Assembly (NCBI GenBank): GCA_030647555.1
Contig: JAUSJG010000007.1
Coordinates: 106,181-170,180, forward strand
DNA length: 64,000 nucleotides
From: a bacterium
Lineage (GTDB): Bacteria; Patescibacteriota; Andersenbacteria; UBA10190; CAIZMI01
Direction of reading: 5' to 3'
In this document: piece after piece, positions 1 to 64,000 of the stretch
Numbering within the stretch: position 1 is the first letter of the stretch
How the letters are laid out: each line of letters begins with the position of its first letter
Program-made: the position numbers and the translations under genes
The notes under the pieces: generated by a model
What the model saw: only the letters and a program-made list of their open reading frames with translations
Told to the model about the DNA's origin: nothing
Database searches by the model: none

Positions 1-2627
1 ACACGCCAATGCGCATCGAATTTTTGGGAAATGAAATTGACCACATTAAATCACTGGCGCCACGCAATCAAAACGGTACCGATACAAAAAAATTATTTGA
101 ACGCATCGCCCAAACGGATGGCCGAACAAGAAATATCTTTCCATTGGCACTGCCACCGTCACTACCGGTAAGTTTCCAAAAAATAATCGAGACTGCCTAC
201 ATTATTGCCGAAGAAGGGGCCCTAACGGGAACAACACCAAAACCGGATATGTTGTTGCAACCATTTTCCGCCATCTCCGCAATTCGTGAACCATCGGCGT
301 GCGGTGGCGATATGGAAAAATTCAAACTGCTTGTTTCCGAAACACTCAATAAAAATAAAGTAATCGTTTTGACGGCGCGCCCCGAAGCCACAAAAACAGC
401 ATTACCGCAAGACGAAAAACTGCAAATTATTCCCGCCGAAACAGCGGCGGACGCCAGAGGGTTTATTGCCACAGAAGACGCAATCGCCGTCTTCACCGAT
501 GCCGATATCGGCGAATCGGCGGAAGAAGATCCCCTTTCTTGGGATAGCGGGATGGCCTACTCAAGACGCTTTTCCGCGGGCAGTTATGTTGTACATCGCG
601 ATCACGGCATCGCGCGTTTCCGCGGAATTGAAAGAAAAGAATTACGCGACTCGGCCCGCGATTACTTGGTTTTGGAATATGCCGCCTCCGACAAACTTTT
701 TGTTCCTGTGGAAATGTCCTACAAAGTCACCGCTTACATCGGTGCCGCCAATCCCGTCATTCATCGCCTTGGCGGAAGCGAATGGGAATCAACCACCAAA
801 GAAATCCGCCAAGAAACGGCGGAATTGGCCAAAGAATTGCTTCAGCTTTATGCCGCGCGCGAAACACAATCCGGCACTGCTTTTCCCCCGGAAACTACCG
901 CAGAACGCGCCCTGGCCGATTCTTTCCCCTACGACGAAACACACGACCAAGAAACCGCCATTCGCGAAGTAACCAAAGATATGGAACGCGCCCAACCAAT
1001 GGATCGGCTGGTTTGTGGCGACGTGGGATTTGGAAAAACGGAAGTGGCCATTCGCGCCGCTTTCAAGGCGGTAAACTTCGGTCGCCAAGTGGCCGTACTT
1101 TCCCCCACAACGCTTTTAGCGCAACAACATTTCGACACCTTCCAAGAACGTCTCAAACCGTTCAATTCTCGCTGTGCCATTATTTCTCGCTTTCAAACTA
1201 CGGCCGAACAAGACGAAGTGGTTCGCAAATTGGCCACGGGAGAAGTGGATATCGTCATCGGTACCCACCGTCTATTATCGGAGGATGTAAAATTCAAAGC
1301 CCTGGGCTTAATGATTATCGACGAAGAACAAAAATTCGGCGTCGAACAAAAAGAAAGTTTGCGCAGAATGCGGGCCAGTGTGGATGTACTTTCGCTTTCC
1401 GCTACTCCCATTCCACGCACACTGAACATGGCGCTTTCGGGCCTGCGTTCTTTATCGGTAATTGCCACGCCTCCGGGAGGACGTCAACCGGTGATTACAA
1501 AAGTAACGCGAGAAAACGATGAGCTGGTAAAAAAGGCGCTACAAACCGAACTTGAGCGCGGTGGTCAAGCTTACGTTTTATGGAATCGCGTCGAAACCAT
1601 TGAAGCGGCGGCGGAACGAATTAGAAAAATTATGCCGAAGGCGCGCGTGGTGGTCGGCCACGGTCAAATGCATGAACAAAAACTGATGCAAGTGATGGAA
1701 TTATTCGATACCAAAAAAGCGGACATTTTGGTTTGCTCCACAATTATTCAAAATGGGATCGATTTGCCGAACGTCAACACCTTGGTTGTTTTTGATTCCC
1801 CGTCTTTTGGCTTATCTGATTTATATCAATTACGCGGACGCGTTGGTCGAGGTAACAAACAAGCCTTCGCCTATTTCTTATACCACCAGGGCCGTTTACC
1901 GTTTGAAGCCCGCAAGCGTTTAACCGCATTGCTTGAAGCCGTAGAATTAGGAAGCGGGTGGACGCTCGCGTTGCGTGACTTGGAAATTCGCGGCGCGGGA
2001 AATCTTCTCGGAAAAGAACAGCACGGCACAATTCGCGCCGTCGGTGTGCATCTTTTTGGTGAACTGTTAAATGAAGAAGTGGAACGCCTGCGCAAGGGCG
2101 CTGCTGAACAAATTATTACCGATGTACAAATCGACTTGCCAATCAAAGCCTATTTACCGGAAGAATACATTCCCAACACGGCGGAAAGACTACAAGCTTA
2201 TACCCGAACCGGATCAATCCGTTCTATGAAAGACCTTGTCGCCACACGACATGCGATAGAGGAACAATTCGGTCCACTTCCGGAATCGGGCGTTAATTTT
2301 TTCCAAATTCTTAAACTGAAACTACTGGCTGCTGTGGCGAACGTAAACGGAATCGTCGCCTCAACCAATCCGATGGCGAGCAAACGCGATATGACCGCGA
2401 AAAAAGATTTACGCGTTACGTTAACTTTACAAGACGGCCTCACGCCAACTATCGCCTACACCGCGATTGCCGACAATCCACGTTGGACTTTCACCGGCGC
2501 ATCAATGTCCATTCCCGTCACCGAACTAGGCGCGGATTACATGACAAAAATCGAACACACATTGCATCTAATAACTGAAGCGCGCGAAAAAGAACGCCTG
2601 ACGGGGAAGGCGAAGAAGAGGGTGTAG
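1..2627 (+). CDS. mfd: Transcription-repair coupling factor Mfd, 5'-truncated by window edge
   Basis: ORF open to window start; superfamily-2 helicase motifs GDVGFGKTEVA (Walker A) and DEEQKFG (DExx), TRCF-like C-terminal region; size/order typical of Mfd. Confidence 0.85.
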   Translation, partial: TPMRIEFLGNEIDHIKSLAPRNQNGTDTKKLFERIAQTDGRTRNIFPLALPPSLPVSFQKIIETAYIIAEEGALTGTTPKPDMLLQPFSAISAIREPSACGGDMEKFKLLVSETLNKNKVIVLTARPEATKTALPQDEKLQIIPAETAADARGFIATEDAIAVFTDADIGESAEEDPLSWDSGMAYSRRFSAGSYVVHRDHGIARFRGIERKELRDSARDYLVLEYAASDKLFVPVEMSYKVTAYIGAANPVIHRLGGSEWESTTKEIRQETAELAKELLQLYAARETQSGTAFPPETTAERALADSFPYDETHDQETAIREVTKDMERAQPMDRLVCGDVGFGKTEVAIRAAFKAVNFGRQVAVLSPTTLLAQQHFDTFQERLKPFNSRCAIISRFQTTAEQDEVVRKLATGEVDIVIGTHRLLSEDVKFKALGLMIIDEEQKFGVEQKESLRRMRASVDVLSLSATPIPRTLNMALSGLRSLSVIATPPGGRQPVITKVTRENDELVKKALQTELERGGQAYVLWNRVETIEAAAERIRKIMPKARVVVGHGQMHEQKLMQVMELFDTKKADILVCSTIIQNGIDLPNVNTLVVFDSPSFGLSDLYQLRGRVGRGNKQAFAYFLYHQGRLPFEARKRLTALLEAVELGSGWTLALRDLEIRGAGNLLGKEQHGTIRAVGVHLFGELLNEEVERLRKGAAEQIITDVQIDLPIKAYLPEEYIPNTAERLQAYTRTGSIRSMKDLVATRHAIEEQFGPLPESGVNFFQILKLKLLAAVANVNGIVASTNPMASKRDMTAKKDLRVTLTLQDGLTPTIAYTAIADNPRWTFTGASMSIPVTELGADYMTKIEHTLHLITEAREKERLTGKAKKRV

Positions 2628-2638
2628 AGTGTAGGGGG

Positions 2639-2719
2639 TAGATTCCTATAATTGTCCTCTAATTTCCTTTCTATTTCGGTATTTAGATTTGTATACAGTA
2701 TTTGGTATATAGTATATGG
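2639..2719 (+). repeat. Post-stop conserved element, copy A (sense to mfd)
   Basis: TAGaTTCCTATAA...CCTCTAATTTCC...TATTTAGATTTGTATACAGTATTTGGTATATAGTATATGG. Confidence 0.7.
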
Positions 2720-2903
2720 ATTTATTGAGCACATACTATATTTTGGCATTTTTATATATATTATATTTTGTCGAGCACGAAATCATCCCCCGTCGCCCTG
2801 ATGAGCTATGGGGGATTATTGTTTTTTACGAAAAACAATAAAAAAACCGTACGACTACCTGGTCGTACGGCTACTAAAGAGCTTGAAACTGGTAACGTCG
2901 CCG

Positions 2904-3908
2904 CTACTTGATCTGGCGGATTTCGCGGGGGCTTTTGCGCACCCCTTGAAGTTGCTTGTGGCAGCGCTGTTTCAGCATCGCCACCTGCTCCGGCCCGCCG
3001 AACACTTTTGTGATTGCTCGCGCATCAAGACTCTCGAGCGCACTGATGTACTGTGTCGCGCCAGTGAAATCTTTCCATCCAACAGACTCATCGACGAGGC
3101 CTTTCAGTCTTATCGCTTCGACGATAAACAGCTCGATCAGCCGCTCGTCCAAAACGGCCAGCTCGGGATCATCCGGAATGAAAGTGTAACCATATCCGAC
3201 CGATTTCCGGACCATTTTTCTTTTGATGGGCTCAATACCCTCAAGCAGAAGTTTGGCCCCAGCAAGATCACCAGCTTCCATTCGTACCCGACACACCGCG
3301 AGAGACTCCTCTCGAAACCGTCGTGCATCCTCCTTAGCACGAACCTCGGCTTCCACGATTTCCCTCTCGACGGCTTCTTTGGCTGTTCTCTCGGCTTGAG
3401 CCTTGCTGTTAACCGCAGAAATGACCTGCACACGAAGTTCGTCATGTTTCCGTGTCAGTTCCGCGAGCCGCTCTTTCAAAGCCACAAGTTCATCATTTCG
3501 CGGCTTAACAAACGGAATGAGATACTTTTTCGTCTGAAGCAATCCTAAGCCTCGACTTGTCCAAAGCAACCTTTCTCCCGCTCGATCGAACGCATTTCGT
3601 GCGCCCGGATTGGCAATAACACTGGCATGTCCATCTTCAGCCTCGGCCAGGTATTTACCGCAATCGACGAAAATGAGATCGGCCCATTCCTTGTTCCGCT
3701 TATCAAGTTCGCGAAACAACCTGCTTCGCGCAGCCCCATATTGCCTCCTTAGGTCTTGGCTGCTCGTTTCAAGGATCGCATCCGTAAGCCAACTTGTGCA
3801 AGAGGCCAGTTCCGCTGGTTTAGAGGACTGGCTCGCCAACAATTGGGCGGCGTGACCGAGAAGCCACGTATTGTCGCGATCACGATCAATTTCAAACCCA
3901 TCATACAT
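2904..3908 (-). CDS. Hypothetical protein with long central coiled-coil/charged segment; GC-richer than surroundings
   Basis: 334-aa ORF; AGGAG Shine-Dalgarno 8 nt upstream of ATG; consensus-like promoter TTGACA-17-TACGAT on minus strand (rev-comp of ~3940-3975); no family recognised. Confidence 0.55.
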   Translation of the reverse strand: MYDGFEIDRDRDNTWLLGHAAQLLASQSSKPAELASCTSWLTDAILETSSQDLRRQYGAARSRLFRELDKRNKEWADLIFVDCGKYLAEAEDGHASVIANPGARNAFDRAGERLLWTSRGLGLLQTKKYLIPFVKPRNDELVALKERLAELTRKHDELRVQVISAVNSKAQAERTAKEAVEREIVEAEVRAKEDARRFREESLAVCRVRMEAGDLAGAKLLLEGIEPIKRKMVRKSVGYGYTFIPDDPELAVLDERLIELFIVEAIRLKGLVDESVGWKDFTGATQYISALESLDARAITKVFGGPEQVAMLKQRCHKQLQGVRKSPREIRQIK

Positions 3909-4018
3909 TGGATTTTCTCCTGTTATATTTATTCAGTTTTCCCACAGAACAACGGAAAATCGTACCCCCAAATTGGAGATTTGTCAATAGTACCGTTTGC
4001 GAGAATAATATGTAGGTA

Positions 4019-5287
4019 ATGGCAGAAATAAACACAGAAACGGAAACAACAATTCAATCGCCTGTCATTCCTACTGAAGCAGGAATCAGCAACGACCAGA
4101 AAACGGATTCCTGCTTCGGCAGGAATGACGATGTTGCCAACGAACTCTCTATCCTCCAAGCCCTCGCAGCCTTCCGACCAAATATCAACGCGTCAAAATT
4201 ACACGCCCTCATTAAATACGCTGGCAGTATTGAACAGGCTTGGGCAGTACCCGACGAAGCGTTGGAACAATACGGCTGGACTGCGGAACAACGACAATTA
4301 TTTAATGCTCACCGAAAAAATTATCAACCGGAAAAAGCACTGGAGCGCCTTTACCATTTAGGCATAGAGTTTATTCCCGACACTTCCCCTAAATTTCCAA
4401 AATCACTTCTTGATATATTCGATCCACCGCTTGGTCTTTATGTTCGCGGTAAACTTCACCAAAACAGTTTGAACATTGCTTTTGTGGGCAGTCGCAAAGC
4501 CACACCCTACGGAAAAACCGTTACAAACATGTTGGTGCGTCCGCTTGCCGCCAAAGGCGTCGTCATTATTTCCGGGTTAGCTTATGGCATCGATGCCGAA
4601 GCCCACCAGGCCACACTACAAAGCAATGGCACCACTTGGGCCGTCATGGGCAACGGTTGCGACGAAATGACTCTTTATCCACGCGCCCACCGCCAGTTAG
4701 CAAAAGACATTATTAATAATGATGGCGCGGTAATCAGTGAATATCCACCCGGCACACCGGGGCAACCCTATTTTTTCCCACAACGTAACCGCATTGTCTC
4801 CGGTCTTTCTCGCGCGATTGTTGTCGTGGAAGCAGGGCTACAAAGCGGTGCCCTAATCACCGCCCGCTTGGGCCTTGAACAAAATCGTGAAGTTTTCGCC
4901 GTTCCCGGCCCCATTACTTCGGAAATGTCCCAAGGAACCAACGAACTGATCCGCGATGGTGCGACACCTGTGAGTAGTGCCGAACAAATTATGGACGCGT
5001 TGGAACTGTTCTCTTTATTTGGCGGAATATCTCCCTCAAAAGCCGCGAGACAAATCTCCCACAAAGACATCGATGCCGTTTCAAATATTGTCGCAAGAAC
5101 CACTTCCAATCAACCGCAAAATGACCAAGAAAAAGTCTTAACTGTCCTTTCTACAAATCCGCTCGCTATTGACGAGATCGTAAAAGCCAGTACACTCCCG
5201 TCTCAAGTGGTAGGTTCTATTTTAACTCTTTTGGAAATTGAAGGTTTAGTCAAAGATATCGGCAATAAAAACTACACCAGAATTTGA
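4019..5287 (+). CDS. dprA: DNA processing protein DprA/Smf
   Basis: Rossmann-like DprA core (VVIISGLAYGIDAEAHQATL, FAVPGPI), SAM-like N-region; exact start uncertain (imperfect inverted repeat 4070-4130 lies inside the 5' end of the ORF). Confidence 0.8.
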   Translation: MAEINTETETTIQSPVIPTEAGISNDQKTDSCFGRNDDVANELSILQALAAFRPNINASKLHALIKYAGSIEQAWAVPDEALEQYGWTAEQRQLFNAHRKNYQPEKALERLYHLGIEFIPDTSPKFPKSLLDIFDPPLGLYVRGKLHQNSLNIAFVGSRKATPYGKTVTNMLVRPLAAKGVVIISGLAYGIDAEAHQATLQSNGTTWAVMGNGCDEMTLYPRAHRQLAKDIINNDGAVISEYPPGTPGQPYFFPQRNRIVSGLSRAIVVVEAGLQSGALITARLGLEQNREVFAVPGPITSEMSQGTNELIRDGATPVSSAEQIMDALELFSLFGGISPSKAARQISHKDIDAVSNIVARTTSNQPQNDQEKVLTVLSTNPLAIDEIVKASTLPSQVVGSILTLLEIEGLVKDIGNKNYTRI

Positions 5288-5322
5288 ATAATGATTGATG
5301 AATGATGATTTATGAATAATGA
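5288..5322. repeat. ATG/TCA-rich palindromic gene-boundary linker (family: GAATGATGATTTATGAATAATG / rev-comp)
   Basis: Copies at 5288-5322, 5690-5722, 10786-10812, 26182-26254, 43377-43452, 51641-51678, each abutting or overlapping a start or stop codon. Confidence 0.6.
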
Positions 5323-5701
5323 AAAAAATACCAAAATTACAGTTTTTACAGACCTTAACGCATGGAAAGAATCCCACAAACTTGTCTTGCTCACATACCA
5401 ATTAACAAAAACATTTCCTAAAGATGAAATGTATGGCTTAATTAGCCAAATGAGACGAGCGGCAATTTCGATAACATCAAATATCGCGGAAGGATTTGGC
5501 AGGCAAACTTATCCTGAAAAAATCCAATTTTACTCGATTGCCAAAGGTTCATTATCGGAATTGCAAAATCAACTAATAGCTTCCAGGGACACAAATTTGT
5601 TAAATGAAGATTCTTTTCAGAACGCGTTTAAACAAAGCATTACCGCCCATAAACTCATCACGGGATTAATAAGAAGGTCGCGCGAAATTCATCAATCATA
5701 A
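5312..5701 (+). CDS. Four-helix-bundle protein (23S rRNA intervening-sequence protein family)
   Basis: Signature ITSNIAEGFGRQ...FYSIAKGSLSELQNQL typical of TIGR02436-type proteins; bounded on both sides by ATGATGATTTATGAAT-type palindromic linkers. Confidence 0.8.
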   Translation: MNNEKNTKITVFTDLNAWKESHKLVLLTYQLTKTFPKDEMYGLISQMRRAAISITSNIAEGFGRQTYPEKIQFYSIAKGSLSELQNQLIASRDTNLLNEDSFQNAFKQSITAHKLITGLIRRSREIHQS

Positions 5702-5725
5702 ATCATCATTCATAATTCACGTATC

Positions 5726-7957
5726 ATGAAACTAGTTATCGTCGAGTCCCCCGCTAAAGCAAAAACGATCGCCAAATACCTTGGTAAGGGTTATGTGGTA
5801 AAAGCATCCTTTGGTCATGTGCGTGATTTGCCAAAAAGTAAAATCGGCGTGGACGTGGAAAATAATTTTGAGCCGGTTTATGTAGTACCGCCAAAAGCCA
5901 AAAAAACCGTCGCCGAACTGACACAAAGCGTTGCCAAAGCCGAGAAAGTCTACTTCGCCACTGATGAAGACCGCGAAGGAGAAGCCATTGCCTGGCATTT
6001 GGCAAAGATATTAAAGGTAAATGAAAAAACGGCGGAACGCATTACGTTCGACGAAATTACCAAGTCGGCCATTCAGCACGCCATTGAAAATCCGCGCAAA
6101 CTCAATTTACAACTGGTAGACGCCCAACAAGCGCGCCGTATTTTAGACCGTTTAGTCGGTTATGAATTATCACCGCTTCTTTGGAATAAAATTCGACGCG
6201 GGCTTTCGGCTGGGCGCGTGCAATCGGTGGCGGTGCGCTTAATTGTCGAACGCGAACGGGAAATTGAAGCATTCAAGGCTGATGAATTTTGGTCGGTGGA
6301 AGCAAACCTAAAAGCAAAAAATGGCGAATTTTTGGCAAAACTGCGCGCGGTTGATGAGCAAGTGCTGGACAAACTAGCGATTAAATCCGGCGCGGAAGCG
6401 GAACAAATTAAGAAAACCCTGGAAGGCGCCGTTTGGTTGATAGACAACATTGAAGAAAAACAAGTCAATCGCAGTCCCCTTCCTCCTTTTACCACCAGCA
6501 CACTGCAACAAGCCGCGTCCAACCGTCTTGGTTTTTCCACCAAAAAAACAATGATGCTCGCCCAACGTCTTTACGAAGGTATTGAACTAGGCGAAGAAGG
6601 TGCCACCGGTTTAATCACCTATATGCGTACCGACTCCTTAAATTTAGCGAATGAAGCATTAACCAAAATTCGTGAACTAATTCAAAAAGATTTTGGCACG
6701 GATTATTTACCGGCCGAACCGCGCTTCTACAAAAATAAATCGCGCGGTGCCCAAGAAGCCCACGAAGCCATTCGTCCCACCGATGTTAATTTGAAACCGG
6801 AATTTGTCGCGCAACACGTGGAACGCGACATGGCGCGCCTTTATGAATTAATTTGGCGCCGAACAGTCGCCTGCCAGACCGCCAATGCCAAATTTAAAGC
6901 CATGACCGTCGACATCAAAGCAAGCAAATATTATTTTCGCGCCACCGGTTCATCGGTTGCTTTCGCGGGTTTTCTGCAAATTTGGGGGATCGATAAAACC
7001 AAAGAAGTAATTCTTCCTTCGCTCGCAAAAAATGAGACGTTGGAATTATTAGTACTGAATACTTTACAACATTTTACCCAACCGCCCGCTAGGTATTCGG
7101 AAGCCAGTCTGGTTAAAGCATTGGAAGAAGCCGGTATTGGTCGTCCTTCCACATATGCGCCAACCATCGACACGGTTCAAAAACGCGGTTACGTGGAAAA
7201 AAGTTTAGAAGACAAAAGGTTCCGTCCAACGGATATTGGAAAAGTAGTAAACGATGTTTTAGTAGAACATTTCCCCGAAATCGTTGATATTCAGTTTACG
7301 GCCCGCATGGAAGAAGACCTCGACCAAATCGCGGATGGCAAAAAAGAGATGGTGCCGATCTTAAAAGCTTTCTACACTCCTTTCAAGAAAAACCTCAAAG
7401 AAAAAGCCAAAACGCTCAATAAAGACGACATCACCACCGAAAAAACCGATCTAAAGTGCCCCGATTGCGGAAAACCGGTAATCTTACGGCTTGGGCGCAA
7501 TGGTAAATTTTACGGTTGCTCCGGTTACCCCGATTGCAAATATACCGCGCCAAGCAGTGAACAAGAAAAATCAGAGATGGAAACGGCGCCGACTGGAAAA
7601 ATCTGCCCCGATTGTAACAAGGATTTAGTGCTCAAACGCGGACGCTTTGGCGCGTTCTTGGGTTGCGCCGGTTATCCTGAATGCAAACACACCGAACGGA
7701 TCGAAAAGAAAGTCGGCGGAATTTGTCCGAAGTGCAACGTCGGGGAAATTGTGGAACGAAAATCCAAACGCGGAAAATATTTCTATGGTTGCAATAAATA
7801 TCCGGAATGCGATTTTGTTTTGTGGAGCAAACCAACCGGTGAAAAATGCCCGACCTGCCAAAGTCTCCTCATCTTCGGAAAAAACAATACCGCGGTTTGT
7901 TCCGGTAAAGAGTGCGGTTTTTCCAAGGATTACGAAGCGAAGAGCGAAGAGGAATAA
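5726..7957 (+). CDS. topA: DNA topoisomerase I with four C-terminal C4 zinc-ribbon repeats
   Basis: TOPRIM N-terminus (KLVIVESPAKAKTI), active-site region GLITYMRTDS, repeated CPxCG...C zinc ribbons at C-terminus. Confidence 0.92.
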   Translation: MKLVIVESPAKAKTIAKYLGKGYVVKASFGHVRDLPKSKIGVDVENNFEPVYVVPPKAKKTVAELTQSVAKAEKVYFATDEDREGEAIAWHLAKILKVNEKTAERITFDEITKSAIQHAIENPRKLNLQLVDAQQARRILDRLVGYELSPLLWNKIRRGLSAGRVQSVAVRLIVEREREIEAFKADEFWSVEANLKAKNGEFLAKLRAVDEQVLDKLAIKSGAEAEQIKKTLEGAVWLIDNIEEKQVNRSPLPPFTTSTLQQAASNRLGFSTKKTMMLAQRLYEGIELGEEGATGLITYMRTDSLNLANEALTKIRELIQKDFGTDYLPAEPRFYKNKSRGAQEAHEAIRPTDVNLKPEFVAQHVERDMARLYELIWRRTVACQTANAKFKAMTVDIKASKYYFRATGSSVAFAGFLQIWGIDKTKEVILPSLAKNETLELLVLNTLQHFTQPPARYSEASLVKALEEAGIGRPSTYAPTIDTVQKRGYVEKSLEDKRFRPTDIGKVVNDVLVEHFPEIVDIQFTARMEEDLDQIADGKKEMVPILKAFYTPFKKNLKEKAKTLNKDDITTEKTDLKCPDCGKPVILRLGRNGKFYGCSGYPDCKYTAPSSEQEKSEMETAPTGKICPDCNKDLVLKRGRFGAFLGCAGYPECKHTERIEKKVGGICPKCNVGEIVERKSKRGKYFYGCNKYPECDFVLWSKPTGEKCPTCQSLLIFGKNNTAVCSGKECGFSKDYEAKSEEE

Positions 7958-8107
7958 ATATTGAAAACATCCCGCCTTCAGGCGAGGCTCGCCCCGATGG
8001 GCGGCCCCCTTCGCTCCGCCAGCGGGCGGAGCTACGGGGGATTGTTTTTCTCTGATGAGAAAAACAAAAAAACCTCCGACTCCCTGGGAAGTGAAGGTTG
8101 CTACTTT

Positions 8108-8908
8108 CTATTGATAATGGAAACGTCTGTGATCATTAAACCAGGAACGAATCGCGCGCCACTCCCTTGCACCATAAAACATCAGTAGCGGATCTTGCGC
8201 GTTCCCTTCCACTTCCAGAGCATATGATTCCGAAACATCATCTTCATCCCTCAACGGATACTCACCCCGTCGATCATCATCATCGTCAAGGACATCTGTG
8301 TTGATATGCATCAGCGCTAATGCAGCATTTTCCTCACTTAAGCCCCCGATTAGCCGAAGGACAACACGCCAAAACTCCTTCGGCGATAATCCCTCACGAA
8401 AGGAAACCTTTTCCACCTGACGAAGAACTGTAGGAAGATGGTCGGACAAACACGGATCCTTCTTCGCTTTTCCAGATTCACCGAACAAATATACTTCTTC
8501 AGGAACATATTCATAAGGAGTAATCCAGACCAGCAAATTACCCAGCAACACTGTGCGTTTTTCAATTTCCAAGTCTTTAAGTCGAAAAAGGAGATAATCG
8601 GCAACAATATCCTTCGGAATACTTCCGCACATCAGCAGACCCACAAGGTCTCGATAAAGAGGTAACGAATTTTGCATGTGAGATTCCCAAACTTCGCGCG
8701 ACATCTTGTCGTATTTTTTGGGTTTTAATTTTCTTGGATACTTCCGATACTCCGCCATGATGTGCCCAAGAACCAAAGACTGTTCACCTCTTTCTCCTTT
8801 AGACAAAAGACGCATCACCGCATAACCAATGTCGGTTTCATTCCGAAAACGCGTACGACACAAGCGGTCAGCCCACTTAAAGCACCCACTATCGTTTAAA
8901 TAACTCAT
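8108..8908 (-). CDS. Hypothetical protein
   Basis: 266-aa ORF with AGGAGG SD 6 nt upstream; acidic C-terminus (DDDDDRRGEYPLRDEDD); no family recognised. Confidence 0.5.
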   Translation of the reverse strand: MSYLNDSGCFKWADRLCRTRFRNETDIGYAVMRLLSKGERGEQSLVLGHIMAEYRKYPRKLKPKKYDKMSREVWESHMQNSLPLYRDLVGLLMCGSIPKDIVADYLLFRLKDLEIEKRTVLLGNLLVWITPYEYVPEEVYLFGESGKAKKDPCLSDHLPTVLRQVEKVSFREGLSPKEFWRVVLRLIGGLSEENAALALMHINTDVLDDDDDRRGEYPLRDEDDVSESYALEVEGNAQDPLLMFYGAREWRAIRSWFNDHRRFHYQ

Positions 8909-9026
8909 ATTGTTTCCTCCTATTTCTAGAATGGAAGAGAACTATCAAAAACAACCCTATTGTCAGCCTATTCTTAATTAGTACACCCAGTCAATTCGCG
9001 ATATATTTTTCAAACACTAATCAACC

Positions 9027-9926
9027 TTATCCTTCTCGGTTTATTTTTTCGATAATCCCCGACAATTCTTCATCACTGTAAAATTCAATGATCACGTTTC
9101 CACCAGACTCGCCGATTTTTTTAATGCGCACGCGTGTACCCAACACACGCCCCATTTCTTCTTCATGCACAGCCAATTGGGGATCTTTTTGCGTCACGCG
9201 CTGATGCGATTGCACGTTTGTTTTTTGTTGAAAACGTTCAAAAGCTTTAGTGCTAAGTTTGCCTTCTAATATTTTTTGAAACGCCTCTTTTTGTTTTTCC
9301 GGTTCCGTAACGGCTAAAAGCGTTCGTGCTTGTCCAAAATTCATTTTGCCTTCCTTTAATGCTTTCTGCATTTCATCCGGTAAATCCAAAATACGAATAA
9401 TATTTGTAATCGAAGGACGCTCTTTTCCAACAGCTTGAGCGATTTCTCCGTGCGTCATATTAAATTCTTCGTGCAATTTTTTGTAGGCAATGGCTTGTTC
9501 CAAAACACTCAAATCTTCGCGCTGAACATTTTCAATGATCGCCAATTCCAATTGTTCCCGATCAGTAACGGGAACATGCACCAAACACGGCACTTCTTTA
9601 AGATCCGCTCGTTTCGCCGCTCTTAATCTTCGTTCACCGGCAATTAGCGTGAATCGATCGCCCGTCTTGGTAACAAGCAATGGTTGCAAAATACCGTGTT
9701 CACGAATCGATTGCGCCAGATCCTGCAAATCCGCCTCGGCAAAATCCTGACGAGGTTGCTCCGGATTGCGATCAATTTTTTCTACCCCAACCATCATCAC
9801 GCGATTGCCTGTCGCTTCTTCCGTTTTTGTAAACGGCATATAAGCGGTCTGCGTTTGCGTGACACCCTCTTCGCGCCGACTTGGAATTAACGCGGATAAT
9901 CCTCTCCCTAATCCTCCTGGTTTCAT
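9027..9926 (-). CDS. parB: Chromosome partitioning protein ParB/Spo0J
   Basis: N-terminal GLGRGLSALI, ParB box IAGERRLRAAK, HTH region; 4-nt overlap with upstream parA. Confidence 0.9.
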   Translation of the reverse strand: MKPGGLGRGLSALIPSRREEGVTQTQTAYMPFTKTEEATGNRVMMVGVEKIDRNPEQPRQDFAEADLQDLAQSIREHGILQPLLVTKTGDRFTLIAGERRLRAAKRADLKEVPCLVHVPVTDREQLELAIIENVQREDLSVLEQAIAYKKLHEEFNMTHGEIAQAVGKERPSITNIIRILDLPDEMQKALKEGKMNFGQARTLLAVTEPEKQKEAFQKILEGKLSTKAFERFQQKTNVQSHQRVTQKDPQLAVHEEEMGRVLGTRVRIKKIGESGGNVIIEFYSDEELSGIIEKINREG

Positions 9927-10711
9927 GTTTGTGGTGTTTGTTGATTAATTAAAACGTTTATAGTGTTATGTACTTCTTCCGCAAAAGCTTGATAGGTTTG
10001 CGCGCCTTGTGAAGCATCATCATACTCAAATATATTTTTACCATAAGATGGCGCTTCTGCTAAGCGGATATTTCGAGGAATGACGGTATCAAAAACTTTC
10101 CCGGGAAAATGTTCACGCACTTCTTTAATTACATCGTGCGCCACTTTTACGCGCCGATCAAAAAGTGTTAACACCGCCCCAAGCACTTCCAAATCCGGAT
10201 GCAAATGTTCTTTTACCAATCCGATTGTTTGCAACAACTGCCCCAATCCTTCCAAGGCGTAATATTCGCACTGGACGGGGATCAAAACTTTCTCGGCGGC
10301 ACAGAGTGCGTTCATTGTTAAAACTCCCAAAGACGGCGGTGCGTCGACAATGATATATGAATAATGTTCTTTAAGCGGTGCCAAAATTTCTTTAAGACGA
10401 AACTCGCGATTGTCGACATTCATCAATTCTACGGAAGCACCGGCCAGATCAGCCGTGGCTGGCATAACGTGATAATTTTCTTGCGCCGTTTGTCTGATCG
10501 CGGATTCGTGCGACACTTCTCCACGTAATAATTCATATGTACCCGGCAAACGTTGCTCGTCCGCAATTCCCACCCCCGATGAAGCATTCCCTTGTGGATC
10601 AAGATCAACAAGCAAAGTAGGATGCCCCGCCCTAGCCAAACCTGCCCCAAGATTAACAGCCGTGGTCGTTTTCCCCACTCCACCCTTTTGATTGACGATT
10701 GAGATGATCAT
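9923..10711 (-). CDS. parA: Chromosome partitioning ATPase ParA/Soj
   Basis: Deviant Walker A KGGVGKTTTAVNLGAGLA, ParA/MinD fold length. Confidence 0.9.
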   Translation of the reverse strand: MIISIVNQKGGVGKTTTAVNLGAGLARAGHPTLLVDLDPQGNASSGVGIADEQRLPGTYELLRGEVSHESAIRQTAQENYHVMPATADLAGASVELMNVDNREFRLKEILAPLKEHYSYIIVDAPPSLGVLTMNALCAAEKVLIPVQCEYYALEGLGQLLQTIGLVKEHLHPDLEVLGAVLTLFDRRVKVAHDVIKEVREHFPGKVFDTVIPRNIRLAEAPSYGKNIFEYDDASQGAQTYQAFAEEVHNTINVLINQQTPQT

Positions 10712-11072
10712 GTGATGCTCTCATTGTATATCTACGAGAAAGAATAGGAAACATGCGGTTATTTTTCATTCAATGAACCCAGATTTTGAATGATGAATGA
10801 TGATTTATGAATACTGAACCGCGATATCGTAGGGGCGGACGTCCCCGTCCGCCCGCGTCAACAATATCCAGTTTCTAGTTTCCAAATTTGTACCGGAGGA
10901 GGGAGTCCTTTTTCACCCAAAATTTCCGCTCGCTTTGCTCGAAGGAAATTTTCGGCGAAAAAGCCGGGGTTACATAAACAACTAAAGCAGTTTAGTTGTT
11001 TATGTAACCCTTCGACTCCCACACAAGTTGATTATATATAAAAGTCCCCAAATGGGGACTTTTATATATAAG

Positions 11073-11155
11073 TACCGGAGGAGGGAGTCGAACCCACATG
11101 ACCGTAAGGTCACACGATTTTGAGTCGTGCGCGTAAACCATTCCGCCACTCCGGC
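11073..11155 (-). tRNA. tRNA-Leu (anticodon CAA), type II with long variable arm
   Basis: Rev-comp folds as acceptor GCCGGAG/CTCCGGT + discriminator A, D-arm with GG, anticodon stem CACGA/TCGTG with loop CTCAAAA, variable arm GACC-TTAC-GGTC, T-loop TTCGACT; CCA not encoded. Confidence 0.75.
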
Positions 11156-11236
11156 CCTTGAAATAGGTTAGCTTATATCACTATTAATTTCAACGCTGTA
11201 GGGGCAATTCACGAATTGCCCTCGCGTTGCGTTGCT

Positions 11237-12436
11237 TTACTCCGTTTCGAAAAATAAAATGTTCAAACTTCTTTTGGTCGGAACCAAAGCTAGCTCCGCA
11301 TGGCACCAGCGAAGAGGCTTGATATCGGGATGCCGTATAAGGGGAATTTTGGGTTCAAGATTTTTTATTAATGGAGTCCCTTCCCTTAATAATCGCAGAG
11401 TCTTTGTGCCACCTGCCAAATAAGTTTTAGGGATTAATACATTGTTTTCTTTAAGGTTTTGTTCATAGTTTGCATCGGGGTTAATTCCAAGCAAATAAGG
11501 CTTCAGTATTTGTAATTTTTTTTCATACTCATCAGTTCCTGGTCTAAGCAAATCTATTTCATTTTTTTCTTCATAGGGATCTTCAGCCATCTTTCTTGTG
11601 TCAGGATTACTCATTACGGAATCAATATATTCGTTCAAATTTTCACTTCTATTGCTGAATACAAACACAGGTGTTCTGAACCCGCTCCCCATCCACAGAT
11701 TTCGAGTTGTACACCAAATTTCAGATCGTGCAATTAAATCCCCAGGAAACTCTCCTGATAAATCGGCGGCCCGAGACCGTTCGCCACCAGTTTTATAAAT
11801 TTCTTCAACACCATCATCAGAGTTTTTATAAAAACGCAAAACACTATCATTAACATCCTCTGTTCGCCTGGGAAAAATTTCTTGAAAATACATTCCTTCA
11901 TCAATAAATTTCCTTACTCTTCTAGCGGGACCATCCCCCTTAGATGCTCGCGTGGTAATTAAGCCAATTTCCAAAGCATGAATCCAAGCACTGTCGTTTG
12001 GATATTCACCATCGGTTAGAAATGAATATACATCATCAAATTTTGAAACTGCTGAAAAGAAAGGAACTTTTTCTTGAAGCGCTTCTCCCTCTTTATTAAT
12101 TTGATAGATCTCTTCTTTTGTTTCGCCTGCTGGAACAAGAAACCCCTCCGGAAACGGCGGTAACATCTCTCTTCTGCGAATTCTCTTTACTCCCGTTTCT
12201 TCTTGGCGATGTTTTGGCAATTCAATCACTTTTTCGCGGTACCTGATGCCAAGATCTTTATTTTCAACTATTTCGCCCCATTTACCTGGTTTCCCTTCCG
12301 GTTCGACAAAATCAGCGGGCATTTCAACTTTTTCGATTGATTCCGATTTTGCCTGTCCTGATTCAGCTTCTGGCAATTGTTCCGGTTCCGGATTAAACCG
12401 CGGTGCTTGTTCGTTCATGTTTGAATTGTATATCAT
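11237..12436 (-). CDS. Hypothetical acidic protein (~400 aa)
   Basis: Long ORF without SD (like other native genes); 5' end of the longest ORF overlaps a 42-nt REP-like palindrome, so an internal ATG (12436 or 12418) is more plausible. Confidence 0.5.
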   Translation of the reverse strand: MIYNSNMNEQAPRFNPEPEQLPEAESGQAKSESIEKVEMPADFVEPEGKPGKWGEIVENKDLGIRYREKVIELPKHRQEETGVKRIRRREMLPPFPEGFLVPAGETKEEIYQINKEGEALQEKVPFFSAVSKFDDVYSFLTDGEYPNDSAWIHALEIGLITTRASKGDGPARRVRKFIDEGMYFQEIFPRRTEDVNDSVLRFYKNSDDGVEEIYKTGGERSRAADLSGEFPGDLIARSEIWCTTRNLWMGSGFRTPVFVFSNRSENLNEYIDSVMSNPDTRKMAEDPYEEKNEIDLLRPGTDEYEKKLQILKPYLLGINPDANYEQNLKENNVLIPKTYLAGGTKTLRLLREGTPLIKNLEPKIPLIRHPDIKPLRWCHAELALVPTKRSLNILFFETE

Positions 12437-12467
12437 GACTCTCAAATCGAGAACGACGAACCTTTGT

Positions 12468-12509
12468 CCGATCACGGAGCGGAGCAACCTTGCTCCGCTC
12501 CGTGATCGG
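12468..12509. repeat. Solo REP-like palindrome (20-bp arms) CCGATCACGGAGCGGAGCAA-CC-TTGCTCCGCTCCGTGATCGG
   Basis: Perfect inverted repeat read directly; same GGAGCAA/TTGCTCC core as palindromes flanking the RAYT gene. Confidence 0.8.
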
Positions 12510-12550
12510 TACTGGTTGTCACGCCCGCCTTTTTTCCCTACACTTCCCGT

Positions 12551-12697
12551 ATGCCCAGTAATACAACTTCCAATTACTGGATTAATTCCTAACTCTTGAA
12601 TGAATAAATATGCACAAATTGAACTTCTTAACCTTATCTTCCGCCAGTTTTGAACGAACCGCGTTCGTTCAAATTGGAAGTTGATATACTGGGTATG
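12551..12697 (+). promoter_or_regulatory. Conserved leader element copy 1 (upstream of ugd)
   Basis: Distal GCCCAGTAATACAACTTCCAATT, internal hairpin TTGAACGAA-CCGCG-TTCGTTCAA, proximal AATTGGAAGTTGATATACTGGGT-ATG. Confidence 0.6.
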
Positions 12698-14047
12698 CCT
12701 AAAAATTCTACAAAACGCGTCGCAAAAGAACCTAAGACAAAGAAAAAGCGCATCTCCATCATCGGGACGGGTTATGTTGGATTAGTGTCCGGTGCTTGTT
12801 TGGCCGAAATCGGCCATCACGTTATTTGCGTTGACCGGCACGAGGATAAAGTGGCAAAACTTAAAAAAGGAATCAGTCCGATTTTTGAACCGGGAATTGA
12901 AGAATTAATCGCCAAAAATATCAAAGCGAAACGTTTGGAATTTACAACCGATTTGCAGAGCGCGATAAAAAACACCGACGTAATTTTCATTGCCGTTAAT
13001 ACCCCGCCACGACCGGACGGAAAAGCGGACTTGTCTTTCGTTGCATATGCCGCACGCCAAATTGCCGAAGTTTCCACAGAGTACAAAGTTGTTGTCGACA
13101 AAAGCACCGTGCCCGTCCAAACCGGCGAAAAAGTTTTAGAAACGCTTCGTTCCTACAACCCGCACGGCATTGAATTCGATGTGGTAAGTAACCCGGAGTT
13201 CTTACGTGAAGGGACGGCCATTTATGATTTCTTAAACCCGGATCGTATCGTTATCGGTACCGAGAATGAACGCGCGGAAAAAATTATGCGTGAAATTTAT
13301 GCGCCAATCAAAGCGCCGTTTATCGCCACCGATATTAATTCAGCGGAATTAATTAAACATGCGTCGAACTCTTTCTTGGCCACAAAAATTTCTTTTGCCA
13401 ACGCTTTGGCCGCCATTTGCGAATTAACTAATGCCAATGTCGAAGAAGTCACTTACGGAATGGGTTTGGATAAACGCATTGGGCCCGCCTTCTTAAAGGC
13501 CGGCGTCGGTTATGGTGGCAGTTGTTTTCCCAAGGACGTTTCTGCGTTTGTGAAAATTGCCGAAGAAATCAACTATGATTTTGGCATTCTCAAGGCTGTT
13601 GAAAAAATAAACGAAGAAGCCAAACAGAGCTTTATCAAAAAAATCGAATCCGCGCTTTGGATTGTTAAAGGAAAGACAATCGCTATTTGGGGTCTCTCCT
13701 TCAAACCCAACACCGACGATATGCGTAGCGCGCCGGCTGTAACTGTCATTAATCACTTGCGTAGTGAAGGTGCAATTATCAAAGCTTATGATCCACAAGC
13801 AATGGAAAAAGCACATAATGTGCTCGGTGACGAAAACATCACGTATGTAAAATCCGCGATGGACGCAACAATCAACGCCGACGCGCTTGTCATTATTACC
13901 GATTGGGACGAGTTCAAAAAAGCCGATTTGGAAAAAGTTCGTGCTTCCCTGCACCAGCCATTAATCATCGATGGTCGCAACATGTTCGATCCGAAAGTAA
14001 TGGAAGAAAAAGGCTTCTTGTATCATTCGGTCGGACGAGGTAAATAA
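12695..14047 (+). CDS. ugd: UDP-glucose 6-dehydrogenase
   Basis: N-terminal NAD fold ISIIGTGYVGLVSGACLA, catalytic GGSCFPKD; start placed at ATG that terminates the conserved leader element (…GATATACTGGGTATG). Confidence 0.88.
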   Translation: MPKNSTKRVAKEPKTKKKRISIIGTGYVGLVSGACLAEIGHHVICVDRHEDKVAKLKKGISPIFEPGIEELIAKNIKAKRLEFTTDLQSAIKNTDVIFIAVNTPPRPDGKADLSFVAYAARQIAEVSTEYKVVVDKSTVPVQTGEKVLETLRSYNPHGIEFDVVSNPEFLREGTAIYDFLNPDRIVIGTENERAEKIMREIYAPIKAPFIATDINSAELIKHASNSFLATKISFANALAAICELTNANVEEVTYGMGLDKRIGPAFLKAGVGYGGSCFPKDVSAFVKIAEEINYDFGILKAVEKINEEAKQSFIKKIESALWIVKGKTIAIWGLSFKPNTDDMRSAPAVTVINHLRSEGAIIKAYDPQAMEKAHNVLGDENITYVKSAMDATINADALVIITDWDEFKKADLEKVRASLHQPLIIDGRNMFDPKVMEEKGFLYHSVGRGK

Positions 14048-14063
14048 TTACTAACCAGCTTAC

Positions 14064-14829
14064 CACCTACGAGGTGGAGCAACCTTGCTCCACCTCGTAG
14101 GTGGTGCAAGGCAATAAATTTATTCCAAACAAAGAGCCTTAATTTGTGCAAGCTCTTTTTGATAATTCGCTTGATCATTTGTAAATTTTTCGTATTGTTT
14201 TCCCGAAAACGGCATCAGCCCTGAATAATCGCAAACTGGAAATTTCACACTATCGCTTTTTACATACTCTAAAAATGAAGAATATGGCCAATCGGATGCT
14301 TTCTTGACTAATCCCGCGCTAACCGGATTCAAGTGGATATAGCGCGTTAAATGCAAAAAATGATTATCGTTGCTTACATTAACACTCTGAAAACGCCCTA
14401 CCCAAAGAGGCCCCTTTCGTTCAATTTTTGTATTAAAGTAACGAGCATAAGCATTAGAAACATCAGACAGATATTTTTCAATCCCGTGCTCTTTCAATTG
14501 TTTTACGACAAGATGAAAATGTGTCGGCATTAAGCCATAACAAATGACTTGAATGGATTTATCCTTATCCGCTAACACTCGGCTTATTTCTTCTTCAATA
14601 TTTTCTTTGTGAATTTTTACATCACGTAAAAATTGAGAGTATTTCTGTCGAACACCGGCATATGTGTAATACCTGATTAAATTTTTCATATGAAAAAAAT
14701 CGCCCTCCTTTTGAAATATTCTAAACCCCGCTATGCTTTTATTCATCACATGATAAATTTCACCATTTGCTAAAATATCTTTTCGCATAAAGTTATTATA
14801 ATCCCAAAATCATCTTTGCTCCACCTACG
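14064..14829. mobile_element. REPtron-like unit: RAYT gene bracketed by REP-like palindromes sharing the core GGAGCAA-NN-TTGCTCC
   Basis: Left 40-nt palindrome CACCTACGAGGTGGAGCAACCTTGCTCCACCTCGTAGGTG (14064-14103), right hairpin TTGCTCCACCTACGAGGTGGAGCA (14806-14829). Confidence 0.6.
14120..14788 (-). CDS. IS200/RAYT-type Y1 (HUH) transposase, COG1943-like
   Basis: HUH motif PTHFHLVV and C-terminal catalytic tyrosine context RYIHLNPVSAGLV...DWPYSSF typical of REP-associated tyrosine transposases; flanked by palindromes at 14064-14103 and 14806-14829. Confidence 0.75.
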   Translation of the reverse strand: MRKDILANGEIYHVMNKSIAGFRIFQKEGDFFHMKNLIRYYTYAGVRQKYSQFLRDVKIHKENIEEEISRVLADKDKSIQVICYGLMPTHFHLVVKQLKEHGIEKYLSDVSNAYARYFNTKIERKGPLWVGRFQSVNVSNDNHFLHLTRYIHLNPVSAGLVKKASDWPYSSFLEYVKSDSVKFPVCDYSGLMPFSGKQYEKFTNDQANYQKELAQIKALCLE

Positions 14830-14949
14830 AGGTGGAGCAGGTTGACAAAACCACCCCAAAACGCAACACTGCCCTGTTGCGTCAATGTTGACGTGACGGC
14901 TGTGCGCATACCACAGTCATGCACATTTCTACTTCAGGGAGACATCGCC

Positions 14950-15414
14950 ATGTCTACGTCCGCGCAAACCGGAAAAAAGCCTAACAATCTCACTATCCAG
15001 TGGTGGATAGCAACGCTCGCCGACTTCTTCTCGCAAGCAGTCGACTTCATCAAAAAGGGATCACGATCCCAAGAGATGATTAATGCTTTGCTTAAAGCAT
15101 TTCGACTCTTCAAAGAAGACAAACTCCAGTGTGTCCTAAGCAAGGATGAATGTTCGACCGACATTGATTTCTATTTGAAGGTTTTGCGTCCAGGAACTAT
15201 TTTCCAGCTGGAAAAAGCAGGAAATGAAATTCGAATTTGCGACGCAAACTATAAAACAATCTACTGGCCTGGTCACCGCGCATGGATATCGATTCCGAAC
15301 ATCGACAGCATGGATCGCCTCTGGGACCTCATCTTCGGAATAAATCAAATGACTGGTTCAGGTTTAAAACTGGCTGAACACCAGGGCAATGAAATTCAAT
15401 TACTGAAACGTTAG
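14950..15414 (+). CDS. Hypothetical protein
   Basis: ORF with GGGAGA SD 8 nt upstream of ATG at 14950; followed by strong rho-independent terminator. Confidence 0.5.
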   Translation: MSTSAQTGKKPNNLTIQWWIATLADFFSQAVDFIKKGSRSQEMINALLKAFRLFKEDKLQCVLSKDECSTDIDFYLKVLRPGTIFQLEKAGNEIRICDANYKTIYWPGHRAWISIPNIDSMDRLWDLIFGINQMTGSGLKLAEHQGNEIQLLKR

Positions 15415-15424
15415 CCCCCCCCCT

Positions 15425-15452
15425 CACCACCGCACCACGGTGGTTTTTTTAT
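15425..15452 (+). terminator. Rho-independent terminator
   Basis: CACCACCG-CACCA-CGGTGGT hairpin followed by TTTTTTT. Confidence 0.75.
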
Positions 15453-15463
15453 TCGTTTACGCT

Positions 15464-15580
15464 GTAGGGGCAATTCCAGCCGTCGCTACCCACTTCGCTC
15501 ACCCTCCGCATAAAGCTACGGAGTGACGCAGTAAAGCTTCGAGGGTTAAGAAAGCTATGGCCGGCAGGCATGAATTGCCC
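15464..15580. repeat. GTAGGGGCAATTC-bounded inverted-repeat element (long variant with internal insertion)
   Basis: GTAGGGGCAATTCCAGCCGTCGCT...AAAGCTATGGCCGGCAGGCATGAATTGCCC; short variants at 32368-32423, 11198-11223, 22535-22560, core only at 19381-19410. Confidence 0.65.
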
Positions 15581-15636
15581 ACATTTATTTTTTACACAAA
15601 TATATAAATCGAAAATATTCAACAAAAAAACAATGG

Positions 15637-15726
15637 TCAATAATTCCATATACTATATACCAAATACCATATACAAATCTAAATATAAGAATAGTTAGTA
15701 ATTTAGAGGAGTATTATAGGAAACTA
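15637..15726 (-). repeat. Post-stop conserved element, copy B (sense to nucleotidyltransferase gene; stop codon embedded)
   Basis: Same ~90-nt consensus, >85% identity to copy A/C. Confidence 0.7.
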
Positions 15727-16404
15727 CCGCCCTGACAAATATCTCTCTGCTTCCGCCACTTCTTCCAGTGTATTCGCCGGCAACCACAAATCCGTCAATT
15801 CCGGATAAAACTTTTTTCCTTGTTTTATTAAAACATTCACCATATCTGTTGCTTCATATTCACCGCGCGACGAACGAGGTGTTTCAATTTGCATAAATTC
15901 CGGCTGCAGTTTTGCCGCACCCACCCAGGATAAATCGGAAATAAATTCTTTGGGTTTTTCCACCATATCGCTGACCGTTCCGTCCTCATTTAATTTCAAC
16001 ACGCCAAATCTTTCCGGATGTTCCACACGTCGCGCCAAAAGTGCCCACTCGCGTTGCACCAGTTTTTGTAAACCGGTTGCGCCATAAATATCATCACCAT
16101 ACAAAAGCAGAAATGGTCGGTTAATTACAGATGCCGCACATTTCACCGCGTGTCCGGTTCCGAGTTGTTGCTCTTGCACAACATAGGAAATTTTCTTACC
16201 AAAAGCATTATCTCCGTACAATTGTTTAATCATCTCGCCTTTGTAACCAATCACAAAAACAACCTCGGTTACTTCCGGCGGAAGATTTTTTAATGTGTAT
16301 TCAACAACCGGTTTTCCACAAACCGGCACCAACGGTTTCGGCACTTCTTCCGTAATGGGACGCAAACGCTTTCCTAAGCCCCCCGCGAGAATAACAGCTT
16401 GCAT
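15724..16404 (-). CDS. Sugar-phosphate nucleotidyltransferase (glucose-1-phosphate thymidylyl/uridylyltransferase-like)
   Basis: N-terminal MQAVILAGGLGKRLRPIT...KPLVPVCGKP signature of NTP_transferase family. Confidence 0.75.
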   Translation of the reverse strand: MQAVILAGGLGKRLRPITEEVPKPLVPVCGKPVVEYTLKNLPPEVTEVVFVIGYKGEMIKQLYGDNAFGKKISYVVQEQQLGTGHAVKCAASVINRPFLLLYGDDIYGATGLQKLVQREWALLARRVEHPERFGVLKLNEDGTVSDMVEKPKEFISDLSWVGAAKLQPEFMQIETPRSSRGEYEATDMVNVLIKQGKKFYPELTDLWLPANTLEEVAEAERYLSGR

Positions 16405-16407
16405 GAA

Positions 16408-17118
16408 TTAAATTGTCGCCTGATTAGCGGTGCGTGCTTTCATAATATCGTTCGCCAAATCCAGTTGATCAGGATCGTTAACGGCCACCCAAAAACTTGT
16501 TTCAATCGCCTTACACTTGCGTCCGCGTTCGTTAATCAAAGCATTAACGATATCAGGCAATTCAATTTCTCCGCGCGTCGATGGTGGAACGGTCACATCA
16601 AAGAATTCTTGATCAAGCATATAACAGGCGCCAGCGGAAACATACGGCGAAACAAACTCTTTTGGTTTTTCCACCATTTTTTTGATGTAACCCTGCTCAT
16701 CTAAAACAAAAACACCAAAGTTTTGCCAGTCATCTCGCTTCATTGTAAGCGCAGCCATATCGGGCTCGGCAATCATTTTTTCCAGATCCGCTTTATTATA
16801 GATATCGTCTGGCGCGGTAATAATAAAACGACCCTTCACCAAATCCTTCGCCTGCTGGATCGCGTGACCCAAACCAAGTGGCGCCTCTTGGCGCACATAG
16901 GAAATTTTACGACCATCATGTTCACTGCCAAAATAGGCACGAATGTCATTTTCATAAGGCCCACCCACCACCAACACTAATTCGTCAATTGCTTCCGGCA
17001 AAGACTCAAGCATGTGCTCTACTAACGGTTTACCCAAAATTGGCAATAATTGTTTTGGACCCTGATATCTTTTGGCCATCCGACTACTTTTTCCAGCTAT
17101 AGGAAGAACAGCTTGCAT
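16408..17118 (-). CDS. Sugar-phosphate nucleotidyltransferase, tandem paralog
   Basis: MQAVLPIAGKSSRM...KQLLPILGKP; same fold as downstream neighbour. Confidence 0.7.
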   Translation of the reverse strand: MQAVLPIAGKSSRMAKRYQGPKQLLPILGKPLVEHMLESLPEAIDELVLVVGGPYENDIRAYFGSEHDGRKISYVRQEAPLGLGHAIQQAKDLVKGRFIITAPDDIYNKADLEKMIAEPDMAALTMKRDDWQNFGVFVLDEQGYIKKMVEKPKEFVSPYVSAGACYMLDQEFFDVTVPPSTRGEIELPDIVNALINERGRKCKAIETSFWVAVNDPDQLDLANDIMKARTANQATI

Positions 17119-17293
17119 AGTAACTACGTAAGGTTATTAGTAAAGATTGTCTCTATCAACATAATAGTGTTAAATTCAGTTTTTGTGAAATGTTTCAAAC
17201 CTTCAATTTTTAATTTGAAATTTCTAATTTTTAATCAATTTGTAATATATAAATTTGAAAATCGCGTAACTTATTAATTTCAAATTCGTAACA

Positions 17294-19270
17294 CTATTCA
17301 CAAAACTGCCCTGTCTCCAAAACTGTTACCTGATCAGTGACACCAACAAGTCCAAAAGCCTTTACCACGAACTCCGAACTGATTGGTTGCCAGTAGGCAA
17401 CTGTCGGTTGATCAACAACAATGTGAGTCACTTTTAAACGAAGAAGGTTCTGACAAAGACTTATTGAATCGCTCGACTGCAACACTTGTTTAATCTGTGC
17501 TTGTCTGCCCACCAAATCCATCCCCCTCGTCCAAATCCAACCGCCATAACCCAAAACCAAATCGCGCCCCGTTAATGTTACAGGGTCTTTGTGGTAATTA
17601 TCAGTCGCCACTAACACAACGGCGTTTTTCGGCAAAACATCATCTAAATTTTTAGCAACAAGACGATCCTCCGATGTAAACAACGGATAATTGTTTCTAA
17701 AATTAAAGTATGTTGCTGTTTCGGAAATTGTTGTTATGACCATGGATATAAAAATACCGGCCACCGCAACAATAACTACTATTTTAGAGACCTTGTGTCT
17801 TGCCTGTATTATCCAGGCAAAAAGTTGTGCTACAAAGAATGGCAAAAATAAGAACCAAGCAAATAGAAATATTTTATAGTTGTCCCACAAATACGGCTGA
17901 AACTGAATAATATTTCCTAACGTAAAAAGAACAATTACCGGGACAGCAATCAACCAGCGATTCCTACCCCACTTTTTATTACTAATTAAATAAATTGTGA
18001 TCGGAAGAAATAACCCCAGATTAACTATCCAAGACAAGATCCATTGTCCAATACCGGTATCAACTAAATAACCAAGATGAAACGTTGTGAATCCCAAGCG
18101 CGATACCGCGGCACCGAACGATAAAAAAATTGGTAAAGCAATTAGCGCCACAATTACTCCAAGGATAAATATTTTACGATTCGGCTTTAAGGCCCAAAAA
18201 ACAAACCACAAAAGCGCCACCGCAATAAAGGCATGGGCATGAAAAAAAGGCAACAAACCGGAAGCCAAGACTAACGTCACTATAATTATTCTTTTTTTAA
18301 TATGTTCCGTTTGCGTAAGAAGCCAATAAAAAATAAAACTTAATACAGCCAAAAACGCTGCAGCTAATAATAAATGCTTTTGTGATACTAATGTATTCAA
18401 ATGATTTGCCCAGGCAATACCAAGTGCCTCCCGCTTATCCCACACCGGATCATGCACACCAAAGAACCCCGACCAAGACCAAATTCGCTCAACCAATGGC
18501 ATGACAATCCACTGTAGACCGCTCCCCAACATAACCAACAGCATAGCCATTACGCCAGCAAGACGCTTTGGCCAATAACTTATTTCTGCACCAAAACGAT
18601 TACTCAATATATACGATGTAAATCGGGCACTTATTGCCATAAATGCACCCAAAAGCGCAGCTGCCGGCAATGTAAACGCCCCACCGATCGTGAAACCTAA
18701 CCTCAACAATATCCCCGCAACAAAATCATAACCGAACGGTTCATGAAAATTTTCTCCGGCAAAGGCTGGCATTACAAAATTTCCTCCTTGTCTAATCTTA
18801 AATGCCTCGGCGTTTAATGTATGCAAAACACCGTCACCCCAAGAGCCAGAAATTGACCGAATGGTGCCATCACTCATCTCACTCCACCCAAAAAACATTA
18901 ATAAATAACTCACCAAAAATAATCCCAATAAGAGAATTATTTCGTGCCATTTTAATATATCCCTTATTCGACCCGTAATAATTGCTGAAACAAATAAACC
19001 AATCGCAATTATCACAAGAATATTTCCCGAAACAAAAACCCCAATGCCAAGATAATAAAGTGCGCCAGCCAACGCGCCACCAATAATAAAGAATAGAGGC
19101 ACGCCGGCGAGCGCACGGACGGCCCCGCGTGCGATGTTGCGTGGCATGACCAGCAACCCAAGACTTAATGCACCCAACAAAAGCACAAAACCCTCAAACC
19201 ATGCGACAGGCGTTTGAAAATTTGAAGCAGAAAGAAGATCGGAGATGAAAAGCTGAAGCGCAGTAAACAT
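17294..19270 (-). CDS. Large polytopic membrane protein, putative GT-C-type glycosyltransferase / oligosaccharyl-transferase-like
   Basis: About 12 predicted TM helices in first 500 aa followed by soluble C-terminal domain; adjacent to nucleotidyl-sugar genes; family not confirmed. Confidence 0.4.
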   Translation of the reverse strand: MFTALQLFISDLLSASNFQTPVAWFEGFVLLLGALSLGLLVMPRNIARGAVRALAGVPLFFIIGGALAGALYYLGIGVFVSGNILVIIAIGLFVSAIITGRIRDILKWHEIILLLGLFLVSYLLMFFGWSEMSDGTIRSISGSWGDGVLHTLNAEAFKIRQGGNFVMPAFAGENFHEPFGYDFVAGILLRLGFTIGGAFTLPAAALLGAFMAISARFTSYILSNRFGAEISYWPKRLAGVMAMLLVMLGSGLQWIVMPLVERIWSWSGFFGVHDPVWDKREALGIAWANHLNTLVSQKHLLLAAAFLAVLSFIFYWLLTQTEHIKKRIIIVTLVLASGLLPFFHAHAFIAVALLWFVFWALKPNRKIFILGVIVALIALPIFLSFGAAVSRLGFTTFHLGYLVDTGIGQWILSWIVNLGLFLPITIYLISNKKWGRNRWLIAVPVIVLFTLGNIIQFQPYLWDNYKIFLFAWFLFLPFFVAQLFAWIIQARHKVSKIVVIVAVAGIFISMVITTISETATYFNFRNNYPLFTSEDRLVAKNLDDVLPKNAVVLVATDNYHKDPVTLTGRDLVLGYGGWIWTRGMDLVGRQAQIKQVLQSSDSISLCQNLLRLKVTHIVVDQPTVAYWQPISSEFVVKAFGLVGVTDQVTVLETGQFCE

Positions 19271-19456
19271 GATCAGTCGTCTTTGCGAGGTGCTTCAGCA
19301 CCGAAGCAATCTCCGTAAAAATAATCATCGCGTTGAGATTGTCGCGCCTCGCCCATTGCAAACAATGGTCGATGGCTCCGGCCGTCGCTAAAGCTATGGC
19401 CGGCAGGCGCAATGACTACACCCATATTATTTTTACAAAATTGATCCATGCCGTTT

Positions 19457-21967
19457 CTAGTCCCTAACTACAAAATTTACCAATCGCCCCTTAATTACAA
19501 TCACCTTCCCAATTTCCTTCCCCTCCAACCATTTTTTTATCACTTCTTGTTCGACGGCAATTTTTTGAACCTCATCATCAGACAAACTTTTTTCCACTTC
19601 AACCGCCCCACGAACCTTGCCGTTCACCTGAATTACAATATTCATAGTTTCGTCTTGCAAGAGTGACACGTCAAACTCGGGCCAAACTTGTACCGTTGCA
19701 GACTGATTATTTTCATACGGTTTGGTCTGCATGTTTTGCCACAAATCTTCCGCCAAGTGGGGCGCAAACGGTGCCAAGACAAAAATAAATTTTTCAAAAT
19801 CTTCTTTTGCAATTCCCTCTTTTTCAATCAGATTTATAAACTCCATCATAGATGAAATCGCCGTGTTAAACTTTAAGTTTTCAATATCGTCGCCGACTTT
19901 TTTTATCAATCTGTAAAGTGCTTTTTTAACAGTAGCGTCAGAATCCTGTCCCCTGTCCCCTGTCCCCTGCAAACCCTCTCCAATGCGCCATATTCGATAC
20001 AAAAACCTTGATACACCATTAATTGCGTGATCATCCCACGGTTTATTTTGTTCAAACGGCCCCAAGAACATTTCGAACAATCGCAACGCATCCGCGCCAT
20101 ACTGATCAACCACCTCGTCGGGATTAATTACATTGCCCCGCGATTTGCTCATTTTTTGACCGTCCGGCCCCTGGATCATCCCTTGGTTCCTTAGAGCCTT
20201 GAATGGTTCTTCAAAGGGCAAATAACCGCCGTCGTATAACGCTTTTATCCAAAATCGAGAATACAGTAGATGCAACACAGCGTGTTCCGCCCCACCAACA
20301 TACAAATCTACCGGTAACCAACGCTCAATCTTTTGCCAATCCCAACCAAGTGTTTGATCTTTTGGATCCGCAAAACGCAGGAAATACCAACAAGACCCCG
20401 CCCACTGTGGCATCGTGTTTGTCTCGCGCTTGGCAGACGCGCCACATTTTGGACAAGAAGTATTTACCCAACTTTCAATTCCGGCTAATGGCGACTCACC
20501 CGTGCCAGTCGGTTCGTAATTCTCTACTTCCGGAAGCATAACCGGTAGTTGATCCTCGGGCACCGGTTGCACGCCACATTTTTCACAATGAATAATTGGA
20601 ATCGGTTCGCCCCAGTATCTTTGTCGAGAAAAAACCCAGTCGCGTAATTTGTAGTTTGTTTCCGATTTCGCCAATCCTTTTTCCATCAGCCAAGCAATAA
20701 TTTTCGGTCGCGCCTCGACAGAAGTTAGTCCATCAAAATATTCCGAATTAATTAAGACGCCTTCTCCCTCAAAACATTCTTTCAGTTTTTCAATTTTGGA
20801 AAAGTCCGCCACACCTTCGGGTCGAATTGAAACTTTTAATGGAATACTATATTTTTTGGCTAAATCAAAATCGCGTTGATCGTGAGCATCGGCAAAAACC
20901 GCGCCGGTACCGTAATGTGCCAAAACAAAGTCTGCGATCCAAACAGGCATCGTTTCATTAGTTGCCGGGTTGATTACCGTAATCCCCTTCAAAGGAACGC
21001 CGGTGGCGATGCGTTCCTTTGCGGTACGTTCAATTTCCGCCACACTTTTTGTCGCCGTACGGTATTTTTCCACTTCCTCCCAGTTTTCGACTCGCGTTTT
21101 ATTTTGTTCCACAAAAGGATGCTCGGGCGCCAAAATAGCGTAAGTACCGGAAAATATAGTATCGATACGTGTCGTGTAAACTTCTATATCATCATTGCCC
21201 TGCCCCTTGAACGTAATACGTGCGCCAAAGCTTTTTCCAATCCAATTTCTCTGCAATTCTTTAATTCCAACCGGCCAATCTAAACCATCCAACCCTTCTA
21301 GTAATCGTTCGGAATATTTGGTAATTTTCAGCATCCACTGACGCATATCTTTTTTGATGACTTCCGTATGACAGCGCTCGCAACGACCGCCAACCACTTC
21401 TTCATTGGCCAAACCCGTCTTGCAACTGGGACACCAGTTAATCGGCACCACCGCTTCGTAGGCCAAACCAAGATGGAAAAGCTTAAGAAAAATCCATTGC
21501 GTCCATTTGTAGTAATCGGGATCGGTGGTGTTGATTTCACGCGACCAATCGTACGAAAAACCCATCCGCTTTAACTGCGACTTAAAACGCGCCACATTTT
21601 TTTCAACCAACTTTCGCGGATGTGTTTTTAATTTGATCGCGGTATTTTCGGCCGGTAGACCAAAAGCGTCCCAACCCATCGGGTGCAAAACATTAAAACC
21701 TTTCATGCGCTTGTAGCGCGAATAAATATCCGTTGCCGTGTAACCTTCAACATGGCCGACATGCAGTCCTTCGCCGGAAGGATATGGAAACATGTCCAGA
21801 ACATACAAATCCTTTTCAGGATCGGTTTTCTTTGGATCCCCGATCCCGGTCGGGGATGACTCTGATGAGTCAGTTTTTTCATCGATCGCCTGATAAAGTC
21901 CCAATTTTTCCCAGAGAGCCTGGGCGCGTGGTTCGATCTCTCGGGGAAGGTATTTTTGTTCGTTCAT
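19457..21967 (-). CDS. leuS: Leucyl-tRNA synthetase
   Basis: HIGH-region [13 protein letters not shown] (QKMSKSRGN), editing domain; in-frame 7-nt x3 tandem repeat at 19945-19969. Confidence 0.92.
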
Positions 21968-22093
21968 AAATAGGATTTTAATCCCAAAGTGCCACTATTG
22001 ACAAGAATATATTTATTAGATATAATTCTCCGTTACTGCAGTTGGGTTCTGGATGGCTCAGAGTGTTATTTCTAAACTAAATAGGAGGTAGTC

Positions 22094-22417
22094 ATGTCTA
22101 ATAATTCGATGGGTGAAAACTGCCATGTAATTACCCAGGGCAATCACTCATTCGCGTGGTTTCAACGCCCATTGCCGCTGGTTTCGTATGATGAGGGATC
22201 AGAGAGAACGCTTCTCGTTGCCATGCACATGTTCGAAAATACTCACCCTGATCTGGAAATCACTGGGTGGCAAATTCAAATGGCCAACAACACGACCAAT
22301 AGTGACCGACAAAGTTACCGTGGTGTCTGGTTCCATCACAAACCCAAGACCCAGGAAACGCCCCGCTCGCGACCGGATGTGAGCTCCCCGCACGACGTCG
22401 GCAGCGACGCCGGTTGA
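22094..22417 (+). CDS. Hypothetical small protein (107 aa)
   Basis: Strong SD AGGAGG 6 nt upstream; GC-richer than neighbours. Confidence 0.45.
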   Translation: MSNNSMGENCHVITQGNHSFAWFQRPLPLVSYDEGSERTLLVAMHMFENTHPDLEITGWQIQMANNTTNSDRQSYRGVWFHHKPKTQETPRSRPDVSSPHDVGSDAG

Positions 22418-22622
22418 CCAAGTGTCAAACAACAGCCCCGCCCCGACCAACCGGTCCCGGCGGTATTTTTTTGATTTTTTCGCAAAAAAATCAATCCCCC
22501 ATAGCTTTAGCGACGGGGGATACTTCTCATCCACGTAGGGGCGATTCATGAATTGCCCCAGATTGTTACCGAAACACCCAATAAATCTGATTGATTATCT
22601 CAAACAAACATACCCAATAAAT

Positions 22623-22655
22623 CCATATACTATATACCAAATACAATATACAGAT
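22623..22655 (+). repeat. Partial copy (5' 33 nt) of the post-stop element
   Basis: CCATATACTATATACCAAATACAATATACAGAT. Confidence 0.6.
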
Positions 22656-22744
22656 TACGCGGGAGATTGCCCGCCCCTTCAGGGGCGAGGTTCGCCCAGA
22701 TGGGCGACTTCGACACTGAAGTGCCTCGCAAAGACTCATGTATA

Positions 22745-24106
22745 CTATCTCTTCTTCATCACTCTCCGCGCACTATCCACCCGTTTCTTTACTTCCCGCT
22801 CAAAACCCTGCTCCGTTGGTTCGTAATAAATATGATCTTTAATTCGATCCGGTAAATATTGCTGTTCCACGACGTGCCCCTCTCCGCCGTGCGGATCTTT
22901 ATAGCCGACACTGGCGCCTTGTTTAGTCATGTCCGGTACGGGTGCATTTTTAAGGTGGTTCGGCACACGTAATTGCCCATAATGTTCCAAGTCACCTCTA
23001 ACCCCACGCATCGCTTTTTTCACCGCGTCGCTTTTTGGCGATGCCGATAAATAAATACAAGCTTGCGAAAGCGCGTATGATGCCTCCGGTAAACCAACCC
23101 ACTCCAGTGCGTGCCCCGCCGAAACCGCCACCATTAAGGCGTGAGGATCAGCGTTTCCAATATCTTCTGACGCAAAAATAATCATCCGACGCGCGATAAA
23201 TTCCGGATCTTCACCGGCCGATAACATTTTGTGCAACCAAAAAAGTGCAGCGTCCGGTTCACTTCCCCGCATACTTTTAATAAAGGCGGAAATTGTATCG
23301 AAATGCTCATCGCCTTTTGCGTCATATTTAAACGCCCGTGTTTGGATGGCATCTTCAATTTCTTTTAGCTGAATAATTGCGCCAACTTTTTTTGTAATTG
23401 CAGAAAGCTCTAAAGCATTGAGCGCCATCCGTGCGTCACCGCCGGCCATTTGCGCCAAATGTTCCAATGCCTTCGGTTGAATTTTTAGTTTCTGTTTTCC
23501 CAAACCCCGTTCCACATCCTGCAACGCGCTTTCGATAATCTGTTTAATATTTTCATCGGCCAGTGGCGCCAACTGATAAACCTGCGACCGCGACACCAAG
23601 GCCTTAATCACTTCAAAATACGGATTTTCCGTTGTCACCCCAACCAAAGTAATCGTTCCGTCTTCAACATGTGGCAGAAGAATATCCTGTTGCGCTTTAT
23701 TGAAACGATGAATTTCATCAACAACAACAACTGTTCTTTTACCCTGCATCTTGCGTCGCTCGCGCGCCGCCTCGATTACTTTGCGCAAGTCGGCACTGCC
23801 GGCCGTGACCGCGCTAACCGGTTCAAAATAGGCCTCCATTTTGCTGGCAATAATTTCGGCAATCGTCGTTTTGCCCGAGCCCGGCGGGCCATACAAAATA
23901 AGCGAACCGACCTTACCCGATTCAACCGCTTTTCGAAGCAACGCATTCTTACCCAAAATAACTTCTTGCCCCACAAAATCCTCCATTTTCTTTGGCCGCA
24001 TCCGTGCCGCCAAAGGCGCCTCGCTTTGAAGGGCTTTTTTGAGCTGATTATCGAATAAATCTTGATTTTGAGCATCGGTTGACATGTGGAATGTATTGTA
24101 ATACAA
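22745..24106 (-). CDS. rarA: Replication-associated recombination protein A (RarA/MgsA AAA+ ATPase)
   Basis: Walker [14 protein letters not shown], Walker [11 protein letters not shown], MgsA C-terminal helical domain. Confidence 0.9.
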
Positions 24107-24262
24107 AAAGTACCCTATGAAAGTGACAGATCCAACGTAAGGTCGGACTGCCGAGCGGTCCGACCTTGATTGGTTGCGTCACGTTGTCGGCCAATGAGGG
24201 GCGGACCCCTCGAGGAGTCCGCCCCTCGTCTACATCCAATGCGAAATCTTTTTTGTAAATTT

Positions 24263-24529
24263 TTAGAAGCACTCGCCGAGGTGCAACATTTCGCGCCCCT
24301 TACACGTGCCCTCGCAAACACTCGTATAGGTATGACCATCCGTCGAACAAACTAGCGCATGGCCAGCACCGCAATCACATGAACCCGAATTTACAACCTG
24401 CGTTCTTAGATATGATGCCGGTGACATTGCCACCATCAGAAGAACCACAAATACCAAAGCCAAGCAAACTCCCAAAAGAATTTTCCCGTTATCCAAAAAT
24501 CGTTTTTTCTTTTTTATTTTTTTAGGCAT
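24263..24529 (-). CDS. Membrane-anchored Kazal-type serine-protease-inhibitor domain protein
   Basis: N-terminal basic stretch + TM helix, then six-Cys pattern C-x-C-x7-C-x6-Y-x3-C-x3-C-x10-C with VCSTDGHTYTSVCE matching Kazal core VCG[ST]DGxTY. Confidence 0.6.
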   Translation of the reverse strand: MPKKIKKKKRFLDNGKILLGVCLALVFVVLLMVAMSPASYLRTQVVNSGSCDCGAGHALVCSTDGHTYTSVCEGTCKGREMLHLGECF

Positions 24530-24530
24530 C

Positions 24531-24743
24531 CTATTGTTTTCGCCATGTTGAAATTATTACTTTCTTCGCCCCATCACGCTTGTAAACTACAACATATTTG
24601 ATACCACGCCGTTCAATTTCAGACTTATAAATACCATGCCCTTGATATCGAGAAGTACCACGCGAAGCCGAAGTGGTCGCACTATTTCCCACTCCACGCT
24701 GTTTCATGCGCTTCTTGGCGTGTTTGGTGAAGAAAAGACCCAT
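24531..24743 (-). CDS. Small basic protein, DUF4258-like
   Basis: FTKHAKKRMKQRGV motif reminiscent of DUF4258; short, low confidence. Confidence 0.35.
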   Translation of the reverse strand: MGLFFTKHAKKRMKQRGVGNSATTSASRGTSRYQGHGIYKSEIERRGIKYVVVYKRDGAKKVIISTWRKQ

Positions 24744-24814
24744 AGTTTGATACTACCATGAATTTCTAAAACTTTCCGTCGTCTTCTTTTTTTATCACTT
24801 GAGTAATTATTATC

Positions 24815-25141
24815 TTGTGCTATCCTTTTTTCATGTTTGGAATCAATAAATCAACAGAACAAATCAAGTGGAGTGCGGAAGCGGAAGGGGCACTGGAACA
24901 AGCCATCACCCAATTTCCGGGGCCAAAGATGATGATTGGTATGGTAAAAGGCAAACTACGATCGGCCGCAGAAAAGAAAGCTGTCGAACTCGGTCATTCA
25001 GAGGTTCATCCGGAGGATCTTATGCAGGGACTTATGGAAATGTTGCCACAATCAGCACGCAACATGATTGAAAAACGGATGCAAGAAGGCCCGGATGGAA
25101 TTGCAAAACTCCAAGACGATCTTAAGGATTTTAAGGGATAA
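24815..25141 (+). CDS. PCP_red-like (protochlorophyllide-reductase C-terminal-like) domain protein
   Basis: W-S-A-E-A-E...AEKKAVELGHSEVHPED resembles PF08369 pattern; start may be internal ATG at 24833. Confidence 0.4.
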   Translation: MCYPFFMFGINKSTEQIKWSAEAEGALEQAITQFPGPKMMIGMVKGKLRSAAEKKAVELGHSEVHPEDLMQGLMEMLPQSARNMIEKRMQEGPDGIAKLQDDLKDFKG

Positions 25142-25179
25142 AACAAAATACCCAAAATAATCCCTCCCCGCCTCCCTTT

Positions 25180-25350
25180 GCATTGCTGTCGCGTTAAGAA
25201 AAAAGTAAAAAAATAATACGCTATAGTAAGCCATTTGTTTTGCAAAATATGTTCAAATTCAATTCAAGTCGAAAAATAAATTTCTCTAAAAATTTAGCTT
25301 GCAAAAGGGATTATTTCGGCTTTGTAAAATTATTAACGCGACAGCAATGC
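25180..25350. mobile_element. MITE-like element: 18-bp perfect terminal inverted repeats GCATTGCTGTCGCGTTAA, AT-rich non-coding interior, flanked by 9-bp direct repeat CCTCCCTTT
   Basis: TIRs at 25180-25197 and 25333-25350; direct repeats at 25171-25179 and 25350-25358 read directly. Confidence 0.6.
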
Positions 25351-25417
25351 CTCCCTTTGAGTAAGGGGAGGAGTTGCACCGTTCCCTCCCTTTTTCAAGG
25401 GAGGGCGAGGGTGGGTT

Positions 25418-26179
25418 TTATTCAATTCCAAACAATTTTCGGGTATTTGCCTCCGTGACTTGAGCAACCTCTTCCACCGATATCCCCTTAATCTCCGCGA
25501 TTTTCTTGGCAATTTCCACGACGTACGCCGGTTCGTTGCGTTGACCACGTACAACCTGTGGCGCCAAAAATGGCGCGTCGGTTTCGATCAATAAACGCTC
25601 AAGCGGCAAATCCTTTACGACAGCGCGTATTTCATCGGCTTTTGGAAATGTCACCATTCCGGCGATGCCTAAATAATACCCTTGATCCAAATAAAATTTT
25701 GCCTCTCCAGGCGTGCCTGTAAAACTATGAATGACCGCATTGAGTTTAAAATTATTTTCACGAATTATTTGTTGAAACTCTTTATGCACGTAACGGACGT
25801 GAAAAATTATCGGCTTATTGTGCGCAACAGCCAAAGTAATAAAACGTAACATCGCTGGGATTTGTTCTTCAAGTGACGGCAGGCGTTCGTTTTTTTCCAA
25901 ACCAATTTCGCCAACTGCTACAACCTTGGGATGCTTCAATAATTCCGCAAAACGCAACCAAAACGCTTCCGTAATATTTTTTATTCCCTCCGGATGTACG
26001 CCAATCGACGCATAAACATTTTCGAATTGTTCGGCGATTTTTACCGGCTTTTCAAAACCAAAACAATCGGCACCGGGGTTAATAATTGTGTTTACGCCCG
26101 CTTGTTTCGCACGACCAATAACCTCCGACCGATCGGCATTAAACTGTTCAACGTCTAAATGACAATGAGAGTCAATCAT
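25418..26179 (-). CDS. tatD: TatD-family metal-dependent DNase/hydrolase
   Basis: MIDSHCHLD start and conserved His/Glu/Asp pattern. Confidence 0.88.
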   Translation of the reverse strand: MIDSHCHLDVEQFNADRSEVIGRAKQAGVNTIINPGADCFGFEKPVKIAEQFENVYASIGVHPEGIKNITEAFWLRFAELLKHPKVVAVGEIGLEKNERLPSLEEQIPAMLRFITLAVAHNKPIIFHVRYVHKEFQQIIRENNFKLNAVIHSFTGTPGEAKFYLDQGYYLGIAGMVTFPKADEIRAVVKDLPLERLLIETDAPFLAPQVVRGQRNEPAYVVEIAKKIAEIKGISVEEVAQVTEANTRKLFGIE

Positions 26180-26254
26180 CGCTTGAATAATGATTTACGA
26201 TTTATGATTAAAGAATACGTCGCCGAATTTCGTCGATTCATAAATCATCAATCG

Positions 26255-27685
26255 TCATTCATTCTTCGGAAACAATACCGGCGGGTTTGTGATTTTTCCG
26301 TCACTGTCTATAGAGTCCGAAATTGTCTTCGCTGTTTTTGGCATTACCTCTTTTATCGCCCTCGCAATTAAATCAATTGCGTTTAATACCTGTTGGATTG
26401 TTTGAGCACGTTGTACTTCATCCGCATTTTTCCACGGTGCTTTTGCATCAAGATACACATTCGCCTTACGCGCCCAATTCAAAATACGCTCAAAGATTTT
26501 TTCTAATGATTCATCATTATACATATCTTTTATATCTTGCGCGTCATAAATCTCGCTTGTTTCACTGTCAACGTGTTTGACACTAAATTTTTCCGCCAAA
26601 TTAAAAGTTCTTCTTACAAGATTACCAAGCACATTAGCCAGTTCATTATATTTTTCGTCAAACCGATCAACAGCAATGTCGCCTGAATTTCCAAACGGAA
26701 GCGCTGTAATAATTAAGTAGCGCGCAACGTCTGAACCGTATTTATCAACAATATCAATCGGGTCGATAACATTTCCCAAGCTCTTACTCATCTTTTGACC
26801 ATTGATTGTAAAAAATCCGTGAATGGAAAGCGATTTGGGTAATTCTAACCCCAGCGCCAATAAAATCGCTGGCCAATAAACGGCATGAAATTTTAGAATC
26901 TCTTGCGCCATTACCTGTACATCCGCCGGCCAGAATTTTTTCAGTTGCTCATCATTTTCCGAACCATAGCCCAAGGCGGTAACATAATTTAACAACGCAT
27001 CCAGCCAGACATAAGCCACTTGAGTGGAATCAAACGGAAGTTCAATTCCCCACTTGAGGCGTTCTTTTGATCTGGAGATAGAGAAATCTTCCAGTCCTTG
27101 CTGAAATAGCCCCAAAACTTCATTTTTCCGCTCTGTGGGTAAAATTAATATCCGATCGGCCTCAATCGCACTCTTAATTTCCGGCAAAAATTTAGCGAGG
27201 TTGAAGAACCAATTTTTTTCTTCCACTACCACCGGTTTCTTTTGGTGTAGCGGTTCCAAACCGTTCTCGTCCAAATCTTTTTCGGTTACAAAGGCTTCAC
27301 ACCCAGTGCAATAAAGACCTGTATAGGTTTTTTCGTAAATAACGCCTGTTTCTTTGAGTTTGTTTAACGCGTAAATAACGCCTTGTTCATGCCGCTTGTC
27401 AGTAGTACGAATAAAATCTGAATAACCAATATCAAGTTTTTGCCAACAATCTTTAAAGCTCTGGGCAATTTCATCAACAAATTGTTGAGGTTCTTTTCCA
27501 GCAACAGTAGCAGTGTCGGCCACTTTCGCGCCATGTTCATCGGTACCGGTGAGAAAAAAAATATCCTCGCCGCGCCCTTTATGCAAACGCGCCAAAACAT
27601 CCGCCGCAATGGTCGTATAAGCATGACCAATGTGAGGCTTGCCATTGGCGTAGTAGATGGGCGTAGTTATTGAATAGCGATCCAT
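26255..27685 (-). CDS. metG: Methionyl-tRNA synthetase (short form)
   Basis: HIGH region PHIGHAYTT, KMSKS (QKMSKSLGN), CxxC zinc knuckle CTGC. Confidence 0.92.
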   Translation of the reverse strand: MDRYSITTPIYYANGKPHIGHAYTTIAADVLARLHKGRGEDIFFLTGTDEHGAKVADTATVAGKEPQQFVDEIAQSFKDCWQKLDIGYSDFIRTTDKRHEQGVIYALNKLKETGVIYEKTYTGLYCTGCEAFVTEKDLDENGLEPLHQKKPVVVEEKNWFFNLAKFLPEIKSAIEADRILILPTERKNEVLGLFQQGLEDFSISRSKERLKWGIELPFDSTQVAYVWLDALLNYVTALGYGSENDEQLKKFWPADVQVMAQEILKFHAVYWPAILLALGLELPKSLSIHGFFTINGQKMSKSLGNVIDPIDIVDKYGSDVARYLIITALPFGNSGDIAVDRFDEKYNELANVLGNLVRRTFNLAEKFSVKHVDSETSEIYDAQDIKDMYNDESLEKIFERILNWARKANVYLDAKAPWKNADEVQRAQTIQQVLNAIDLIARAIKEVMPKTAKTISDSIDSDGKITNPPVLFPKNE

Positions 27686-27894
27686 GAGAGGAGTGTAGGG
27701 ATAATTTAATGTTTAGACAAGAAAGAAATCCATTAAATCCCAAACCCCAATGACCAATGTCCAACAAAATCCCAATTTTCAAAATACCAAAAACGTTTTG
27801 GCCATTTGAGATTTAGAATATTGTTGGGATTTGGGGTTTGGTCATTGGGATTTAAAAACATGAGTATTTCTAAATATTCAAGTATAATTTCCCC

Positions 27895-28314
27895 ATGATG
27901 GCTCTCTCCCACACAATAGTCAGTGCCGCTATCGGCGATAAAATTTCCAATCCCGCGCTTTCTTTCATTCTCGCTTTTGGCATGCATTTTGTCTGTGATT
28001 CCTTTTTGCATTGGAATTTTTATCCGCACAAACATAAACCCATCGTTTTACTGGCGCTGGGCGATATGTTTTCGGGGATTATTCTTTCTTATTTCCTGCT
28101 CGGCGCAAATTTTTGGCACTGGTCGGTTTTGTTTGCCATCGTGGGTGGCTTACTGCCGGACATCATTTCCTTTGGTGCTTATCTGCTTAAAATCCGCATT
28201 CCTTATTTCACAAAATTTCACGACGGCTTGCAACATGAAACAGAAATTGTTTGGAAAGGATTAATCAGCCAGGTGATAGTTATCGCAATCGCATTTTTAA
28301 TCATCGGTTCCTAA
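27895..28314 (+). CDS. Small integral membrane protein (possible DUF457-type metal-dependent hydrolase)
   Basis: 4 TM segments, conserved His/Asp positions; weak. Confidence 0.4.
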   Translation: MMALSHTIVSAAIGDKISNPALSFILAFGMHFVCDSFLHWNFYPHKHKPIVLLALGDMFSGIILSYFLLGANFWHWSVLFAIVGGLLPDIISFGAYLLKIRIPYFTKFHDGLQHETEIVWKGLISQVIVIAIAFLIIGS

Positions 28315-28357
28315 TAAATTGAATCAAGGTCGAATTATACGAGAAAACTACTATTAT

Positions 28358-28453
28358 CCATATACAATATACCAAATACTATATACAAATCTAAATAATG
28401 AAACAGAAAGGAATTTAGAGGTTGTTATAGGAAACTACTCCCTGCCCCCCCTA
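28358..28453 (-). repeat. Post-stop conserved element, copy C (sense to AI-2E transporter gene; stop codon embedded)
   Basis: Same consensus. Confidence 0.7.
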
Positions 28454-29497
28454 CGCCGAAAGCTCTTCTTCTTTTTCGCTTGGCAACAGATCTGTAATGA
28501 ACAACGAAATAATTGTTGCGATTGGTACGGCAAGCACCACGCCGACAATCCCGGCTAATTTGGCACCAACCAAGACGGCCAAAATTGTCGTGAGTGGATT
28601 CAAACCAACCGCGCGACGCATAATGTTTGGCACCAGCACATTTGATTCAATTTGCTGAATAATTAAAAACATCACAATCACAATTAAACCTACGAGCCAC
28701 GAATTTGTAAACCCGAGCAAAACCGCGGGTATCGCCGATATTGTAGGACCAATTACCGGAACAAACTCCGCGAAAAACGTTAATAAAGCGATAGCCAGCG
28801 CGTATGGAACACCCAGGGCCCACAAACTAATAAACACCATTATTCCCATAATCAAGCCTAAAACCATTTGCGCCAAAAGCCAGTGGCCGATTTTTTGTTG
28901 TGCTTTTTTAATTATTCTTACGGTATACGGACGATGCTCCAGTGGAACGACAGAACACACAAACGCGTATAAACTGTCCCGCGAAATCACCAGATAAAAA
29001 GAAATTACAAACGTCAGCAAGATCGAGAAAATACTGCCAAAAACAGTTTTCGTAGTTACAATAATTCCATTCGACGTTTGTCCGAGAAACTGACCGACAT
29101 CCAATAACCCTTTTTGGAGAGACGGAACAAAATCTGTCGCCCCAAACGCAACACCCGCCCGCCCAAGCATCGACATTAATTGTTCATAAATGGCCGGAAG
29201 ATTTTCGGTTAATGCCTGAATTTCAGCGATCAGCGGTGGGACAAGAATAGTAATCGTGATAACTATCAACGATACAAAAAAAGCATAGGCTGTCAATACC
29301 GAAATAGCCCGCGGAATTCGAAACCGCTGAAGTCGCGTGGCAAGAGGTTCCAGTGCCGACGCAATCAAAACCGCCACCAACAAAATAAGCAAAAGATCTC
29401 GAATAAACCACAAGAACCAAATCGTCAGTACAAAAAACAATAATCGAAAAAGCGTCTTTGCGGAAATATCGATTGTCATAAAATTTTGTGTGCTCAT
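28451..29497 (-). CDS. AI-2E family transporter (UPF0118)
   Basis: 8 TM topology and length typical; 4-nt overlap with upstream peptidase gene. Confidence 0.65.
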   Translation of the reverse strand: MSTQNFMTIDISAKTLFRLLFFVLTIWFLWFIRDLLLILLVAVLIASALEPLATRLQRFRIPRAISVLTAYAFFVSLIVITITILVPPLIAEIQALTENLPAIYEQLMSMLGRAGVAFGATDFVPSLQKGLLDVGQFLGQTSNGIIVTTKTVFGSIFSILLTFVISFYLVISRDSLYAFVCSVVPLEHRPYTVRIIKKAQQKIGHWLLAQMVLGLIMGIMVFISLWALGVPYALAIALLTFFAEFVPVIGPTISAIPAVLLGFTNSWLVGLIVIVMFLIIQQIESNVLVPNIMRRAVGLNPLTTILAVLVGAKLAGIVGVVLAVPIATIISLFITDLLPSEKEEELSA

Positions 29498-30783
29498 ACT
29501 TCTTTGGTTAGTAATTTATTTAACTCATTTTTTGTGTCGTTTGGCATAATGGCGGCAATACGCAGATATTCCGACGCGAGATATTTTTTAGCGACACGCT
29601 GAATATCGGCCGGTGTTACCGCGTCAAAACTCTTAAACACGTCTTCTAATGACAAAATACGTCCGGTCAGTGTCTCTTGTCCACCAACAAACTGCGCTAC
29701 CGCATTCGTCGACTCAAGACGAATTAAGAGGTGCCCCTTGATATTTTCTTTGGCTTTTTTAAGTTCAATGACACCAACCGGCACTTCGCGAATTTTTTTG
29801 TATTCTTTCAAAATAACCGACAGGGCTTTTTCAACATTGCTCGGATCAACACCAATTTGCGTCGCAACATAACCGGTATCGATAAAGTGTTCAGCCGCGG
29901 TATGCACGGAATACGCTAATCCACGCCTTTCTCGTACCTCAATAAAAAGACGGCTGGACATACTGCCCCCAAGAATTGTACCCAGCAAATCGACAGCACA
30001 ACGATCATTATCCGTTAAGGAGGTTCCACGTCCACCGACAATCACGTGTGCTTGATCCGTTTTCTTTACTTTCAAAGAAACCAAGTCTGTTCCCCAGACA
30101 CCATCAAACTCCCTGGTTTTTACCGGTGTTTGTTTTGGTAGCCCACTAAATTGCTTTTTCAGCATTGCCAAGGCTTTCCCTGGTTCAATATTTCCCGCGA
30201 TACAAACGACCATGTTCGGTGCGCCGTATTGTTGATTGCGATATTTCACAATGCGTTTTTTGGTAATCGTACTGATAATTTCTTTTGTTCCGATAATTTT
30301 CCTGGCCAAATCATGTTCTCCAAATAATTGCTGCTCAAATTGCTCCCCGATGGAATCCTGCGGTGAATCTTCATACATATTCATTTCTTCGATAACAACA
30401 CCCCGTTCGCGATCAATTTCTTTTTGCTGAAACAACGGATTGATCAACATATCACCAATAACATCCAATAATAATTTTGTATGCTTGGCGGATGCCTTGG
30501 CGTAAAATGCTGTCATCTCTTTCGAGGTAAAAGCATTAAACTCCCCACCCACTTCATCTAACGCTTCGGAAATAATCAGTGTTGTTGGTCTTTTTTTCGA
30601 ACCCTTAAAAAACAAGTGCTCAAGAAAATGTGAGACACCCGATTCCTCTGCGTCTTCATAACGCGAACCGGTAGCCACAAATGCCATCACCGTCACTGTT
30701 CCCGTCCCCTTCATTGGGAGAGCTAATAATCTTAATCCTGATGGTGCTACGGCACGATGAATGTCAAATAATGAATGGTTCAT
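29494..30783 (-). CDS. M16-family zinc peptidase (insulinase-like)
   Basis: Inverted zinc motif HFLEHLFFKGS (HxxEH) near N-terminus. Confidence 0.85.
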   Translation of the reverse strand: MNHSLFDIHRAVAPSGLRLLALPMKGTGTVTVMAFVATGSRYEDAEESGVSHFLEHLFFKGSKKRPTTLIISEALDEVGGEFNAFTSKEMTAFYAKASAKHTKLLLDVIGDMLINPLFQQKEIDRERGVVIEEMNMYEDSPQDSIGEQFEQQLFGEHDLARKIIGTKEIISTITKKRIVKYRNQQYGAPNMVVCIAGNIEPGKALAMLKKQFSGLPKQTPVKTREFDGVWGTDLVSLKVKKTDQAHVIVGGRGTSLTDNDRCAVDLLGTILGGSMSSRLFIEVRERRGLAYSVHTAAEHFIDTGYVATQIGVDPSNVEKALSVILKEYKKIREVPVGVIELKKAKENIKGHLLIRLESTNAVAQFVGGQETLTGRILSLEDVFKSFDAVTPADIQRVAKKYLASEYLRIAAIMPNDTKNELNKLLTKEV

Positions 30784-32156
30784 AGAGTTTCTGAAAATTG
30801 ATCAGTAAAAAAGGAGTTAAGCTCCGTAATCGATACGCGTTTTTGTTCCATCGAATCACGCTCTCTAACTGTGACAGATTGATCATTCAAGGAATCATGA
30901 TCGACGGTGATACAGAATGGAGTACCGATTTCGTCTTGGCGACGATAGCGTCTGCCAATGGATCCACTCTCATCAAACTGTACACGGAATGACCCCCGCA
31001 ACGCTGTGGCAATCTCCCTTGCTTTTTTTACAAGGTCATCATTGTTAGAAAGTAGTGGGAAAATGGCCACCTGAACCGGTGCCAATACTTTAGGCAAACG
31101 CAATACCAATCGTTGTTCTCCATCCTTATTTTCTTCACAGAGCGCGTTACTTAAAATCGCCAGTGTCACACGATCGGCACCAACCGACGTCTCAATAATC
31201 CATGGCAGATATTTTTCTTTGGTTTCTTCATCAAAGAAAGACAAGTCTTTGCCGGAAAATTCACTGTGGCGTTTCAAATCCCAATCACCACGATTATGAA
31301 TCCCTTCGATTTCTTTCCAGCCAAAGGGCATTTTATATTCGATATCAAAAGCAGCTTTAGCATAGTGCGCCAGTTCACCCTTGCCGTGTTCGTGAAAACG
31401 CAACATCTTTTCGTCAAACCCCAAACTCGCGTACCATTTCGACCGTTCAGTTTTCCAAAATTCAAACACTTTATCGGCGTCTGCCGGCTTAACAAAATAT
31501 TGCATTTCCATTTGTTCAAATTCCACCGTGCGGAAGGTGAAATTACCAGGCGTCACTTCATTGCGAAAAGCCTTACCAATTTGCGCAATACCAAATGGCA
31601 CCTTCAAGCGCATCGCATTGGCAACCAATTGCGCGTTAACGTAAATTCCTTGCGCCGTTTCCGGACGCAGATAAACAGTGCTTCCTTCGTTTTCAACAGC
31701 ACCCAAATTAGTAGTGAACATTAAATTGAACTGCCTTGGAGTGGTAAATTTGTTTTTTGCACCGCAACCGGGGCAACCTTTTGTGTTTACCGCCACCAAT
31801 ACGGCATCTGCATCATCTTTAATCGGCAAATATTTATCATCTCCTAAAAGATGATCTACACGAAAACGTTTGTGACACTGCTGGCATTCCACCAGCGGAT
31901 CCGTAAAATTACTCACGTGCCCGGAAGCTTCCCAAACTTTTGGATGCATCATGATGGCCGCGTCGAGCCCAACAATGTTATCAAAACCCTGCGTCATCGT
32001 CTTCCACCAATGGGCTTTTATATTATTCTTTAAGGCGACACCTAGAGGTCCATAATCGTAGGATGCCGCGGCGCCACCATAAATTTCGGAGGATTGAAAG
32101 ATGAAACCACGCCGTTTCGCGAGGGAAATAATTTGATCTAATGAAGTAGCGGGCAT
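30780..32156 (-). CDS. glyQS: Glycyl-tRNA synthetase, alpha2 dimeric type
   Basis: N-terminal LDQIISLAKRRGFIFQSSEIYGG and class II motifs; start ATG is the terminal triplet of the conserved leader element. Confidence 0.9.
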   Translation of the reverse strand: MPATSLDQIISLAKRRGFIFQSSEIYGGAAASYDYGPLGVALKNNIKAHWWKTMTQGFDNIVGLDAAIMMHPKVWEASGHVSNFTDPLVECQQCHKRFRVDHLLGDDKYLPIKDDADAVLVAVNTKGCPGCGAKNKFTTPRQFNLMFTTNLGAVENEGSTVYLRPETAQGIYVNAQLVANAMRLKVPFGIAQIGKAFRNEVTPGNFTFRTVEFEQMEMQYFVKPADADKVFEFWKTERSKWYASLGFDEKMLRFHEHGKGELAHYAKAAFDIEYKMPFGWKEIEGIHNRGDWDLKRHSEFSGKDLSFFDEETKEKYLPWIIETSVGADRVTLAILSNALCEENKDGEQRLVLRLPKVLAPVQVAIFPLLSNNDDLVKKAREIATALRGSFRVQFDESGSIGRRYRRQDEIGTPFCITVDHDSLNDQSVTVRERDSMEQKRVSITELNSFFTDQFSETL

Positions 32157-32297
32157 CCCAGTATATCAACTTTCAATTTGAACGAATTCGATTCGTTCAA
32201 AAATTACTCTTATCAAAGCTAAATTTTTTTCATTTTTCATGATGTTTATCGGCATAAAAGTGAGATCTAAAAATTGAAAGTTGTATTACTGGGCATG
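32154..32297 (-). promoter_or_regulatory. Conserved leader element copy 2 (upstream of glyQS)
   Basis: Same architecture; hairpin TTGAACGAATCGAATTCGTTCAA; C-G to T-A compensatory change between distal/proximal arms. Confidence 0.6.
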
Positions 32298-32367
32298 TAA
32301 CGTATAGTATGGATTTTTCTCTCTTTGGTCAAAGCGGAGTATTCAACATGTTTCACCAAAACAATTT

Positions 32368-32423
32368 GGGGCAATTCCAGCCGTCGCTAAAGCTATGGCC
32401 GGCAGGCATGAATTGCCCCTACA
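32368..32423. repeat. GTAGGGGCAATTC-bounded element, short variant
   Basis: GGGGCAATTCCAGCCGTCGCTAAAGCTATGGCCGGCAGGCATGAATTGCCCCTAC. Confidence 0.65.
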
Positions 32424-32491
32424 CGAACGGGGGATTGATGCCCCTAGCGAGGGGCATCAAAAAAACCGCTTGTCTTTTGGAGACTAAGCGG

Positions 32492-33166
32492 TTATACCTT
32501 CTCGGAAACGATCTCGCGCCGGTGGGCACCCAAAACAATTCTCGGACCAGCAGGTTCGACACCGTGCAGACCAAGTCCGGCTTCGACCAAGGCGGGAATG
32601 ATAATCTGTTCCGTAAGCGGACGCTGGATGCAACGAAACGGCTTTCCTGTAAGTGCGCTTTGCACCTCCGCCGCCTCATGATATGCGTAAAAATGCGCTG
32701 TGCTCGCTCCTGCCATTATCCAATGGGAAGCGCTATCCGAAGATTGTCTAGCCAGCCAGGCGGGTTCCAGGTGCAGTGCGGCAGAAACGATATGTTCGAC
32801 CATTCTGCTCAACACAGCCTCGGGGCTATTGTCAGCCACTTTTCTTCCACAGTGGAAAAGTGCGTCATCCAAATTTTCCCCAACTGCCACAAAGGCTTCG
32901 CAACTTTCACTTACACGAGACCATTCTACGACGCCATCCAGAACAACCAGTAAACCTTGCTCGTTCGTGGGTTTTACCTCCCTGATCACGCTTTGGACAA
33001 CCAAACAAGCAATCCGAACAAGCAGATTAGCAGCGACACCTGAATTACACTCGGTCGCTTTGTGCATTAGTGGTTCCAAAAGCGCTCGTGCTTCCGTACG
33101 CACTCGTTGGTCTAATTGACTGTCCCAATTGCGTCGCGACCTGGACAAAACTGGTGTTGAACTCAA
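32492..33166 (-). CDS. Hypothetical protein in GC-rich island
   Basis: TTG start preceded by GGGGGAAGGA SD; overlapping plus-strand ORF 32309-32953 lacks SD; local GC clearly elevated. Confidence 0.4.
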   Translation of the reverse strand: MSSTPVLSRSRRNWDSQLDQRVRTEARALLEPLMHKATECNSGVAANLLVRIACLVVQSVIREVKPTNEQGLLVVLDGVVEWSRVSESCEAFVAVGENLDDALFHCGRKVADNSPEAVLSRMVEHIVSAALHLEPAWLARQSSDSASHWIMAGASTAHFYAYHEAAEVQSALTGKPFRCIQRPLTEQIIIPALVEAGLGLHGVEPAGPRIVLGAHRREIVSEKV

Positions 33167-33285
33167 TTTCCTTCCCCCGTAAAAAAGAGCATCCGTTCAA
33201 ACAACAAGAAAATTCAGTAACTGAATAGTATACACATATTTAAGTTTGTGTCAAGCGACTTTATTAAATTTCTAATAATTTAAAT

Positions 33286-33798
33286 TTACTTCAGCCTGCC
33301 CGAACCACCGGCACGACGATACATTTCACTCATACCTCTCCTGGTATTCTCCAACTTTCTCCGCGCTTCCTTTACCTGTCTCTCGGAAGCCCCATTATTC
33401 TGCATTTTATCTATATGATCTTCCTGCTCTTTCGCAATTTTTGAGTAACTACTTCGCATCTGATGACGCAATTTGGCACCCCGTTGATGTTCAATATTAG
33501 AACTTCCTGCATTTCTGATACTTTCAATCGTTCCCCTCAATTTATCATCAATTTTCCTCATATGTTCGCTATCTAGTCGCATATCTCTTGTGCGACGGGC
33601 TACCTCATCCAACCCAGTATCTAACCGCTCCGCCTTTTTTATCGCACGCGGATTACTAGTTTCACTTTCTTGATCGTGACCAACGTTCTCTTTTCTACCA
33701 ACAAAAAGATCACCATCAGCCTTATTACGGTTAATTTCCTCCTCGGGATCATCCCCTTTCCCTTTATTACCACCAAAAATTAAATCAAATAATCCCAT
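33286..33798 (-). CDS. Hypothetical highly charged protein
   Basis: 170-aa ORF rich in R/K/E/D; no family recognised. Confidence 0.4.
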   Translation of the reverse strand: MGLFDLIFGGNKGKGDDPEEEINRNKADGDLFVGRKENVGHDQESETSNPRAIKKAERLDTGLDEVARRTRDMRLDSEHMRKIDDKLRGTIESIRNAGSSNIEHQRGAKLRHQMRSSYSKIAKEQEDHIDKMQNNGASERQVKEARRKLENTRRGMSEMYRRAGGSGRLK

Positions 33799-33839
33799 GC
33801 GTCTATTTTATACCCACTGATTATTAATGTGAAGTGGTG

Positions 33840-34982
33840 TTAAGCACTTACAATTATTTCCCGAATTTTCCGCATCATTTCAAGAAAAAACCAAAGATTA
33901 TTAATTGTCGCCAATTGCAACGCCATTGGCTCCGACGCCTGAAACAAATGACGCAAGTAAGAATGATTTACCCCTTCCAACTGCGAACAATAGGGATTTA
34001 TCGGACGAGTGTCGACAATAAATTGACTATTGCGAATATGAATCTTTCGATAAAGTTTTTCAGCATCAACCGGTTCATTTAGCGGTCGCAAAAGAATCTC
34101 GCGCAGATAATCGATATTCAAGTCCTGATAAAGCGTGCCATGCCTGGCATTGCGCGTCGGCAGAACACAATCAAACATATCCACCCCACGACGCACCGCT
34201 TCCACAATATTTTCCGGTTCGCCGACACCCATTAAGTACCGCGGTTTTTCCATATCCAAAAATGGCAACGTCACATCCAGTGTTTGGTACATTTCAACAG
34301 CTTCTTCACCAACAGAAAGCCCACCAATGGCATAACCGTCAAAACCGATACCCATTAAATCCTCCGCCGATTTTTTTCGCAGTGTTGCATCCGTTCCACC
34401 TTGAACAATCCCAAAAAGTAACGGCTGAACACCATCATTTTTCTTAAGACCGACAAAGCGATCCTTGGCCCGCTTTGCCCAGTCGGTTGTTCTGCGCATC
34501 GCCTGTTCAATCACCGCCTTCTCTCCCGGCAGAGCGCACACCTCATCCAGCACCATTGAGATATCGGATCCAAACTCAAATTGCGCGTCAACCACCGATT
34601 CCGGTGTTAACTTAATTTCCGCACCATCAACTATAGAACGGAATATAACACCTTCATCCGAAATAACTCTCTTGGCGGCCAAACTAAAGACCTGAAAACC
34701 GCCACTGTCGGTTAAAAAAGGTTTCTTCCAGCCAGTAAACTTATTTAGTCCGCCGTTTTTTTCAATCACATCCACACCGGGTCGCACCACCAAATGATAC
34801 GTATTCGACAACGCAATCTGGGCTCCCAATTGTTCTAAAGCCAAAAAAGACGCTACCCGCACAGCACCGCGAGTGGCAATAGGCATAAAAGCGGGTGTTT
34901 CAACCTTTCCGTGCGGTAGGTTTATCAAACCGGCGCGCAACAACGCACGTTTATTTTGGATGAGAAAACTTCTTTCCGTCAC
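33840..34982 (-). CDS. tgt: Queuine tRNA-ribosyltransferase (tRNA-guanine transglycosylase)
   Basis: Characteristic N-terminus (…VETPAFMPIATRGAV), zinc site CxCxxC...H near C-terminus. Confidence 0.88.
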   Translation of the reverse strand: MTERSFLIQNKRALLRAGLINLPHGKVETPAFMPIATRGAVRVASFLALEQLGAQIALSNTYHLVVRPGVDVIEKNGGLNKFTGWKKPFLTDSGGFQVFSLAAKRVISDEGVIFRSIVDGAEIKLTPESVVDAQFEFGSDISMVLDEVCALPGEKAVIEQAMRRTTDWAKRAKDRFVGLKKNDGVQPLLFGIVQGGTDATLRKKSAEDLMGIGFDGYAIGGLSVGEEAVEMYQTLDVTLPFLDMEKPRYLMGVGEPENIVEAVRRGVDMFDCVLPTRNARHGTLYQDLNIDYLREILLRPLNEPVDAEKLYRKIHIRNSQFIVDTRPINPYCSQLEGVNHSYLRHLFQASEPMALQLATINNLWFFLEMMRKIREIIVSA

Positions 34983-35079
34983 GGTATAACACTTTACCTC
35001 AATCGAATTCCACTTGTCGAATCAACACATTTGGGGTTGAAAAATAATCCATCATAAATCGAAACCATTGCCTACGAAG

Positions 35080-35245
35080 GGCTTGGTAATTAATAAACGC
35101 TCCATATTATGTCCAATCCATCTCCAAATACAACTGCTTCTCAATCAAAAACCTTTCAACGTACGTACAGTACGTTTCAAGTTTTTTTCAATCAAAGACA
35201 GCTGTCTTTGAAGCGCATTGAACATAATATTGGAGCGTTTATTAA
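35080..35245. repeat. MITE-like element with 33-bp near-perfect terminal inverted repeats GGCTTGGTAATTAATAAACGCTCCA(A)TATTATGT
   Basis: Arms at 35080-35112 and 35212-35245 differ by a single base; interior contains two short palindromes; no target-site duplication seen. Confidence 0.6.
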
Positions 35246-35255
35246 TTACCAAGCC

Positions 35256-35477
35256 CTATCGTGTAATAATCTTGTCACGAATATCCCAGAGTAAGAGAGT
35301 AACCGAAAAAATCATCGTGATTACGAAGAACTCTGTCAATCCACCAAAACCAACACCGAGCACCTCTGTCTGGTTGGTAAGACCTAATACAATACGAATC
35401 ATATAGCCCAAAACACCCAAACCCAACAGTAATTTAATTAATTGGTTTCTACGCAGATCTGTTGAAAATACTTTCAT
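35256..35477 (-). CDS. Possible small membrane protein (73 aa)
   Basis: Two hydrophobic helices; short, no SD. Confidence 0.3.
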   Translation of the reverse strand: MKVFSTDLRRNQLIKLLLGLGVLGYMIRIVLGLTNQTEVLGVGFGGLTEFFVITMIFSVTLLLWDIRDKIITR

Positions 35478-35513
35478 TTTTATATTTCACCTTCCTTTCT
35501 TTTTATGTTGATA

Positions 35514-37436
35514 TTATCTTACCACATCCGAAAGTGCTTCGTTGACTAGCTCCGTCGTCACTACTTCATTCACGGCATGCAAACGAGACGTGGAGAAGGA
35601 GTCCGTACCATCCAATGAACCACCCAAACACAACACCGGCTTTGATCCAACCTGATTTAAGGACGGTGTAACACCAACCTGAAAATCAAATTCGGGACCG
35701 GGCAACCCTGAACCGGAGCGCGCGGGAATGATGCCAATTAGCCACTTTATTTCTCGCGTTCTTTCATCATACGTAACATTGCCCGTTGTGGTGTATTTAT
35801 TATTTATCCAGCGAATACCTTCCGGCAAAGTAGTTCGATACACTCCGTCCGTAACATCCGATGATGTATTGGCAAGACGCACGCGAATTGTATAAATTGT
35901 TTCCGCACCAACCCGGGGTGGTTGCGGACCAACACCCGCGGGAAGACCCGTACGACCATCGTCATAATATCCCGCTAAATTAATTTTTAGCACACTATTA
36001 AGCATTATTTGGAAAACTCCGGATGAAATAATTTTTTCCCCGCCAATCGGAGTAGGGATATCGGGACTATCCGCGCTTGTTTGTGCCGTCACCGCAAAAT
36101 TCTTATCTGTTTCTTTGGTAAATGGCAAACTACTTATCGAAAGCACTCTAAAACGATAACTCATCTCCGCCGTTTCTCCGGCACGCAAGGTCTTTAAGGC
36201 AGGAACCGACGCGGCCGTCCAAGTAATACTATTCAAGCGACTATCATAAAAACCGCCTACCGATTCTACCGCCGTCGGATCCAATCCCACGCCGGAAAAA
36301 CTGGTTTTTACGATTAAATCTCGCAACCCGATATCGCCGGTGTTTTTCACTTGCACTTTCGCCTCTACGGTATCCGATGGATTCACTTTTAACGCGTCCA
36401 GTTGTTTGTTAAAAATTTGCGCCACGGTTAAAGCACGACGCGCGATGGCGGTTGTAGCCTGCACATCGTTTTGATACAGAAACGTGCCATCGGTTCCCAC
36501 AAAACCCAAAGTTGCCTTAAATGTTCGCACTACATCCGGATCACCTTGAATAGTGCCGTTAAACACAATCTCTCCCTGACTTTGTTGCGCAAGTTGCGGA
36601 AAATTCCACTCCAGATTACTGCCGGTAACCGGCGGGTTGGATTCCAATAATGTAAACCCGCTTGGCTCGGCCAAACTGATACGCACACCCAAAGCATCGG
36701 CTGTTTTTTTGTTCTGATAAATAATCTTAACTTTCATCCGTTCTCCGCTCGCTGCTTGAGGTGGCGCGATTAAACTGATTTGTACCAAACTTTCATCCAC
36801 CCCAACCGTCGCGAATTGTTTTTTTGTTTGTTTTATTTGCGGAGCATTTTCCGGCGTAAGCGTAATGTTGGCAATAAAATTCGCGGTAGTATTGGCTTTT
36901 CCAACAAGCCGTCCATCCAATAAAAACGAAGCCGACTCGCGTGGTGCCAGTCTTCCCACCCCCCATTTCAATGTTCCATCGGTTGTTTGAACTTTTGGAT
37001 CAGCTTTGTCCACAGCAAAACCTGCCGGTGCTTGAATTTCCAAAATCACGTTTTGCCAAATTACACCGCTATTATTTGTCACCTTGGCGGTCACTTTGGC
37101 ACTCTCGCCGGATGGAACGGATTCCGGACCCCCAATTACCAAACCGATAGAATTCTGATCCACAATATGGGCCTTGCGATAGGCCATTATCCCCCAAAAA
37201 GTTACACCCGCAACCAAAACTACTCCAATCACGATTCCAAGCACCAGATAGATCTTTTTTCGACGTTTACGTGCTTCCTCCTCTATGTTTGTAAGAATCG
37301 GCGGGACGGCATCCGAAAGCTGCGTGGTCGTTTCCTGCTCAACAATTTTTGGCAAAGCCTGTGAGAAACGTTCCTCACTATATCGATCCGCCCCAGGGGT
37401 CGACATCTTTGTTTTTAGGTCATCAAGAAAGGCCAT
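35514..37436 (-). CDS. Large membrane-anchored extracellular beta-rich protein (CARDB/DUF11-like repeats?)
   Basis: N-terminal charged region, single TM helix (IYLVLGIVIGVVLVAGVTFWGIMAY), long Thr/Val/Gly-rich ectodomain. Confidence 0.55.
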   Translation of the reverse strand: MAFLDDLKTKMSTPGADRYSEERFSQALPKIVEQETTTQLSDAVPPILTNIEEEARKRRKKIYLVLGIVIGVVLVAGVTFWGIMAYRKAHIVDQNSIGLVIGGPESVPSGESAKVTAKVTNNSGVIWQNVILEIQAPAGFAVDKADPKVQTTDGTLKWGVGRLAPRESASFLLDGRLVGKANTTANFIANITLTPENAPQIKQTKKQFATVGVDESLVQISLIAPPQAASGERMKVKIIYQNKKTADALGVRISLAEPSGFTLLESNPPVTGSNLEWNFPQLAQQSQGEIVFNGTIQGDPDVVRTFKATLGFVGTDGTFLYQNDVQATTAIARRALTVAQIFNKQLDALKVNPSDTVEAKVQVKNTGDIGLRDLIVKTSFSGVGLDPTAVESVGGFYDSRLNSITWTAASVPALKTLRAGETAEMSYRFRVLSISSLPFTKETDKNFAVTAQTSADSPDIPTPIGGEKIISSGVFQIMLNSVLKINLAGYYDDGRTGLPAGVGPQPPRVGAETIYTIRVRLANTSSDVTDGVYRTTLPEGIRWINNKYTTTGNVTYDERTREIKWLIGIIPARSGSGLPGPEFDFQVGVTPSLNQVGSKPVLCLGGSLDGTDSFSTSRLHAVNEVVTTELVNEALSDVVR

Positions 37437-37468
37437 GTGTTTGTTTGTTTTTATTCTAGCACAACCAA

Positions 37469-37500
37469 TAAAAAACAGCCCAAGCGTTGCGCTTGGGCTG
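37469..37500 (-). terminator. Rho-independent terminator of the 4-gene island operon
   Basis: On plus strand AAAAAA then CAGCCCAAGCG-TTGC-GCTTGGGCTG; on minus-strand RNA hairpin is followed by UUUUUU. Confidence 0.75.
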
Positions 37501-37619
37501 TAAGGTGCGACGATTCTTTCTTATGCGTTTGGCCCAAAATCGAGTTCGTCGCGTTCGTCCCACCATGGACCTGCTCTCAACTCGCGGTTTTTAAATAAGT
37601 GGTTTTCTCCGCTCTTTTT

Positions 37620-37955
37620 TCACTCTGGAAACTTAACACCAAAGGTCTGTTCAAGAAGTACTTTTGCTGTCTCCCTGAAAGCTGCCAAGTCGGAACCGTG
37701 AAAGTTGACCTTGTGATGACTTATTTGCGTTGGCCCTCTGGAGTGAGTTACCCAACCTTCCGAGTAGTAATCTCTTTCAGGGCCCTGAACCTCGATTCTC
37801 CACAACAATTCGTCGTGGTATTCAAGATTGCCTTGCCCATTAAGCGCTTCTTCCAGCTTCTCTGCTTCTGGAAAAATGGCTCCGATCAACGCTTGCAGAG
37901 TTTTTGCACTTACTTCATTACCAATGCTCTTAATCTGGATGATTGTGTTGTTCAT
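37620..37955 (-). CDS. Island gene D, hypothetical (111 aa)
   Basis: AAAGGAGA SD 7 nt upstream of ATG at 37955; GC-rich. Confidence 0.55.
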   Translation of the reverse strand: MNNTIIQIKSIGNEVSAKTLQALIGAIFPEAEKLEEALNGQGNLEYHDELLWRIEVQGPERDYYSEGWVTHSRGPTQISHHKVNFHGSDLAAFRETAKVLLEQTFGVKFPE

Positions 37956-38114
37956 GGTTATTCTCCTTTGTGTAGGTTTGAAAGAACACCTGTTTCGCTC
38001 TTTCGACTTGCCGGCCGTAGCCTTGGCAGAGGCTGGACTCATCAGCGAGGACACACATCCTCGAACAAGAAGGGAGTTTTTAGAGAACTCCCGAAACTCT
38101 TTCGACTTTTCGTT

Positions 38115-38606
38115 CTAGGCCTTGCGGGTCATTACGAACAACCACGTCGAGTATCTTTCGCAAAAGACCTGCCCTTCGCAACAGCACCTGTGCTCCAGTC
38201 TTCTGTAGGGTCGGTTCACGTAGAAGGTGGAGACACAGGACGTGCTTCCTCTCCTGATGAAGATTGGCCTCATTCCAACAAGGAATGTTTCCCCGTAGGC
38301 CACTTTATCTTTTATCAGGAGATACGGCGCCAATTCCCTTGGACACGATTCCAGCCCTGCCTGCACGGCTGCGGTAAGAATTTGGTCAATACTGGAATTG
38401 CTTTCAATTCCAAACTGACCAGGACGAAGCAGGAAGAGGTCTAGGGTGAGGTTTTCCGTGACGCCCCTCAACTTTGACACCATTTCATCTGCCTCTGGGG
38501 TGAGATCAACTCGATCTGAATAACTCCTCGAGTTCTCCATAAAGAAGCTGTCTCCGCACCACCCCACTCCCATGGTAATCGTTTGCCACACCTTGAACTC
38601 TGCCAT
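38115..38606 (-). CDS. Island gene C, hypothetical Cys-rich protein (163 aa)
   Basis: AAGGAGAG SD upstream of ATG at 38606; C-terminal HRCCCEGQVFCE cluster. Confidence 0.55.
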   Translation of the reverse strand: MAEFKVWQTITMGVGWCGDSFFMENSRSYSDRVDLTPEADEMVSKLRGVTENLTLDLFLLRPGQFGIESNSSIDQILTAAVQAGLESCPRELAPYLLIKDKVAYGETFLVGMRPIFIRRGSTSCVSTFYVNRPYRRLEHRCCCEGQVFCERYSTWLFVMTRKA

Positions 38607-38705
38607 CTGTACTCTCCTTTTTTCCACCATTCTTCGTTCCGGCTTACGACCTGTTCGTAAGCCGGAAGAAAAAGGGGAAGCTTTTACTTCCCCGATTGTC
38701 CGATG

Positions 38706-39179
38706 TCACACCTTGATGTTGTCGATAGTGATTTCGGCGAGGACCACTTCGCGAAGATCGTCGAGTGGTGGCCACTTGATGATTTCCACCTCCGGTTTGC
38801 CGGAGTGTTGGCGGATTGTGGCCGGCGGATTACTGCCCGTGTGGTCCATGCGCACAAAATTCACTTTGGTGCATCCTCGGGCAATCAGTTTGTAGATCAT
38901 CTCCGCCGCCTTATCTTCTGCCTGTAACTGCGCTTTTTGCGGATCGCAGTCATCTGCCCCGAAGAGGAAAAACTTTCTCACCCGCACTTTTGTGCAGCCA
39001 ACCACGGTCCGCTCCGAGTCGGAGGGATCCGGAAGTGATCCGTAACGGTGTGTTCCCGTCACCTCAAGTAACACCACCCAGAATGACCGCGATTTTAACT
39101 GAGGCGTGTTGGTTCGATCAGCGAGACTCGCGATCCGCCCTCTCGTTGCGCACTCGATCAGACTGATTTTTGCACTCAT
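38706..39179 (-). CDS. Island gene B, hypothetical (157 aa)
   Basis: AAAGGAG SD 6 nt upstream of ATG at 39179. Confidence 0.55.
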   Translation of the reverse strand: MSAKISLIECATRGRIASLADRTNTPQLKSRSFWVVLLEVTGTHRYGSLPDPSDSERTVVGCTKVRVRKFFLFGADDCDPQKAQLQAEDKAAEMIYKLIARGCTKVNFVRMDHTGSNPPATIRQHSGKPEVEIIKWPPLDDLREVVLAEITIDNIKV

Positions 39180-39796
39180 GTTCATCTCCTTTTGTTGATG
39201 TTGACCTGCTCGCGCCACAAAAAAACCTCAAATACGCTATTGAGGTTGTTTGTGTTTCTTCCACCCGCTTTTGGGCCTTCATGAGGCACAAAAGTGAGAG
39301 AAGAACGGGATCACGGGGACGTGCTCCCCTACAGCGATTATCGCCGCCAGAGTCCGAGTTTAACCCCACTTCGCTTCCGCCAGCCGGCGAAGCTACGCGG
39401 GGCAAAGAAAAACGATTGGGAGATATCTTCAGACGCTTACGGCGAGAAGAGATCTCCCAATCGTTTATAGGGTGGGATAATCAATCGGGAGGTCGAAGGA
39501 GCGATGCCTTCGTTTCCGCATAAAACCAGCCAAATCAGCCTTTGATTCGCTTACAATACAGTTGTTTCATATGCGGTCTCTACCTCGCTTGTCCCCGTGA
39601 TGTGGGGCTCGTTAGGTTTTGAAGGCACCATCCGTTTCCTTCTTAAACCGCTTCAGCCTGGATAAGTATAATGATCCTAGAAATCTTGTCAAGGGCATGT
39701 TTTTCCGCTTGCTATTATGTCTTATCGAATATTAAATTAAAAAAAGCACCAGTTTTTTAGACTGGTGCTGTTGGATATCTTCGAATATCCGTTACG

Positions 39797-41074
39797 TTAA
39801 ACGATCCACGCCCGATAGTACTTCCCTTCATCGCCGAGAAGGCAAACCAAGTACGGCCCGGAGCGACAGATATCCCGCGATGGCAAAACGATCTTACCGC
39901 GATGCTTTGCCACGAAGGATCCCGACTTGGTGCGACTCGGCTCCGTGAAATCAAGCTCAAGCAACACTTCGCTCGACTCAAGTTGCTCAACGAGCATGAC
40001 CAAACAGGAGTGCTTGCCGTGCAGAACCACGGCCTTGTAGACGCCCGTCACCGACTTAACCCATCTCTCAACATAACATTCGAGTTGAGTGATACGGTGC
40101 CATCGGCCATCCTTTTTTACGAGAATGTACCGGCCACGTTCCGACCTAACGGACAAAACCGTTTCGGGATTGACCAGGTTCCACCGATGTATGCTTTCGG
40201 TAGTGTTCGCCATTTCCTCCACGTTGCACGCCACGTCGTGAAAGGCATCGTTCGTTTTTTGCACCAAGCGACTGATTGCAACTGCCTTCTTTTCGACTGC
40301 TTCGGCCGAGGCAAGTGCCTTCTCCACCCCATTGCCGGACGCGACGCGTAGCTTGTCGGCCAAATCCTTCAGCCTCGCAAGCACATTCGTGACGCGCTCA
40401 TGAAACAGTTGCATTTCTGCCGACTTCCGTCTGATCGCTTCCAGCTTCTCGCGAATGACTTTGTCTTTCGCAAGCAACTCTCTGATCCGCTCGATTTGAT
40501 CAATCGTGATCATTTTTGGAAGCAATCGCGAATGGCGAAAGCCGAACAACTCACCACACCGGAGCAAGTTCACAAGTGGAAATCGTCGAGTGGCTTTGTA
40601 GAAAGCAATTACCATGTCGGCGTCGTCTGTCGTCGGGGCAAACCCCAATTGAGTAATCGTGTAAACGATGTCGGCAACCTCTTCTGTCAGCCGACCCGCA
40701 CACAATTCCTCTTTCAACCAACCAACGACCGTTCGATCCGCAAGTTTTCTCCAATATCGACGAAGGTTGCCCTTCATGGCGTGAATCGGGGAAACACTCT
40801 CCACTTTCCCATGGCTGACCAAATGGACAAGCTTCTCGTGGCACTCCTCGCCCACGATGAGATAACTTCCATTTTGGGAATTGGAAAGAGTAACGCAGAC
40901 CTTGATCCGCTTGTTGCAGAGATGACAGTTATGCCAGCTTTTGGAGGCGTGGATCCTTACCAGATCCCACTCCATTGCCGCACTATCGAGTTCCCTCGCG
41001 TGCGACGCGTTGACTAGGTTCCGTGCCAGCTTTTGATGGGACCAATGACGTCCCACGGTTGGGGCAGTTTTCAT
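39797..41074 (-). CDS. Island gene A, hypothetical 425-aa protein with putative N-terminal zinc-binding Cys/His cluster and central coiled coil
   Basis: AGGAAGGA SD upstream; CHLCNKRIKVC...GEECHEKL cluster; heptad-like region ~aa 190-280; TTGACA box ~50 nt upstream. Confidence 0.6.
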   Translation of the reverse strand: MKTAPTVGRHWSHQKLARNLVNASHARELDSAAMEWDLVRIHASKSWHNCHLCNKRIKVCVTLSNSQNGSYLIVGEECHEKLVHLVSHGKVESVSPIHAMKGNLRRYWRKLADRTVVGWLKEELCAGRLTEEVADIVYTITQLGFAPTTDDADMVIAFYKATRRFPLVNLLRCGELFGFRHSRLLPKMITIDQIERIRELLAKDKVIREKLEAIRRKSAEMQLFHERVTNVLARLKDLADKLRVASGNGVEKALASAEAVEKKAVAISRLVQKTNDAFHDVACNVEEMANTTESIHRWNLVNPETVLSVRSERGRYILVKKDGRWHRITQLECYVERWVKSVTGVYKAVVLHGKHSCLVMLVEQLESSEVLLELDFTEPSRTKSGSFVAKHRGKIVLPSRDICRSGPYLVCLLGDEGKYYRAWIV

Positions 41075-41244
41075 GGATCCAAATCCTTCCTATGTCCGGC
41101 ATTTCAGCCGGAGCGGTATGTAGTTGTCAATAGTACAAAACGGCTAATTGTACTACAATTTAAAACAATTGTCAAGGGAGTTGTGGGTAACCGCTCACAG
41201 GTCGAAGTAATCTGAACATTAAGGTTCGGCATTTACCAACGTAC

Positions 41245-41284
41245 CGATCACGGAACGGAGCAAGGTTGCTCCGTTCCGTGATCG
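41245..41284. repeat. Solo REP-like palindrome CGATCACGGAACGGAGCAA-GG-TTGCTCCGTTCCGTGATCG
   Basis: Near-identical to 12468-12509 copy with compensatory changes in both arms (GAGCGG to GAACGG, CCGCTC to CCGTTC). Confidence 0.8.
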
Positions 41285-41439
41285 AACGGAGCGGTTGCGC
41301 GGATTACAATTCACTCCACTTCGCCCACTTTTCCTGATAAGGGGTATATTCTATTTATGATTATCCTTAACCTGTAAGCAGTTAATCCCCGTTTTCCACA
41401 CAAAAAATTTACTGAAAAACGTTCTCAATATTCTTTCCT

Positions 41440-42036
41440 TTATTTCCCCCGAAAAACTGCCAATGGCGACACTTTTTCGGATTGTTTTGCCAACAGGTGC
41501 CGAAGCTCTTCTTGCAAATCAATACCGTTTTTTTCCGCCAAGATTATTGCCAACAAAAAGAGGAGGCCCGACGATTGTTTTGCCACATCCTTATTTTCAG
41601 AAAGATACTGAACTGTTTCCAGAACTAATTTGTTTCCAGGAAGCCCACGATAATGACTTTTTACCGCTTTGATACAATCAGCCAGAGTAGGACTCTGTAA
41701 AGCAAATAATGGTTGTTGATCAATATTATTTTTACTGTTGCAAACAACCCACGATCTTCGATCGCGTTTAATAACAGAAAATGGCATCTTAAATACGCGC
41801 GGTTTTGAAATGCCGAGCGACACCACGTATCTTCCGCCCCGCAAAAAATCTTTAACCTTCAACACACGCGCCAAACCCACCACCCCGCCGCCGGAACCCT
41901 TGAAATATAGTAGATCACCCTTGTTCACCACCCCCACGGGTGGCTCACGTCTTTTTCGCACCCAAACAATGCGCGCACGACGCTTTTTACAAAGCTTGTT
42001 TAGTTCTCGTTCAGGGTAGACAACAAGATGATCCAT
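41440..42036 (-). CDS. Hypothetical protein with possible PUA-like (EVE/ASCH) fold
   Basis: GDLLYFKGSGGGVVGLARVLKV resembles EVE core; weak. Confidence 0.35.
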   Translation of the reverse strand: MDHLVVYPERELNKLCKKRRARIVWVRKRREPPVGVVNKGDLLYFKGSGGGVVGLARVLKVKDFLRGGRYVVSLGISKPRVFKMPFSVIKRDRRSWVVCNSKNNIDQQPLFALQSPTLADCIKAVKSHYRGLPGNKLVLETVQYLSENKDVAKQSSGLLFLLAIILAEKNGIDLQEELRHLLAKQSEKVSPLAVFRGK

Positions 42037-42057
42037 AAACTTTACTTTATCGTTTAT

Positions 42058-42771
42058 TCATCCCTTTGCAACACCGCCCTGCGCGCGTAAAAGCTCTAAT
42101 GTAATTTGCCGTAACCGTCGCAAACTTGCATCGGAAATTTGTAATTTAAATATATTTTCCTTGCCCGTAAAAAATATTCTAATAATTTTAACGACATCAG
42201 TCATAATTTCATCTTTTTCTTCACCACATTCACAACACCAAAAACCACGTTCATGACTTTTAAAGGAAAAATCATTTTCTTTTAAACGCTTGCGACAATG
42301 TGTACAGGAATATAAATCGGGAAGCGCTCCTAAAAATCTTAGCAACTGCACCGCCACAATCTCACGCAAAAAACGGGGCGTTTCCTTGCTTTCATTCGCC
42401 CACGTCAAGCAATTAATAACCACATCATATAATTTTGTATCCCCCTGTCCTTCGCCAGTGTAGTGTCTTAATGTTTTGACGATATCATAAGCAATTTCCA
42501 ATCGATCATAATCGGTTCTTAGCGTTGGGAAAGTTTTTAACACACGCGCCTCACTCAATGAATTGCCACGTTTGGTGTTTACCAAAATAAGATTAGTCTC
42601 CATTAGAGTTTCCAAATGCCCCGCCCGCCGTGACGAAACATGCCGAATCCCGGGTGCGAAAAAACTTACTCGCCCCTCCTCGCGCGTATAAGCCTCAATA
42701 ATCATATCTTTCTCCCGCACCATCGAGCGGTGAATTATCAACCCCCTTAAACGTCTTAATCCTGTCTTCAT
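42058..42771 (-). CDS. recO: DNA repair protein RecO
   Basis: N-terminal OB-fold region and C-terminal C4 zinc motif CTHCRKRL...CCECGEEK. Confidence 0.7.
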   Translation of the reverse strand: MKTGLRRLRGLIIHRSMVREKDMIIEAYTREEGRVSFFAPGIRHVSSRRAGHLETLMETNLILVNTKRGNSLSEARVLKTFPTLRTDYDRLEIAYDIVKTLRHYTGEGQGDTKLYDVVINCLTWANESKETPRFLREIVAVQLLRFLGALPDLYSCTHCRKRLKENDFSFKSHERGFWCCECGEEKDEIMTDVVKIIRIFFTGKENIFKLQISDASLRRLRQITLELLRAQGGVAKG

Positions 42772-42795
42772 AGGTCAACAATACAAGTGATTCTC

Positions 42796-42829
42796 AAAAA
42801 AGAAAAAGCCGTAACCTGATGTTACGGCT
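42796..42829 (-). terminator. Rho-independent terminator (minus strand) ~620 nt downstream of ileS
   Basis: A-run then AGCCGTAACCTGATGTTACGGCT on plus strand = hairpin + U-run on minus RNA. Confidence 0.65.
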
Positions 42830-43449
42830 GTATGCGAAAAAGAGCGAGCAAGAACAATAAGGTGGGACTGGATGTGGTCTCATTTGGAGTGAAACCATAC
42901 TGGAGCAGACTTGTTTCCCTGCGGAAGATGGGCTGTCTACTCTGTAACACTTGCGGGCTACTTTCAAACCCGAAAGCACATCCGGCGTTCTTGCCCGCTC
43001 TCGAAATATGCTAAAAGAACTACGCTCAACCATTGTAAACCCTGCTTTTGCAATGTCAAACAAACAAGAAAACACCCATGAGCGATGTCATGGGTGGGTA
43101 TAAGGTGCGGGCGCGGAGAGAAGAACTAGCAACTGGAGAAAGAGAAATGGTACACAGCTTTGTGTCCGACCGACCAGAATGACATCAAGCTGTCTGGCGT
43201 GCCAACACTGAGCGAACTCTGCATAGCTGGCAAACCCACACTGAAACTTCCAATCGACGCAAACCCAGTGTTGGCACCCATTTCTTGTCCCACTGTGGAC
43301 AACCCCTCCGCGACCCGCATACTTGCCAAAGAACCTATTTACAAAATACTCCCACCACAATGATTGTCAAGCGAACGAATATGATTAATGATTTACGAAT
43401 GATGATTTATGAAAAACGATTCGGTTTAAGACTCATAAATCCTAAATCA

Positions 43450-46329
43450 TCATTCCTGTCGAATTCCTGTTTCCATACCAAATAAAATTTCTTTTGCGCC
43501 CACACGATTTTTAAACTCGTCCGCGAATGTAGTGAAAACTTTTTTGTTAACCTCCGTATCTTCCAGCGTCAAAACAATCCGATCGCCCACATTCAAACCT
43601 GCTTCTTGACGCATACGTTGAACCTGACGCACCAAATTGCGCAAATCGCCTTCAAGTTTAAGCTCTTCCGAGAGTTTCGTAGCAAGACCGATAAAATATT
43701 CTTGTTCGTTAAAGCGCAAAGATTTTTTTACATCGTCCGGAGGAGTGGCAAGTTTAACTTCTTTTACATTCAACTCATCTTGTAAAACCTCCAGCAAACC
43801 AGCCGATAGGCCAACATTTTCCGAAACCCACATCACAGAAAGTGGCTGTTTGATGGCGAGATTATTTTCCTTGCGAATCGCGTGCGCAAATGAAGCAACG
43901 GCACGCAGTTTTTCCATATCACTCAACAAATCCGCATTGTTCTTTATAAATTCTTTATCGACAACCGGATAATCTTCCAAATGCACCGATTCTTTAAATT
44001 CTCCCTTGCCTCCTCTTTTCAATTCCTGATAAATGTTTTCGGAAATAAATGGCACAATGGGCGCAATCGCTTTTGCGGTTTTTAACAAGACAACATACAA
44101 AGTAGCCAACGCCTGCTTATCGCCACTGAAAATCCGTTCACGACTGCGACGAATATACCAAGTGGATAAATCATTAATAAATTCTTCGACCGTTCTTACC
44201 GCCGGAGGAATGTTGTATGTTTCAATCCCGGTAGCAACCGCTTGAACTGTCTGCTCCAAACGCGCATTTATCCAACGGTCCAAAATGTTGTCTGATTTTG
44301 CATCCGACAATTCGAAATCGTGTTCCACGGCATAAGTCAAGAAATAGACCACCGAATTCCAAAGAATATTTAGAACGCCACGTACTTTATTAGTCATCTC
44401 GGTCTCACTCAAATTTGCGCTTTCACCCAACATTAACGGTGAGGCCATGAAATAAAGTCTCAACGCATCACCACCCAAAGTATTTAGAACACCCTTGGTG
44501 TCGGGATAATTATTATAACTTTTACTCATCTTACGCCCATCCGTCCCGGCCAACACACCGGTCACCACGACATTCTTAAATGGCGCGCGATCAAACAACG
44601 CCGTACTGATCCGAAAAAGGATTTGGAACCAGGCGCGAATCTGTCCCGTATATTCAATAATGAAATCAGCGGGGAAACCTTTTTCAAAAACTTCCTTGTT
44701 TTCAAACGGATAATGATACTCGGCAAAAGGAACGGACCCGGAATCCAGCCAAACATCCAAAATATCGACGATACGGTGAAATTCTTTACCGTCTTTTTTC
44801 AGAATAATTTTATCCATAATATCGCGATGGAAAGAAAGTGGCCGATCGCCAAAGAAATAGGATTTTTTATCCCCTTCAACTTTTTCCGTCACCTGCTCCG
44901 TATACTGGCGTAACTCCGCGATACTGCCGATGACAATTTCCTCGCCATCTTCACTACGCCAAATCGGCATCACTGTGCCCCAATAGCGTTTGCGACTGAT
45001 ACACCAATCCGGCGCCCCTTGTACAACTTCACGGAAACGTCCGTCTTTAAAGACTTCGGGAACCCACTGCACATCTTGGTTAAGCTCCAAAATTCTCTTG
45101 TTGATTTCTTTTAGATTCACAAAATAGGCTTCTTGCGCCACATAAATAAGCGGACTTTTACTGCGATAGAAAGGCAAACGATGCTTATAAAGTTCCTTGC
45201 GATAAAGTTGCCCCGTTTTTTCCATTTCTTCCGCGATTAACACAGAAGCCTTGCGAATATACACCCCACGCCAAGGATCGATCAACATCTTCCCTTCTTC
45301 ATCAATATCTGAAAGATCAGATAACCCAAATTGCAATCCCAAGTTATAATCCATTTCGCCAAACGCGGGGGCGACATGCAGAACACCCGTACCTTCCGTA
45401 TTTGTTACGCCATCAGAAGAATAAACTTTATAATCGGCCGATTTGCATTTGTCGACAAAATTATTAAACAGCGGTTCATACGCGATTCCTAGTAACGATT
45501 CCCCACTGAACCTTTGCAAAACATTTACCAATTTTTCTTGAAAGGAGTTTTTGACTAAATCTTCCGCAAGAATAAATAAGGTATTTTCTGATTCCGCCAA
45601 GACGTAAGTAAAAGCCGGGTTAACCGCGAGTGCAAAATTTGAGGGCAACGTCCAAGGCGTTGTCGTCCAAGATAAGAAATAGACAGGGAGTCCGTTCGCC
45701 ACATCTTCAAAACGTTCGTCTTTCACTTTAAACTTTACAAACACGCTTAAATCTTCCACTTCCTGGTAATTGTCCGGATCCATCGCTACTTCAAATTCCG
45801 AGACCGGCGTTGAAGTCTCCGTGGAATAAAGCGACGTTCTTTTACCGCGATAAATCAAGCCTTTTTCGTACATTTGCTTGAAAGCCCAAATAACTGATTC
45901 CCCAAATTGTCCGTCCATTGTTTTATAGGCATGATCCAAATCCACCCAACGACCCACTTTGTTGATATACCAACGCCAATCGCTAATTTGCTCTTCCACA
46001 AACTCGCGACACAATGCCACATATTTATCCACACCAAAATCTTCCACTTGCTTACGATTGCGAATCCCGTGTTTTTCATTAACCTTCGCCTCAATCGGCA
46101 AGCCGTGACAATCCCAACCCCAAACACGGCGCACCCTTTTTCCTTTCATTGTCCAATATCTAGGCACTAAATCTTTGGCGATCGAAACCAGCAAGTGCGC
46201 GTAGTGCGGACTGCCACTCACAAACGGCGGACCATCTACAAAAACAAACCGATTATCCTCCGGTCGACTTTCAACCGACTTTTCAAAAATTTTATTTTCT
46301 TGCCAAAATTTCAAAGTCGCATCTTCCAT
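43450..46329 (-). CDS. ileS: Isoleucyl-tRNA synthetase
   Basis: HIGH-like SPHYAHLL, KMSKS (RKMSKSYNN), CP1 editing domain; start set at MEDATLKFW ATG because longer ORF runs into REP-type repeats. Confidence 0.9.
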   Translation of the reverse strand: MEDATLKFWQENKIFEKSVESRPEDNRFVFVDGPPFVSGSPHYAHLLVSIAKDLVPRYWTMKGKRVRRVWGWDCHGLPIEAKVNEKHGIRNRKQVEDFGVDKYVALCREFVEEQISDWRWYINKVGRWVDLDHAYKTMDGQFGESVIWAFKQMYEKGLIYRGKRTSLYSTETSTPVSEFEVAMDPDNYQEVEDLSVFVKFKVKDERFEDVANGLPVYFLSWTTTPWTLPSNFALAVNPAFTYVLAESENTLFILAEDLVKNSFQEKLVNVLQRFSGESLLGIAYEPLFNNFVDKCKSADYKVYSSDGVTNTEGTGVLHVAPAFGEMDYNLGLQFGLSDLSDIDEEGKMLIDPWRGVYIRKASVLIAEEMEKTGQLYRKELYKHRLPFYRSKSPLIYVAQEAYFVNLKEINKRILELNQDVQWVPEVFKDGRFREVVQGAPDWCISRKRYWGTVMPIWRSEDGEEIVIGSIAELRQYTEQVTEKVEGDKKSYFFGDRPLSFHRDIMDKIILKKDGKEFHRIVDILDVWLDSGSVPFAEYHYPFENKEVFEKGFPADFIIEYTGQIRAWFQILFRISTALFDRAPFKNVVVTGVLAGTDGRKMSKSYNNYPDTKGVLNTLGGDALRLYFMASPLMLGESANLSETEMTNKVRGVLNILWNSVVYFLTYAVEHDFELSDAKSDNILDRWINARLEQTVQAVATGIETYNIPPAVRTVEEFINDLSTWYIRRSRERIFSGDKQALATLYVVLLKTAKAIAPIVPFISENIYQELKRGGKGEFKESVHLEDYPVVDKEFIKNNADLLSDMEKLRAVASFAHAIRKENNLAIKQPLSVMWVSENVGLSAGLLEVLQDELNVKEVKLATPPDDVKKSLRFNEQEYFIGLATKLSEELKLEGDLRNLVRQVQRMRQEAGLNVGDRIVLTLEDTEVNKKVFTTFADEFKNRVGAKEILFGMETGIRQE

Positions 46330-46502
46330 CGCCGGGAAAGATTGCTTGGAGGGTAAATGAAACCCACACTTCGCCCACCCTTCGCATAAAGCTACGGCGT
46401 GGCGCGGTAAAGCTTCGCGGGGCAAGTTTTCTTTTCCGTCAGTCATACGCAATGAGCATAGGAAAATAAACGCGTCTAGGCAAGCCGTGAACACCAGCAC
46501 CC

Positions 46503-46568
46503 ATCCCCCGTCGCTAAAGCTATGGGGGATTGTTTTTCTTTTGCGAAAGAAAAACAAAAAAACCGCGT
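46503..46568. repeat. Composite hairpin module: ATCCCCCGTCGCTAAAGCTATGGGGGAT + TTGTTTTTCTTTTGCGAAAGAAAAACAA + A7 + ACC + third hairpin
   Basis: Other copies 2781-2871, 8030-8073, 22469-22525 (inverted). Confidence 0.65.
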
Positions 46569-46586
46569 GGTTAGCTGCGGTTGTGT

Positions 46587-47018
46587 TTACTCCGGCAAGG
46601 GCGTCGCTTCAATCGCCGTGAGATCAAACGGGATTTCAACCTCATCATAATTCACCCCACTTGCGGAAATTCGTAAGGTGTTTCCTCCACTGTGTTCATC
46701 GTAGTCACCCTTGACGAAACGATTGTTGCAAGAAAACGTAACAAAACCATTGCCAATCCGATCCATCATCGGCTGAATTGAACTGGTAGCTGATCCACTA
46801 CGAAGGTCATGAAAACCAAGGGCAATCCCAATGCTTTCGTCGTATTGCTCCTCCGGCGCGAACGTCGCAACCGACTGCGTCAAACCCTGAGTGTGGTCGA
46901 TAAGCCAGCAAAATGCCTTCACAATGATCAGTTCATTCGGAAATCGCTCGGCTACTGCCCGTTTTAGGCGCAATAAATTCTCGTCCGACACGCGCGGAAA
47001 AACTTTTGGTTCCGACAT
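46587..47018 (-). CDS. Hypothetical protein (143 aa), GC-rich
   Basis: AGGAG SD upstream. Confidence 0.5.
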   Translation of the reverse strand: MSEPKVFPRVSDENLLRLKRAVAERFPNELIIVKAFCWLIDHTQGLTQSVATFAPEEQYDESIGIALGFHDLRSGSATSSIQPMMDRIGNGFVTFSCNNRFVKGDYDEHSGGNTLRISASGVNYDEVEIPFDLTAIEATPLPE

Positions 47019-47123
47019 GGCAAAATACTCCTATTCGACCATTTGGAAAATACACAAGGAACGACCCTCGTACTGTATTTTATTATGTTTGAGACGTCAA
47101 CTGAATCAGTGACCGACCCAGTG

Positions 47124-47849
47124 CTACTGGGACGGATCTTGATTTATTCTGTTTTTTTTCTTCGATGCCTTGAAGCGTAGAACGCGTTGCACCAACGACG
47201 GCTTGGTGTTTTCGTTTTTCACCACCACCTTGATTGGTTTTTCTTTTTTGGTGGATTTGTAGATATCCAACACTTCTCGCGCGTGTTCTTTCCAGTCCAC
47301 CGTTTTACAATCAACACATTGAATCACGTGCGCGCGCGCTTCCGGAAAATGATGAATGCCACAGAGAATATCGCGATCTTTGCCGTTACGCAGTAAAATA
47401 TGACTGGCTTTCCAGCACAACGCGGAAAAACCAACCCGCGCGCCCAACATCCACGTGTTCACAAAAATATTCGAATCACGTTCCCCTGTTGGCACCCAAT
47501 GAAACGTGGTAATCACTTTGCCCGGATACAAATACGGAATCAACCCTTCCGGCGAATGAAAAACATCCAAACGCGCGGCGGTCAACAAAGACGAAACCAG
47601 CATATGCGAATAAAAGAATGGCAAATACGCACGGTACTGCGCGAACGGAAAATGCCGAATCTCGGTGTTGTCTTTTTTTAACAAATCCAATTCCGCCTTA
47701 GGCAACCTAGCATCAACAAAAATTACATAAAAGTTTTCCTTGTCTTGTTCAAGCAATGAATGCAAAAGACTGCGCGTATAATCCGCAATATCAGGATGAT
47801 GCTTGTGATGCTCCGGCGAAAGGATGTGGGCGTCGATACCTATTCTCAT
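47124..47849 (-). CDS. Glycosyltransferase-like protein (GT4 N-terminal-domain-like)
   Basis: MRIGIDAHIL start typical of GT4 N-domain; C-terminal catalytic motif absent. Confidence 0.45.
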   Translation of the reverse strand: MRIGIDAHILSPEHHKHHPDIADYTRSLLHSLLEQDKENFYVIFVDARLPKAELDLLKKDNTEIRHFPFAQYRAYLPFFYSHMLVSSLLTAARLDVFHSPEGLIPYLYPGKVITTFHWVPTGERDSNIFVNTWMLGARVGFSALCWKASHILLRNGKDRDILCGIHHFPEARAHVIQCVDCKTVDWKEHAREVLDIYKSTKKEKPIKVVVKNENTKPSLVQRVLRFKASKKKNRINQDPSQ

Positions 47850-47963
47850 GGTTTTTTGTTAAAGGATTAGGCTTGATGCTCTTGGACTATCATTATCTCT
47901 CCCAATCTTCGTTTTGTCTATGTTTTTATTCTACACGGTCCTTATTCTACACCCCAAAACGAA

Positions 47964-49031
47964 TTACAGCTGTTCAAAAATCTTCACGTAAGATTGTGCC
48001 ACAAAAGTGTTATTGAACTTCCGCGCTTGTCCGAGATTGTGTTGCAACATATTAACATAACCGCCGCCATCAACGGCGGAAATAATTTTTTGCGCGCCCG
48101 CCGCGAAATCAACCGAATTAATATCGGCCAACGATTGATAAGGCACGCGAATAATATTCAGATCTTCAATCACCTCCGAACCGTTCATTTCCAAAATAAC
48201 GGGAACGCCGACACTCATGTGCAAAGAACCGGAACTTTCTCCCGTCCTGATCGCGTTGCCCAAATAATACATTTGTACATTGAACGTCATCCCAAAATCC
48301 GCCGGCTCGATATTTTCCGAATCTACCAAAATCGTGTGCTCCCCGTTAGCCGCCCCTTGAAGAGTTTCACGCGCCGAATTTTTGTTAATATCGACGAAAT
48401 TTACGGCCAAGGCACCGAAATTATCGGCGGTAATTTTTTTCAGACCGTCAATTTGCAACTGCTCTTTCGGTTTTCCGCCCAAATAGCCCCAAATATTCCT
48501 CGCATTGTTCGGATCCAATTTAAAAACTTCCGCTAATAATTTAATCATGTGCTCGACGGAACGCATTTCACCCCAAGTAGTATGGGTTCCGATGATAATC
48601 GGTTCCGTTTGAATGGTGTCTTTCATATCAAAGAACCCGTGTGGCACGACAAATCTATTTTTGATTCCGCAATAAAACGAATCATTTTGATGAAGATTAC
48701 CAAGAAACGCCAGCGCCTTATTGGGAGACAGACCGGACAATAGCTCCACCACTCCGGGCAAGCGAGTTTGCACCTCATCGGGACGATGCACCAAAACAAT
48801 CGCTTTCTGTTCCGCCGGCGCCGCTTTTATCATCGCCATAATCGCCTCGTCTTCCGCCGCTTGCGGCGCACCATGTATTTGGTATAGCACAATATCCAGA
48901 CCCAAGTTTTTTCCATCCCCCACCGCACCTTCCTCTGTTTGCCAACCGTAATTAATAAAACCATTCTTTAAAATATTTTTTGTATAACGTTCCAAACTCT
49001 TCGCACCGTAGATAATTATTTTTCCTTGCAT
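47964..49031 (-). CDS. Glycosyltransferase (GT4/GT1-like C-terminal domain)
   Basis: ESSGSLHMSVGVPVILE resembles E-x7-E / EGFGLxxLEAMAxGxPVI motif. Confidence 0.55.
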   Translation of the reverse strand: MQGKIIIYGAKSLERYTKNILKNGFINYGWQTEEGAVGDGKNLGLDIVLYQIHGAPQAAEDEAIMAMIKAAPAEQKAIVLVHRPDEVQTRLPGVVELLSGLSPNKALAFLGNLHQNDSFYCGIKNRFVVPHGFFDMKDTIQTEPIIIGTHTTWGEMRSVEHMIKLLAEVFKLDPNNARNIWGYLGGKPKEQLQIDGLKKITADNFGALAVNFVDINKNSARETLQGAANGEHTILVDSENIEPADFGMTFNVQMYYLGNAIRTGESSGSLHMSVGVPVILEMNGSEVIEDLNIIRVPYQSLADINSVDFAAGAQKIISAVDGGGYVNMLQHNLGQARKFNNTFVAQSYVKIFEQL

Positions 49032-49064
49032 AAAATGTTTAAAATTATTAACAAATAAAAATTT

Positions 49065-50771
49065 TTACATTACCTGAATTTTTTCTACGCCGAGCAAATC
49101 CAACACGTTTCCAAGAGTCTGTCGCGCCGCCAAGATCAAAAGAATCAACGTAATTTGTTCATTGCGATTTTCATTATTCAAAACATGCACCGTGTCATAA
49201 AAATAATGAATGGATTTGGCCAACTCAATTGCATAATGTGGCAACCGATGCACTTCCCAGGAAGTCGCCACATCATCCACTATTTCCGGGAAACGATATA
49301 CCTGACGCATTAATTCATGTTCGGCCACCTGCCGAAGCGGCACGATATCACGCACCGGTGGTGGGATAACACCGTCCAAAACATTAGTTTCCTTTGCCTT
49401 GCGAATAATCGAAGCCAGTCGCACATACGCGTATTGCACATAATAAACCGGATTACGATCAGTTTGCTCCTTGGCCAAATCGACATCAAAATCCATATGC
49501 GAAGACAGAGAATTCATACACAAGATAAACCGCGCCGCGGAAAGACCCGCCTCTTCCACCATTTTATCAAGCGGAATTGCCGTACCCGCCCGCTTCGACA
49601 TTTTCTTTCTTTCCCCACCTTCAATCACGGCCACCATCTGCGTCAAAATAATTTGGATCTTTTCCACATCGCCACCGACTGCCTTCACGCCACCCAACAA
49701 TCTTTTTACGTCGCCGTGGTGATCCGCGCCCCAAAAATTAACGATTTTTGAAAAACCGCGACCCAACTTATCCAAATGATAAGCAATGTCCGGCGCAAAA
49801 TACGTCGTGTGGCCATCACCTTTCACCAATACACGATCTTTATCATCACCAAATTCCGTTGCCTTAAACCAAACAGCATCGTCTTTTTCATAACTCAATC
49901 CAGCTTTTTTCAGCTTTTCCAACACATCCGCCACTTCGCCTTTTTCATGCAACGTTCTTTCTGAAAACCAAACATCAAAATGCACTTTGCATTTTTCTTC
50001 AATCATCTTTCTGATTTCTTCAATGACCGTATCCACCGATTTTCGCGCCAGTGAATTAATAAATGCCTCATCAGCTAAATCTTTTTCCGAAAATTCGTGC
50101 GCAACATCTTCAACATAAAGCTCCTCCACTTTCTGCGCGATTATTTTCACATCGTCACCTTGGTACATGTTTTCCGGATATTCCACATCAATTCCCCTTC
50201 GGCGCAAAATAGATCGTAAAATAGATTCACCAAAAATTCTTACCTGGTTACCGACGTCATTAATGTAGTATTCGCGGGTTACCGCCCAACCGGATTTCTC
50301 CAAAACGCGTCCTAATGAGTCGGCCCAAAAAAGCGCGCGACCATTTCCAAAGGTTGGCATACCGGTCGGATTAGCAGAAACGAATTCCAGATTAATTGTT
50401 TGACCTGATCCCTGATTGTTGCTACCAAAACGATCACCTTCCTCTGTAACGTCATCAAGTTTTTTTGTGAGCCACTGCGGATTAAGAAAAAAATTAATGA
50501 ATCCCGGTTCAATAATCTCGGTTTTTATAAAAAACTCACTTGGTTCTATATTTTTCACAATTATTGTCGCAACCTCCATTGGATTCTTACCACTCTTCTT
50601 TCCAATCGCCAATGCAATAGGTGTTGCATAATCACCCAAAATTGCTTGATTAGCCGGCGGATACTGCACAATAATTTTCCCTAATTCAATGTTCGGCAAT
50701 TCGCCAGCAGCGACTGCCTTTTCAATGGCGACCCTCAAGATTGATTGGAGTTCGTTTCGGAGATTTTGCAT
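49065..50771 (-). CDS. argS: Arginyl-tRNA synthetase
   Basis: Arg-tRNA-synthetase N-domain, HIGH-variant region, DALR-type anticodon-binding C-terminus; start ATG terminates conserved leader element. Confidence 0.88.
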   Translation of the reverse strand: MQNLRNELQSILRVAIEKAVAAGELPNIELGKIIVQYPPANQAILGDYATPIALAIGKKSGKNPMEVATIIVKNIEPSEFFIKTEIIEPGFINFFLNPQWLTKKLDDVTEEGDRFGSNNQGSGQTINLEFVSANPTGMPTFGNGRALFWADSLGRVLEKSGWAVTREYYINDVGNQVRIFGESILRSILRRRGIDVEYPENMYQGDDVKIIAQKVEELYVEDVAHEFSEKDLADEAFINSLARKSVDTVIEEIRKMIEEKCKVHFDVWFSERTLHEKGEVADVLEKLKKAGLSYEKDDAVWFKATEFGDDKDRVLVKGDGHTTYFAPDIAYHLDKLGRGFSKIVNFWGADHHGDVKRLLGGVKAVGGDVEKIQIILTQMVAVIEGGERKKMSKRAGTAIPLDKMVEEAGLSAARFILCMNSLSSHMDFDVDLAKEQTDRNPVYYVQYAYVRLASIIRKAKETNVLDGVIPPPVRDIVPLRQVAEHELMRQVYRFPEIVDDVATSWEVHRLPHYAIELAKSIHYFYDTVHVLNNENRNEQITLILLILAARQTLGNVLDLLGVEKIQVM

Positions 50772-50916
50772 ACCCAGTATATCAACTTCCAATTTGAGCG
50801 ATTTCGAATCGCTCAAAAGAAGAACCGGTTAATGTTAAAACATTCCTCGGGCCCATACACAAAACCAATAGTTCTCGCTGAAATTTGAAATTGGAAGTTG
50901 TATTACTACTGGGCAT
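50769..50916 (-). promoter_or_regulatory. Conserved leader element copy 3 (upstream of argS)
   Basis: Hairpin TTGAGCGATTCGAAATCGCTCAA (covarying), proximal arm ends in start ATG. Confidence 0.6.
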
Positions 50917-51078
50917 TGCTTTAGTATAGCATTTATAGCACTAAATACCGAAAAATGACCAGAATAATTACGCGACGCTGGCGATGCCTGTCTTTTTGCC
51001 GTTTACAAATAAAGTATTTAGTTTTAAATTGATCGCGCGTCTCAACACACAATGTACATTCGTCAAAGGATACGGCAA

Positions 51079-51591
51079 ATGAACAGGTTACAAGAAGTTC
51101 TTGCCCTTACAGACATGATTGTGCGTATTCTGCCCAGGCTGGTCGCCGAAGTCAGGAAACAAAACATCAAGACACTTCTCGATATGGTTGATCTCGGTTC
51201 ATTCACCTCCAGATCACAGCTCGAATCTGTTCTTGATGAGGTACTCAGAAACAAGTGCGCCACGAGATCATACACGGACAGCGAAAGTGAGATTCGTCTC
51301 TTCGCTGGTTTCCTGGGAAGACTGAAGAAGGCTTGGGAACAAGAAATTGTGGTCACCTTCACAGAAAGCGGCAACCGCCTGTACGTTACCTACGCACTGC
51401 CACCGGAAAAAAAGCGAGCAACAGTCCCCTCCCAGCTCATCGTGGCGCATGGAGACGGTGCTTCAATGACGGGTCTGACGGACCATGATCTCCTGCGAGA
51501 CATTGACATTGCGATCCAAGCCGGACAGACCCCCGCTGAGCAAGTCCTCTCCTTGGCAAAACTTGGTCACGCAGCCAGTGAACCGGGGTGA
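51079..51591 (+). CDS. Hypothetical protein, GC-rich
   Basis: AAAGGA SD 8 nt upstream of ATG 51079. Confidence 0.45.
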   Translation: MNRLQEVLALTDMIVRILPRLVAEVRKQNIKTLLDMVDLGSFTSRSQLESVLDEVLRNKCATRSYTDSESEIRLFAGFLGRLKKAWEQEIVVTFTESGNRLYVTYALPPEKKRATVPSQLIVAHGDGASMTGLTDHDLLRDIDIAIQAGQTPAEQVLSLAKLGHAASEPG

Positions 51592-51681
51592 CAAATACAT
51601 CCAACCCACCGACCCTGTCAAAGAGCCGGTTTTTATTACCTTTCCAAAATCATCAATCATCATTCATAATTCATTACAGTT

Positions 51682-52131
51682 ATGTCCACCATCGCCGAAA
51701 ACAAGGAAGCGCACCATAAATACCTCATCGAGGAAACTCTTGAGGCGGGTGTTGTTTTGACCGGCCACGAAGTCAAATCGGCCCGCAAGGGCACGGTTTC
51801 CCTTAAGGGGGCCTACGCAACATTGAAGGGCGAAGAAGTTATTTTGGTCAACGCTCACATCGGCAGTTTTCAGCCGGGCAACGCCCCAGACGGTTATGAC
51901 CCGACTCGTTCCCGCAAATTGCTTCTACACACCGCCGAAATAAAAAAGATTATCGGAAAAAATAAAGCCCAAGGATTAACAATGGTGCCACTAAAATTCT
52001 ATGCCTCGCGTGGCAAGATTAAAGTTCAACTCGGCATCGCCCGCACCAAATCAAAAGCCGATAAACGCGAATCACTAAAGAAACAAGAAGCCAACCGCGA
52101 AATCGCGCGCGCGATGCGGGTAAAGAAATGA
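51682..52131 (+). CDS. smpB: SsrA-binding protein SmpB
   Basis: Conserved HHKYLIEETLEAGVVLTGHEVKS..., basic C-terminal tail. Confidence 0.9.
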   Translation: MSTIAENKEAHHKYLIEETLEAGVVLTGHEVKSARKGTVSLKGAYATLKGEEVILVNAHIGSFQPGNAPDGYDPTRSRKLLLHTAEIKKIIGKNKAQGLTMVPLKFYASRGKIKVQLGIARTKSKADKRESLKKQEANREIARAMRVKK

Positions 52132-52925
52132 ACAATTACAAACGCGCTTATTTTAATACAACTATTTTTTTTAAAACTTTTATTCATCGAATAGTTAATC
52201 ACTACGGCTACGAAATTAACAAAACGACAACTATAAAAAGATTCGGTGATGAATATCAAGCGCTAATAAGCCTTTATTGTAAAGAACTGAATTTTGAACT
52301 CCGCACCGAAACCAATGATGCCTTTATTTTTAAGGAAGTCTTTATTGATAATTGCTATAATCTTCCCCCTTCCATCGCGGGTCAAACGGTGGTTGATCTG
52401 GGTGCTCATATTGGCACCTTCTCACTGCTTGCCCTGCGTCACGGTGCAGAAAAAGTAATCGCTGTAGAACCGGATATGGTAGGTTTTCAAATACTAAAAC
52501 AACACCTTTCCAAATTTCCCAACATAGTTTTCTACAATAACGCAATCTGGAAAAACAATACTGACGATATAATGCTCTGTGGCCCGAGCAAGAAACTACC
52601 CACACATTATCGGGCGCTTGAAACCACTTCTGCGAACTTGCCTCCTGTTTGCCAAAAAGCAAAACCGATAACACTGGCAGAAATATTCTTAGAACAAAGG
52701 CTTGAAAAAATAGATATTCTAAAAATAGATATTGAAGGAGGAGAAATAGAAGTATTTTCTTCGCTACCCCAAGAATACTTTGCAAAAATCAATAACATCG
52801 TTGGCGAATGGCACGGACAAGAAGCATTGTGTGTTCTCCGGCAATATCTATCACCTTTCTATGATTTAGAATTCCGTGAAGATAACCCCAATGTCGACTA
52901 CTTTTTCGCGCATAAAAAACAATAA
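52128..52925 (+). CDS. FkbM-family SAM-dependent methyltransferase
   Basis: VVDLGAHIGTFSLLALRHGAEKVIAVEPD motif I; 4-nt overlap with smpB stop. Confidence 0.7.
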   Translation: MNNYKRAYFNTTIFFKTFIHRIVNHYGYEINKTTTIKRFGDEYQALISLYCKELNFELRTETNDAFIFKEVFIDNCYNLPPSIAGQTVVDLGAHIGTFSLLALRHGAEKVIAVEPDMVGFQILKQHLSKFPNIVFYNNAIWKNNTDDIMLCGPSKKLPTHYRALETTSANLPPVCQKAKPITLAEIFLEQRLEKIDILKIDIEGGEIEVFSSLPQEYFAKINNIVGEWHGQEALCVLRQYLSPFYDLEFREDNPNVDYFFAHKKQ

Positions 52926-52943
52926 ATACCGCACTGCCGAAAT

Positions 52944-52979
52944 TAAAAAACCGCCACTGTCTCTAAGAAACATTGGCGG
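52944..52979 (-). terminator. Rho-independent terminator for minus-strand gene 52998-54035
   Basis: AAAAAA + CCGCCACTG-loop-CATTGGCGG (one mismatch) on plus strand. Confidence 0.6.
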
Positions 52980-52997
52980 GTCTTTGCGACTCAATCG

Positions 52998-54035
52998 CTA
53001 CGCGCTTCTCATGATCACCTCCGGTGCTTCACTTACCAGGCAACGAATTCCGGCGTTCATCCACACTGGATAGTAACGAATCGGGACGGCAGTAGTGAAG
53101 ACATTTTCGCGACCAACAATGTCCGCGACCAACGCCTCCACATCGGGATCACCGGAAGTCATGAGCACACGCCCACCATCCACCTGCAATAGATTAAGGG
53201 CGTATGGAACACATAATGTCTGGGCTGGCACATGCACTGTGATGTCGAGCGGTTTACAGACCCGCTGAAGCAACGCAACTGTTTCTCCCGGTTCACGTGC
53301 TGTCCAGTTCTGTCCCTGAAGCCACTCCGTGGAAAAGTTCAAACGATCCATTACGAAATGGAGCGACTTGTCTTGAGCCGAGAGCAGTGTGCCAATCCGA
53401 TCCAGGTGGTCGTTGTATGAAACCTTTTCCGTTACACCACCCCAGCCATAACGAAGGGCCACAAGAAAAGGTATTTCTCCAAACTGCATACCCATCTCGC
53501 GCAAAATCTGCACATCGTCTTCCCAAAGCGACCGTGACGGTCCAACATCTTCGGTTCGCAAACGATCACCGATAAGTGCTGTTCTTCCGGAGTAGAGCAT
53601 GCGTCCGCCCTCACCCCACACAGACTTCGCAATCCGCCACCCATCCTTAGATGAGACGACGCTCTCAATCCCACAAGGATTGAGGAGCAGCGTTTTCAAA
53701 TCCTGATGGACAGTACAGAAGTCTCGCGGATACAGGACGGTTGAAGGGGCGTGACCCGGAAACGCCGCCAGCCTACAACCCAACGCTTGATTGAGAGTAA
53801 ACACATAGGCTTGGTCGACCTTGGTTATGTCGCGACACACGATTCGAAAATCGACACTCATCTGTTTCAGAGCATAAGCGATCGCCGCGTGCTCCCTTCT
53901 CAGATTTTCTGCCACGATAGCCATCGTCCTGGACTCATCCAAGACATCTTGGCACAACCGCGCTTGGCCAGCGGGGGCGAAGAAATCGTTTCGACGCGCG
54001 ATATTAAACTTCGGTTCTCCCAGTAGGTACATCAT
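52998..54035 (-). CDS. Hypothetical protein, possibly pentein/amidinotransferase-like fold
   Basis: GGAGG SD, start likely at second ATG pair; C-terminal GIRCL could be a catalytic-Cys motif; assignment speculative. Confidence 0.45.
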   Translation of the reverse strand: MMYLLGEPKFNIARRNDFFAPAGQARLCQDVLDESRTMAIVAENLRREHAAIAYALKQMSVDFRIVCRDITKVDQAYVFTLNQALGCRLAAFPGHAPSTVLYPRDFCTVHQDLKTLLLNPCGIESVVSSKDGWRIAKSVWGEGGRMLYSGRTALIGDRLRTEDVGPSRSLWEDDVQILREMGMQFGEIPFLVALRYGWGGVTEKVSYNDHLDRIGTLLSAQDKSLHFVMDRLNFSTEWLQGQNWTAREPGETVALLQRVCKPLDITVHVPAQTLCVPYALNLLQVDGGRVLMTSGDPDVEALVADIVGRENVFTTAVPIRYYPVWMNAGIRCLVSEAPEVIMRSA

Positions 54036-54113
54036 TCGACCCATCCTCCAAAAAGAGATTAAATTTTCAAAAAAGGACGACCCTCTACTATACTTATATT
54101 TTCACGATTGTCA

Positions 54114-54147
54114 ACGCATCGTAATGTAACACGCATCGTAATGTAAC
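54114..54147 (+). repeat. Tandem direct repeat 2 x ACGCATCGTAATGTAAC in divergent promoter region
   Basis: Read directly; partial inverted copy GCATTACATTAG at 54306-54318. Confidence 0.7.
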
Positions 54148-54412
54148 CACTCACTGGTCGAGATTTATCTGGGACCGTCCCTGCACGCCAGGGTCGGTCA
54201 CAGATAAACAAAATTACTTACAAATCAAACTAATTACTCACACTTCCTCAACCTGTGAGCGGTTACATTCATAATGCCTCAGTGGATTGGGACACCAACT
54301 ATTGAAGCATTACATTAGTATGGACCCCCGACTTCTCGGGGGTGGTGGATTTTTCTGATACTTACTGTAATATCGACTTTCAGGCGGGTGAGGAGCTACT
54401 TACGCGTTATAT

Positions 54413-54441
54413 TTGACAAATTCAAATAAATCTTATAATAT
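54413..54441 (+). promoter_or_regulatory. Consensus sigma70-type promoter TTGACA-17nt-TAATAT
   Basis: Read directly; lies upstream of ATG 54503, so the upstream TTG of the longest ORF is the -35 box. Confidence 0.6.
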
Positions 54442-54502
54442 ACTACGTTCAGTTACGGAACGATTTTTTGACAATTTTCCTCCTTCTTCAGGGAACCCTG
54501 CC

Positions 54503-56317
54503 ATGTCCATGTCAATGGGATGTTACGTCGGTGCGTATCTCACTCAAGCGGTCGTTCAGGTTGCATCACTATCCCCAATCCAATGGAGCCTGCTCAGTGC
54601 GTACGCCAAATACGGCTACGGCCCACCTCCTTACGTCGAGCCGACGTATGAGGATGAAACTTTCCACCCCCGGCTCAAGCTCAAACTCCAACAGATCGTC
54701 GGCTTTGAGGAGATGGAACACTCCCTCCGCATGCAGTATGTCGACGCGGCCAACGAAGTATTTCGTTTCGCCTACACACGCGGACGAGATGAGGACGATG
54801 AACAGAAAGGATTCTACAAAATCCCCCTCCTGCGCAATCGCCGGATCATGGATGATCCAGAAGGCATCGACCGCATCAAGATTCGCATTAGTCGCGCGGA
54901 ATACGAACGTGCCAACGCGATCCTGGAAGCCGTCGGCGAACTGGAAAGGATCGCACGCGCCATTCCATACTACGAGCTGTACTGCACGGTCAAGAAAAAC
55001 CTGCGGCGTCAGTTCAAAGTTGGGCTCGATGATGTGGTCTTAGTATCGATTGACCGCGGTGGTCGACTCCCCTGCATCATCCTTCAACGAGCATTGAACA
55101 TGCCCTGCATGTTCTCGCTCAAAGTAGACCAGGGCGGACGAGGCCTGGACGAAGACCGTCTCCTCGAATTCGTTTCGGACGGCACTCTGCGAGACAAGCA
55201 TGTCCTCTTTGTGGACTCGACCGTGGATTCGGGACGTCAGATCCGAGTGTTAGAGCGTTACTTCGATGATTCCAACTGGCGAGCCAGACTGGGACACCGA
55301 AGTTGGTCCATCGTCGGATCAAACGACTACGCCGAAAATCTCGGTCACCACTTGAACGTCAATTGGGGTGTCGATCCCGACCGAACGTTTGAGGACAACC
55401 CCCAACTAATGGGGATCGACTACGCTCCGGGAAGTCACACGAAGGTCGTTGATTTTCCGTCGCAAGCCGCGACCGACATTCGCAGATGTTTGTTGGCAGT
55501 GCCGGATGGCTACATCTACACTACCTCAGACATCGACGAACAACTCGCCACCCAACGCGAAAAATGGCAGCAACGCCAAAAGGAGCGTCGGGCGGAACAC
55601 AGACGGCAAGTGGCGACAGAAAAAGCGACTCATCGAAGCGAAACAGCGCAACATCGACAGCGAGTGAAGGCTGCCGACAAGGCCGATCGTCTCGATCGTG
55701 AATTGCGACGAATCACCTCTTCCAAGCGTTGGCAAGCACTCAAGCGTGCAAGCCAAAGTCTGCCGGAAGAGACATTGCCTCAAGCGGTTCAAAACGGGCA
55801 AGCCCACGAAATGCACAACGTGCTAATCGTGGGCGCGCGCCAGCAGAACCTGCCACAGGCAACGGTAGATTTCGTCGCCGACAACCTTGGCCCTCACTGC
55901 TCACTGTTTGCCGGAACGCCCAAAGGCAACCCCGGCGCCGTCCTCAAGGCGGTGCTGGCAAGCCAGAAGGTTCCGCAACCGGAGGTGCGTCTGTATCAAA
56001 CAGAGCACATGCGGGGACAAGTCGATCCAGCATTCGGCAACTCGCCGGTCGTGTTCGTCGGTCCAGACAAGCACGACGTGCGCTACAGGATGATCGATGA
56101 CTCGCACGCAGTCCTCGCTCTGGGTGGAGAAGATGGGACGCTGGAAGAAGTGCTCCAAGCACTTCTCTCGGATAAGCCCACCTTCATTATCTCGGGTTAC
56201 GGACCAGTCGCCGCCTACGTCGCCGGTAGCAAGCAGCTTCGAAAGAAGAAGAGCTTGCACATCTGTTCCAGTGTGGCCGAGGCGGTACAGCTGATCCTAG
56301 ACGCGTCCAAAGCCTAG
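54503..56317 (+). CDS. Multidomain protein: unknown N-domain + type-I phosphoribosyltransferase (PRTase) domain + highly charged helical linker + LOG/SLOG (Lonely-Guy-like) domain
   Basis: PRPP motif HVLFVDSTVDSGRQI and upstream VVLVSIDRGGRLPCIIL; linker QREKWQQRQKERRAEHRRQ...; LOG motif AVLALGGEDGTLEEVLQAL...KPTFIISGYGP. Confidence 0.6.
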   Translation: MSMSMGCYVGAYLTQAVVQVASLSPIQWSLLSAYAKYGYGPPPYVEPTYEDETFHPRLKLKLQQIVGFEEMEHSLRMQYVDAANEVFRFAYTRGRDEDDEQKGFYKIPLLRNRRIMDDPEGIDRIKIRISRAEYERANAILEAVGELERIARAIPYYELYCTVKKNLRRQFKVGLDDVVLVSIDRGGRLPCIILQRALNMPCMFSLKVDQGGRGLDEDRLLEFVSDGTLRDKHVLFVDSTVDSGRQIRVLERYFDDSNWRARLGHRSWSIVGSNDYAENLGHHLNVNWGVDPDRTFEDNPQLMGIDYAPGSHTKVVDFPSQAATDIRRCLLAVPDGYIYTTSDIDEQLATQREKWQQRQKERRAEHRRQVATEKATHRSETAQHRQRVKAADKADRLDRELRRITSSKRWQALKRASQSLPEETLPQAVQNGQAHEMHNVLIVGARQQNLPQATVDFVADNLGPHCSLFAGTPKGNPGAVLKAVLASQKVPQPEVRLYQTEHMRGQVDPAFGNSPVVFVGPDKHDVRYRMIDDSHAVLALGGEDGTLEEVLQALLSDKPTFIISGYGPVAAYVAGSKQLRKKKSLHICSSVAEAVQLILDASKA

Positions 56318-56375
56318 TCGCTCTTTCCTCGTTCAATTCCCCGTTGATTCACATTCGTGAATCGCGGGGATTTTT

Positions 56376-58160
56376 TTATTCCTGCTTGTTAACCGTCTGA
56401 TATTTTTCCCAAAGCTCAACGAATTCGGGAGAGTCTTTCAGTAATTGCTCAAGTGTCCCCGACGCAATAATTTTTCCGTCTTTAAAGAAATAAATTTCCT
56501 CGAATAGACGTAACAAGTGCAACCGATGAATGGACGCTAAAATCGATTTCTTTTTAAACTTCGCGAAAATGTTTTGGAAAATAATCAGTTCGTTTTGCGT
56601 ATCAATCGAGCTTGTCGGTTCATCCAGTAAAACAATCGATTTATCGTCGCAGGCCATTAGTCCGCGCGCGAGAGCAAGCCGTTGTTTTTCCCCACCGCTC
56701 AAATTGACGCCCTTCTCAACAATATTGGAATCCAGTTTCTTGGGCAGACTCTCAATGACGTCGGAAATACAAGCCATATCGGTAAACTTTTTTATATAGG
56801 CCGGTTTATAGTTGATACCCATCGTAATATTTTCTCTAATCGTAGTGGAAAAAATTTCCGGATCTTGCGGAATCAACGCGATATCTTCGCTAATCGATTT
56901 AAATCCTTCTTTTAGCAACTTACCGTCAAGATAAAGCTGAATATCTTGCGGACTATATAATTCCCGAATAATTTTTAAGAAAGTTGTTTTTCCGCTCCCG
57001 CTTTCACCGATCAAAGCAATCCGCGCGCCGTTTTTTATCGTCATTGAAACATTATCCAAATGCAATTCCGCGCCGTGGTAAGGGTGATAAGAAAAACTCA
57101 ATCCGGAAATTTTCAACTCGCGCCAATTCGCTTTCAACTCGATTTGTTTCACGCGCTTTATGTCGCTGAAATCTTTGGCCAGTTCTTCCGCGTTCATCAC
57201 CGCCGATTTACGTTGCACAATAATGCCATACATAGAAGCAAAACGGAAAAAGATATCGCTGATGCGATCCACATAACCATACAACGCGTAAACCGTTCCC
57301 ACCAAAATCACCGTTCCCGCGTTGATGTTGGCAAGAAAATACGACCCCAAAACAAGGACCGTCATTAAACTACTGCACACCGACACAAAAAACCATTTTG
57401 TTTCATTAATCCTGTTGTTTCTCACCACCAGTTTAAACGGTGCCATAATTTTTTCGTAAATGGCGGACGACACTAATTTTTCAATCCGCAAAATTATTAC
57501 CGTTGTGATATTGCTGATTGAATCAAAAACTTTCTCGGAAATTTTGTTTTCCGCGGAATAAATTTCTTTGTATTGTTTCACCAGTACTTTATCAAATTGC
57601 GTGATGAGCGTGATGGTAAAAATAACAACAGCGAGCACAATAAAACCGGCATAGTAATTAAAATAGGATAATATAATACATGATGTGATTAAACGCACCG
57701 ACGCCTCAATTATTTCAAACGAATCCTCCGAAAAACGGAATAGCGAAGTCGTGCCTTTTTCCACCTTATCAATTGTGTCACCGGAATGATGATCAACGTG
57801 CCACTCAATCGGCAAAGCCATCACGCCGTCCAATAAATATTTTTTGTAATTGGCGCGCACCCAAAACGCGTTTTTTTGCTCGATTAAACGAGATGGACCG
57901 TGAAACGTCCAAAACACTAAACTGATTAGAAAGAAAATCCCTAAATATATCAACAACAAAGGCAAACTTTCATTTGTAACACCTCTGGCCTGAACCACGT
58001 TCAGTAATTTTGCCATTACTAACGGCCAAAGAGAACTAACACCATTGGCAACAATAGACAACAAAACATACAAGATGACTTTTTTTCGATTGCCTTCGGC
58101 ATATTTCCAAAGCCGAACGGCTAAAAACAAAATGGGGTTATTACTTAACTTCATTTTCAT
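56376..58160 (-). CDS. ABC exporter, fused permease-ATPase
   Basis: 6 TM N-domain; Walker A GESGSGKTT, signature LSGGEKQRLALARGL, Walker B VLLDEPTSSID. Confidence 0.9.
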   Translation of the reverse strand: MKMKLSNNPILFLAVRLWKYAEGNRKKVILYVLLSIVANGVSSLWPLVMAKLLNVVQARGVTNESLPLLLIYLGIFFLISLVFWTFHGPSRLIEQKNAFWVRANYKKYLLDGVMALPIEWHVDHHSGDTIDKVEKGTTSLFRFSEDSFEIIEASVRLITSCIILSYFNYYAGFIVLAVVIFTITLITQFDKVLVKQYKEIYSAENKISEKVFDSISNITTVIILRIEKLVSSAIYEKIMAPFKLVVRNNRINETKWFFVSVCSSLMTVLVLGSYFLANINAGTVILVGTVYALYGYVDRISDIFFRFASMYGIIVQRKSAVMNAEELAKDFSDIKRVKQIELKANWRELKISGLSFSYHPYHGAELHLDNVSMTIKNGARIALIGESGSGKTTFLKIIRELYSPQDIQLYLDGKLLKEGFKSISEDIALIPQDPEIFSTTIRENITMGINYKPAYIKKFTDMACISDVIESLPKKLDSNIVEKGVNLSGGEKQRLALARGLMACDDKSIVLLDEPTSSIDTQNELIIFQNIFAKFKKKSILASIHRLHLLRLFEEIYFFKDGKIIASGTLEQLLKDSPEFVELWEKYQTVNKQE

Positions 58161-58195
58161 ATTTTAGCACAACGCTATATTTTTGCTTTTTGTTT

Positions 58196-58417
58196 CTAAC
58201 TAAAGTAGTTGGAAATTTTAAATCCCGCCCAAATACCGACAAAAGCACCAACACCGCTTAGCAAAATCGGCGTAAAAGAAAACATATCCGCGCCCCAAAG
58301 CGAAGGAATCAACCCGCCAATCGTGGATCCCACAAACATTCCACCCCAAATCAAAATTTTTGAATTCACCTTGTTATTATACCCTATCGGCACAAGAAAA
58401 AACCGACACAATTTCAT
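58196..58417 (-). CDS. GlsB/YeaQ/YmgE-family small membrane protein
   Basis: Gly-rich two-helix pattern GGMFVGSTIGGLIPSLWG...GVGAFVGIWAGF. Confidence 0.55.
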   Translation of the reverse strand: MKLCRFFLVPIGYNNKVNSKILIWGGMFVGSTIGGLIPSLWGADMFSFTPILLSGVGAFVGIWAGFKISNYFS

Positions 58418-58854
58418 GTCGGCTCAACACCAGCCTGCGGAACCTCGACTTCATTTTCCAATTTCGCATCTTCAGTGACCACTCGAATGTCGATAATTGC
58501 CAGGGGGTCGGAATCACGGAAGAATTGCTGAATCGGGCCCGCGTAACCGAGAGTAACAGCAACTAAAGCACCAACCGGAAAATCCTTAAGCCGTTCGTCA
58601 TCCACTCCGACTGTGAGGATCGTTGCACCCCCCTGAAGATGACAGTTGTCTAAGGCCGACAGCTTCGATTGCGCACTTTGGTTAAAGACCTTAACATGCT
58701 CGGGATTAAGGCGGATTTCAATCATCCTCATTCGATTCTTAAATATCCACCAACTGGTCTCACGAACGGTGTGCGCCGTCACTGTCCCGCGCAGGACATA
58801 CAAACAACGCTGACCACCGCGAGGGTTGCAAGCTCGAAACATTGTGCCTGGCAT
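58414..58854 (-). CDS. Hypothetical protein (146 aa), GC-rich
   Basis: AAGGAG SD 7 nt upstream. Confidence 0.5.
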   Translation of the reverse strand: MPGTMFRACNPRGGQRCLYVLRGTVTAHTVRETSWWIFKNRMRMIEIRLNPEHVKVFNQSAQSKLSALDNCHLQGGATILTVGVDDERLKDFPVGALVAVTLGYAGPIQQFFRDSDPLAIIDIRVVTEDAKLENEVEVPQAGVEPT

Positions 58855-59072
58855 GTTTCACTCCTTATTTCCAGAAAAAAATGAACATCAATCAGAACAG
58901 GGTATTGTTGAGCAAACATGAAATATTGTCAATGTTTTGTATACCACAAAATACCGTTGGCTCGTGATTAATTGTTGCCATATCTATTTTATTATTGTAC
59001 AAACTAATTGTTCATTTCTATTTACGGACGAAGCCTTACTACACAATCACCATTTTTCGCTAGGAACCAAAA

Positions 59073-59432
59073 ATGCTTTACGCCATCGTCTGCACGCAAG
59101 GCCACATGAATTCAAGAGAAGTCGAAAATGAGTGCGTCGCTCAAAAATGGGTTCCACTTGTCGTGTTTCGCAAAGAAGGCAAAACATTTATGCCCTTTTT
59201 TAAGGTTACAAAGTTTGCCCGCCGTTTCGCCAAAAGAAATTTACCTAAAGAGTGGCTCACTGGGGCCGTCAACCTTGGCGATGAAGACAGAGCAATCATT
59301 ACCGGCAAGGGCATCATCTGCACTGTCCTCGATTTTCCCGATAAACTGAAAGACGTTGCGGAATTTGACATTGAGATTCACGAATACCATCCCAACACCG
59401 AGGTAGAAATGGCGATAATGAAGCCTCCTTGA
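59073..59432 (+). CDS. Hypothetical protein (119 aa)
   Basis: ORF only. Confidence 0.35.
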   Translation: MLYAIVCTQGHMNSREVENECVAQKWVPLVVFRKEGKTFMPFFKVTKFARRFAKRNLPKEWLTGAVNLGDEDRAIITGKGIICTVLDFPDKLKDVAEFDIEIHEYHPNTEVEMAIMKPP

Positions 59433-59562
59433 TTCATTCGTCCGAAATCAAGATCCCACCGCCAAATCAACAGGCGGTTTTTTTATCCAACAAGACCCTC
59501 TGTTAAGGACAAGGAACATTATCACATTTTGTCATTTTTAATACGGCGTATATACTGCAGGT

Positions 59563-60831
59563 ATGCATAAAAATATCTTTCGATCAAAAGTAAGTTTATT
59601 TGTCTTATTAGTCGTCGGTGCGATATTGGTATCGCAAGTATCAAAGAGCGTTAACGCACAAGGATCAGCATCCTCCAAAATTCCGGGACAATACATCGTT
59701 GTTTTAAGAGATAACACTCAAAATCCGCAAGACGTTGCGAATGAAATGGCTAAATCAAATAGCCTCACTGTTGGTAATGTTTACACTAGAGCGTTGAAAG
59801 GTTTTTCGGCCACTATACCGGCCGTACGGCTGGAAAACATTAAAAATGATTCTCGAGTGCAGTTTGTTTCAGAAGACCGAGAAGTTTCCGCTTTTGCTAA
59901 ACCAACACCGGTCGCAATCCCCCAAACTACGCCCACGGGTATCAGTCGTATCCAGGCGCCACTGACTGCCAACAAAGGTGCCGGTATCGGCATCGCCGTT
60001 TTGGATACAGGTATTGATCTAACGCATCCCGATCTTAAAGCAAATATTGTTGCCAATACAAGTTGCGTTCGAAGCAAACAAACTGGCAATGACGATAACG
60101 GACACGGGTCGCATGTGGCGGGCACTATCGCCGCGCTCGATAACGGAATCGGTGCAATTGGAGTAGCCCCGCAAGCGAAACTGGCGGCAGTTAAAGTGCT
60201 TAACTCGTCCGGTTCAGGAACTTGGTCTTCCGTTATTTGTGGAATCGATTGGGTTACAGCGAATGCCACGCAATACAATATAAAAGTAGCCAACATGAGT
60301 TTGGGGGGCGCTGGTACAAGCGATAATAATTGCGGAAATTCCAATAACGATGCTTTACATAAAGCGATCTGTAACTCTACTGCTGTGGGTGTAACATATG
60401 TTGTGGCCGCGGGTAATGATGGTGCGAATGCCAGTAATTCTGTACCAGCCTCTTATGATGATAGTGTTATCACTGTTTCCGCTTTAGCCGACTCTGATGG
60501 AAAATCAGGCGGACTTGGTTCAGCAACAAGCTATGGTGCCGATGATACATTTGCCAGCTTTAGTAATTTTGGCGACGTGGTTGATCTTGGCGCTCCCGGT
60601 GTCAATATCTTTTCCACTTGGAAAAGTGGCGGTTACAACACTATTAACGGCACAAGTATGGCTACACCGCATGTAGCGGGCGCGGCTGCGTTATACATAA
60701 ATTCTCATCCTGGATCAGTATGGTCGCAAGTACGCGATGGTTTGAAGGCGGTTGGCGAAAGCGTTGGCGCCGGGCACACCGATCCATCGGGATTACATCT
60801 TGAACAAGTAGTACAAGTAAACGCCCTCTAA
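59563..60831 (+). CDS. Secreted subtilisin-like serine protease (S8) with N-terminal I9 propeptide
   Basis: Signal peptide; catalytic triad contexts AVLDTGID, HGSHVAGTIAA, GTSMATPHVAGAAAL. Confidence 0.9.
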   Translation: MHKNIFRSKVSLFVLLVVGAILVSQVSKSVNAQGSASSKIPGQYIVVLRDNTQNPQDVANEMAKSNSLTVGNVYTRALKGFSATIPAVRLENIKNDSRVQFVSEDREVSAFAKPTPVAIPQTTPTGISRIQAPLTANKGAGIGIAVLDTGIDLTHPDLKANIVANTSCVRSKQTGNDDNGHGSHVAGTIAALDNGIGAIGVAPQAKLAAVKVLNSSGSGTWSSVICGIDWVTANATQYNIKVANMSLGGAGTSDNNCGNSNNDALHKAICNSTAVGVTYVVAAGNDGANASNSVPASYDDSVITVSALADSDGKSGGLGSATSYGADDTFASFSNFGDVVDLGAPGVNIFSTWKSGGYNTINGTSMATPHVAGAAALYINSHPGSVWSQVRDGLKAVGESVGAGHTDPSGLHLEQVVQVNAL

Positions 60832-60847
60832 TACAGGATTCTAGATA

Positions 60848-60907
60848 GGAAACGGACGTGTTTTGGGGGATAATTAACGCGAAAAAGACGGGTGAGCTGG
60901 TTTTGGG
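60848..60907 (+). repeat. Direct repeat DR1 (~80% identical to 63914-63975)
   Basis: GGAAACGGACGTGTTTTGGGGGATAATTAACGCGAAAAAGACGGGTGAGCTGGTTTTGGG. Confidence 0.6.
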
Positions 60908-60925
60908 ATAAAGATTTGTAACAAA

Positions 60926-60957
60926 GAAAAAACCCACGACCGTTTGTGGCGTGGGTT
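60926..60957 (-). terminator. Rho-independent terminator for gene 60981-61745
   Basis: AAAAAA + AACCCACG-loop-CGTGGGTT on plus strand. Confidence 0.65.
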
Positions 60958-60980
60958 CGGTAGCGTGATGATGGTTGCGA

Positions 60981-61745
60981 TCAGTCCCAACAACGAGTGG
61001 CAATCCTTGCCATCTCATTCTTGTCGACGTCGAGACGCTTGATCAAACAAAATAGCGCGTGTAAATGCAGTTGCCACTTTCTTGTTTTGGTCTCTGCGGG
61101 GTTGCTGTGACTGCCCCACACTTCGTCCAGTTGCGGCGGATAATGAAAACCAGAAAACTTTTGCACCTCCGCGATAGACCGACCGCCCAACTCTTGCTCA
61201 ATCTGACGCACGCGCTGATCCAGAACTGCCCGATAAAGCGAGCCACCAATCTCCGTCATGATCTCGAACTCAAAGTCGTGTGCCTCGAATTCGTGCAAAT
61301 CATAATCGGCGAAGGGTGCGTTTTGTTCCGCATGCTTGAGAGCGTGAAACCCTTCGTGTGCAGTAATCATGCCACTTAGAAAAGTGGAACAATTGTGCAA
61401 ATCCCGCATGACAAGAAAACGGTTCGGATGAAAGTAAGACGCCAGTCCCTTGTCGTCTCTTAGTCCCAACGAACTAATGCAATTATCGGGAAGAACACTT
61501 AAATCGTCTGGATCAAACACGTAAACCCAAACGATCTTATTCGTAGTGTGATCACCACGAAATTTTTTTCGAAACGGTTGTTCGCCAGAGAATTTTCCGT
61601 CTAGCTTCGGAACAATGAGACGACAGTGTGCCTGCAGAAAATCGACCACCGCCCTCAACTGCCGATTATCGATTCGCGCATCGAGCGCCTCTACACTCTG
61701 CAGGTGCTTCTGGGCGATTTCAAAGCGCTTTTGATTGGTAAACAC
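60981..61745 (-). CDS. Hypothetical HExxH zinc-metallopeptidase-like protein
   Basis: HEGFHALKH motif; no further family recognised. Confidence 0.5.
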   Translation of the reverse strand: MFTNQKRFEIAQKHLQSVEALDARIDNRQLRAVVDFLQAHCRLIVPKLDGKFSGEQPFRKKFRGDHTTNKIVWVYVFDPDDLSVLPDNCISSLGLRDDKGLASYFHPNRFLVMRDLHNCSTFLSGMITAHEGFHALKHAEQNAPFADYDLHEFEAHDFEFEIMTEIGGSLYRAVLDQRVRQIEQELGGRSIAEVQKFSGFHYPPQLDEVWGSHSNPAETKTRKWQLHLHALFCLIKRLDVDKNEMARIATRCWD

Positions 61746-61943
61746 GGCAACCCCTTTCTAAAAAGGACTATCTGTGATTGTACATTCAAAAAACACGAAC
61801 CAAGGATACTACCATATATTTTAGTTGTTGTCAAACACCATAAATTGACAACTTCTACTTTCGATGTTAAATATTTTAAACTGGATGGATAATCTAACGT
61901 CGTTTGCAATCAAGCCTGTTTTTTCAAAATCAACGCAAGGAGA

Positions 61944-62795
61944 ATGAATATGGATTTCAGACGCAGAGAACAAAAAGCTTTGTTAAGAAAATTAATCGAA
62001 CAAGGCGTGTCGATTGAAAGCATCGAAATTCCCGGCAGGCCACCAAGAGCCATCAGAAAACAAGCACTAAGAATGAAGCTAATTCTGCCACAACGGAATC
62101 CTCCATTAACAGAGGCACAAAAAGAACAGCTAACTCAACTTCGCGCGGAAGGAGTTCACCCTGAAGCAATTGCGAGCTGTGAGTTGCTGGGCCATTCAAA
62201 CCGCTCAACAAATTCCATACGAAAACACTGTGGTAAATTGGGCCTAGCGCACAAGAATCGTTCGCGCGCCGCAAAAAAAAGAAAGATCTGGCAACCCGGT
62301 GAAAAAAAATGCTTTGACAACTACCTTATTCGACATTCCGCGACCCTTTCTTCCGACGAACTTGCGAAGGAATTCGACGTAACAAGAATGACCGTCGATA
62401 ACCGACAGAAACAACTTGGCGTGAAACCGACACTTACAGAAACCTTGGCATTGCCAGCCATAAAAAAGAAAATTGAAGCAATTTGTCGGCAACGAAGTAA
62501 AATGATGCTCAAGGCGTTTGAGACACACATAGTAAAAAAAGAAAAGGAACTCACAAGATTGGCGCAAAAAATGCACGAAGAAAAACGAGAGGAGTCACTA
62601 ATAGTGAAGTTTTGTCCAAAATGTAAAAGGTGGTGGCCAAAACAGCAAAAGTTTTTCTTTCATTCCACCTATAAAGTAGCGCAGAGCAACGGAACAGGCA
62701 CCAGTTGGCATTTCGTCGCGCCATGCAAACTTTGCGTGGCAAAAGAACGCCACCAAAAAAACGTGAGGAAGCACAAAGAAAAATACGGCGTCTAG
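61944..62795 (+). CDS. Hypothetical basic protein with C-terminal Cys4 cluster
   Basis: CPKCKRWW...CKLC; Lys/Arg-rich. Confidence 0.4.
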   Translation: MNMDFRRREQKALLRKLIEQGVSIESIEIPGRPPRAIRKQALRMKLILPQRNPPLTEAQKEQLTQLRAEGVHPEAIASCELLGHSNRSTNSIRKHCGKLGLAHKNRSRAAKKRKIWQPGEKKCFDNYLIRHSATLSSDELAKEFDVTRMTVDNRQKQLGVKPTLTETLALPAIKKKIEAICRQRSKMMLKAFETHIVKKEKELTRLAQKMHEEKREESLIVKFCPKCKRWWPKQQKFFFHSTYKVAQSNGTGTSWHFVAPCKLCVAKERHQKNVRKHKEKYGV

Positions 62796-62880
62796 CGTTT
62801 TTCAAGAAACAGGAGGCAAGCGGTTCACCACGACCGCTTTTTTTATAAACCATTACCGTTATTTTAAGTGACTGATATTT

Positions 62881-63258
62881 TCAGACGACTACTTCTCGTC
62901 CATCTTTCTTAACTGCGTTTGCAACTGTACCAAAACGATCTTCCAAATCTTCAAGACGCATTGGAAATGGACTAATCGCAGGATTAATCGGCAAGGCGGC
63001 CATTCGCAAAGTAACCATTTCATCGATTCGGTCTTTGCCAAATTGTTTACTTACCACCGCCACATCGATATCGCTCCACTGATTTTGTTTTCCCCTTGCC
63101 CAAGAACCGTACAAAAACATTTTTTGTACTGGAATATTTTGTTGACGCAAAGACCGCGCATATTGCTCAAGTTGTTTTTTTATAATTTCGTCTATCATAA
63201 TATTTGTCACATCTTTTCTCGTAAACAACTTACTTTGTGGCCGAAAACTTTCGTTCAT
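62881..63258 (-). CDS. Minimal nucleotidyltransferase (MNT, Pol-beta superfamily)
   Basis: GSWARGKQNQWSDIDVAVV = GS-x9-DxD motif. Confidence 0.75.
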   Translation of the reverse strand: MNESFRPQSKLFTRKDVTNIMIDEIIKKQLEQYARSLRQQNIPVQKMFLYGSWARGKQNQWSDIDVAVVSKQFGKDRIDEMVTLRMAALPINPAISPFPMRLEDLEDRFGTVANAVKKDGREVVV

Positions 63259-63835
63259 ACTCCTTCAATATTTCCCGCTGATCACGATTTGATTCCTCGA
63301 CCGCCTGTCTTATTTTTTCACGCGAAACAATATTATTAAAATCGGTACCCCGATAGTACGCCAATTCATACGGTATTTCTTTTCTTAATTCCGTACCGAT
63401 ATATGGCGCTTCGGCGTGAGACAATTCTTCCAGCTGTTTACCGTTGAGATGACCGTATTTGATAACAATCCGATCAAGCATTTTCTTTTCTTCATCGTCA
63501 AAAACGGAGGAATCCGGTTCGACGAGACATTTATATACTTCGGTTGGATTGTATCCTTCTCGTTCTTCGATTTTTTCGACACCGAGCATTTTTTTCTTTA
63601 TCATTTCGTTGGTTATTTCTTCCAATGCCGAAGGCATCGGCCCCATGGGGAGAGCATGATAAACATCGCCCGTGATTGATTTCTGGGTTTTTTCATACAA
63701 ATCAAAATCCGCAAAATAAAACAATTTTGCTAATTTTTTCTTACCTCGTACCTCGCCTTTTAGCTTTCGGCATAAGTACAAAACGGCATTCTGATATTTT
63801 TTGCGGTGTATAGTCATTTCATTCACATAATACAA
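63230..63835 (-). CDS. Panacea-domain (DUF4065, SocA-like antitoxin) protein
   Basis: KKKLAKLFYFADFDLY matches Panacea core (KLQKLLYFAD); overlaps downstream MNT gene by 29 nt. Confidence 0.6.
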   Translation of the reverse strand: MYYVNEMTIHRKKYQNAVLYLCRKLKGEVRGKKKLAKLFYFADFDLYEKTQKSITGDVYHALPMGPMPSALEEITNEMIKKKMLGVEKIEEREGYNPTEVYKCLVEPDSSVFDDEEKKMLDRIVIKYGHLNGKQLEELSHAEAPYIGTELRKEIPYELAYYRGTDFNNIVSREKIRQAVEESNRDQREILKEYERKFSATK

Positions 63836-63913
63836 TAAATAACTATGGAAAACAAGCTAAAATGTTACATGTTCAACGGAAAAAACGTCTATATCATGGA
63901 ATCGGATTGTTAA

Positions 63914-63975
63914 GGAAACGGGGGCGTGTTTTGGAAGATATTTAATGGGAAAAAGACGGGTGGGCTGGTTTTTGG
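63914..63975 (+). repeat. Direct repeat DR2
   Basis: GGAAACGGGGGCGTGTTTTGGAAGATATTTAATGGGAAAAAGACGGGTGGGCTGGTTTTTGG. Confidence 0.6.
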
Positions 63976-64000
63976 CTAACTGATTTGGAACCAGGGATTT

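Follow-up and report, generated by a model that had tools for sequence, protein, structure and literature searches.

The stretch of DNA analysed here, 64 kb in length and hereafter called the window, contains a 276-bp spacer between two convergent genes that hosts a short segment with perfect inverted ends. To its left is the gene of a 102-aa protein that gave a weak PCP_red-like match in a Pfam scan (24833-25141, + strand) and has its 3' end toward the segment, and to its right is the gene of a TatD-family hydrolase (25418-26179, - strand; PF01026, E 1.4e-77). The wider neighbourhood consists of housekeeping genes (rarA/mgsA, leuS, metG, an AI-2E transporter and M16 peptidases). The named proteins nearest to the LeuRS of the source genome are from Patescibacteria, at 54-60% identity, and nothing in this comparison points toward Gammaproteobacteria. 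Further to the left, on the - strand at 24263-24743, adjacent ORFs of 70 aa (with a weak DUF4258 match) and 88 aa, which are also paired in contigs L004 and L008, are possibly a toxin-antitoxin pair.

The spacer also carries two hairpins on the + strand. Hairpin 1 (25350-25371) reads CCTCCC-TTTGAGTAAG-GGGAGG and has a homologue, CCCTCCTTTGAATAAAGGAGGG, in contig L005 of a relative described below. Hairpin 2 (25384-25405) reads CCCTCCCTT-TTTC-AAGGGAGGG; it is native spacer sequence that lies outside the segment with inverted ends and is likewise conserved in L005. The two hairpins explain why four of the eight CCTCCC motifs and two of the four GGGAGG motifs of the window fall within 240 bp here. 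They also explain a third copy of the 9-mer CCTCCCTTT, which occurs three times in the window against 0.5 expected: at 25385, this copy serves as the left arm of hairpin 2. The leftmost copy of the 9-mer has no G-rich partner, whereas the other two copies have one.

An earlier note on this DNA had described perfect 18-nt inverted repeats enclosing a 135-nt AT-rich non-coding segment, with a 9-bp target-site duplication at both ends, and had read them as a MITE-type insertion footprint. The inverted repeats are exactly as claimed: the left arm, GCATTGCTGTCGCGTTAA, occupies 25180-25197, and 135 nt separate it from its exact reverse complement, which occupies 25333-25350. They are the only such pair in the window, the 18-mer having no third match at up to three mismatches (0.07 expected), and by our own estimate the probability that 64 kb should contain, by chance, two perfectly inverted 18-nt arms no more than 500 bp apart is ~5e-4. 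If one mismatch is allowed, a repeat finder lengthens the arms to 21 nt (25180-25200 and 25330-25350).

The direct repeat is also real, but its length needed correction. Both 9-mer copies are present (25171-25179 and 25350-25358), but the right one shares base 25350 with the right 18-nt arm, and the full direct repeat is 11 nt long (GCCTCCCTTTG, 25170-25180 and 25349-25359) and overlaps the 18-nt arms by 1-2 nt. The best parse, and the sole one that makes the ends symmetrical, takes 25181-25349 as a 169-bp element that has 17-nt ends CATTGCTGTCGCGTTAA and is flanked by a 10-bp duplication CCTCCCTTTG. The left terminal inverted repeat then occupies 25181-25197 (+ strand), beginning one base inside the start of the 18-mer, and the right one, its exact reverse complement, occupies 25333-25349 (- strand). 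The copies of the duplication, located from the sequence and a direct-repeat search, lie at 25171-25180 and 25350-25359, and the right copy forms the left arm of hairpin 1.

The account of the interior in the earlier note also holds. The 135 nt between the ends (25198-25332) have a G+C content of 24%, compared with 29% for the element as a whole and 45% for the window. Stop codons interrupt all six reading frames of the element, and the ORFs that overlap it have no Pfam match. At 169 bp it falls within the size range by which bacterial MITEs are defined, about 50-600 bp (quoted in PMC6382973).

The element is present in an independent assembly. The Logan assembly of run SRR13727527 (L001) matches the window without a difference over 24145-27762, including the element, and the interior has the same single orientation in both. 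This contig and the 172-kb source contig both assemble straight across the element, which suggests that there are few identical copies of it; the window itself contains one.

We compared the locus with syntenic loci in relatives, which were reached through homologues of TatD. Three contigs (L005, L006 and L007) belong to one relative, in which TatD is 85% identical and the convergent gene order is the same. The two-hairpin CCCTCC architecture of the spacer is found in both L005 and L007, which we read directly; their spacer runs ...AAATCCACCCTCG-CCCTCCTTTG-AATAAAGGAGGG...CCTCCCTTTTTTCAAAGGGAGG.... Aligned with the window, the two contigs match it on both sides and are gapped for ~180 columns exactly at the element. 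They have a single copy of the motif at this site, GCCCTCCTTTG, against two in the window, and the copy that they retain is the left arm of the CCCTCC...GGGAGG hairpin. Subtraction of the element and one repeat copy from the window spacer leaves 97 nt, which share 64 identities with the 89 nt of L005 (alignment score 43, against -21 +/- 8 for shuffles).

Because the relative keeps a single copy, the left motif copy in the window arose by duplication at the time of insertion and is not a mere local repeat, and the insertion point was the loop of hairpin 1, with the left arm and part of the loop duplicated. The earlier note had proposed a search for an empty site, which this relative provides, and had raised the concern that the 9-mer might be part of a local CCCTCC-rich repeat. 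That concern is correct insofar as a local hairpin motif includes the 9-mer, but comparison with the related locus shows the left copy to be an addition. The closest relative by TatD (L004, 88% identical) has an unrelated intergenic region, so the empty-site argument rests on one lineage, represented by several samples. The hairpins in this spacer are unrelated in L004, L008, L044 and L046, which makes these loci unusable as empty sites. A look-up of exact matches to TatD and the 102-aa protein returned the same organism only and no near-identical strain with an empty site.

The ends of the element recur elsewhere. An exact-match scan of metagenome contigs (JGI) with the 17-mer returned 32 loci, most of them coding sequence or single chance matches. 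Four of the loci carry the 17-mer as an element end. L009 holds an element of 222 bp whose 9-bp duplication (AATTTATTT) is perfect, L011 holds one of 273 bp and, 850 bp from it, the right end of another copy, and L018 holds one of 215 bp between imperfect direct repeats of 17-19 nt. L014 shows the left end only, 53 nt before the stored sequence ends. The search for further copies suggested in the earlier note thus yields short elements bounded by inverted repeats, which come from other metagenomes and lie at unrelated loci, and this recurrence, together with the empty site, supports the note's reading of the locus as a MITE-type insertion footprint. At L009, at both copies in L011 and at L018, ends of the left type read CATTGCTGTCGCGTTAAC and those of the right type CACTGCTGTCCCGTTAAC, and the difference always falls at the same two positions, whereas the window element has the left-type end on both sides. 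Such a fixed difference between left and right ends fits recognition of the sequence by a protein better than base pairing alone.

L011 is assigned to uncultured Gammaproteobacteria, its NudF being 90% identical to a protein so named, and we sought further copies by fetching its relatives via NudF. L051 contains a 221-bp copy between mnhE and the gene for 6-phosphogluconate dehydrogenase, a position that is empty in the strains L048 and L049, where NudF is identical. L050 contains the 122-bp core of the L051 copy with a different left flank. The elements with these ends in other metagenomes therefore span 122-273 bp. No copy was found in 115 kb from more distant gammaproteobacterial relatives. 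As a side observation, the left flank of the L050 copy (1277-1398) is on the hopJ side and that of the L051 copy (2175-2395) on the mnh operon side; comparison with L048 (4880-4960), again with identical NudF, suggests a rearrangement that may have had its breakpoint at the element. L051 also has a nested hairpin insertion of ~99 bp that is missing from L050.

The interiors of these elements are less uniform than their ends. Only those of the L050/L051/L011b subfamily are similar; the others, including that of the window element, show no significant similarity to one another. A resemblance between the interior of the window element and the others (GCCATTTG...) was suggestive by eye, did not rise above shuffles and was rejected. 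The duplications are irregular as well, with none at L011a and at most AATTT at L051, and the window and L009 alone have clean ones. When the target is reconstructed, both of these insertions fall in a short hairpin, within its loop, and from the two observations we hypothesize that the elements may prefer hairpin loops.

Broader searches for the ends gave no further elements. The exact 18-mer, scanned against one genome per GTDB species, had two single matches in unrelated genomes, neither with a partner arm; they are consistent with chance, since we estimate that ~17 would be expected. Scans of viral contigs for the ends returned nothing, or a phage coding region only, and BLAST of the ends and three of the elements against 72,556 plasmids returned short chance matches only. 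A literature search for the end sequences returned one unrelated primer only. No transposase bounded by these ends was found in GTDB representatives, JGI metagenome contigs (by exact match), viral contigs or plasmids, and none of the 57 window ORFs compared with Pfam, ten of which were also compared with NCBIfam, belongs to a transposase or site-specific recombinase family. An attC site was considered as a candidate and rejected by eye: GTTAAC departs from the GTTRRRY core, and the surroundings are not those of an integron.

The segment has inverted ends, a flanking duplication and no coding capacity; it is absent from a relative, and its ends recur on other elements. We conclude that 25181-25349 is very probably a non-autonomous, MITE-type DNA transposon with terminal inverted repeats. 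The enzyme and its staggered-cut chemistry are inferred by analogy with established DDE-type insertion sequences, and the effects on transcripts given below are likewise predictions.

On this model, a transposase encoded elsewhere would have bound the two 17-nt ends and moved the element by a cut-and-paste or a replicative route. It would have made a staggered cut of about 10 bp (9-10 bp) in the loop or left arm of hairpin 1, the first terminator-like hairpin after the 102-aa gene. The element would then have been joined in, and repair of the gaps would have duplicated CCTCCCTTTG. Because the duplication rebuilds the left arm beside the right arm, hairpin 1 survives to the right of the element. 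With this hairpin regenerated, and with convergent 3' ends on both sides, the insertion was probably neutral and little effect on the neighbouring genes is expected. A read-through transcript would be 179 nt longer and could gain an RNA stem of 17-18 bp.

The same footprint could also be left by a full-length insertion sequence that lost its transposase gene in place by internal deletion and never moved as a miniature. Such a relic predicts inverted ends and a duplication equally well, and both the single copy in the 64-kb window and an interior unrelated to those of other short elements with the same ends would suit it. However, none of the six frames of the interior preserves a trace of coding sequence, there is no Pfam match, and all the elements found with these ends are short (122-273 bp). 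Furthermore, both ends of the window element are of the left type, whereas a simple internal deletion would keep two different ends if the parent had them. We therefore consider a decayed insertion sequence unlikely.

An invertible promoter would have the same anatomy, with inverted repeats of 18-21 nt flanking a short AT-rich segment; in such a switch a site-specific recombinase would flip the 135 nt and so turn transcription on or off. This explanation is very improbable here. No tyrosine or serine recombinase family is represented among the window ORFs scanned, and a consensus scan finds no sigma-70-like promoter within the segment. A promoter at this position would in any case face convergent 3' ends on both sides and give antisense RNA only. 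Neither a target duplication nor the absence of the whole unit from relatives is expected of an inverton.

An equally slight chance attaches to the idea that the segment is a native, non-mobile structured RNA or terminator module whose closing stem is formed by the arms. The spacer does fold far better than shuffled sequences (z -6.9 and -5.3 on the two strands), and the arms pair as an 18-bp stem. However, it is the perfect arms and the C-rich/G-rich hairpins that make the folding energy low, and the interior is barely structured in the centroid. Rfam 15 contains no family that matches 25100-25450 at E<=1, and in the whole window nothing reaches the gathering score bar one tRNA. The segment is missing from a relative that retains the surrounding hairpins, the direct repeat would play no part in an RNA, and the differences between end types in the other copies would break or weaken the pairing.

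Finally, it is scarcely credible that the pattern is a coincidence in a CCCTCC-rich region, with the 9-mer a local repeat and the inverted repeat unrelated to it: half of the CCTCCC motifs of the window (4 of 8) and half of its GGGAGG motifs (2 of 4) do lie within 240 bp, with the third CCTCCCTTT at 25385, but a perfect 18-nt inverted pair is unexpected, the relative has the same hairpins with a single motif copy at this point, and the left copy stands alone without a G-rich partner.

Among known systems, the MITE-type element that we favour is close in form to MITEAba12 of Acinetobacter, which is 113 bp long with 16-bp ends, 9-bp duplications and 78% A+T, and which is mobilized by ISAba12, a member of the IS5 family (PMC6382973). 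Only 40% of 90 MITEAba12 copies keep their duplications (PMC6382973), so the irregular duplications at the other copies described above are not unusual. Both the Acinetobacter element and the one in the window are short, AT-rich and non-coding, with inverted ends of 16-18 nt and duplications of 9-10 bp. Many MITEAba12 copies lack intact duplications, as do elements that share the window ends, and MITEAba12 is mobilized in trans. The ends of MITEAba12 (GGCTTTGTTGCACAAA) are unrelated to those in the window (CATTGCTGTCGCGTTAA), however, and its parent insertion sequence is known and its interior conserved, whereas the interiors of the elements with the window ends differ between subfamilies and no parent was found for them.

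Members of the IS4 family and their miniature derivatives, such as IS231 and MIC231 of Bacillus, have ends that start with CA(T/C) and make duplications of about 9-12 bp. The tips and the 9-10-bp duplications seen here agree with this pattern, although the end sequence of IS231 differs. Since our searches returned no DDE transposase that carries these ends, assignment to the IS4 family is only a lead. IS1397 and ISKpn1 are full-length IS3-family elements that insert in the loops of REP palindromes with duplications of 3-4 bp. They share with the window site and the reconstructed L009 site an insertion in the loop of a short intergenic hairpin. Correia elements of Neisseria occur in hundreds of copies, duplicate TA and have defined promoter and IHF motifs. 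They resemble the window element in being 100-160 bp long and intergenic, with inverted ends and a possible RNA stem in read-through, and are set apart from it by the TA duplication. General context is given in PMC3184786.

The locus is otherwise an ordinary MITE footprint. It is of interest as a clean, datable insertion in the genome of a poorly known lineage, and it indicates that a transposase recognizing these ends was once active in, or accessible to, that lineage. That unrelated Gammaproteobacteria carry the same ends hints that the parent element has spread horizontally. Annotators should mask the 169 bp as mobile DNA instead of treating it as a regulatory region or an RNA gene. A broader proposal, which we hold tentatively and with low confidence, is that the ends CAYTGCTGTCSCGTTAA define an undescribed transposon family shared by the source bacterium (possibly Patescibacteria-related) and uncultured sediment Gammaproteobacteria; its transposase would lie outside the curated families searched, and it might prefer the loops of short hairpins between genes.

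Several other repeats occur in the window. Perfect 27-nt arms (AGGGCTTGGTAATTAATAAACGCTCCA) enclose 126 nt at 35078-35257, between tgt and the gene of a DUF11 protein; no direct repeat was found at the ends of this segment. In three intergenic regions (12551-12696, 32157-32293 and 50773-50907) a second motif, AATTGGAAGTTGATATACTGGG, forms inverted pairs whose arms are 91-96 nt apart, with four matches at up to three mismatches against 0 expected and additional, more diverged partners. A start codon is only a few bases away from most of the arms that we read, and the motif looks like a leader or promoter motif common to divergent gene pairs, not a mobile element.

Hairpins with arms GAATGATGATTTATGA are a REP-like family. 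They account for 11 matches against 0.1 expected, at 5286-5315/5696-5711, 10788-10810, 26185-26260, 43397-43455 and 51650-51665. One pair brackets a small ORF (5320-5690) that reads like a four-helix-bundle protein of the 23S rRNA intervening-sequence type, and another, between tatD and metG, adjoins the element locus. Perfect palindromes of 19-21 nt containing ...GGAGCAA/TTGCTCC... lie 3' of genes at 12468-12509, 14062-14109, 14816-14839 and 41245-41284 and are probably another family of terminator or REP-like hairpins.

The sole Rfam match in the window is the tRNA at 11073-11155 (- strand, 55 bits), which overlaps a 40-nt imperfect inverted repeat and adjoins a 20-nt perfect palindrome, with hairpins at 10967-11092. 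A hairpin of the type GTCATTCC...GGAATGAC lies near the start of dprA (4064-4129). Hairpins of this widespread kind also occur in the L048 spacer upstream of nudF and nested in the L009 and L011a elements; small palindromes have thus entered these two elements.

Follow-up and report, generated by a model that had tools for sequence, protein, structure and literature searches.

The nearest precedent described for the locus analyzed here is in prophages, where clustered hammerhead ribozymes lie on either side of variable genes and cleave polycistronic RNA both in vitro and in E. coli (Perreault et al. 2011, PLoS Comput Biol, PMC3088659). We analyzed this locus in a stretch of bacterial DNA of 64,000 nucleotides (hereafter, the window), together with its relatives. 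As in the prophages, the relatives L002 and L008 have several type III hammerheads that share a transcription direction and each lie just before a small gene, with variable gene content and a mobile-element-like context, and one such motif is retained in the window at the corresponding position. The arrays differ from those of prophages in that their hosts appear to be of Patescibacteria type, the genes are orphans, an upstream hairpin is paired with each ribozyme, and a C is conserved at core position 4 in the first hammerhead of each array. In the window, moreover, two of the three positions are without a canonical ribozyme, one holding a core-less bulged hairpin and the other a motif with a rearranged stem II, and a long structured leader lies ahead of the array.

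Two further kinds of system are similar in part. Terminator/antiterminator leaders (riboswitches; BglG/LicT, PyrR, TRAP) share with this locus a promoter-proximal conserved structured leader with an intrinsic terminator, a terminator 5' strand that is predicted to pair with an upstream segment, and a putative RNA-binding protein encoded alongside. In contrast to these, the leader here has two tandem terminators and an upstream domain of ~250 nt, and as a candidate regulator it would control orphan cassette genes instead of a metabolic operon. Structured processing elements are represented by the RNase III sites of the phage T7 early region and by RiboJ-type synthetic ribozyme insulators. The inter-cistron elements of this locus are likewise predicted to cut polycistronic RNA and to leave a stabilizing 3' hairpin upstream, whereas the core-less hairpin of the window is only a candidate RNase III substrate.

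A preliminary description of the region proposed a compact, horizontally acquired operon of four genes of unrecognized families. The four open reading frames (A, B, C, and D) are co-oriented on the minus strand (Table 1). The strong Shine-Dalgarno (SD) sequences attributed to them were found in all four genes, as AAGGA(G) located 7-12 nt 5' of the ATG, and native genes do essentially lack them, with a match of at least 5 nt in just 3 of 40 background genes of the window. The raised GC content held for A, B, and C (0.53, 0.54, and 0.51, respectively; window background 0.449±0.041) but not for D, which is at background level (0.452). GC3 of A, B, and C was 0.62-0.63 (window background 0.444±0.076), and the excess of these three genes in GC and GC3 was ~1.5-2.5 standard deviations. 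Island-like GC is also present elsewhere in the window, for example at 53-56 kb. A to D had no match in Pfam, NCBIfam, PADLOC, PHROGs, or PDB, phage matches were also absent, and the viral collections searched hold no relatives of these proteins.

Table 1. Features of the locus, in window coordinates.
Feature	Position	Strand	Description
Strong intrinsic terminator closing the array	37465..37501	-	12-bp stem, 8 GC pairs, T-run
Gene D	37620..37955	-	111 aa, singleton, background GC
Type III hammerhead motif, stem II rearranged	37989..38069	-	Before D; found in our own scan
GGGAGUU...AACUCCC hairpin	38072..38092	-	After C, directly 5' of the hammerhead
Gene C	38115..38606	-	163 aa; invariant HxCCCEGQxF motif near the C terminus
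B/C intergenic module	38620..38693	-	Terminator-like hairpin (38693..38674), UUUUUCUU, 18-bp bulged hairpin, GAAGAAUGGUGGAAAA, SD
Gene B	38706..39179	-	157 aa, orphan
Intrinsic terminator T2, leader end	39217..39247	-	8-bp stem, U7 run; 38 nt ahead of the start codon of B
Structured non-coding leader RNA	39215..39660	-	~445 nt; candidate attenuator
Variable leader hairpin	39360..39402	-	Replaced in L005/L013 by another hairpin
Attenuator core in leader (predicted)	39408..39495	-	ViennaRNA on sub-sequences and consensus fold; identical in both lineages
Second sigma-70-type promoter	39665..39692	-	TTGACA-16-TATACT
Intrinsic terminator after A	39738..39769	-	9-bp stem, T7 run; identical in L005
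Gene A	39797..41074	-	425 aa; Cys cluster and helical domain at the N terminus, then three long helices and a C-terminal beta domain
A 5'UTR hairpin	41093..41117	-	ACCGCUCCGGCUGAAAUGCCGGACA; single copy in the window
Sigma-70-type promoter of A	41147..41175	-	TTGACA-17-TACAAT, 11/12 matches; conserved in L005 and L006
REP-like perfect palindrome	41245-41284	none	Upstream of the island, outside the cassettes

The boundary elements of the preliminary description were also recovered, namely the terminator (12-bp stem and T-run, 37501..37475), the promoter of A, and the palindrome, which has perfect 19-nt arms and is repeated in the window. Because a second copy is present at 12469-12508 (0.04 expected by chance), we regard the palindrome as a REP-like repeat of the host genome that lies outside the island; this stretch is not conserved in L005. 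In a public assembly of the same sample, one contig ends just after a 198-aa gene and the next begins ~200 nt upstream of A, placing the assembly break in or near the palindrome region.

The compact operon was not borne out. A has its own promoter and terminator, and a second promoter leads into the ~445-nt leader, behind which lie B, C, and D. The A-B gap of 617 nt contains this promoter, two terminators, and a structured RNA that is conserved; terminator-like hairpins are located 3' of A, B, C, and D; and B, C, and D are set apart by RNA hairpin modules. A terminator scan of the region gave 13 terminator-like sites, compared to 5.9±2.4 in shuffles. The contents of the gap, the hairpins after A, B, and C, and the hammerhead motif indicate that the region is not one compact operon.

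Gene A is a self-contained cassette consisting of promoter, conserved 5'UTR hairpin, gene, and terminator. The hairpin is near-invariant across all six A loci, where the A proteins are 39-84% identical (tblastn), and its stem changes are G-U compatible; it may serve as an operator for autoregulation. The Cys cluster and long helices described earlier for the A protein are present, and the cluster is conserved. Proteins related to A form 186 representative clusters, the shared part being mainly the N-terminal ~220 aa. A weakly resembles the TRAM/OB domain of RumA/RlmCD (Foldseek E ~0.08), a match that appears to lie in its C-terminal domain, and two distant relatives have KH domains instead of this domain. 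The weak TRAM/OB match and the KH relatives suggest that A is most likely an RNA-binding protein, which may bind its own leader.

The four genes were probably acquired horizontally, as proposed earlier; the SD and GC3 contrast, the other contexts of A and C, breakpoints at cassette edges, and a similarity to L005 that is higher for the island (A and leader) than for the neighboring host gene all point to this. The A cassette was seen in four other genomic contexts, and A occurs without B, C, and D in L004, L006, and L007. C-like genes were found in two other contexts, L008, where no A homologue was called within 10 kb, and the short contig L012, where the gene is solo. Homology to relatives stops precisely at the edges of cassettes: in L006 it covers 41178..39740, from the A promoter to the A terminator, and in L013 it runs as far as the start codon of C. 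The window and L013 have different gene content after B, and the intergenic module is retained. An integrase, an att site, or an empty-site relative was not found.

The hexamers of the second promoter are kept in L005 while its spacer diverges, and strong conservation begins just past the -10 box. From the presumed transcription start to T2, the leader is conserved above the flanking genes, being 92-98% identical to L005/L013 in most 50-nt bins, compared to ~84% for A, ~76% for B, and ~73% for the adjacent host gene. Its predicted minimum free energy was -180 kcal/mol, and that of shuffles was -138±6 kcal/mol (z = -6.9). The leader has no conserved ORF, and no Rfam family, riboswitches and leaders included, matched it at E<=10. 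It was found in two lineages only (the window and L005/L013), which are nearly identical in the critical segments. In the predicted antiterminator, CUCCCGAUUG (39491..39482) pairs with CGAUUGGGAG (-15.7 kcal/mol), and this helix and the T1 terminator hairpin (39466..39408; predicted -31.8 kcal/mol; U5CUUU tract) are mutually exclusive alternatives according to ViennaRNA. Hairpin tips in the leader differ with pairing preserved. The variable hairpin shows three compensatory pairs in the consensus fold; the version in the window is related to a hairpin at 8009-8043, and we therefore consider it a small palindromic host repeat. The stem of T2 is conserved in L005 and its loop differs. The leader structure and the antiterminator are candidates based on thermodynamic prediction, one swapped hairpin, and a few G-U-compatible changes.

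In the B/C module, the U-tract UUUUUCUU is the 5' strand of the 18-bp bulged hairpin. The module occupies the position of a hammerhead in relatives but has no catalytic core, and it may function as an attenuator and nuclease processing site. Model R1 matched it only here and twice in L013 (79-85 bits), and the third copy preserves the stem via compensatory changes. The sequence of the hairpin after C is also found before hammerheads 2 and 3 in L002 and hammerhead 3 in L008, and this hairpin may stabilize the 3' end after cleavage. The predicted hammerhead that follows it would be cleaved at GUU; its 6-bp stem I is capped by a UGUGUG loop, its stem III is 5 bp long, and its core segments are CUGAUGA and GAAA. 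These core motifs, the triplet, and stems I and III align with RF00008 (Hammerhead_3), but stem II is interrupted by a 31-nt insertion (a 38-nt insert relative to the Rfam model), and the score was 14.7 bits (gathering score 48.5). The disrupted stem II and the score far below this threshold suggest that the ribozyme may be dead. Insert aside, the motif is nearly identical to hammerhead 3 of L002; the insert is in part a duplicate of the 3' end of C. Neither B nor C is preceded by a hammerhead in the window.

Three intact hammerheads are present in each of L002 and L008, one ahead of every small gene, and the same subtype is often found in viral contigs and in genomes of Patescibacteria. A pattern without a pairing requirement yielded 73 genome loci, and the full fold was present in 57 of them. 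In the alignment of the 73 hammerheads, 96.8% of cells were paired and 355 cells were changed on both sides; neither value was reached in 500 shuffles. Model R2, built from these 73 hammerheads, matched the motif of the window with 33.7 bits (E 2e-8), the sole significant match in the 64 kb. On RF00008, the intact hammerheads of relatives scored 18-29 bits and are also below the gathering threshold.

The only homologue of B is in the L005/L013 lineage (71% identity), and no family or PDB match was obtained. Homologues of C (~60%) are located behind a hammerhead in L008 and behind a promoter of their own in L012. The CCC motif pointed out in the C tail is invariant in this family, which keeps many invariant residues; the structure model of C was unusable (pLDDT 37).

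We consider it moderately probable that the locus, whose host is probably a Patescibacteria/CPR bacterium, consists of mobile accessory-gene cassettes with expression organized mostly at the level of RNA, through attenuation and the processing of transcripts. The first unit would be A with its own promoter, 5'UTR hairpin, and terminator. From the second promoter, transcription would first produce the ~445-nt leader, in which two intrinsic terminators and a competing antiterminator helix may act, so that only read-through transcripts would reach B, C, and D. At each of the two junctions, B/C and C/D, there is a hairpin and then a putative processing element. In relatives this element is an intact type III hammerhead that would cut the polycistronic RNA into single-gene mRNAs, each starting with a 5'-OH and ending with a protective 3' hairpin. 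In the window, the C/D element is the hammerhead with rearranged stem II, and the B/C element the core-less 18-bp bulged hairpin, possibly an RNase III-type site and attenuator.

The ~445-nt RNA could instead be a stand-alone trans-acting RNA, either a ribonucleoprotein partner of A or a CCCACCC regulator pairing with GGGUGG upstream of the cassette SDs, which we regard as unlikely. This RNA has its own promoter and two terminators, is extremely conserved, and directly follows A in the window and L005; A looks RNA-binding; CCCACCC lies in a predicted unpaired region; and GGGUGG or UGGUGG precedes the SD in all three modules. However, the complementarity is just 5-6 nt, the RNA is absent from most A loci, and, with no promoter-like site dedicated to B, read-through from the second promoter would be needed. 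That A to D work together as a single system, a new module for anti-phage defense or a toxin module with the RNA elements as ordinary operon punctuation, appears quite unlikely. It would agree with the co-orientation, orphan status, and common SD and composition signature of the genes, with the defense-island-like neighborhood of A in L004 (Fic, MazG-like, and Schlafen-like helicase genes), and with the position of A beside small-gene arrays in three lineages (window, L005, and L002). Against it stand the A loci of L004, L006, and L007, which lack B, C, and D, the C-like genes apart from A in L008 and L012, the different genes after B in L013, the lack of PADLOC matches, and the separate promoter and terminator of A.

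The disrupted elements could also mark a decaying remnant of a hammerhead-punctuated array, with ribozymes lost or broken and genes drifting without current function. The insertion in the C/D hammerhead that duplicates nearby sequence, the core-less hairpin at the B/C position, and D as a singleton with host-like GC are consistent with decay, but every ORF is intact with a strong SD site, the leader and B/C module are conserved above coding sequence between lineages, and the C family keeps its invariant residues, making this explanation very unlikely. ToxIN-type loci have the order promoter, non-coding RNA, intrinsic terminator, and small protein gene. The same order is seen here, with B in the place of the toxin gene, behind a terminator that would be leaky, and the leader in that of the antitoxin RNA. 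A type III toxin-antitoxin-like unit is nevertheless highly improbable, since the RNA has no tandem repeat array, B matched neither ToxN, AbiQ, or CptN nor any other PADLOC or Pfam model, and more genes follow B.

Under the preferred reading of mobile cassettes with RNA-level control, B, C, and D would most plausibly, by analogy with genes flanked by hammerheads elsewhere, serve a mobile element or phage in accessory roles, for example anti-defense or host takeover; in other places, ArdC, a helicase, and a NUDIX protein are encoded among the genes downstream of the same hammerhead subtype. An uncultured bacterium would then have an arrangement already familiar from prophages.

Four co-oriented ORFs on the minus strand, A to D, make up the island, as the preliminary description had it, and the same four products were obtained where genes had been called independently on a public contig from this organism. 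AAGGA(G) lay 7-12 nt upstream of the ATG in each of A-D, whereas an SD match of at least 5 nt was present in 3/40 of the other long ORFs of the window, in agreement with the claim that strong SD sites mark the island genes and are rare in native ones. Raised GC had been claimed for the whole island. This held for A, B, and C, including GC3, but not for D, whose composition was background-like, and GC as high as the island's also occurred elsewhere in the window. A second raised-GC stretch at 52998-56317, containing two ORFs with GC of 0.53-0.55 and GC3 of 0.56-0.61, may be another acquired segment.

Features of the island and composition of its genes (positions in the window)
Feature	Coordinates	Strand	Detail	GC	GC3
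Promoter upstream of A	41175..41147		TTGACA-17-TACAAT
Gene A	41074..39797	minus	425 aa	0.53	0.62-0.63
Terminator after A	39769..39745	minus
Second near-consensus promoter	39692..39665	minus	TTGACA-16-TATACT
Gene B	39179..38706	minus	157 aa	0.54	0.62-0.63
Gene C	38606..38115	minus	163 aa	0.51	0.62-0.63
Hammerhead motif, type III	37989-38069	minus	RF00008 and R2 alignment
Gene D	37955..37620	minus	111 aa	0.452	0.46
Terminator closing the island end	37501..37475
40 background ORFs				0.449 ± 0.041	0.444 ± 0.076

The terminator at the island end and the TTGACA promoter upstream of A were both present as described. The palindrome at 41245-41284, which had been taken to bound the island, does have perfect 19-nt arms, but a near-identical copy at 12469-12508 in the window marks it as a host-genome repeat and not a boundary element. 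The arms of this REP-like family read CGATCACGGA(A/G)CGGAGCAA. In a publicly deposited short-read assembly of this sample, one contig ends just past the 198-aa gene and the next begins ~200 nt upstream of A, which places the break within or close to the intergenic region at 41.2-41.4 kb, where the second palindrome copy lies. Related GC-rich hairpins, CCCC(G)CGUAGCU(U/C)CGCC...GGCGGA(A)GCGAAG(U/G)GGGG, at 8009-8043 (behind a terminator near 8.07 kb) and 39360-39402 (the variable hairpin of the leader RNA in the A-B gap) form another small family of palindromic repeats in the host.

Searches of Pfam, NCBIfam, PADLOC, and PHROGs revealed no significant match for A, B, C, or D, and a PDB sequence search revealed none, consistent with the claim that the proteins belong to no recognised family. 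Scanning with PADLOC models, which the preliminary description had called for, yielded no significant defence match for any of the four; A against PbeC, over the coiled coil (E 0.028), was the sole hit in PADLOC-DB 2.0. For B, C, and D, nothing significant was found in Pfam, PADLOC, or NCBIfam, the only match being C against TIGR03381 (E 0.19). An index of 5.8 billion proteins contained nine relatives of A, three of C besides itself, and one of B besides itself, and D was the sole member of its 90% cluster. A full HMMER profile search gave 186 representative clusters of the A family, which carry no annotation, mostly have the N-terminal ~220 residues in common, and vary in their C-termini. KH domains lie at the end of two distant members, and two others carry an FGE-sulfatase domain.

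The AF2 model of A (pLDDT 70.6) showed an N-terminal beta/alpha domain with a conserved Cys cluster (the two Cys of a CxxC and a third Cys), three long helices, and a C-terminal beta domain, while the model of C was unusable (pLDDT 37). Foldseek against PDB returned the TRAM/OB RNA-binding domain of RumA/RlmCD as the best, weak match for A (E ~0.08, 55 columns, 2.1 Å rmsd), and against BFVD returned uncharacterised phage proteins alone, with weak scores. Taken with the KH domains of distant members, the TRAM/OB match tentatively identifies A as an RNA-binding protein. No match to A was found by tblastn in 50,697 phage records or with its profile in IMG/VR.

Gene A has its own terminator, and a second promoter follows, contradicting the description of a compact operon; a compact operon of a new defence system is not what the arrangement of the island indicates. 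The 5'UTR of A carries a near-invariant hairpin, ACCGCUYCGGCUGAAAUGCCGGACA, in 6/6 A loci. This near-invariance fits a putative operator for an RNA-binding protein. The motif was absent from IMG/VR. An A-binding motif common to this hairpin and the RNA downstream of A was considered and rejected, because GGCUGAUUUGGCUGG folds differently and the likeness is superficial.

Comparison with loci of relatives revealed sharp cassette breakpoints. In L006, homology to the window spans exactly 41178..39740, from the A promoter to the A terminator, within unrelated context, and A is solitary in L004, L006, and L007. In L013, homology to the window ends at the start codon of C and a different gene follows, and a C homologue in L012 has its own promoter. 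One further locus, L002, adjoins a T4SS coupling-protein-like ATPase. No integrase or phage genes adjoin the island, and no relative with an empty site was found, the only close relative contig (L199) being the neighbouring contig from the same sample. The breakpoints and varied contexts, along with the contrast in SD and GC3, support the view that individual cassettes have spread horizontally and so bear out the suggestion of horizontal acquisition; the island is real and was probably acquired. In L004 (3200-9722), an A homologue (40% identical) adjoins Fic, a MazG-like gene, and two Schlafen-group-3-like helicase genes, a neighbourhood that looks like a defence island.

The A-B gap contains a structured leader of ~445 nt (39215-39660). 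It was aligned between the window and the closest relative, L005, with L013 overlapping L005 (A 84% identical by tblastn). The spacer of the second promoter had diverged between the window and L005, and from just past the -10 box to the terminator at 39247..39224 the leader was 92-98% identical to L005/L013 in most 50-nt bins, against ~84% for A, ~76% for B, and ~73% for the adjacent host gene. The leader contained no conserved ORF, and its predicted fold reached -180 kcal/mol versus -138 ± 6 kcal/mol in shuffles (z = -6.9). One hairpin was swapped for a different hairpin in the relative, and several tips differed with their stems kept; the three compensatory pairs all lay within one swapped hairpin, alongside a few G-U transitions, in a comparison of only two distinct sequences. 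No Rfam family was found at E ≤ 10 for the leader or the intergenic modules. A metagenome scan with a leader 25-mer recovered the known L005 contig only, nhmmer over 199 loci added no occurrence beyond the window, L005, and L013, and the leader was absent from IMG/VR.

Within the leader, an intrinsic terminator, T1, has a 15-bp stem (39466..39408) followed by U5CUUU. Its 5' strand can alternatively pair with an upstream segment (CUCCCGAUUG/CGAUUGGGAG; -15.7 kcal/mol versus -31.8 kcal/mol for T1), giving a promoter-proximal intrinsic terminator with a predicted, mutually exclusive antiterminator, as in an attenuator. Since no promoter-like site was found before B, C, or D, these genes would be expressed by read-through of T1 and then of the second leader terminator, T2. 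Attenuation is inferred from this predicted layout, with the leader RNA present in only two lineages.

No ribozyme core was found before C. The B/C intergenic module (38620..38693) instead consists, in order, of a terminator-like hairpin, UUUUUCUU, an 18-bp hairpin, GAAGAAUGGUGGAAAA, and an SD; the 18-bp hairpin has one bulged pyrimidine, and its 5' strand is the U-tract of UUUUUCUU. L013 carries two copies, one of which keeps the stem through compensatory changes, and besides the window and L013 the module was absent from the 82 sources searched (~0.64 Mb). In the L005/L013 lineage (L013 1075-1662), the places of C and D after B are taken by a ~100-aa Cys-rich ORF and, next, another small ORF. 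Each replacement ORF lies behind the same hairpin module, indicating that conserved intergenic modules are the sites where cassettes are exchanged.

A type III hammerhead motif was detected between C and D. RF00008 and R2, a model built from 73 hammerheads of other genomes, both showed a complete catalytic core, CUGAUGA and GAAA (C3 U4 G5 A6 N7 G8 A9; G12 A13 A14), and the NUH site with the A15.1-U16.1 pair is present (GUU, then stem I). Stem III, CUUGU/ACAGG, has 5 bp, and stem I, CGAGGA-UGUGUG-UCCUCG, has 6 bp and the same loop as the 73 other sequences of the subtype. Stem II is closed by a G-C and a U-G pair, followed by a 31-nt insert that interrupts it and a residual UC-GAAA-GA, and no clean helix formed in MFE or suboptimal folds. 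Rfam Hammerhead_3 aligned to 38069..37989 with all core bases, stems I and III, and a 38-nt insert in stem II; its RF00008 score of 14.7 bits is below the gathering threshold of 48.5, and the motif was absent from the whole-window Rfam scan. R2 gave a single significant hit in the window, at 38069..38006 (33.7 bits, E 2e-8, filters off). Minus the insert, the motif is almost identical to the third hammerhead of L002, which also shares the GGGAGUU...AACUCCC hairpin just upstream. The insert partly duplicates the 3' end of gene C and has the look of a scar left by recombination. A GUUCUUU(CA) motif often lies 3' of compact hammerheads (L014-L086; window 37975-37988), with the window, L008, L016, L049, L051, and L079 as examples, and may form a conserved 5' terminus on the mRNA once released.

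Downstream of A in L002, where A is 47% identical, come in turn a promoter, a ~140-nt terminator-containing leader, and three small genes, 3/3 of which lie directly behind a type III hammerhead motif. L008 shares this layout; no homologue of A was called there within 10 kb, and its third gene is 59% identical to C. A pattern derived from these hammerheads, TGTGTG-N6-CTGATGAG-N6-30-CGAAAC, in which no stem pairing was required, matched 73 loci in GTDB contigs (one genome per species), 48 of them (about two-thirds) in Patescibacteria by record title, and 111 viral contigs, where the subtype is abundant. In the 73-sequence alignment, 96.8% of cells were paired and 355 cells had changes on both sides, values reached by 0/500 shuffles and lost when registers were slid. 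As that set was stem-filtered, the unfiltered figure of 57/73 genome loci with the full three-stem fold is the fairer one. The genes behind the subtype in other genomes, among them ArdC, a DinG-like helicase, and a NUDIX protein, fit an accessory role in mobile elements.

The first hammerhead of each array (L002 11512-11564; L008 8992-9042) lies directly after the leader terminator and reads CCGAUGA or CCGACGA against CUGANGA, with C at core position 4. This C4 variant is kept in both loci although their leaders are only partly alike (invariant columns make up ~60% of the alignment), and two compensatory changes occur in its stem I. Such a variant may be slow or regulated. The leaders themselves (L002 11353-11484; L008 8834-8986; ~130-150 nt) start with an ATG 7 nt past the -10 box and stay open for 43 and 50 codons, up to a stop in or just past the terminator; the encoded basic peptides resemble each other (...F[PL]LEK[FL]K.KR...). 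They may thus be leaderless small ORFs rather than non-coding leaders.

Prophages in which multiple hammerheads border one gene or a short block of genes, with variable gene content, have been described, with processing of a long transcript proposed and cleavage demonstrated in vitro and in E. coli (Perreault et al. 2011; PMC3088659). With three hammerheads each, the arrays of L002 and L008 belong to this kind, but here each ribozyme is paired with an upstream hairpin and the first of each array has the conserved C4 core. The window departs further, having one motif only, ribozymes replaced or rearranged, and a long structured leader. We found no published account of hammerheads in Patescibacteria in the literature searched.

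Other known systems each lacked a defining feature. A type III toxin-antitoxin locus was rejected, as 39215-39660 contains no tandem or direct-repeat family and B, C, and D match no ToxN, AbiQ, CptN, or TenpN-type endoribonuclease. An integron cassette array was rejected because inspection of the intergenic modules revealed no R-box motifs (RYYYAAC...GTTRRRY) and no integrase-sized ORF adjoins the island. GGGUGG is shared with T-boxes, but a T-box was rejected, as there was no Rfam T-box hit and the context has no aminoacyl-tRNA synthetase. A TnpB/omega-RNA-like or bridge-RNA system is opposed by the lack of a nuclease or transposase domain in A, and known defence systems by the lack of a significant PADLOC-DB 2.0 match. 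The best-supported reading is one of mobile orphan cassettes with RNA-level control, by attenuation and transcript processing, together with an autonomous gene for a putative RNA-binding protein. A more far-reaching proposal strikes us as rather unlikely as a whole. It holds that the leader belongs to a class of large, structured regulatory RNAs not described before. As an attenuator or antitermination element, perhaps recognised by the adjacent RNA-binding-like A, it would gate a mobile orphan-cassette array in CPR-type bacteria, and the core-less bulged hairpin would functionally replace the hammerhead ribozymes between cistrons.

The practical value of these results is a target list, not discovery of a function. 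The leader RNA, known from two lineages, is the most novel part and a candidate new RNA element; the A family, with its 186 clusters, is a candidate new RNA-binding regulator. An intact hammerhead, a rearranged hammerhead, and a ribozyme-free hairpin at the same inter-cistron position form a natural comparison, which could make the long-open question of the purpose of bacterial hammerheads directly testable. If the reading of mobile cassettes under RNA-level control holds, accessory genes move among ultra-small, uncultured bacteria in self-contained cassettes equipped with their own expression signals, including strong promoters, SD sites in an SD-poor genome, and RNA-level punctuation.

Follow-up and report, generated by a model that had tools for sequence, protein, structure and literature searches.

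A rare fusion of a purine-type phosphoribosyltransferase with a LOG-like nucleotide-binding domain in CPR bacteria and DPANN archaea

We analysed a divergently transcribed locus within a 64,000-nucleotide stretch of bacterial DNA (hereafter the window) and found that its 604-aa plus-strand protein is a real but rare joining of a purine-type phosphoribosyltransferase (PRTase) with a LOG-like nucleotide-binding domain. A full-text literature search, with the survey that defined the SLOG clusters outside its scope, returned no description of this PRTase-SLOG architecture. Because the fusion and its minus-strand partner each have many full-length homologues (the fusion has 139 homologues, mostly of the full 530-630 aa, and the 345-aa partner has 70), we regard both as genuine genes rather than chance ORFs. 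The ORFs, motifs and intergenic features described in an earlier sequence-only reading of the locus are present, the 604-aa protein among them. The features of the locus are as follows (nucleotide positions are those of the window; L032 is the contig of a sister genome).

52998-54035, minus strand: pentein-fold (guanidino-group-modifying-enzyme-like) coding sequence, 345 aa, Q7S57_02025
54087-54114, minus strand: promoter-like site TTGACA-16-TATAGT of the pentein gene, followed by a GGAGG SD sequence; conserved in L032
54114-54147, plus strand: exact 2 x 17-nt tandem duplication (ACGCATCGTAATGTAAC), abutting the -35 element of the pentein promoter
54148-54400, no strand assigned: highly structured insert of ~250 nt between the two promoters; missing in L032
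54413-54441, plus strand: promoter-like site TTGACA-17-TAATAT of the fusion gene; hexamers and downstream leader also in L032
54503-56317, plus strand: fusion coding sequence (N-domain, PRTase, coiled-coil, SLOG), 604 aa, Q7S57_02030; supported by the ORF, homologues and an AF2 model
54554-55006, plus strand: family-specific alpha/beta N-terminal domain, aa 18-168, pLDDT 83-97, without recognisable relatives
55010-55525, plus strand: type-I PRTase core with a strongly conserved "hood", aa 170-341
55532-55750, plus strand: long charged Arg/Lys/Glu/Gln helix or coiled-coil linker, aa 344-416 (AF2 helices 344-406 and 408-416)
55808-56317, plus strand: SLOG domain of the TIGR00725/TM1055 type, aa 436-604

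The plus-strand ORF first opens at a TTG (54413; 634 aa), while the ATG at 54503, from which the 604-aa protein runs to 56317, agrees with the N-termini of homologues and with the NCBI call (P0001, 100% identity). On the minus strand the ORF at its full extent spans 52998-54044 (348 aa), and the ATG at 54035 (345 aa) is both the sole start with a GGAGG-N9-ATG arrangement and the sole start conserved in L032; the spacer between the genes measures 458 nt from the 348-aa start and 467 nt from the 345-aa start. The proposal that both genes carry SD sequences holds well for the partner, whose GGAGG is strong, but in the fusion there is just AGGGAA at a distance of about 9 nt, which in L032 reads AAGGAA. 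To say that this sets the two apart from housekeeping genes was an overstatement, since AGGAG also precedes several other genes of the window.

The AF2 model of the fusion has a mean pLDDT of 89.7, and the family alignment, which spans bacteria and archaea, contains 57 invariant columns at a mean column identity of 47%. Pfam searches with the window protein and 42 family members recognised PRTase and SLOG domains only, the window protein itself scoring under the gathering threshold of every model. The N-domain is indeed unrecognised, although it is nearer 165 aa than the ~190 aa first estimated: with the N-domains of four family members, even at E = 10, nothing was matched except DUF7084 at chance level (E 0.083). 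Its invariant residues in the family alignment are W28, N84, R88, Y91, P108, R111, R149, I150 and Y156. The coiled-coil linker is dispensable, being variable in length and missing in many homologues, and leaves large alignment gaps in those of 540-560 aa. A Rosetta-stone check of the extra regions of the longer members P0192-P0198 revealed no informative domain; one such region has HTH_8, probably through a gene-call fusion.

The PRTase half has the Rossmann-like PRTase core fold and belongs with the type-I PRTases for 6-oxopurines (Gpt/HGXPRT). Its PPi loop is intact: DRGGRLP (aa 184-190) is invariant in the family as D184-R-G-G-R-x-P190 and aligns with ARGGLxPA of 4trb and 1vdm. The PRPP loop (VLFVDSTVDSGRQI; aa 234-247, nt 55202-55243) matches column for column, VLFV-D238-S239-TV-D242-S243-G244-R245-Q246 corresponding to VLIIDDITDTG (4trb) and VVIVDDVSDTG (1vdm). 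It retains the first acid, D242, the S/T and the G, but in 42/42 sequences the second acid has become an invariant Ser and the final Thr a Gln, i.e., an atypical, invariant D-S-T-V-D-S-G-R-Q replaces D-D-x-x-D-T-G-x-T; the chemistry or substrate of the domain may therefore differ from purine salvage. In common with the 6-oxopurine PRTases (E. coli Gpt/XGPRT class NF006613; archaeal 4trb, 1vdm and 4z1o), the fusion has the type-I fold, an (A/S/D)RGGxxP PPi loop and a hydrophobic strand leading into an acidic PRPP loop with D-x-G. Unlike them, it carries the two PRPP-loop substitutions, a large unique hood (GSNE..H..NWGVDPDxTFED..GxDY), an extra 165-aa N-domain and the fused SLOG domain, and it scores under every family cut-off. 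The hood motif, H283..NxNWGVDPDxTFEDxPxLMGxDY, is aromatic, acidic and highly conserved. For PF00156 the window protein reached 16.0 bits, below the gathering cut-off of 26.3, and 22/42 homologues matched at E <= 0.01 (best 1.9e-7). The nearest stand-alone relatives are Gpt-type xanthine PRTases; closer PRTase-plus-hood relatives of 240 aa retain DRGGRIP and FVDSTxKTGHQ. One of these, a single example, has guaA, purE, purC, purF, purB, purA and a RelA/SpoT gene within 8 kb.

The C-terminal domain, within which both LALGGEDGTLEE and KPTFIISGYGP lie, has the SLOG Rossmannoid fold and the motifs VIGxG, AGTPxGNPG, a near-invariant R527, GGxxGTLxE (with E549 invariant) and KP. In the family alignment G541, G542, G545, T546 and E549 are invariant, G471, T472, G475, N476, P477 and G478 are invariant or nearly so, and the Gly-rich loops align with TIGR00725 proteins, the nearest stand-alone relatives of this half. 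The model for SLOG cluster 4 (PF18306) matched 41/42 members at E <= 0.01, and the orthologues P0196, P0209, P0193, P0198 and P0192 passed its curated cut-off (28.6-35.6 bits); the window protein misses this cut-off (17.8 vs 26.3 bits) as well as that of TIGR00725 (18.6 vs 106.9). By contrast, the LOG model PF03641 matched only 1/42 members at E <= 0.01, with the window protein at E = 0.17 (12.5 bits vs 27), and TIGR00730 gave no match. Of the LOG/SLOG assignment proposed earlier, the SLOG fold and glycine loops stood, and membership of the LOG family by its HMM did not.

The domain shares the fold of LOG and E. coli PpnN (YgdH), with 5its, 2a33, 5zbl and PpnN 9hs1/6gfm as top Foldseek matches, and keeps in position the Arg of MxxRK and the Glu of PGGxGTxxE by which LOG/PpnN hydrolyse nucleoside 5'-monophosphates: R527 (at least 90% conserved) and E549 align with these residues in 3qua and 5zbj. 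Its motif, LGGxxGTLxE, differs in having no Pro before GG and in being one residue longer, and the flanking regulatory domains of PpnN are missing. Equivalents of R527 and E549 also occur in non-catalytic MoCo carrier proteins, so that the Arg and Glu are no proof of hydrolase activity. Unlike TM1055/TIGR00725 proteins and MoCo carriers (stand-alone proteins of ~160-180 aa, of unknown function or cofactor carriers), the SLOG domain of the fusion is joined to a PRTase, and AGTPxGNPG stands here in place of GGxxG(h). A conserved gene pair, in which one YpsA branch of the SLOG superfamily is accompanied by a PRTase, provides independent evidence of a SLOG protein and a PRTase working together (PMC6459960).

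The minus-strand partner, previously described as unknown, has a pentein fold (i.e., a five-fold beta-beta-alpha-beta propeller) of the guanidino-group-modifying type and is a previously unclassified, deiminase-like gene. All 42 sequences compared have D105, H210, D212 and C332, in the order expected for pentein catalytic residues. None of the 42 members had a Pfam match at E <= 0.1 (the PF04371 HMM included) or an NCBIfam match, and a family profile found nothing among PDB sequences at E <= 10. The closest known proteins are agmatine deiminase and Porphyromonas-type peptidyl-arginine deiminase (PF04371, PAD_porph) within the wider pentein superfamily (DDAH, arginine deiminase, amidinotransferases), at 10-17% identity. 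The best explanation is that the partner is a putative Cys/His/Asp hydrolase or transferase with a guanidino- or amidino-type substrate, independent of the fusion. Its homologues come so far solely from Patescibacteria-type metagenome contigs, and it defines a pentein-fold family that current sequence models fail to recognise.

Between the two genes we could confirm the TTGACA-17-TAATAT promoter, the two tandem 17-nt repeats, an inverted partial copy and the GC hairpins (54164-54208 and 54324-54343). The 17-nt unit has just two copies in the window, with inverted partial copies in the intergenic region, and the L032 spacer, by reading of the sequence, has a single diverged copy. The insert contains a terminator-like hairpin that includes a T-run (54324-54353) and a 45-nt REP-like palindrome (54164-54208), which three unrelated metagenome contigs also carry; folding of 54105-54360 gave z = -6.6. 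In blastn against L032, a block at 54407-55739 aligned at 84% identity and nothing aligned between 54126 and 54407. A known RNA in the 458-nt spacer was rejected, as Rfam gave no match at either gathering or E-value thresholds.

The elevated GC reported earlier was borne out: among the 44 genes that were scored (itself and 43 reference genes) the fusion has the highest GC3 (0.633, z = +2.7). The GC3 of the partner is 0.558 (z = +1.6), and two other genes, at 38706-39218 and 39797-41074, reach 0.62. The GC3 anomaly, seen in L032 too, suggests that the fusion was acquired horizontally in this genome. Elsewhere, the GC difference between gene and flanks is +0.09 to +0.14 in two loci (L001 and L025) and about 0 in most. 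Against the sister genome, dN/dS of the fusion is 0.145, i.e., under purifying selection, indicating that the gene is functional; the value is 4-9x that of the flanking housekeeping genes.

The fusion family is rare and patchy, with ~34 clusters among 1.84 billion representatives (E < 1e-30); the 185,579 species genomes of GTDB contained 19 loci. Every homologue whose taxonomic label is credible belongs to CPR or DPANN. Our neighbourhood survey covered fusion homologues (four), partner homologues (five) and the 19 GTDB loci, with tblastn cross-checks and ORF clustering. Across 22 loci no neighbour of the fusion was conserved, and all-against-all clustering yielded only shadow ORFs and generic ABC ATPases; other loci place the gene beside ParAB/TopA, ArgS/SmpB, proteasome/CPSF or glycosyltransferases. 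A common housekeeping enzyme with conserved synteny, the alternative that the sequence-only reading had allowed for, was therefore not what we found.

The same survey bears on whether the two genes could work together as one module, sharing the regulatory region between them. In the window and in L032 alike the genes diverge, have both promoters and are anomalous in composition, but L032 is the sole place where the arrangement is kept: the other distinct fusion loci, 22 in number, all lack the partner within up to 10 kb, and 4/4 more distant partner loci (L007/8, L009/10, L011/12 and L033/34) lack the fusion. In L033 the partner is flanked by the same ABC transporter (69% identity), with five other genes where the fusion would sit, and between the promoters conservation breaks down even in the sister genome. 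We consider such a module highly improbable and the idea of a gene pair largely refuted; the adjacency is best explained as a chance feature of gene order in this lineage.

CPR bacteria and DPANN archaea have no de novo nucleotide synthesis and live by scavenging, and their balance of bases, nucleotides and ribose-phosphate is poorly known. Since no neighbour is conserved in 22 loci, we tentatively favour, on the strength of sequence and modelled fold, the reading that the fusion may be a stand-alone accessory enzyme of purine base or nucleotide salvage and turnover, exchanged horizontally among these genome-reduced organisms. The PRTase half would interconvert a purine-like base and PRPP with a 5'-mononucleotide and PPi; the SLOG half would bind that mononucleotide and most likely cleave it, LOG/PpnN-like, to base and ribose-5-phosphate. 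A single polypeptide could thereby set the balance of free base and nucleotide and release ribose-phosphate. Against this, rarity and patchiness are unexpected of an important salvage enzyme and are also typical of accessory or conflict genes, and a PRTase coupled to an NMP hydrolase would run a PRPP-wasting futile cycle unless regulated. Regulation is at the heart of an alternative that we judge unlikely, in which a non-catalytic SLOG module senses NMP, (p)ppGpp, an ADP-ribose derivative or similar and, by way of oligomerisation and the coiled coil, switches the PRTase allosterically. Against it, the domain has kept the Arg and Glu of the LOG type, and a linker that varies so widely and is often missing is awkward for a conserved relay.

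The rare, patchy and transfer-prone distribution, together with the anomalous GC3 and the raised dN/dS, would also fit a conflict system, as the sequence-only reading had suggested. The best Pfam models are those of SLOG clusters 2 and 4, reportedly introduced by a survey of conflict systems centred on nucleotides. The fusion would then be a self-contained device traded between CPR and DPANN for episymbiotic or antiviral conflicts: the SLOG domain would recognise, process or cleave a nucleotide-derived signal, and the atypical PRTase would drain PRPP or base, or make or destroy a nucleotide of a non-canonical, toxic or signalling kind, when phages attack or when episymbiont and host interact. 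We regard this as improbable. PADLOC gave no match for the fusion, the partner or orf179; TIR, SIR2, SMODS, SLATT or other signal-generating or effector neighbours were absent from the 22 loci, and the flanking genes are of housekeeping type. A tblastn search of 50,697 phage and 72,556 plasmid records and an IMG/VR pattern scan found no homologue, and a mobile-element origin was rejected on these grounds. The 57 invariant columns across two domains of life and the clear purifying selection are likewise unlike arms-race proteins. Membership of Thoeris or another SLOG defence system was rejected as well: unlike Thoeris ThsA (SIR2-SLOG) and other conflict SLOG sensors, the fusion has no SIR2, TM or other effector domain, and its loci have no ThsB/TIR or SMODS gene and no defence-island context. 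As for Ter linkage, no terB/C/D, HAD phosphatase or TelA Pfam families occurred among the called genes of L001-L006, and ORF clustering showed no recurrent neighbour. More improbable again is a route to a non-canonical nucleotide or cofactor, in which the PRTase ribosylates a non-purine heterocycle (as in beta-RFAP synthase or CobT-like enzymes) and the SLOG domain keeps the product or passes it on in the manner of MoCo carriers: no fusion locus has biosynthetic neighbours, the PRTase half is closest in sequence to Gpt/HGPRT enzymes, and CPR and DPANN genomes are generally without cofactor pathways.

The lack of support for the pair and conflict-system readings guards against a mis-annotation. 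Should the fusion prove to be a conflict device after all, it would represent a new class of nucleotide-based immunity or host manipulation, one that works through a single protein and is specific to symbionts with reduced genomes. Its invariant atypical PRPP loop and its hood could point to a PRTase with a new substrate specificity. As a conserved four-module protein common to just two unrelated ultrasmall groups, it is a candidate lineage-specific salvage or turnover enzyme that can be tested cheaply, and it illustrates how genes are shared across domains of life by organisms whose lifestyles have converged.

Reading of the ORFs placed two divergent genes in the region 52998-56317. The plus-strand ORF opens at a TTG (54413), and the ATG at 54503, from which translation to 56317 yields the 604-aa protein recognised in the sequence-only reading, agrees with both the aligned N-termini of its homologues and the NCBI gene call (P0001, 100% identical, annotated as ‘MAG: hypothetical protein Q7S57_02030 [bacterium]’ on a 172,405-bp contig). 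The minus-strand ORF (52998..54044) could encode 348 aa; the NCBI start of this partner protein (P0121, 345 aa) is the ATG at 54035, preceded by GGAGG at a spacing of 9 nt, and it is the sole partner start also present in the corresponding contig of a sister genome, L032. Shine-Dalgarno sequences had been claimed for both genes as a distinguishing feature: the partner has one (GGAGG), the 604-aa fusion has only a weak SD-like AGGGAA, and AGGAG also occurs at other genes of the window.

The motifs quoted in that reading were found in place, and its assignment of PRTase and LOG/SLOG domains to the fusion proved correct. Taken singly, the sequence gave sub-threshold matches to PF18163 (5e-4), PF18306 (2.6e-3), PF00156 (7.6e-3) and TIGR00725 (1e-3); a profile built from 42 homologues matched TM1055 (1rcu, 1.6e-5) and the archaeal purine PRTases 4trb (1e-4) and 1vdm (1.8e-4). 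PF18306 was matched by 41 of the 42 family members and PF00156 by 22, and some orthologues passed the PF18306 gathering score. Judged from these profiles, the domain identity is unambiguous at the family level. An AlphaFold2 model (mean pLDDT 89.7) divided the protein into four parts:

~aa 18-168: alpha/beta N-domain
aa 170-341: PRTase core and hood
aa 344-416: single long helix
aa 436-604: C-terminal alpha/beta domain

When the model was compared by Foldseek with all PDB chains, LOG, TM1055 and PpnN ranked at the top and 6-oxopurine PRTases next, and no chain spanned more than one domain of the fusion (TMq <= 0.24). Given the family profile, Pfam and Foldseek results, we thus consider both domain assignments correct and the architecture to be one without a solved structure; the fusion is a genuine architectural variant of known enzyme folds, without prior characterisation. 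The unrecognised N-domain is indeed present and has no detectable relative, but measures about 165 aa rather than the ~190 first estimated. In the alignment, the length of the charged helix differs between homologues, many of which lack it.

HMM alignments placed the invariant DRGGRxP of the fusion on the ARGGLxP PPi loop of 4trb and 1vdm, and VLFVDSTVDSGRQ on their PRPP loops (VLIIDDITDTG and VVIVDDVSDTG, respectively). The PRPP loop of the family retains the hydrophobic strand, the first acid and D-S/T-G, but differs from those of 4trb and 1vdm in having an invariant Ser for the second acid and Gln for the terminal Thr (42/42). The segment that follows the core (GSNE, H283 and NxNWGVDPDxTFEDxPxLMGxDY) is nearly invariant from Parcubacteria to Woesearchaeota, and this conservation of the hood points to a single, defined substrate pocket. 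Within the SLOG domain, R527 is near-invariant and GGxxGTLxE (containing E549) invariant; these residues align with the Arg of MxxRK and the Glu of PGGxGTxEE in LOG, and also with TIGR00725 proteins. Since matching residues are also found in MoCo carriers, which are non-catalytic, R527 and E549 would permit catalysis without proving it.

We propose that the PRTase half would act on a purine-like base and PRPP, and that the SLOG half would bind the resulting, or a related, 5'-mononucleotide. The bound mononucleotide could then be hydrolysed, in a LOG/PpnN-like manner, to base and ribose-5-phosphate; alternatively, the SLOG half could serve as an allosteric sensor. Of these two possibilities we prefer hydrolysis. 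YpsA-PRTase gene pairs offer an independent precedent for a functional connection between PRTase and SLOG proteins (PMC6459960).

The fusion family is small: in a set of 5.8 billion proteins it accounts for 139 clusters at 90% identity. When 1.84 billion representatives were searched exhaustively with the HMM, 34 matched at E < 1e-30; relaxing the limit to E < 1e-3 gave 178, generic PRTases and SLOG proteins included. Two invariant peptide patterns identified 19 loci in 185,579 species (one genome per species). The family is restricted to CPR bacteria (named sources: Uhrbacteria, Yanofskybacteria, Parcubacteria, Peribacteria, Saccharibacteria and Peregrinibacteria) and DPANN archaea (named sources: Nanoarchaeota, Micrarchaeota, Woesearchaeota and Diapherotrites); the few homologues labelled Gammaproteobacteria, Nitrospira, Oligoflexia or Methylomirabilis likely come from mis-binned contigs. 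Identity to the fusion is 44-66% in most CPR members and 33-40% in the group formed by Peregrinibacteria and DPANN. Its nearest relatives outside the family are stand-alone PRTase-plus-hood proteins of ~240 aa that retain DRGGRIP and FVDSTxKTGHQ, with Gpt-type xanthine PRTases and TIGR00725 proteins further out. On an archaeal-type contig, the gene of one such stand-alone protein (P0220, 235 aa) adjoins genes for a RelA/SpoT-family protein, a KaiC-like ATPase and a class-I LysRS, with guaA, purE, purC, purF, purB and purA within 8 kb (region L035 5059-16708), a single case that gives a weak hint of purine metabolism.

The gene neighbourhoods of fusion homologues were wholly dissimilar, as these examples illustrate:

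ParA/ParB and TopA
glycosyltransferase and TrmB
radical SAM protein, CPSF-type beta-CASP nuclease and proteasome
ZnuABC-type transporter

ORF clustering of 22 distinct fusion loci yielded no conserved neighbour, only the fusion, its shadow ORFs and generic ABC ATPases being recurrent; the fusion is a stand-alone locus. By tblastn, the partner was absent from all of these places (25 locus records), and the fusion from the four distinct places represented by partner loci L007-L012 and L033/L034. The sole exception was L032, a 4.8-kb contig of the sister genome with the same divergent pair (fusion 86% and partner 81% identical), whose ArgS and SmpB share 92% and 97% amino-acid identity with those of the window. 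At L033, an ABC transporter gene (392-2173), 69% identical to the one adjoining the fusion here (56376-58160), lies 4 kb upstream of a partner homologue (51% identity), with five other genes at the place of the fusion; the ABC transporter and pentein (partner) genes thus form a residual synteny with variable contents in between. The adjacency of fusion and partner is therefore a local, recent trait of gene order, and the framing as a divergent gene pair should be dropped. Recent indels flank the region: a 179-aa ORF without Pfam match (51052-51591, GC 0.515) and an FkbM-family methyltransferase gene (52128-52925, GC 0.375), which begins with a 4-nt overlap of the smpB stop, are missing from L032, where ArgS, SmpB and the pentein gene follow one another with no gene between them.

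Across its 42-member family, the partner has invariant P103-R-D105, G141xGG144, H210-x-D212-R213 and G329-I-(R)-C332, with D209 and R331 nearly so. The order Asp, His-x-Asp, Cys is that of the PAD and agmatine-deiminase active sites, from which we presume the roles of these residues. The partner is best regarded as representing a new pentein family of Patescibacteria, divergent in sequence, and is probably catalytically active as a Cys hydrolase or transferase with a guanidino- or amidino-type substrate. Its homologues lie beside SurE (4-nt overlap) with CYTH downstream (L009 5216-7224), a PNP/UDP-family phosphorylase (L007 3100-3780), or NrdR-RNR and adenylate kinase (L011 1050-4182, 11944-13020); these surroundings are suggestive of a link to nucleotides but too inconsistent between genomes for pathway assignment.

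The intergenic features described from sequence were borne out, including inverted partial repeat copies and GC hairpins:

54413-54441, fusion side: promoter-like TTGACA-17-TAATAT
54114-54147: exact tandem repeat, 2 x 17 nt

A promoter-like site for the minus-strand gene (TTGACA-16-TATAGT, 11/12 matches) scores above that on the fusion side. Both promoters and the fusion-gene leader are conserved in L032, and a ~250-nt insert between the promoters (~54148-54400) has no counterpart there. The insert folds unusually strongly (-93 kcal/mol, z = -6.6), has a terminator-like hairpin and T-run at its end (54324-54353) and contains a 45-nt GC-rich palindrome (54164-54208, TTTATCTGGGACCGTCCCTG-CACGC-CAGGGTCGGTCACAGATAAA). 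Three further copies of the palindrome, 84-93% identical, occur on unrelated short contigs from metagenome Ga0163199 (L036 568-612, L037 242-287, L038 896-940), two of them just beyond a gene end when flanks were read by eye; the palindrome has the appearance of a dispersed, REP-like element from this population or one related to it. We take the insert for a dispersed element, REP-like or MITE-like, rather than for a device that regulates the gene pair; it is possibly a small RNA gene or a bidirectional terminator. Rfam gave no match in the spacer or insert, and a tRNA (11073-11155, minus strand) was the sole gathering-level RNA match in the 64-kb window. The 5' leader predicted for the fusion mRNA has a small hairpin (54446-54462, CGTTC-AGTTACG-GAACG, then a T-run), which may be a leader structure or an attenuator; by eye, L032 allows a similar stem-loop to be drawn at the corresponding place.

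The fusion gene carries a compositional sign of transfer: its GC3 of 0.633 exceeds that of all 43 other genes scored in the window (z = +2.7), with the partner at 0.558 (z = +1.6). L032 has the same contrast (fusion 0.665, partner 0.578 vs ArgS 0.409). In most other genomes the GC of the fusion gene equals that of its flanks, with deviations of +0.14 (L001), +0.09 (L025) and -0.075 (L023). Given the anomaly here and in L032 and these few deviations, we read the pattern as episodic horizontal transfer; in this case the donor would have been a CPR organism of higher GC, and the transfer would predate the divergence from the L032 lineage. For this genome, the proposed non-native signature is therefore plausible. 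Two minus-strand ORFs without Pfam match (38706-39218 and 39797-41074) are equally rich (GC3 ~0.62) and may be further horizontally acquired genes. Compared with L032, dN/dS was 0.145 for the fusion, 0.122 for the partner, 0.016 for SmpB and 0.033 for ArgS, rough ratios with dS near saturation; this indicates purifying selection on both genes, 4-9 times more relaxed than on their housekeeping neighbours.

The sequence-only reading had also raised a role in a nucleotide conflict system. The rarity and mobility of the fusion family are the whole of the positive evidence for this, whereas PADLOC returned no match and no homologues were found in phages, plasmids or IMG/VR, and we regard such a role as improbable. 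The relevance of the fusion is moderate and chiefly concerns CPR/DPANN physiology.

Follow-up and report, generated by a model that had tools for sequence, protein, structure and literature searches.

A conserved ~85-nt repeat at the borders of accessory gene units in uncultured CPR genomes and its possible role as a cassette junction

A conserved, non-coding and non-palindromic sequence of ~85 nt, which we call R, occurs in at least two uncultured CPR (Patescibacteria) genomes, where it lies, always oriented the same way, at the edges of interchangeable accessory gene units. Each copy abuts the terminator before it, precedes the promoter after it, or does both. Such recurrence points to cassette-junction sites rather than to the scars of one integrated element. 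Our reading, tentative and held with somewhat less than even confidence, is that this conserved sequence serves at the DNA level as a junction, probably as a substrate of recombination, bordering independently assorting accessory cassettes. How bacteria with genomes as small as those of the CPR obtain and trade accessory and defence genes is poorly understood. If our reading is true, R would be a concrete, searchable marker of such exchange and would point to a candidate site of recombination distinct from integron attC, dif and tRNA att sites. Should R prove to be no more than a regulator site or a relic of local origin, what is left is a modest annotation note.

The window, a stretch of 64,000 nt from a member of the Patescibacteriota, contains two copies of R near its right end, in a region that varies within a small set of related CPR genomes. 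Past the window end, a Logan contig (SRR13727527_20766, locus L002, 5.7 kb) continues with a sigma-70-like promoter, followed by the gene of a secreted HAF-repeat protein. The features of the region are as follows.

59563..60831, plus strand: S8 subtilase gene, the left flank (together with R1, 97-98% nucleotide identity in L015)
60842..60927, plus strand: R1, ~85 nt (nhmmer profile hit 60844-60927, E 5.5e-24)
60927..60956, minus strand: intrinsic terminator of the HExxH gene (hairpin CCCACGCC..GGTCGTGGG, then T6)
60981..61745, minus strand: HExxH protein gene, 254 aa, with the invariant motif AHEGFHxxKHAEQ (HEGFH)
61806..61834, minus strand: sigma-70-like promoter of the HExxH gene (TTGACA-17-TAGTAT)
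61944..62795, plus strand: gene of a basic 283-aa protein with HTH repeats, coiled coil and Cys4 zinc ribbon
62818-62846: the Cys4 gene's own terminator
62881..63210, minus strand: minimal nucleotidyltransferase (MNT) gene, 109 aa by the gene call on the Logan contig, or 125 aa from an alternative start at 63258
63230..63817, minus strand: Panacea (SocA/DUF4065) protein gene, 195 aa, or 201 aa from an alternative TTG start at 63835
63907..63997, plus strand: R2 (nhmmer profile hit 63908-63997, E 1.4e-22)
start at window-equivalent 64125: HAF-repeat protein gene, on Logan contig SRR13727527_20766

R1 starts 11 nt past the stop codon of the S8 protease gene, sits between convergent genes and ends flush with the A-run/T-run of the HExxH gene terminator, while R2 lies upstream of two divergent promoters, those of the Panacea-MNT operon (minus strand) and of the HAF-repeat gene. 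The two copies share their orientation and are 83-84% identical over ~85 nt, small indels allowed (blastn-short E=2e-8). The gapless part of the match (60854-60911 versus 63922-63979) spans 58 nt at 84% identity; its nine differences involve all base types, and both copies are non-coding. The original prediction of direct repeats, ~80% identical and flanking four genes, was thus accurate in coordinates and identity to within a few bases. The blocks AGGAAAC, CGTGTTTTGG, AAAAAGACGGGTG and TGGTTTT are invariant within R, and a GTTTTGG..ATAA half-repeat recurs inside it at a spacing of ~39 nt. Mismatches are scattered along the whole 85 nt; no identical core flanked by unrelated arms was seen. The 24-nt core pattern of R matched two sites against zero expected (100 shuffles).

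R did not fall into any of the known classes that we considered. A structured RNA was rejected on the basis of Rfam (no match at the gathering threshold or at E<=1), single-sequence folds (z-scores of -1.0 to +1.0, with no fold on either strand) and RNAalifold (-5.9 and -1.9 kcal/mol). Compensatory pairs were absent from R itself, the three found on the minus strand all belonging to the adjacent terminator hairpin, and the transcriptional contexts of R1 and R2 are inconsistent with each other, which also counts against an RNA element. As single-stranded DNA, R folds at -0.9 to -7.7 kcal/mol (z-scores of -1.3 to +0.6 on both strands); an attC-like hairpin was rejected, as there is neither a fold nor a long inverted repeat, and inspection of R revealed no R''/R' core motifs. 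The sole inverted repeat (6-7 bp with a 15-18-nt spacer) is at the right end and is lost in R1. A dif-type site was provisionally set aside, as no dyad of the 28-nt dif type, in which a 6-nt spacer separates partly palindromic arms of 11 nt, was seen in R. A template/variable pair of a DGR was dismissed given differences in all base types, non-coding copies and no RT. The mismatches show no codon periodicity, and a 12-codon ORF in R2 lacks its start codon in R1, so that R is not a coding remnant or mini-ORF either.

A profile search also detected R in a second genome, on JGI metagenome contigs unrelated to the window. Both copies there lie opposite in strand to the HExxH gene, which is also true of R1 and R2.

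L010 816-904: R3, also in L011 and L012; 83% identical to R1 and 80% to R2
L010 2681-2741: R4, degenerate (E 6e-4, ~70% identical), also in L011-L013

The order in L010 is a gene with its terminator, R3, the genes of an HD protein and a 174-aa protein with a terminator, R4, the HExxH unit and an IS (rve). Read in the same orientation, the window runs from HAF through R2, Panacea-MNT, Cys4, HExxH and the terminator to R1 and S8. The cargo between R3 and R4 is therefore unlike that of the window, and R4 is an internal copy between units. A truncated R after the L010 HExxH terminator, beside the IS, was not supported, the alignment score being at shuffle level. Exact-pattern scanning with GAAAAAGACGGGTGNGCTGG of genome and metagenome contigs gave chance matches only, with no flanking similarity; this pattern is too strict, as it misses R3 (GGTGAATTGG on a JGI metagenome contig). 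In viral contigs, neither three pattern scans nor one scan with the Panacea protein returned anything. No R was found by profile search within 2.4 kb of the HExxH unit of L014 or in 21 kb of L019, a more distant relative with the S8 homologue P0014.

The divergence of R1 and R2 within one genome (83%) equals that between genomes (80-83%). Such a pair, as far apart as copies from different genomes, is not a fresh duplication from the arrival of the 3-kb block. Moreover, the identity of R1 and R2 exceeds that of the HExxH promoter/5'UTR (74%) and is at least equal to that of the HExxH coding sequence (79.5%), and conservation at or above the level of coding sequence argues for constraint and an old family.

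It is against this background that a functionless R has to be weighed, that is, a low-copy selfish or relic intergenic repeat, either REP/MITE-like or the remnant of an old segmental duplication, whose position at cassettes would reflect the tolerance of a variable region to insertions. Like REP/BIME, ERIC, RUP/BOX and Correia elements, R is short, non-coding and intergenic and adjoins terminators, as REP/BIME and RUP/BOX often do, and R4 is degenerate. Those elements are palindromic or carry terminal inverted repeats, and they are high-copy. R, in contrast, shows neither palindromic structure nor terminal inverted repeats, and all its copies have one orientation. R1 and R2 are the only copies in the window and its 593-nt extension (64.6 kb; blastn-short and nhmmer profile), with none in the 61 kb of housekeeping context or in the 21 kb of the relative, for which reasons a REP/MITE was rejected. 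The idea of a high-copy dispersed repeat unrelated to accessory genes likewise fails, since R is low-copy and so far seen solely at accessory-cassette borders. As between-genome conservation of this degree would also be unexpected without function, we regard a relic as unlikely.

The HExxH unit illustrates the modularity of the cargo. In four genomes, its homology extends exactly from the -35 box to the T-run of the terminator, stopping at the edge of R; the terminator is kept with the gene in L010, L014 and L015, and homology ends right after the T-run. This unit occurs in two other contexts (L010-L013; L014) without the Cys4, MNT and Panacea genes. Indeed, the 3-kb block consists of three separate transcription units of their own, namely HExxH, Cys4 and the Panacea-MNT operon, with the Cys4 gene inverted relative to the others and no R at the Cys4/HExxH border.

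These observations bear on the proposal that R1 and R2 are attL/attR, or a decayed remnant of them, left by a ~3-kb element (a small plasmid or an integrative one) that entered the S8-HAF spacer at an R-like site. In such a scenario, site-specific or Campbell-type recombination would have taken place, with one R copy derived from the element. Same-orientation direct repeats do flank accessory cargo that includes a toxin-antitoxin-like module, and a diverged attP and attB could explain the 83% identity. The closest strain, L015, shares the S8-R1-HExxH order, with an R1 counterpart 97% identical to ours. Its identity to the window is 98% up to about position 61003, which lies within the 3' end of the HExxH gene, and about 80% from there on; everything to the right is far more diverged than S8 and R1, which indicates a separate history. 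Nevertheless, none of the four block proteins has a recombinase domain, and no integrase, transposase or Rep accompanies the block, the Cys4 protein being predicted from its model only to bind DNA. No tRNA or tmRNA was found within 49 kb. The original prediction, which likened the repeats to attL/attR remnants, pointed beyond the window end for an integrase or tRNA, and the 593 nt read there contain neither. The block also does not have a foreign composition: GC, GC3, skew and tetranucleotide distance are all within the window background. The cargo, in turn, is not one unit, since the HExxH unit is found alone elsewhere; R borders other genes in the second genome, where one copy also stands between units; and similarity spans all 85 nt rather than an identical core. 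Taken together, these points make a single integrated element very doubtful. The alternative wording of the same prediction, a repeat-mediated cassette, came close to the evidence, and the repeats do have a positional tie to accessory genes.

Homologues of the S8 gene offered further views of the left flank. In L016, a paralogue or orthologue (P0007) lies in a different context without R, and homology is lost at 60848, the left edge of R1. The homologue in L017 (P0008) is likewise in another context without R, an R-like sequence 3' of it not being significant. The search through the S8 homologues of L016, L017 and L019 recovered no empty site. Homologues of the HAF protein are at most 56% identical and thus useless for synteny.

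The Cys4 protein belongs to a family of 66 representative clusters and has four invariant cysteines (C224, C227, C261 and C264, arranged as CxxC...CxxC). It gave weak matches to HTH_23, HTH_7 and GcrA. Its AlphaFold2 model (pLDDT 90.5) displays tandem HTH modules, a coiled coil and a zinc ribbon without a catalytic domain, and Foldseek against PDB returned only weak tandem-HTH matches, none below E 0.09. Judging from this model, we predict a DNA-binding protein, not a recombinase.

The presence of a multi-HTH protein gene inside the block lends some weight to the idea that R has no role in mobility and is a cis-regulatory or architectural site (an operator, an insulator or a nucleoid-protein array), through which a host or cassette-encoded DNA-binding protein would control or silence the adjacent accessory genes. 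The block-wise conservation of R and its half-repeat are in line with this, as is the location of R2, R3 and R4 roughly 10-90 nt upstream of the promoter or start codon of the next unit. On the other hand, R1 lies where there is no promoter, the distance from R to the promoter varies, and L010 has R while no Cys4 homologue was seen within 5 kb. The GTTTTGG..ATAA sub-motif was also rejected as a regulon site, being weakly enriched elsewhere and matching mostly inside genes. A regulatory site therefore seems rather unlikely to us.

Returning to R as a cassette junction, we suggest that it would act at the DNA level as a substrate for the gain, loss and exchange of units. This could proceed through a recombinase encoded elsewhere in the genome or through homologous recombination between R copies or with incoming DNA carrying R. 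R1 and R2 would then stand at either end of a small array of cassettes and would not be attL/attR of one integration event. Only four R copies in two genomes are known (five with the L015 orthologue of R1), one of them the degenerate R4, and it is from these that we infer the mechanism. Several observations speak against it: no recombinase is linked to R, neither an empty site nor a circular junction was recovered, the Cys4/HExxH border and the L014 HExxH unit (within 2.4 kb) are without R, and the identity switch in L015 is off R1 by about 75 nt. Furthermore, adjacency to terminators and promoters is partly expected in short CPR intergenic spacers, and a purely regulatory or selfish role also fits this anatomy.

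It is tempting to go one step further and to suppose that R is the site of a new integron-like cassette system in CPR/Patescibacteria, distinct from attC/IntI and Xer/dif, in which self-contained units, with promoters and terminators of their own, would be integrated, removed and rearranged at a double-stranded, non-palindromic site of ~85 nt, the recombinase being encoded elsewhere. We consider this stronger version quite unlikely. Integron sites measure 60-140 nt, and CALINs are attC clusters without an integrase, so that no adjacent recombinase is needed. As in integron arrays and CALINs, accessory units, toxin-antitoxin modules included, are here bounded by recurring sites of one orientation, and the cargo differs between genomes while the site recurs. 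Unlike integron sites, R has neither dyad symmetry nor an ssDNA hairpin, and no IntI was seen in the region examined. In attC sites it is the structure and not the sequence that is conserved, whereas R is conserved in sequence at 80-83%. Integron cassettes are mostly promoterless single-ORF units in one orientation downstream of intI/attI/Pc, whereas the units of the block have their own promoters and terminators, one of them is inverted and one border lacks the site. The arrangement also resembles attL/attR islets and Xer-dependent modules (IMEX, pdif), in which direct repeats flank accessory cargo; the latter have no recombinase of their own and often carry toxin-antitoxin genes. R differs from both: it shows neither an identical core between unrelated arms nor a dif-like 11-6-11 architecture, it has no tRNA target, and the window cargo does not travel as one unit.

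The cargo is of interest in itself, as it includes an orphan HExxH family and the well-folded, uncharacterised multi-HTH/zinc-ribbon family. The HExxH protein has five clusters among 5.8 billion proteins, and profile searches gave no match in Pfam (E<=10), NCBIfam, PADLOC, PHROG or PDB. Its AlphaFold2 model is poor (pLDDT 48) and unfit for a fold search.

The Panacea and MNT genes form a two-gene operon on the same strand, with Panacea upstream and MNT downstream, and 19 nt separate the end of the former from the start of the latter (the longer MNT start gives a 29-nt overlap). The Panacea protein matches PF13274 (E 3.3e-20, 73.5 bits against a cut-off of 25.7) and phrog_1281 (2e-14). The MNT has the motif GS-x11-DID and matches Pfam NTP_transf_2 (3e-9) and Polbeta (2e-8) as well as PADLOC PDC-S09 (3e-12). 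Proteins of the MNT fold normally serve as antitoxins in HEPN-MNT type VII systems, but the pair was rejected as such a system: the score against the MntA model (33.8) is below the cut-off of 60, and the partner has a Panacea domain without HEPN. From gene order and domains, the pair appears to be a toxin-antitoxin-like operon. It resembles the PanA-PanT toxin-antitoxin pairs, whose antitoxin has the Panacea domain (Kurata et al. 2022, PMC8832971; Ernits et al. 2023, PMC10440598), in that the Panacea gene lies directly upstream of a small co-oriented partner, and it differs in that this partner is a minimal nucleotidyltransferase. An MNT partner for Panacea is not mentioned in the main texts of these two papers or in passages of the PMC8832971 supplement, and to that extent the pairing is not among the Panacea partners described there. 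In two phage records, too, the Panacea homologue is overlapped at its end by a small gene of the same orientation, and on a Tenacibaculum plasmid, an MqsR toxin gene precedes the Panacea gene.

The direct repeats placed around four genes by the original prediction are real. A repeat search aligned 60854-60911 with 63922-63979 (58 nt, 84% identical, on the same strand and 3068 nt apart), and the likeness reaches about 60842-60927 (copy R1) and 63907-63997 (copy R2) once two small indels are allowed. In a sensitive blastn search of the window and a further 593 nt past its end, each copy as query had its partner as the sole match (E 2e-8), while a 24-nt core pattern of the repeat, R, gave two matches against zero expected from 100 shuffles. 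Between the copies stand the four genes of the prediction, namely the HExxH, Cys4, MNT (minimal nucleotidyltransferase) and Panacea genes, and every unit of this block has a promoter and a terminator of its own. The base composition of the 3-kb block is indistinguishable from that of the rest of the window.

A local-alignment screen of other loci also revealed R in L010, L011 and L012, which belong to a different genome, having an HExxH protein 74% identical to that of the window. A profile was built from three copies of R and then run on the window and the other loci. The resulting copies and the accompanying genes are listed here.

Copies of R and neighbouring units (window positions unless a locus is named)
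60844-60927: R1, profile E 5.5e-24
63908-63997: R2, profile E 1.4e-22
L015: orthologue of R1, profile E 2.3e-23
L010 about 816-904: R3, profile E 7e-23
L010 2681-2741: R4, a degenerate copy, profile E 6e-4
60927-61843, minus strand; L010 about 2815-3745; L014 about 490-1400: HExxH module
61944-62795, plus strand: Cys4 gene
62881-63817, minus strand: Panacea-MNT operon, the MNT gene lying 19 nt after the Panacea gene
64125-64592, window-equivalent (L002 5191-5658): HAF-family gene with a signal peptide, the next gene after R2

Beyond the predicted pair, the search thus added R3 and the degenerate R4 in another genome; it gave no further copy in the window and no match in L014, L016, L017 or 21 kb of L019, a more distant relative. 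Within the window and the other loci, R is not a high-copy repeat.

The HExxH gene and the copies of R are always on opposite strands. In the orientation of that gene, the window carries the HAF gene, R2, Panacea-MNT, Cys4, HExxH with its terminator, R1 and the S8 subtilase gene. In the same orientation, L010 carries a gene with its terminator, R3, an HD gene, a gene for a 174-aa protein with a terminator, R4, HExxH with its terminator and an IS. R1, R3 and R4 each directly adjoin the T-run of the terminator that precedes them; R2, R3 and R4 stand upstream of the promoter or start codon of the next unit, and the similarity of R2 to R3 continues for about 14 further nucleotides towards the promoter. 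R1 begins 11 nt past the stop codon of the S8 gene and extends on its right right up to the terminator of the HExxH gene, which is convergent with S8. It is conceivable, but in our opinion unlikely, that R is a regulatory or architectural binding site, the main problem being this location of R1 between convergent genes.

R1 is 83% identical to both R2 and R3, and R2 is 80% identical to R3, while R4 shares about 70% with the other copies. Between the window and L010, the HExxH coding sequence is 79.5% identical and its promoter/5'UTR 74%; R is therefore conserved at least as well as a coding gene. Such conservation, together with the uniform orientation of the copies, argues against R being a functionless low-copy repeat or relic, which we regard as still less probable than a binding site. 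The two copies in the window date back as far as the split of the two genomes, and therefore they do not stem from a recent target duplication.

The HExxH protein (254 aa) carries the motif AHEGFH without variation and matches no known family; it is an orphan, its family making up only 5 clusters in a set of 5.8 billion proteins, with no detectable relatives. In its module, the coding sequence is preceded by a TTGACA-17-TAGTAT promoter and a 5' leader about 70 nt long, and followed by a terminator. The promoter and leader are conserved, although no conserved fold was found in the leader. Across contexts, nucleotide homology starts at the -35 box and stops right after the terminator T-run. The gene travels as a self-contained module, and its genomic surroundings are of at least three kinds: in L010-L013, from four JGI metagenomes, it stands among genes for an HD protein and a 174-aa protein and an rve-type IS; in L014, it is accompanied by a lipoprotein gene and other small genes; and L015 (Logan SRR22388067_1495717), from a closely related strain, keeps the window order of S8, R1, terminator and HExxH. 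The transposase gene of the IS in L010 (rve family, IS481/IS3-like; 3866-4921) directly follows the HExxH terminator, where the window has R1. For a truncated copy of R next to this IS, as would be left if the IS had interrupted one, the alignment score is at noise level.

In an alignment to window 60504-62008, L015 shares 94-100% (about 98%) identity over S8, R1 and the terminator. Identity drops abruptly to about 80% from about 61003, at the 3' end of the HExxH gene, and after some 12 codons of the Cys4 gene the alignment breaks down. The history of the cargo is therefore different from that of the S8 and R1 backbone, and the drop indicates a recombination breakpoint or allele replacement within the cargo. 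In L016, which encodes an S8 homologue (82% identical), homology extends exactly 17 nt past the stop codon (TACAGGATTCTAGATAG; window 60832-60848, L016 1743-1759) and ceases precisely at 60848, which is the left edge of R1. The context of S8 differs in L016, with other genes upstream and a PF02594/DUF167-family gene downstream.

The Cys4 protein is basic and 283 aa long; it contains repeats resembling HTH motifs, and its CxxC...CxxC motif is invariant. Its family comprises 66 representative clusters, all of about 275-290 aa and uncharacterised. A confident AlphaFold2 model (pLDDT 90.5) consists of three tandem HTH-like modules, a coiled coil of about 40 residues and a C-terminal four-cysteine zinc ribbon. 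Against the PDB, it matched only DNA-binding domains of the tandem-HTH type (Mos1/SETMAR, Myb), and these weakly (E >= 0.09), none of the matches being significant. The protein has no catalytic domain, and therefore no recognisable recombinase is encoded in the block.

In the Panacea-MNT operon, the Panacea domain is assigned to PF13274 (3e-20), and the MNT protein retains an intact GS-x11-DID motif and matches the PADLOC candidate defence family PDC-S09 (3e-12). MNT proteins are normally the antitoxins of HEPN-MNT systems; here, MNT has no HEPN partner, so the operon is not a canonical type VII system. It has the same architecture as PanA-PanT and, judging from this layout, is a candidate pair of that kind. 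In two phage records, the gene after the Panacea homologue is small, overlaps it and belongs to another family, and on a Tenacibaculum plasmid an MqsR toxin gene precedes the Panacea gene. The main texts of the two Panacea/NetFlax papers (PMC8832971 and PMC10440598) and parts of the PMC8832971 supplement do not name MNT among the partners of Panacea.

Past the window end, the Logan contig SRR13727527_20766 (L001/L002) supplied 593 nt. There, R2 is followed by a sigma-70-like promoter and the gene of a secreted HAF-family extracellular-repeat protein; neither a tRNA, a tmRNA nor an integrase is present in these 593 nt. The best homologues of the HAF protein (at most 56% identity) are metagenomic and annotated as HAF or PEP-CTERM proteins, the exact protein not being among the matches. 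The closest named homologues of S8 come from Daviesbacteria and Levybacteria; in an NCBI MAG, the HExxH and S8 proteins are listed under locus tags Q7S57_*. The source organism is an uncultured CPR/Patescibacteria bacterium, and we think that the HAF-family gene is unusual for a CPR genome. Overall, the proposal that R1 and R2 are attL and attR of a single insertion is mostly unsupported: a recombinase is missing, the cargo is a mosaic and not one element, the copies are old, and the other genome has different cargo. We consider it the least probable of the four explanations.

Several known types of repeat do not account for R. As a structured RNA, it has no Rfam match, folding z-scores of about -1 to +1, weak alignment folds, zero compensatory changes within R and inconsistent transcriptional contexts. 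Its ssDNA folds are insignificant on both strands, unlike those of an attC-like site, and the features of dif-like, TIR-bearing or palindromic elements are absent. R1 and R2 are not a DGR TR/VR pair either, having mismatches in all bases and being non-coding, with no RT present. In layout, the loci resemble integron cassette arrays/CALINs and Xer-dependent pdif modules, where sites also recur between and around accessory units, with variable cargo and no adjacent recombinase. However, R fails the structural tests that define attC and dif, and the units at R are transcriptionally autonomous; R is therefore a member of neither family.

We tentatively favour, at somewhat less than an even chance, the interpretation of R as a junction element that acts at the DNA level, in a small array of accessory units that assort independently. 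R forms a cross-genome family with fixed orientation, located at unit borders, flanking differing cargo and conserved no less than coding sequence. Most plausibly, it would be a substrate for the gain, loss or exchange of units, and the recombination at R that we infer might be performed by a recombinase encoded elsewhere or occur homologously between copies. Against such a junction role, only four copies of R are known, from two genomes; R is absent from L014 and from one internal border of the block; identity to L015 breaks some 75 nt away from R1; and a search for an empty site or circular form recovered neither. The alternative wording of the original prediction, a repeat-mediated cassette, fares better than attL/attR, being supported and extended by the copies in another genome. 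The R-bounded block would be a case, albeit on thin data, of repeat-bounded accessory cassettes.

Two further features of the window deserve a comment. Just upstream of the S8 locus, 58397-58437 and 58898-58938 form a 41-nt inverted repeat (76% complementary), one arm of which holds a terminator-like hairpin; the 460-nt stretch between the arms contains most of a 146-aa ORF (58414-58854, minus strand) without a family match. The segment at about 53000-56300 is an outlier in tetranucleotide composition (distance 0.031 against a mean of 0.016) and in GC (0.52), and it may have been separately acquired. A 348-aa ORF without family matches lies in it, as does a 634-aa ORF that faintly matches SLOG-cluster2; its neighbours are smpB and an FkbM methyltransferase gene on one side and an ABC transporter gene on the other.
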